Source: an uncultured archaeon (GTDB lineage: Archaea > Asgardarchaeota > Heimdallarchaeia > Heimdallarchaeales > Heimdallarchaeaceae). Taken from it: a stretch of DNA of 11,597 nt. The stretch lies in the NCBI GenBank assembly GCA_964534625.1, contig CAZHRF010000066.1, forward strand, positions 1 to 11,597, in the 5' to 3' direction. Below the pieces are notes generated by a model that ran no database searches, had not been told where the DNA came from, and saw only the letters and a program-made list of their open reading frames with translations. Below, piece after piece: positions 1-11,597 of the stretch. Each line of letters starts with the position of its first letter. Position 1 is the first letter of the stretch. Both the position numbers and the translations under genes were made by a program.

Positions 1-1
1 C

Positions 2-55
2 CGCTCATTTGGTGCAGACTTTATTGAACGATTAGATACATTAGAGTCAGTATAA
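2..55 (+). CDS. 3' end of an upstream gene (partial; ...RSFGADFIERLDTLESV*), product unknown
   Basis: Open frame from window edge to TAA at 53-55, ending 15 nt before the AOR start; too short to identify. Confidence 0.5.
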   Translation, partial: RSFGADFIERLDTLESV

Positions 56-59
56 GAAA

Positions 60-64
60 GAGGT
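60..64 (+). promoter_or_regulatory. Shine-Dalgarno site for AOR-family gene
   Basis: GAGGT ending 6 nt upstream of ATG 71. Confidence 0.7.
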
Positions 65-70
65 TAAAAC

Positions 71-1912
71 ATGTCAAAAACAAAATTAAAAGGTTATACA
101 GGAAAGTATTTAGATATAGACCTCACCACTCAAGAAGCTACAATTAAAGAATTACCAGCGGATTGGCCAAAAAAATATATTGGAGGTATTGGTTTCGGCA
201 TTAAAGTGGCGTGGGACAATATTCCTCAAGATGTTGATGCATTATCATCGAGAAATGTAATAAGTTTTTGGACAGGTCCTTTTACTGGTACAATGGTGCC
301 AGTTTCAAGTAGATATGCTGCGGTAGCCAAATCACCTTTAACAGGAACTATAGGGTTTGATATCTCTTCAGGCTATTTTGGAACTGAGCTTAAACGTGCT
401 GGTTGGGACGGTGTGGTTATACGTGGAAAAGCAAGAAAACCCGTTTATATTTTTATAGAAGACAATGATATTGTTGAATTTCGTGATGCCAAGCAATATT
501 TAGGTAAAAGTACTTGGGAGGTAGAGGATCTTATTAAAGAAGAATTAGATGATCCTTCTATACGCACCTTGACAATAGGTCGTGCGGGTGAAGGTTTGGT
601 TAGATATGCATCTATTACTAACGACAAAAATCAAAGTGTTGGCCGATCTGGAATGGGAGCTGTCATGGGATCAAAGAATCTCAAAGCTATTGCTATCCGT
701 GGAACGAATAATATTGAGGTAGCGGATTTAAATGCTCTTACCAAACAAGCTAAACAATTGTATAAAGAGTGTAGAGATCCAGCTATGCGGGCTGATCAAA
801 TAAGCAATCCTGTGAATATGCTCAAATATAACAAAGAAGGCATACTAACCACAAACAATCATCAACAAATGACATTTGAACATGTAAAAAAAGTTTCAAG
901 TGAAAAAGTGATAGAAAAAAAAGTAAAGAAAATTATCGCGTGTGAGATGTGTCCTGTTGCATGTAATCATATTAGTATTATTGAAGAAGGAGAATATAAG
1001 GGAGCAGTAGGAAATATAGATTTCGAGTCAGTCTGGGCACTAGGACCATTTTTGGGTATAGATACTCTTGATGCCATCACTAAAGCGATTGAATATTGTG
1101 ACACATTAGGAATAGACACCATTTCAACAGGAGGGGTGATCGCTTGGGCAATGGAGTGCTATGAAAAAGGTATTTTTACTAAGGAAGATACTGATGGATT
1201 AGAATTAAACTTTGGGAATCACCAAGCAATGGTAGAGTTAGTCCGACGTATAGGTAACCGAGAAGGAAAATTTGCCTCACTACTCGGAGAAGGATCTAAA
1301 CGGGCAGCACTTCAAACAGGCAAAGATACTATCAAATTTGCCATGCAAATTAAAGGGCTAGAAACAAGTGTTTATCCGTTCCGAGTGATGCAAACACGAG
1401 CTTTAGGTTATGCAACTGGTATTTTAGGTTTTGACCACGGTTTTATTGAAGATAATGAAGTGGATCGTTTTTCATTGGATGATAAAAGAGGAAAATTTGT
1501 GGCTGATAATGAAGATGATAATTCTGTTATTGATTCATTAATTATTTGTAACTTTGGAAGACAAGTTTATCCAAAGAAAGAAAAGTTAGCAGAGATCTGG
1601 AAATGGGTGACAGGTGAAGATATAACATATGAACAACTACAAAGTCGAGGTAAAACAATTAACACTCTCGGAAAATGTTTTAATGTACGTCATGGATTCA
1701 CACGTAAAGACGATTATCTTCCAGCTAGGTCCTATGAAAATGCTTTGGATAACGATAAAAATAAAAAAGTTGTTGTAAAAATGGAACAATGGGATAAAGC
1801 ATTAGACTCCTATTACGAAGAACGCGGATGGGATACCAAAACCAGTATTCCAAAGAAGGAAACGTTGAAGCAATTGGGACTGGAGGAAGCAGCAGAAGAG
1901 GTAGGTGTATAA
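71..1912 (+). CDS. aor: Aldehyde:ferredoxin oxidoreductase (AOR/WOR) family tungstoenzyme large subunit, divergent
   Basis: 613 aa. Family motifs KSPLTG, ELKRAGWD, GRSGMGAVMGSKNLKAIAIRG, CxxCxxxC (CEMCPVAC), CDTLGIDTISTG, DSLIIC (4th Fe-S Cys) and C-terminal YYEERGWD...P.KETL..LGL. Confidence 0.93.
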   Translation: MSKTKLKGYTGKYLDIDLTTQEATIKELPADWPKKYIGGIGFGIKVAWDNIPQDVDALSSRNVISFWTGPFTGTMVPVSSRYAAVAKSPLTGTIGFDISSGYFGTELKRAGWDGVVIRGKARKPVYIFIEDNDIVEFRDAKQYLGKSTWEVEDLIKEELDDPSIRTLTIGRAGEGLVRYASITNDKNQSVGRSGMGAVMGSKNLKAIAIRGTNNIEVADLNALTKQAKQLYKECRDPAMRADQISNPVNMLKYNKEGILTTNNHQQMTFEHVKKVSSEKVIEKKVKKIIACEMCPVACNHISIIEEGEYKGAVGNIDFESVWALGPFLGIDTLDAITKAIEYCDTLGIDTISTGGVIAWAMECYEKGIFTKEDTDGLELNFGNHQAMVELVRRIGNREGKFASLLGEGSKRAALQTGKDTIKFAMQIKGLETSVYPFRVMQTRALGYATGILGFDHGFIEDNEVDRFSLDDKRGKFVADNEDDNSVIDSLIICNFGRQVYPKKEKLAEIWKWVTGEDITYEQLQSRGKTINTLGKCFNVRHGFTRKDDYLPARSYENALDNDKNKKVVVKMEQWDKALDSYYEERGWDTKTSIPKKETLKQLGLEEAAEEVGV

Positions 1913-1913
1913 A

Positions 1914-2450
1914 ATGACTGAAGAAATAGTTGAACAACAAGAACCAATACCACAGAGCAAAAGAAAAATCATCCTCTGTAATACTGACGAGTGTACGGGA
2001 TGTCGTATTTGTGAGTATGTATGTGCAGTGGTAAATGAAGGGGTACAAAACCCTCGTCTTTCCCGCATACGTGTAATTAGAATTGATCCTGTATTTGACC
2101 TTGCATTAGCTTGTCGAAAATGTGAACATCCTACGTGCCTTGATGCATGTGCTCGCAGTGCTATTACACAAGATCCAGTTACCAACATCATACACATTGA
2201 TGAAGAAAAATGTGATGGGTGTGGCTTTTGCGTTGAAATCTGTAACTTTGGTGTGCTGACGATAGGCATTGATAAAAAAGTGTCTTTTGTCTGTGACACG
2301 TGTGAAACGAACAACGATGGAGACCCTGCTTGTGTGCAGTACTGTCCGAAAGAAGCGTTATCGTTTGTTTCTATCGATGACTGTACTGATGAACGGGTGA
2401 AGACCTTTCATCAAGTGTTACAGCAAAATGTTGATGTGTCTGACCAATAA
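1914..2450 (+). CDS. 4x[4Fe-4S] electron-transfer subunit (DmsB/HydN/CooF-like; AOR small subunit)
   Basis: Four Cys groups: CTGCRICEYVC, CRKCEHPTCLDAC, CDGCGFCVEIC, CDTC...PACVQYCP. ATG 1914 preferred over GTG 1905 because AGGTG (1903-1907) sits 6 nt upstream and it begins 1 nt after the AOR stop. Confidence 0.9.
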   Translation: MTEEIVEQQEPIPQSKRKIILCNTDECTGCRICEYVCAVVNEGVQNPRLSRIRVIRIDPVFDLALACRKCEHPTCLDACARSAITQDPVTNIIHIDEEKCDGCGFCVEICNFGVLTIGIDKKVSFVCDTCETNNDGDPACVQYCPKEALSFVSIDDCTDERVKTFHQVLQQNVDVSDQ

Positions 2451-2455
2451 CTCAA

Positions 2456-2518
2456 AAACAAAAACTCTTTTTTCTATTATTTTTGTTTCTATTTCTTTCT
2501 ACTTTATTTATATTTTTT
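2456..2518 (+). terminator. Probable terminator of the AOR unit
   Basis: Weak 9-bp inverted repeat AAACAAAAA (2456-2464) / TTTTTGTTT (2480-2488) and several T tracts directly after the stop at 2450. Confidence 0.55.
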
Positions 2519-2540
2519 GAATCCTTAAGTGTATGTCTTT

Positions 2541-2562
2541 GCTATAATTCAATGGTTATAGC
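2541..2562. promoter_or_regulatory. Palindromic candidate transcription-factor site
   Basis: Perfect inverted repeat GCTATAA-N8-TTATAGC in the only large intergenic gap; function inferred. Confidence 0.35.
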
Positions 2563-2806
2563 GTGAAGGGTATGGATTGTCATTTTTTTTTAACTTAAAT
2601 TTTTAATGCTGTGTTAACTGTATAACTGCTTTTAACATCATTTCCTTATGTTTTCTAAAAAATCTCCATAGAGTAATGTTTATTAATCCTCATATTTCCG
2701 TCGTGCGTAGGTTTAAGCTAAACTTAATGAAGAATAACCAAAAAAAATTTACTTGCAGATGAGTAATATTATGTTCAATTTCATACATACAATTAAAAAA
2801 CAAAAT

Positions 2807-2811
2807 GAGGT
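2807..2811 (+). promoter_or_regulatory. Shine-Dalgarno site pointing to a TTG start at 2820
   Basis: GAGGT lies 8 nt before in-frame TTG 2820; ATG 2805 is preceded only by an A-rich run with no SD. Confidence 0.55.
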
Positions 2812-2819
2812 TTTTACTC

Positions 2820-4421
2820 TTGAGTTTTAATGAAGAACAATATAAAGAACTTCTTAATAGGATAGAGAACTTAGAAGATAAGGGTTTTTCTTCCCAAAAA
2901 GAAGAAATTTTGGCGTTTATTTCAGATACTATGGGCGATAAGAAACTCTCCCGTCAGCTTTCTAAACTTAAATATGTGGAAAATGCTGTGGCAAGAATAA
3001 AAGCACGTACTAAATATTTACGAGATATCAATTTAAAAATAACTTCAAATGAAATCCAAGTTAATAAACAATTATATGTAAATAGTGTACGATTGATTCT
3101 TGATAAGGAGACTTGTTTCCGATGTGAAATCTCCCACTCAATATGCCCGAAAGACGCAATAACCATTGAACGCGGAGAACGTGGTTCAGAACCAGTAATT
3201 CAAGTCGATCATGACAAATGTGTTTTGTGTGGTCTATGCGTACCTTTCTGTCCTTCTGGCTGTCTAAGTCTTTTTGTTGATGATGAAGCAGATCTCCTCC
3301 TTGCAGATTATCAAAGTTTACCTATTTTACCAGAATTAGAGGAGACTAATATTTGTCAAAAATGTGTTAGAGCGTGTGAAAAAGATGCGATAGACTTTAA
3401 CATGCAACCTGAAATAATTGATGATGCCTATGGTACAATCACAGTGGCAACAGGCTACGAAACGTATCCAATAGAAAATATAGGCGAATATGGTTATGGA
3501 ACAATACCTGATGTAATATCGGGGCTACAGTTTGAGCGATTACTGTCTTCTAATGGACCAACGGGAGGAGAGATAAGACGTCCATCTGACGGTAAGCTAG
3601 TAAAAACAATAGTGTTTGTACATTGTGCGGGGTCTAGAGATCCTGCTAAACATCTACCTCATTGTTCAAAAATATGCTGTATGTATTCGACAAAACATGC
3701 TTTACAGTTTAAACATTTAGTACATGATGGGATGGCATATAATTTCTACATAGATGTGCGTACTGCAGGAAAAGATTATGAAGAGTTTTATCAACGCGCA
3801 ACAGAACAAGAAAGAGTTGTGTTTGTTAGAGGAAAAATTTCCGAGCTCCAAGAAGATGGAGATAAGATTTTAGTGCGAGGAGTAAACACACTTACAGCTG
3901 AGACAGTAGAAATTCATGCGGATATGGTGGTTTTAGCAACCGGGCTTATACCTAGCGATGGAACGAAAGAGATAGCTCAATTACTTAAACTCTCTTCTGG
4001 TCCTGCTGGATTCATAAAAGAAGCACACGCTAAATTGAAACCTGTAGAGACCGCTCTTTCTGGCATTTATGTTGCTGGTACAGCAGCAGGTCCAAAAGAT
4101 ATCCCTGAAGTCGTCGCTTCAGCTTCTGGTTCGTCATCTAAAGCCCTTGGCTTATTATCATCTGACTTCCTTGAACGTGATCCTATAATTGCAGTAGTTG
4201 ACGAAACAACTTGTGGTATCTGTATGACTTGTACATATATCTGTCCATATGGAGCAATATCCTTAAATCGCAACACAGGTAAAATTGAAGTAAATGATGC
4301 GTTATGCGAGGGATGTGGTTCTTGCGCAGCAGGATGTCCATCGGGCAGTATTGAATTACGTAATTCAACCTATGGAGCCATAAGTAATAGTATCAAAGCT
4401 TTACTCTCGGAGGTAAGATAA
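2820..4421 (+). CDS. hdrA: Chimeric heterodisulfide reductase subunit A-like protein: unknown helical N-terminus + FwdF-like ferredoxin domain + C-terminal part of HdrA (ORF open from ATG 2805)
   Basis: HdrA motifs from about 3345 on: VATGY, EYGYG, LQFERLLSSNGPTGG, CAGSRD...CSKICCMYSTKHA, FYIDVRTAGKDYEEFY, EAHAKLKPVET, GPKDIP, and a C-terminal 2x CxxCxxCxxxCP. No GxGxxG motif, no FPTxDC motif and no N-terminal HdrA Fe-S domain. Confidence 0.85.
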   Translation: MSFNEEQYKELLNRIENLEDKGFSSQKEEILAFISDTMGDKKLSRQLSKLKYVENAVARIKARTKYLRDINLKITSNEIQVNKQLYVNSVRLILDKETCFRCEISHSICPKDAITIERGERGSEPVIQVDHDKCVLCGLCVPFCPSGCLSLFVDDEADLLLADYQSLPILPELEETNICQKCVRACEKDAIDFNMQPEIIDDAYGTITVATGYETYPIENIGEYGYGTIPDVISGLQFERLLSSNGPTGGEIRRPSDGKLVKTIVFVHCAGSRDPAKHLPHCSKICCMYSTKHALQFKHLVHDGMAYNFYIDVRTAGKDYEEFYQRATEQERVVFVRGKISELQEDGDKILVRGVNTLTAETVEIHADMVVLATGLIPSDGTKEIAQLLKLSSGPAGFIKEAHAKLKPVETALSGIYVAGTAAGPKDIPEVVASASGSSSKALGLLSSDFLERDPIIAVVDETTCGICMTCTYICPYGAISLNRNTGKIEVNDALCEGCGSCAAGCPSGSIELRNSTYGAISNSIKALLSEVR

Positions 4422-4876
4422 TGAGTAAAATGGCAAAAATATCTAAAAACCAAATATTAAATCAAGATCCTAAAGTAATTTTATTCCTTTGTAGATGGTG
4501 TAGTGGAAAAGGTGCAGATTATGCCGGTGTAGCAAGAATGTTATATCCTGCAAATATTTTACCAATAATGGTAAATTGTTCAGGTCGTGTCGATCCACAA
4601 CATGTAGTAGAAGCATTTCTAGAAGGTGCTGATGGAGTGATGATTACTGGATGTCATTTTAATGACTGTCACTATAGAACTGGTAATTACAAGACTTACA
4701 AACGGATGTCAGTATTATTTAAGTTATTCAAACAGTTAGGTATTGATGAGCGAAGATGGAAATTGACTTGGATATCAGCGACTGAGGGAGCTAAATTTGC
4801 TAAAGAAACTACAGATTTTGTTGAACAGCTAAAGTATTTACCCCCTTATGGAAAAAGAAAAGGAGAAGATGAATAA
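4421..4876 (+). CDS. mvhD: Methyl-viologen-reducing hydrogenase delta subunit ([2Fe-2S])
   Basis: FLCRWCS..GAD.AG, VNCSGRVDP, GADGV..TGCH..DCHY..GN, WISATEG. SD GGAGGT at 4409-4414; TAATG overlap with hdrA. Confidence 0.95.
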   Translation: MSKMAKISKNQILNQDPKVILFLCRWCSGKGADYAGVARMLYPANILPIMVNCSGRVDPQHVVEAFLEGADGVMITGCHFNDCHYRTGNYKTYKRMSVLFKLFKQLGIDERRWKLTWISATEGAKFAKETTDFVEQLKYLPPYGKRKGEDE

Positions 4877-5874
4877 TGAAAAAAGTCAATATGGGGATAG
4901 CATTAGGAGCAACATGTGCAGGTTGTGATGTTGCTATTTTGGATTTGAATGAAAAAATATTACCTGTATTCGATTTAGTAGAATTTAAATTCTGGCCAAC
5001 TGCTATGGATTTTAAACTTGATGATCTAAAAGCGTTAAAAGCTAAAGAATTAGATGTTGGGATTTATCATGGGGCTATAAGAACTGAAGAAGATAAAGAA
5101 ATAGCGGAAATACTTAGAGAAAAAGCAAAAGTTATAGTAGCTTTTGGTGCATGTGCAAACTTCGGGGGAATACCCAGTCTTTCCGATTTACCTTTTACTG
5201 AAAATATGTTTGATGTTGTTTACAAAGATGTTCCATCGATGGACAATCCTGAAGGTATTGTCCCATTAGTAAAAACGACAGTTGATGGTACTGAATTAAC
5301 TTTACCTGGTATTAGAAAACATGCAAAAGCTTTAGATTCGGTTATTGATGTTGATTATTGGGTACCTGGTTGTCCACCAATGGTACCACTTATTGAACAA
5401 TTAATAGAAGTTGTGAAAGTATATGCCACAACTGGTGAATTACCACCAAAAGGAACGGTAATAGCAGGTGAAAAAACACTCTGCGAAGAATGTGGAAGAG
5501 AAAAACCTGAACAAATTCTGTTAGAAGATTTTATTACCGCTCAAGAAGCAGACAAAATAGACCCAGATAAATGTCTATTATCTCAAGGTATATTATGCAT
5601 GGGACCTGCAACCCGCGCAGGATGTGGTGGATTATGCACCCATAGAAATGTCGGATGTAGAGGTTGTATGGGAGGAACAAGTGCAGTAAAAGATCAAGGG
5701 TTAAAGATGATATCTGCGTTAACTTCCATGATAGTATTAGATAAAGAAGAGAACCTTGGGGAAGAAAGATTAAGAGAAGTTGTGAATAAAATTGAAGACC
5801 CATTAGGATTATTTTATAGGTTCAGTTTTGGTAAATCACTTATTAGTCAATTACATGCGGAGGAGGAGATTTAA
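4876..5874 (+). CDS. mvhG: F420-non-reducing [NiFe] hydrogenase small subunit
   Basis: CAGCD, AFGACA..GGIP, VPGCPP, CEEC, CLL.QG.LCMGPATRAGCGGLC, CRGCMG; no Tat leader; TAATG overlap with mvhD. Confidence 0.93.
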   Translation: MKKVNMGIALGATCAGCDVAILDLNEKILPVFDLVEFKFWPTAMDFKLDDLKALKAKELDVGIYHGAIRTEEDKEIAEILREKAKVIVAFGACANFGGIPSLSDLPFTENMFDVVYKDVPSMDNPEGIVPLVKTTVDGTELTLPGIRKHAKALDSVIDVDYWVPGCPPMVPLIEQLIEVVKVYATTGELPPKGTVIAGEKTLCEECGREKPEQILLEDFITAQEADKIDPDKCLLSQGILCMGPATRAGCGGLCTHRNVGCRGCMGGTSAVKDQGLKMISALTSMIVLDKEENLGEERLREVVNKIEDPLGLFYRFSFGKSLISQLHAEEEI

Positions 5875-7349
5875 TGGCAAATAAAACGATAAAAATACAT
5901 CCAATTACAAGGTTAGAAGGTTTGGCTAAAATTATAGTTAAACTCAATGACAAAGGAAATGTAGATGATGCGTTCTTTCAAGTAGTAGAATTGCGAGGAT
6001 TTGAACGTTTTGTCAAAGGAAGACCTATAGAAGAAGTGTTACGAATAACTCCAAGAATTTGTGGAGTATGCCCAATCCCCCACCATCTCGCTCCTGCTAA
6101 AGCTTCAGACAGAATTTATGGAGTCGATCCTCCCAAAACAGCTAAAATGTTAAGGGAAGTATTGGCGTTAGGGCACAATCTTCATAGCCATATATTACAC
6201 TTTTATGCTTTTGCACTCCCCGATTTTGTTTTAGGGGAAAAGAAAGAACCTGGAACACATAATATATTAGGATTATATAAGAAATTCCCCGATTTAACTA
6301 AACAAGCTATCAAAATGAGAGGATATGCGCAAAAAATACAAGGAATGATCGGAGCGAAAGCTACACATCCCGTAACTGCTATACCTGGTGGCATAAGCAA
6401 AGGTATAACTAAGAATGAATCTGAAGATATACTAGAAATGGCTAAAGAGATGGTAGAGTTTGGTAAACTAGGTCTAAATACCTTTGACAAATTGGTAGTA
6501 AAAAATGATCAATTAATGTCTCTTATTAATGATGACGCTTACAAAATGACAAGCCATTATATGTCGGTTGTAGGAGAAAAAAATACACTTGACTTTTATA
6601 ATGCTAATACAGTGAGAATTGTTGATACAAAAGGTAAAGAAATAACAAAATTTGAAGCAAAGGACTATTTAGATCACATAGCAGAGCATGTTGAACCATG
6701 GTCATATTTGAAATTCCCCTATCTTAAAGCAAAAGGCTGGAAAGGCATTAAAGATGGAGCTGATAGTGGTCTTTACAGAGTTAATGCGTTAGCAAGGTTA
6801 AATGTTATTGATAAAATTAAGACGCCTTTAGCACAAGATGCAATGGAAAACATGTATAGTGTTTTAGGTGGAAAACCTGCTCATCATACATTAGGATTTA
6901 ATTGGGCAAGACTAGTCGAAATACTCTATTGTGCTGAACGAATGGTAGAATTAGCTGAACAACCAGAAATATATTCAGAGAATTATAGAACAAAAGTCAG
7001 TAAAAAATCAATTACAGGTGAAGGAGTAGGAGTAATTGAAGCACCACGAGGGACGCTTTATCACCATTATAAGACAGATATGGAAGGAAGAGTGACCAAA
7101 GCAAATATTATCGTGGCTACAACAAATAACAATTCTGCAATCTGTTTGAGTGTTAAACAAGCAGCACAAGGAATGATAAATAAAGGGCAATATAATGAGG
7201 ATGTGTTGAATAAAATTGAAATGGCGTTTAGAGCATATGATCCTTGTTTGGCATGTGCAACACATACCCTACCTGGTAAAATGCCTTTAGTAGTAGAAAT
7301 ATACGATAATGACAAGAAATTGATAAAAACTATTAGGCGAGAAAAGTGA
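5874..7349 (+). CDS. mvhA: Group 3c [NiFe] hydrogenase large subunit
   Basis: L1 RICGVCPIPH, His-rich HNLHSHILHFY, EAPRGTLYHHY, L2 AYDPCLACATH followed by a 27-aa cleavable tail. SD GGAGGAG; context with mvhDG and hdr. Confidence 0.95.
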   Translation: MANKTIKIHPITRLEGLAKIIVKLNDKGNVDDAFFQVVELRGFERFVKGRPIEEVLRITPRICGVCPIPHHLAPAKASDRIYGVDPPKTAKMLREVLALGHNLHSHILHFYAFALPDFVLGEKKEPGTHNILGLYKKFPDLTKQAIKMRGYAQKIQGMIGAKATHPVTAIPGGISKGITKNESEDILEMAKEMVEFGKLGLNTFDKLVVKNDQLMSLINDDAYKMTSHYMSVVGEKNTLDFYNANTVRIVDTKGKEITKFEAKDYLDHIAEHVEPWSYLKFPYLKAKGWKGIKDGADSGLYRVNALARLNVIDKIKTPLAQDAMENMYSVLGGKPAHHTLGFNWARLVEILYCAERMVELAEQPEIYSENYRTKVSKKSITGEGVGVIEAPRGTLYHHYKTDMEGRVTKANIIVATTNNNSAICLSVKQAAQGMINKGQYNEDVLNKIEMAFRAYDPCLACATHTLPGKMPLVVEIYDNDKKLIKTIRREK

Positions 7350-7846
7350 GAATTGCTTTAATTGGTCTAGGAAACCCCTATGTTGGAGACGATTCGATAG
7401 GAATAAAGGTAGTAGAGAAGATTCAAGCTAACTATCCTCTACCTAAAAATATAGATGTACTGCCTGATCTTTCCCTATCAGGAATCGGATTAGTGGAGGT
7501 TTTTAGGGGATATGATAAAGTTATAATTGTTGATGCTATCATGACAAAGAATCAGCAAGTAGGGGAAATAGTTGTTTTTACACCAGATGATTTAACAGAT
7601 ACATTGCATACAACTGATTTCCATAATATGGATTTCTTTTCAGCAGTACAATTCGCCAAACAACTTTACAACGATATTCCTGAAGATATAACTCTTGTGG
7701 GAATAGAGATAGAAAAAGCGAACGAATTTACATATGAGATTTCTAACCAATTAAAAAATAATTACAAGAAAATAGTAGATCAAGTTTATTCATTACTCAT
7801 GAAAATTAAAGATAAGGAGATAAAAACAAATGTCAGAATACATTAA
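7346..7846 (+). CDS. Hydrogenase maturation endopeptidase (HycI/HybD family)
   Basis: IGLGNPYVGDDSIG, VIIVDA, conserved His (DFH), LVGIE; GTGA overlap with the mvhA stop. Confidence 0.92.
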   Translation: MRIALIGLGNPYVGDDSIGIKVVEKIQANYPLPKNIDVLPDLSLSGIGLVEVFRGYDKVIIVDAIMTKNQQVGEIVVFTPDDLTDTLHTTDFHNMDFFSAVQFAKQLYNDIPEDITLVGIEIEKANEFTYEISNQLKNNYKKIVDQVYSLLMKIKDKEIKTNVRIH

Positions 7847-8237
7847 AATTGAAGAGGAAGAAAAAGCCTTTATTGAAAAAATAGAAAAAATCTCCGGACA
7901 AAACATTTACAGCTGCTATCAATGCGGTAAATGTAGTGCAGGGTGTGCTTTCAGTCATAAGATGGATAAGACAGTGAACCAGATCATCCACTATATTCAG
8001 ATGGGACAAAAAGAAAAAGTGCTCAATGCTAATACAATGTGGGTTTGTGCAAGTTGTTTGACTTGTACAGTTCGTTGTCCTAGAAATGTTGATGTAGCTG
8101 CACTAATGGAAGCAATAAGGGAGACTATCTTACGAGATAATCCAGAAAAAGTTAAAATTGCTGATATTCCGGATGAAGTATTAGACAAATTACCTAATAT
8201 TGCTTTGGTAGGTAATTTTAGGAAAATGACGGAGTGA
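7830..8237 (+). CDS. hdrC: Heterodisulfide reductase subunit C (2x[4Fe-4S], short form)
   Basis: ISGQNIYSCYQCGKCSAGC and WVCASCLTCTVRCPRNVD; SD AGGAGA at 7815-7820; directly precedes hdrB. Confidence 0.92.
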   Translation: MSEYIKIEEEEKAFIEKIEKISGQNIYSCYQCGKCSAGCAFSHKMDKTVNQIIHYIQMGQKEKVLNANTMWVCASCLTCTVRCPRNVDVAALMEAIRETILRDNPEKVKIADIPDEVLDKLPNIALVGNFRKMTE

Positions 8238-8241
8238 TAAC

Positions 8242-9135
8242 ATGGCAAAATATGCTTATTTTCCAGGATGCAACTTAAAATCAGATGCTAAAGGATTTGA
8301 AGATTCTGCACTTGCTGTATCTAAAACGTTAGGTGGAGAGTTAGTTGAATTGGAAAAATGGAACTGTTGTGGTACAGTTCATACGATGACAGAAGATAAC
8401 CTAATGAAAAGAATAGCCCCAGTAAGAATTCTTGGGAGAACTAAAAACCATATCGAGAAGACAAAAATTAGCCCTGGAAAAGTGGTAACATTATGTTCAA
8501 TGTGTAATAGCACGTTAAAAGTGGTTAACACACAAATGAAAGAAGATGAAGATAAACTCGATACAATCAATTATATGTTGGAAGAAGATCAAGAAGAATA
8601 TGACGGAACTATAGACGTTAAACATTATCTGGAAATTTTACGAGACGAGATAGGTTTTAATAAAATAAAAGCAAAGGTAAAGAAACCTTTGAAAGGATTG
8701 AAAATTTCTCCTTATTATGGGTGTATGCTATTACATCCCGATGAAGCACAGATTGATGACCAAGAAAAACCTTCTGTGCTCGAAAATACAATAGCTAGTT
8801 TAGGGGGAGAAGTTATTCGTTCACCTTATTTCAAATATTGTTGTGGGAGCTATCATGTGTTGGATCAAGAAGACACGGTTAAAGGACAAGTAGAAAGAAT
8901 AGTTGGTGCTGCAAAAAAACGTGGTGCCAATGCAATTGCTGTAGCTTGTCCGCTTTGTGCATTTAATCTAGATAAGAAACAAACCCATATGCTCAAAGGA
9001 GATAATGAAGGGCTTCCAATATTTTACTTTACTCAATTAATGGCAATTGCGTTAGGGGAAAAAGAAGATGTAAATCATTTTGATGATCATGCAATAGATC
9101 CCCGTATTTTACTTAAAAAATTAGGATTAATGTGA
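8242..9135 (+). CDS. hdrB: Heterodisulfide reductase subunit B (two CCG domains)
   Basis: Two complete five-Cys sets: YFPGC...NCCG...LCSMC and YYGC...YCCG...ACPLC; LPIFYFTQLM; SD GGAGTGA at 8231-8237. Confidence 0.93.
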   Translation: MAKYAYFPGCNLKSDAKGFEDSALAVSKTLGGELVELEKWNCCGTVHTMTEDNLMKRIAPVRILGRTKNHIEKTKISPGKVVTLCSMCNSTLKVVNTQMKEDEDKLDTINYMLEEDQEEYDGTIDVKHYLEILRDEIGFNKIKAKVKKPLKGLKISPYYGCMLLHPDEAQIDDQEKPSVLENTIASLGGEVIRSPYFKYCCGSYHVLDQEDTVKGQVERIVGAAKKRGANAIAVACPLCAFNLDKKQTHMLKGDNEGLPIFYFTQLMAIALGEKEDVNHFDDHAIDPRILLKKLGLM

Positions 9136-9140
9136 TAAAT

Positions 9141-9863
9141 ATGGCTAAAGCAAAAGGACAACAATCAAACTCAAATGAGAATGAAACAGTGACCATATAT
9201 GTAATGGGTCAAGGATATGAAGTTCCAGCCACACTAACAATAATGAAGGCTATGGAGTATTCAGGGTATAAATTTACCAGAGGTTCAGGATGTAGAGCAG
9301 GTTTCTGCGGTGCGTGTAGTACAGTATACCGGAAAAAGAATGATTTTCGGTTATATACGGCACTAGCATGTCAAACACTTGTAGAAGATGGAATGGTGCT
9401 TACCCAACTACCTTTTGTACCTGCAAGTAAAGCGAACTACGATATAGATCAGCTAAATCCTTCAGCTAGCACAATATTGAGACATTATCCAGAAGTAGCG
9501 CGATGTCTCAGCTGTAATGCATGTAGTAGAGTTTGCCCCCAAAATATCTCAGTTATGGATTATATTCAATATGCGCTTCAAGGTGAAATAGAAAAATGTG
9601 CTATAGAAAGCTTTGACTGTATTCAATGTGGATTATGTGCAATACGATGCCCTGCAGAGATACCTCAATATCATGTGGCACAGCTAGCTAGACGCTTACA
9701 TGGAAAACATATAATGAAAACACCAGAATATCTTGATAAAAGAATCAAAGAGATAGAAGAAGAAAAATACGATGAAGAATTTGACGAGTTAATGTCAATG
9801 CCATTGGATAAATTGAAGAAACGTTATACAAGTCGTGATAAAGAGTCGAATAAAAAGAAGTGA
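9141..9863 (+). CDS. Fumarate reductase/succinate dehydrogenase iron-sulfur subunit-like ([2Fe-2S] + 2x[4Fe-4S])
   Basis: GCRAGFCGAC...ALACQT ([2Fe-2S]), CLSCNACSRVCP and CIQCGLCAIRCP. Start ATG 9141 (alternative GTG 9132 overlapping the hdrB stop). Confidence 0.85.
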   Translation: MAKAKGQQSNSNENETVTIYVMGQGYEVPATLTIMKAMEYSGYKFTRGSGCRAGFCGACSTVYRKKNDFRLYTALACQTLVEDGMVLTQLPFVPASKANYDIDQLNPSASTILRHYPEVARCLSCNACSRVCPQNISVMDYIQYALQGEIEKCAIESFDCIQCGLCAIRCPAEIPQYHVAQLARRLHGKHIMKTPEYLDKRIKEIEEEKYDEEFDELMSMPLDKLKKRYTSRDKESNKKK

Positions 9864-9868
9864 TGATA

Positions 9869-11527
9869 ATGAGTTTAATTGATGGATATACAGAAGAAAT
9901 GAGAAAATCTATCGAAAAGGTAGAAAAAACAAGAAGTAAAAGAAGAAATGAAGTGGTTGAACATCTGTCATTGGAAGAAAGAGATGAGGTACTAAAAAAC
10001 TACCATCCTGATTTTAATCCTAAATTAAAACGAGAAATTTCTTATGGTCCTAACAAAGGAGACAAAGTACCATTAGAAGTTGCTGATGTTCTCGAAGCGT
10101 ATCCCGTTATTAATCCCGATGATATTGACCTCTCAGTAATAGATTATGATGTAGGAATACTAATTATTGGTGCTGGAGGTGCAGGAACTTCTGCTGCCTT
10201 ATGGGCTTTATATTCTGGAGTACCAAAAGAAGATATTCTTGTGTCTAGCAAACTTAGACATGGAGATTGTAATAGTGTTATGGCTCAAGGAGGAATACAA
10301 GCAGCAGATAGACCAGTAGATTCACCGGCTATACACTACATGGATGCTCTAGGTGGAGGACACTTTACAAATGATCCCGAACTCGTAAAGGCACTTGTTG
10401 AAGATGCACCGAAAATAATCAAATGGCATAAAGAACTCGGAGTTCAATATGATCTTAATCCAGACGGTTCATTTATTGAAAACCCGGGTGGTGGAACAAG
10501 CAGAAATAGAATGCATTGCGCTAAAGACTATACTGGTTTGGAGATCTTACGTACAGTTAGAGATGAATTCGTTAATCAAGAGATACCTATATTAGAATTC
10601 TGTCCAGCCATTGAATTACTAACAAACAAATCTGGAAGCGTAGCAGGAGCAATCTTATATAATCTAGAAACGAAACAATACTTTGTAGTAAGGGCAAACA
10701 CAGTCATTCTTGCAACTGGTGGATTTGGAAGATTACATGTCGCAGGATTTCCAACAACTAATCATTATGGAGCAACAATGGATGGAGTAGTTATGGCTTA
10801 TCGAGCCGGTGCAAAACTTGCTCATTTAGACTCGAATCAGTTCCATCCAACAGGAGCAGCTTTTCCTGAACAAATTGTAGGGCTGTTAATTACTGAAAAA
10901 GTAAGAAGTTTAGGGGGTCAAGTATTAGACTCAAATGGGGAACAAATTTGTTATCCTCTAGAACCAAGAGACATAGAAGCAGCTTCGATAATTAAAAATT
11001 GTACATCAACAGATAATTACATAGAAACACCAACAGGAACAAGAGGAGTGTGGCTAGATTCACCTTTGATAGAAGAGATAAAAGGAAAAGGGACAATAAA
11101 GAAAAATTTGGCTGCAATGGATAGAATGTTCCAAAGATTTGACATAGATATAACAAAAGATCCTATATTGGTGTATCCAACTCTACATTACCAGAATGGA
11201 GGAGTAGTACTGGATAAGGATGGGCATAGTACTGTGCCTAGATTACTCATAGCAGGAGAAGTATCTGGCGGTGTGCATGGTAAGAACCGTTTGATGGGTA
11301 ATTCACTCCTAGAAATTAATGTTTTTGGAAGAAGAGCAGGAATTACAGCTGCAAACGAATATAAAACAGGTAGATTGGGAAAACTATCATTAGACCATGT
11401 GAAAAATACAACAGAAAAACTCCAAGAACTAAAAATACCTAGAAAAAGATTTTCACCCATGCTATTACCAGAATATAGAAGAGATAGTCAAAGAGAAAGA
11501 CTTGTAAAATTGTATGAAAGTCTTTAA
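9869..11527 (+). CDS. Fumarate reductase/succinate dehydrogenase flavoprotein-like (SdhA/FrdA/TfrA/NadB superfamily)
   Basis: ILIIGAGGAG, SVMAQGGI, VILATGG, QFHPT, LITE, PRD, PTLHYQNGG, AGEVSGGVHGKNRLMGNSL. Start uncertain (9860 GTG, 9863 or 9869 ATG). Confidence 0.9.
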   Translation: MSLIDGYTEEMRKSIEKVEKTRSKRRNEVVEHLSLEERDEVLKNYHPDFNPKLKREISYGPNKGDKVPLEVADVLEAYPVINPDDIDLSVIDYDVGILIIGAGGAGTSAALWALYSGVPKEDILVSSKLRHGDCNSVMAQGGIQAADRPVDSPAIHYMDALGGGHFTNDPELVKALVEDAPKIIKWHKELGVQYDLNPDGSFIENPGGGTSRNRMHCAKDYTGLEILRTVRDEFVNQEIPILEFCPAIELLTNKSGSVAGAILYNLETKQYFVVRANTVILATGGFGRLHVAGFPTTNHYGATMDGVVMAYRAGAKLAHLDSNQFHPTGAAFPEQIVGLLITEKVRSLGGQVLDSNGEQICYPLEPRDIEAASIIKNCTSTDNYIETPTGTRGVWLDSPLIEEIKGKGTIKKNLAAMDRMFQRFDIDITKDPILVYPTLHYQNGGVVLDKDGHSTVPRLLIAGEVSGGVHGKNRLMGNSLLEINVFGRRAGITAANEYKTGRLGKLSLDHVKNTTEKLQELKIPRKRFSPMLLPEYRRDSQRERLVKLYESL

Positions 11528-11570
11528 TAGTCTATTTCCTTATTCTTTTAACTTTTTTTCATATTTCCGT
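11528..11570 (+). terminator. Probable T-tract terminator of the hdr-mvh-frd operon
   Basis: Pyrimidine-rich run with T7 (11553-11559) right after the stop; no GC hairpin. Confidence 0.55.
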
Positions 11571-11597
11571 AAACACTTTCTAACAACGAGAGTCTCC

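Follow-up and report, generated by a model that had tools for sequence, protein, structure and literature searches.

The locus described here contains the same subunit families, in the same order of electron flow, as the MvhADG-HdrABC complex of hydrogenotrophic methanogens, for which structures have been solved (5ODC and 8RVU). Like that complex, it encodes MvhD, an MvhA with intact NiFe motifs, an HdrC with two [4Fe-4S] motifs and an HdrB with two CCG domains, and its relatives encode a full FAD-binding HdrA. Methanogens also have TfrAB, a soluble, non-quinone enzyme of FrdA-like and FrdB-like parts with CCG domains, in which TfrB is a fusion of FrdB-like and HdrB-like parts and which runs a thiol cycle with CoM and CoB. 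Type E SQR and MFR enzymes (SdhABE(F)) combine an HdrB-like CCG subunit with an SdhAB-like pair, as our locus does. They associate with the membrane, are linked to quinones and have a canonical SdhA, whereas in our locus a hydrogenase and HdrA accompany the pair. One example is FrdABEF of Syntrophobacter fumaroxidans (PMC3570798).

Fumarate reductases linked to Flx-Hdr have been proposed as a Flx-Hdr-FR 'succinate operon' in Pseudoclostridium thermosuccinogenes (PMC7282089) and a korABCD-tfrAB-Hdr-Flx cluster in Ca. Endoriftia persephone (PMC11636981, PMC13147460). In these proposals a two-gene, anchor-less pair stands beside HdrABC, often with a 2-oxoglutarate:ferredoxin oxidoreductase, and fumarate serves to drive ferredoxin reduction; we found no purified complex of this kind in the literature. 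For Asgard archaea, the electron acceptor of Mvh-Hdr has been termed 'unidentified' (PMC11291895), and Sifarchaeia have been suggested to run a Tfr thiol cycle (PMC9723677).

Here we analyse one whole contig (11,597 nucleotides, the window) of a metagenome-assembled genome (MAG) of the Heimdallarchaeaceae (Asgard, Heimdall group). A preliminary description of its operon knew of no characterised complex with such a composition, but the concept of a fumarate reductase coupled to Flx-Hdr is already in print (PMC7282089; PMC11636981; PMC13147460). The donor in the window is a [NiFe] hydrogenase rather than FlxABCD, and the likeness drawn here to the P. thermosuccinogenes and Endoriftia enzymes is at the level of published gene content.

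A nine-gene hydrogenase, Hdr and fumarate-reductase-like operon

Nine contiguous, co-directional ORFs run from hdrA' to frdA-like, each with the expected Pfam or NCBIfam matches (Table 1), as had been described. Junctions of 5 nt or less had been claimed throughout, which holds for all (overlaps of 1-4 nt, gaps of 4-5 nt) except the protease/hdrC overlap of 17 nt. The start of hdrA' had been placed at 2820; we place it at ATG 2805, as its paralogue P0126 opens with an identical MRFL..SFNEE. The frdB-like gene probably starts at ATG 9141 and the frdA-like gene probably at ATG 9869, the latter yielding a 552-aa form. Nucleotide similarity of 77% to the paralogous polyferredoxin-like gene on contig C9 extends from 58 nt upstream of the hdrA' ATG through 3350, and the shared leader may have promoter function. 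At the other end, the downstream terminator described earlier could not be confirmed: we looked for a stem-loop 3' of the frdA stop and found none, and the only terminator-like trace is a T7 run inside the terminus of an IS110-family element. That terminus has six copies in the genome, five at contig ends, and the internal copy adjoins a Transposase_20 ORF. As assembled, the window also carries an AOR and a ferredoxin-like gene upstream of the operon.

Table 1 Features of the operon and its flanks in the window.
Feature	Position	Strand	Evidence or remark
Promoter-proximal leader	2747..2804	+	Shared with paralogous polyferredoxin-like gene on contig C9
hdrA' (538 aa), chimeric gene	2805..4421	+	Polyferredoxin-like N-half and HdrA C-part
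241-bp exact repeat, also in intact hdrA on contig C58	3598..3838	+	Longest exact run
mvhD, [2Fe-2S] electron-transfer subunit	4421..4876	+	PF02662 FlpD E 1.7e-45; VhuD 99.5 bits
mvhG, [NiFe]-hydrogenase small subunit	4876..5874	+	PF01058; VhuG 184 bits
mvhA, [NiFe]-hydrogenase large subunit	5874..7349	+	PF00374; VhuA 393 bits (cut-off 800)
Hydrogenase maturation endopeptidase	7346..7846	+	PF01750; TIGR00072 105 bits, above cut-off
hdrC-like, two [4Fe-4S] motifs	7830..8237	+	Fer4_8/17; two CxxCxxCxxxC motifs
hdrB-like, two CCG domains	8242..9135	+	PF02754 twice; all ten Cys
frdB-like Fe-S subunit	9132..9863	+	Weak Fer2/Fer4 matches; TfrB profile positions 19-86
frdA-like flavoprotein	9860..11527	+	PF00890 over residues 100-483; best HMM TfrA
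IS110-family element terminus, at contig end	11546..11597	+	Multi-copy; holds T7 run 11553-11559

The hydrogenase and Hdr parts retain their cofactor motifs. MvhA has RICGVCPIPH at residue 61 (RxCGxCxxxH), DPCLACATH at residue 456 (DPCxxCxxH) and a C-terminal tail for the maturation protease, and is closest to the Mvh/Vhu, F420-non-reducing type. The HdrC-like protein scores below cut-off against both HdrC (TIGR03290, 65.7 bits) and QmoC (69 bits), as does the HdrB-like protein against HdrB (TIGR03288, 144 bits) and SdhE (NF042965, 140 bits; cut-off 500). Even so, all ten CCG cysteines of the HdrB-like protein are invariant in 35 homologues, and it matches solved HdrB chains (E 1e-31). In contrast to MvhADG-HdrABC, the window's subunits all score under the methanogen equivalog cut-offs, a FrdBA-like pair is appended, and no CoM/CoB marker or Mcr genes were found in this genome.

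Two absences noted in the preliminary description are borne out by our analysis: the operon contains no flx genes, and in its proteins no stretch of 19 residues is hydrophobic enough for a typical membrane helix. The genome, which is 89.8% complete, likewise yielded no matches to McrA, to the CoM biosynthesis marker ComA or to the Sdh cytochrome-b anchor (Sdh_cyt). It does encode SucCD, an ACL-like pair, a Kor-like 2-oxoacid:ferredoxin oxidoreductase (OFOR) and, on contig C42, a canonical SdhAB-FumC cluster, whose SdhA scores 765 bits (cut-off 567).

A flavoprotein with conserved fumarate-site residues

The family of the FrdA-like protein is very large and highly conserved, its archaeal and bacterial members showing 55-76% identity. 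The protein falls below every curated cut-off (TfrA, the best HMM, 298/718 bits; SdhA/FrdA, 253/567; NadB, 246/452), has an N-terminal extension of ~75-95 aa and a truncated C-terminus, and lacks the Sdh C-terminal domain (no PF02910). All six dicarboxylate-site residues (H329, T345, E346, R370, H443 and R477) are nevertheless invariant in 47 family members, although L-aspartate oxidase has these same residues, as do and related flavoenzymes. An Asn (N138) occupies the covalent-FAD His position; non-covalent FAD is typical of fumarate-reducing, not succinate-oxidising, enzymes. The predicted structure (pLDDT 84) aligns over residues ~76-536 with solved fumarate reductases (Z 33-35; rmsd 3.0-4.3 A over 385-428 residues), with E. 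coli FrdA as the top Foldseek match (E 2e-29); urocanate reductase and ketosteroid dehydrogenases are also structural neighbours (Z 28-33). The invariant site and these matches uphold the fumarate-reductase-like identity given to this protein earlier.

Its FrdB-like partner has one [2Fe-2S] and two full [4Fe-4S] motifs, the 12 cluster cysteines of which are invariant in 43 homologues. The TfrB profile is covered by the FrdB-like (19-86), HdrC-like (178-219) and HdrB-like (263-471) proteins in turn, and, since TfrB is a fusion, this provides Rosetta-stone evidence that the three act together. The window differs from TfrAB in that these parts are split over four genes with a separate HdrC. Structure prediction, which had been suggested as a check, weakly supports an HdrB-FrdB contact: the predicted complex scored 0.57, compared with 0.00 for the best of three controls, with at least 88% of contacts shared between runs and partner pLDDT of at least 79. 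Of 80 solved complexes 58 reach this mark, as do 2 of 110 mismatched pairs, but scores of 0.60 or less include only 7 of the 80 and both passing mismatches.

The core is conserved and its donor modules are exchanged

Among 53 loci from other genomes, each with at least 7.5 kb upstream, the hdrC-hdrB-frdB-frdA core is kept in 42 and hdrA is present in 43, with a Kor-like OFOR in 29, mvhGA in 21 and Flx (NADH) in place of Mvh in 11. The proposed mvhDGA-hdrCB-frdBA synteny, accompanied by hdrA in nearly every case, is thus strongly recurrent across distant lineages, occurring in Asgard, Thermoplasmata, Methanofastidiosum, Desulfurococcaceae, Acetothermia, Thermotogae and Anaerolineae; in Methanofastidiosia the core also stands alone. 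Sister genomes have the order OFOR-HdrA(657 aa, FAD Rossmann)-MvhDGA-protease-HdrCB-FrdBA. Sister Heimdall genomes also have Flx replacing Mvh beside the same FrdBA family, suggesting that H2 and NAD(P)H can stand in for each other as inputs. The FrdA tree shows at least five swaps of donor module; in its Asgard clade, the Flx type is nested and the Mvh type is basal.

A chimeric hdrA' that lacks the flavin-binding half

More than a shortened gene, hdrA' is a chimera. Its first 182 residues correspond to the N-half of a polyferredoxin-like protein (75% identity to P0126), whereas residues ~200-538 are an HdrA C-part (81-100% identical to P0128) comprising the second half of the thioredoxin-reductase-like domain and the C-terminal ferredoxin domain. 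Unlike HdrA of MvhADG-HdrABC, it has neither the N-terminal domain nor the FAD Rossmann motif: it matches solved HdrA over chain residues 248-655 only, and covers only positions 179-287 of Pyr_redox_2 (Pfam), where full HdrA copies match 3-81. From its sequence, we predict that hdrA' cannot bind FAD canonically. This architecture had no other case among 5.8 billion proteins and was absent from 30 family genomes, making it a new element of the locus in this genome.

A reciprocal chimera (P0127) and an intact Kor-hdrA both lie on contig C58. Both chimera junctions fall in non-identical sequence and both break P0126 at residue 182, as a single reciprocal exchange predicts. All chimera segments have a pairwise dN/dS of 0.13-0.21 (dS 0.3-1.15), indicating that the copies are old and constrained. 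The 241-bp repeat may be a gene-conversion tract, but could also be where the assembly crossed over. The window is matched perfectly (100%) by three independent Logan assemblies over 3809-11549/11572, from the end of hdrA' to frdA-like. All three matches break at 3809, 30 nt inside the 3' edge of the repeat, so that the joining of the hdrA' 5' part to the remainder is the work of the MAG assembler. The link from the chimera to mvhD runs across this repeat and may therefore be a mis-join.

A candidate H2-fed, quinone-independent fumarate reductase

We consider it somewhat better than an even bet that the operon encodes a soluble, quinone-independent, H2-fed and Hdr-wired complex that reduces fumarate, and that in its relatives probably bifurcates to ferredoxin. 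MvhAG would oxidise H2, and electrons would pass via MvhD and an HdrA-type subunit to the two [4Fe-4S] clusters of HdrC and the two CCG-type clusters of HdrB. HdrB would hand them on, with no intermediate, to the FrdB-like subunit, and the last carrier would be the FAD held non-covalently by the FrdA-like subunit, converting fumarate to succinate. The ancestral, widespread form of the cluster has a full-length FAD-binding HdrA and a co-encoded Kor-like OFOR, the conservation of which points to ferredoxin as a co-product. With full HdrA, exergonic fumarate reduction would most likely drive ferredoxin reduction by flavin-based electron bifurcation, fumarate taking the role held by CoM-S-S-CoB in methanogens. 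Of the soluble, quinone-free H2:fumarate system proposed earlier, synteny, site residues and the lack of an anchor in the genome searched favour the outline, but the conserved HdrA and OFOR point beyond it to bifurcation. In this genome, the flavin half of hdrA' appears to have been lost by reciprocal exchange with the polyferredoxin gene, and a flavin site would be needed from another source: in trans from the intact HdrA or P0127 on contig C58, or in cis if the contig is mis-joined at the repeat. Otherwise the complex would be a non-bifurcating H2:fumarate oxidoreductase here. Against this reading count the failure of the FrdA-like protein at the TfrA, SdhA/FrdA and NadB cut-offs, the predicted lack of canonical FAD binding by the operon's own HdrA', and the SdhA-SdhB-fumarase cluster, which could be the genome's real fumarate enzyme.

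A split Tfr is rather unlikely. Mvh-Hdr would then reduce a low-molecular-weight or protein disulfide at HdrB, and FrdBA would reoxidise the thiols by means of CCG clusters of the HdrB type, like those of methanogen TfrB, with fumarate as the final sink of a diffusible shuttle. TfrAB operates in this way with CoM and CoB, TfrA is the top HMM for the flavoprotein, and the ten invariant CCG cysteines form the disulfide-reducing site in solved HdrB; a Tfr/Hdr-Mvh version has been put forward for Sifarchaeia (PMC9723677). However, one HdrB per operon would both reduce and oxidise the shuttle, futile unless in separate complexes; the genome yielded neither ComA nor McrA, the operon has no carrier gene (for example, DsrC-like), and strict hdrCB-frdBA adjacency and the TfrB fusion favour one complex. 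It also seems unlikely that the same complex runs in reverse, confurcating succinate and reduced ferredoxin to H2 at low H2 pressure. Such quinone-free succinate oxidation would serve a syntrophic fermenter in which the breakdown of amino acids or 2-oxoglutarate yields the succinate, and the adjacent OFOR, or else AOR, supplies the reduced ferredoxin. The mean potential of ferredoxin and succinate/fumarate lies well above H+/H2 unless H2 is very low, the Asn138 flavin site is typical of fumarate-reducing enzymes, and the ACL-like pair and SucCD are compatible with a reductive route, although a published reading of Asgard Mvh-Hdr is that it confurcates and evolves H2 (PMC9723677), the OFOR adjacency and the upstream AOR and ferredoxin-like gene would fit, and the genome yielded no quinone-linked anchor.

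Distinctly improbable, in our judgement, is a different substrate, such as another enoate or dicarboxylate or, as in NadB, an amino acid, with the C42 SdhAB-FumC as the fumarate/succinate enzyme. The sub-cut-off scores, remodelled termini, urocanate reductase and ketosteroid dehydrogenase neighbours and that bona fide cluster suit it, but the fumarate site is invariant in its two His, two Arg and Thr-Glu, fumarate reductases are the best structural matches, an Fe-S partner is present where NadB needs none, and Kor-like OFOR adjacency suits succinate/2-oxoglutarate chemistry. We regard as very improbable that the operon is crippled or decaying in this genome, with hdrA' an uninformative by-product of rearrangement or mis-join. 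The unique architecture, the exact repeat at the critical join, the IS110 copies and repeats at contig ends in this genome would accord with decay, but nine of nine frames are intact, every chimera segment is constrained, and the junctions outside identical sequence and common break fit a single reciprocal exchange.

The combination of hydrogenase, Hdr and a membrane-free fumarate-reductase-like pair in one operon is thus a widespread design with a predicted function. If that prediction is true, fumarate could be the acceptor long looked for in the Hdr complexes of organisms other than methanogens.

Organization of the gene cluster

The window spans the whole of contig G000:C66 (11.6 kb), part of a 3.37-Mb MAG that is 89.8% complete, and the nearest protein relatives are labelled Heimdallarchaeaceae. 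ORF coordinates and profile matches confirmed the nine tightly packed genes in one row that the preliminary description had reported, with the start of hdrA' moved from 2820 to 2805. Gaps or overlaps of at most 5 nt had been described throughout; this holds for all junctions but one (1-4-nt overlaps or 4-5-nt gaps), the exception being the protease and hdrC genes, which overlap by 17 nt. A 354-nt AT-rich gap separates the upstream Fer4 gene from hdrA'. A membrane-helix-like segment is absent from all nine proteins, in line with the earlier view that a transmembrane subunit is missing. The downstream terminator described previously was not recovered, as no hairpin was found after the operon and the only candidate, a run of seven Ts, is part of a repeated element. 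Scans for sigma-70 promoters and hairpin terminators carry no information for an archaeon, and their hits were no more numerous than in shuffled sequences.

Features of the window and of related hdrA genes in the same genome
Feature	Location	Strand	Remarks
Aldehyde:ferredoxin oxidoreductase (AOR)	71-1912	+	upstream of operon
Poly-Cys ferredoxin-like gene (Fer4)	1905-2450	+	upstream of operon
hdrA'	2805-4421	+	538 aa
mvhD	4421-4876	+	
mvhG	4876-5874	+	
mvhA	5874-7349	+	
Hydrogenase maturation protease	7346-7846	+	
hdrC-like	7830-8237	+	
hdrB-like	8242-9135	+	
frdB-like	9132-9863	+	
frdA-like	9860-11527	+	
Multi-copy element terminus	11546-11597		also at ends of contigs C14, C33, C42 and C91; internal in C20 (L126)
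P0128, intact HdrA	C58:1890-3848	-	652 aa; directly after four-gene Kor-like OFOR (L036)
P0127, reciprocal chimera	C58:80-1342	-	420 aa; directly after P0128; contig end 80 nt beyond

The closest characterised system is MvhADG-HdrABC of methanogens. The window resembles it in that MvhA carries both NiFe-binding motifs and a cleavable tail, MvhG and MvhD are present, the HdrC-like protein has two [4Fe-4S] motifs and the HdrB-like protein has two complete CCG motifs, with all ten CCG cysteines kept. It differs in its HdrA', which lacks the N-terminal and FAD parts, and in its genomic setting, as neither McrA (PF02249) nor ComA (PF02679) was found in the 89.8%-complete genome, with positive controls.

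An anchor-less fumarate-reductase-like pair

The frdA-like product (hereafter the flavoprotein) matched only one domain, PF00890, over residues 100-483. Its best curated model was methanogen TfrA (NF004900; 298 bits, cut-off 718), and the window further differs from TfrAB in that the frdB-, hdrC- and hdrB-like genes are separate, whereas TfrB is one fusion. Residues were assigned by alignment to solved SdhA chains and by a 47-sequence family alignment. Like canonical SdhA/FrdA, the flavoprotein has the dicarboxylate-site residues H329 (the His of HPTG), T345/E346, R370 (the proton-donor Arg), H443 and R477, all invariant in the family alignment. Unlike them, it scores 253 bits with TIGR01812 (cut-off 567), lacks the Sdh/Frd C-terminal domain PF02910 and has an invariant N138 where the covalent-FAD His would stand. 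The FrdB-like protein carries one [2Fe-2S] motif and a pair of full [4Fe-4S] motifs, each of them invariant. As the main reading, NadB was set aside on the basis of HMM score (TIGR00551, 246 bits, cut-off 452.75) and the Fe-S partner, and a quinone-linked complex II was rejected because no anchor was found, either in the nine proteins or, as an Sdh cytochrome b, in the 89.8%-complete genome. Type E Sdh and MFR, defined in part by their association with quinone and membrane, also differ from the window, in which the HdrB-like protein reaches 140 bits with the SdhE model NF042965 (cut-off 500) and no hydrophobic segment was found.

The AlphaFold model of the flavoprotein is confident, N-terminal extension included (pLDDT 84, pTM 0.86). 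It superimposes on soluble flavocytochrome c3 fumarate reductases over model residues 76-503 (Z 35, rmsd 3.0 Å, 391 residues) and on E. coli FrdA over model residues 93-536 (Z 33, chain residues 0-510 of 577). The flavoprotein therefore carries ~75-95 extra residues at its start and lacks the final part of FrdA.

Distribution and exchange of electron-input modules

Full-length matches to the flavoprotein (55-76% identity) were found in 592 species-representative genomes across many archaeal and bacterial phyla. The best 80 loci were annotated with the window proteins together with proteins of Flx (the NADH input module) and 2-oxoacid:ferredoxin oxidoreductase (OFOR) from relatives; the counts rest on the 53 of these with at least 7.5 kb upstream. 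The preliminary description had proposed a search for conserved synteny, which bore out the arrangement: hdrC, hdrB and frdB accompany the flavoprotein gene at 42 of 53 loci, and mvhG and mvhA at 21 of 53, every one of which also has hdrA and the hdrC-hdrB-frdB-frdA core. In total, hdrA is present at 43 of 53 loci, OFOR at 29 of 53 and Flx genes at 11 of 53. The cluster is a genuine one, and its conservation is strong.

The four-gene core occurs on its own in Methanofastidiosia. Heimdallarchaeaceae have two forms, OFOR-hdrA(657 aa)-mvhDGA-protease-hdrCB-frdBA (for example, in Ca. Heimdallarchaeum aukensis) and OFOR-flxDCBA-hdrA-hdrCB-frdBA. In a FastTree of the flavoprotein, judged by local support values only, the donor type switches at least five times, and within the Asgard clade Mvh loci are basal, with Flx loci nested. 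A functional core of HdrA-HdrCB-FrdBA with an exchangeable module for electron input would be expected to give such a distribution.

Several individual loci stand out. One from Thermoplasmata (JAWAEP010000032.1, 7140-8032) keeps mvhD and the maturation protease with no mvhG or mvhA between them. Another from Asgardarchaeia (L017, 2624-4591) has ~2 kb without a called gene yet with a tblastn match to HdrA, possibly because an in-frame stop or a selenocysteine codon misled the gene caller. In L048, from a relative labelled Thorarchaeota that falls inside the Heimdall clade on the tree, a second hdrA lies between mvhA and the protease gene (5472-7450), so hdrA duplications within this cluster type occur elsewhere. 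The flavoproteins of a Spirochaetaceae-labelled and a Thermoplasmatota MAG (L079 and L080) are near-identical (branch lengths ~0.01), which suggests a binning error or very recent transfer.

A probable reciprocal exchange in hdrA

HdrA' aligns to solved HdrA over chain residues 248-655 only, and we found no GxGxxG motif, N-terminal cluster domain or FAD Rossmann segment in its sequence. P0128 and the HdrA orthologues of relatives do have the N-terminal cluster domain and the thioredoxin-reductase fold that binds FAD, which is the bifurcation site. Residues 1-182 of HdrA' are 75% identical to the N-terminal half of P0126, a 308-aa polyferredoxin-like protein encoded on contig C9, and the remainder is 81-100% identical to the C-terminal part of P0128. 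P0127 has the reverse composition, with HdrA residues 1-294 (FAD motif included) followed by P0126 residues 182-303. P0126 is broken at residue 182 in both chimeras, matching the prediction of a single reciprocal exchange. Such an exchange could have been an inversion following duplication of hdrA in tandem, or an excised circle of hdrA could have integrated. Every chimera segment pair has dN/dS of 0.13-0.21 and dS of 0.3-1.15, and the copies are therefore old and constrained. Among 5.8 billion proteins, there was no second case of the HdrA' architecture, which is also absent from 30 family genomes, and its N-terminal part occurred elsewhere only in ~300-aa stand-alone ferredoxins. The window is a rearranged, less clean example of the cluster type.

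Chimeric assembly at either of the recombination junctions was dismissed, as the flanks are only 77-85% identical to the paralogues. A further point at which assembly matters is window 3598-3838, which is identical to the hdrA gene of C58 over 241 nt and at which three independent k-mer assemblies end exactly. The locus is present in sequencing runs SRR7048219/20/27. A cross-over by the MAG assembler at this repeat would mean that the true operon is the ancestral OFOR-hdrA(full)-mvhDGA-...-frdBA, with both chimeras side by side behind AOR-Fer4. To tell the two repeat configurations apart, each flank of the two hdrA copies was compared with orthologues; the differences were 1-4%, and the flanks point, weakly, to opposite answers. 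When HdrA' (P0005), its predicted 274-aa contig-end fragment, P0127 and P0128 were looked up as exact sequences, none was on record, and the chimeras are therefore without independent assembly support. In either configuration, the intact HdrA of this genome could serve the complex.

Other repeats surround the operon. The first 55 nt are the same in the window and in contig C3, so the two contigs are branches of one assembly-graph node. The AOR-ferredoxin pair (window 1-2450) has a paralogue at C3:1-2782 with 86% nucleotide identity overall, including a 482-nt exact repeat in the Fer4 gene (window 1935-2416). The internal copy of the element at the contig end adjoins a 135-aa ORF with an IS110-family Transposase_20 domain, and one contig from the independent Logan assemblies runs from window 11549 into C26 sequence, leaving the downstream neighbour ambiguous. 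The repeats at 1-55, in the Fer4 gene and at the contig end are signs of a repeat-rich assembly graph.

Proposed electron flow and alternatives

We somewhat favour, as the best reading of the cluster, an H2-fed, fumarate-linked Hdr complex. By analogy with the solved MvhADG-HdrABC, electrons from H2 would reach the HdrA flavin, from which one branch would lead to ferredoxin and the other through HdrC to HdrB. Because the FrdBA pair is appended, CoM/Mcr genes were not found and the Kor-like neighbour is constant, the cluster suggests fumarate rather than heterodisulfide as the high-potential acceptor and reduced ferredoxin as the useful product. The alpha subunit of the Kor-like OFOR scores above the NF006412 cut-off, and the next-best models for its alpha and beta subunits are 2-oxoglutarate types. 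Bifurcation is likely in the relatives and uncertain in this genome.

Direct wiring between HdrB and FrdB is supported by methanogen TfrB, a single fused polypeptide that spans the FrdB-, HdrC- and HdrB-like proteins of the window, and only weakly by a complex prediction for HdrB-FrdB, which scored 0.57 (best of three controls, 0.00). Of 80 solved complexes, 58 attained this mark, as did 2 of 110 mismatched pairs; scores of 0.60 or below were those of only 7 of the 80 solved complexes and of both mismatches that passed. Between runs, at least 88% of contacts were in agreement, with partner pLDDT of at least 79. A thiol shuttle is a possible substitute for direct wiring, and a Tfr-based thiol cycle with Hdr-Mvh has been suggested for Sifarchaeia (PMC9723677). 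The complex could also run in reverse, in the confurcating direction. It is likewise possible that the FrdBA-like pair acts on another substrate, for which the main argument is a canonical SdhAB-FumC cluster in the same genome. There (C42:16000-19861), SdhA, SdhB and a class II fumarase are encoded in a row with no adjoining membrane-anchor gene, and SdhA scores above the TIGR01812 cut-off and has the PF02910 C-terminal domain.

The genome also encodes SucCD and an ACL-like pair. On contig C45, a gene for a 434-aa ATP-grasp protein adjoins one for a 716-aa protein with CoA-ligase and citrate-synthase domains (L124, L125); the two resemble a pair of the ATP-citrate lyase or citryl-CoA synthetase type, and such a pair would be consistent with a reductive TCA route.

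Relation to known systems and significance

The closest concept is the Flx-Hdr-linked soluble fumarate reductase, proposed but not purified. It has been put forward for P. thermosuccinogenes (in a passage of PMC7282089 citing a 2019 preprint) and for the tubeworm symbionts Endoriftia (PMC11636981; PMC13147460). By gene layout, the window is like these cases in having anchor-less frdBA contiguous with hdrCB, hdrA and an input module, which is Mvh here and Flx there. For a sequence link to the P. thermosuccinogenes enzyme, a Clostridia-like member of the flavoprotein family served as query, and the matches listed included no named one. No description of a hydrogenase-linked version was found in the literature searched. 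MvhADG-HdrABC is a routine annotation in papers on non-methanogenic archaea, Asgard included, which leave the acceptor open, one naming 'an unidentified heterodisulfide compound' (PMC11291895).

The conserved joining of the Mvh-Hdr genes to a fumarate-reductase-like pair and a Kor-like enzyme offers fumarate as a concrete, assayable candidate and makes the question of the Hdr acceptor directly testable. Tentatively, and with doubt as to the whole, non-methanogenic archaea, Asgard archaea among them, may use fumarate as the missing high-potential acceptor of their Mvh-Hdr complexes, with one soluble complex splitting H2 electrons between fumarate and ferredoxin and feeding the neighbouring 2-oxoglutarate synthase; in this genome, exchange with a polyferredoxin gene would have split the bifurcating HdrA into two chimeras that may reassemble. 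Whether HdrA can receive its flavin half from a separate source is a question for which the hdrA' chimera serves as a natural experiment. Such a complex would define a new class of electron-bifurcating enzyme, free of membranes and quinones, with bearing on redox balance and on C4/C5 acid fixation or degradation in H2-dependent or H2-producing relatives of the eukaryotic ancestor. If the joint reading is true, a segment of the reductive TCA cycle would run without a membrane and save energy.
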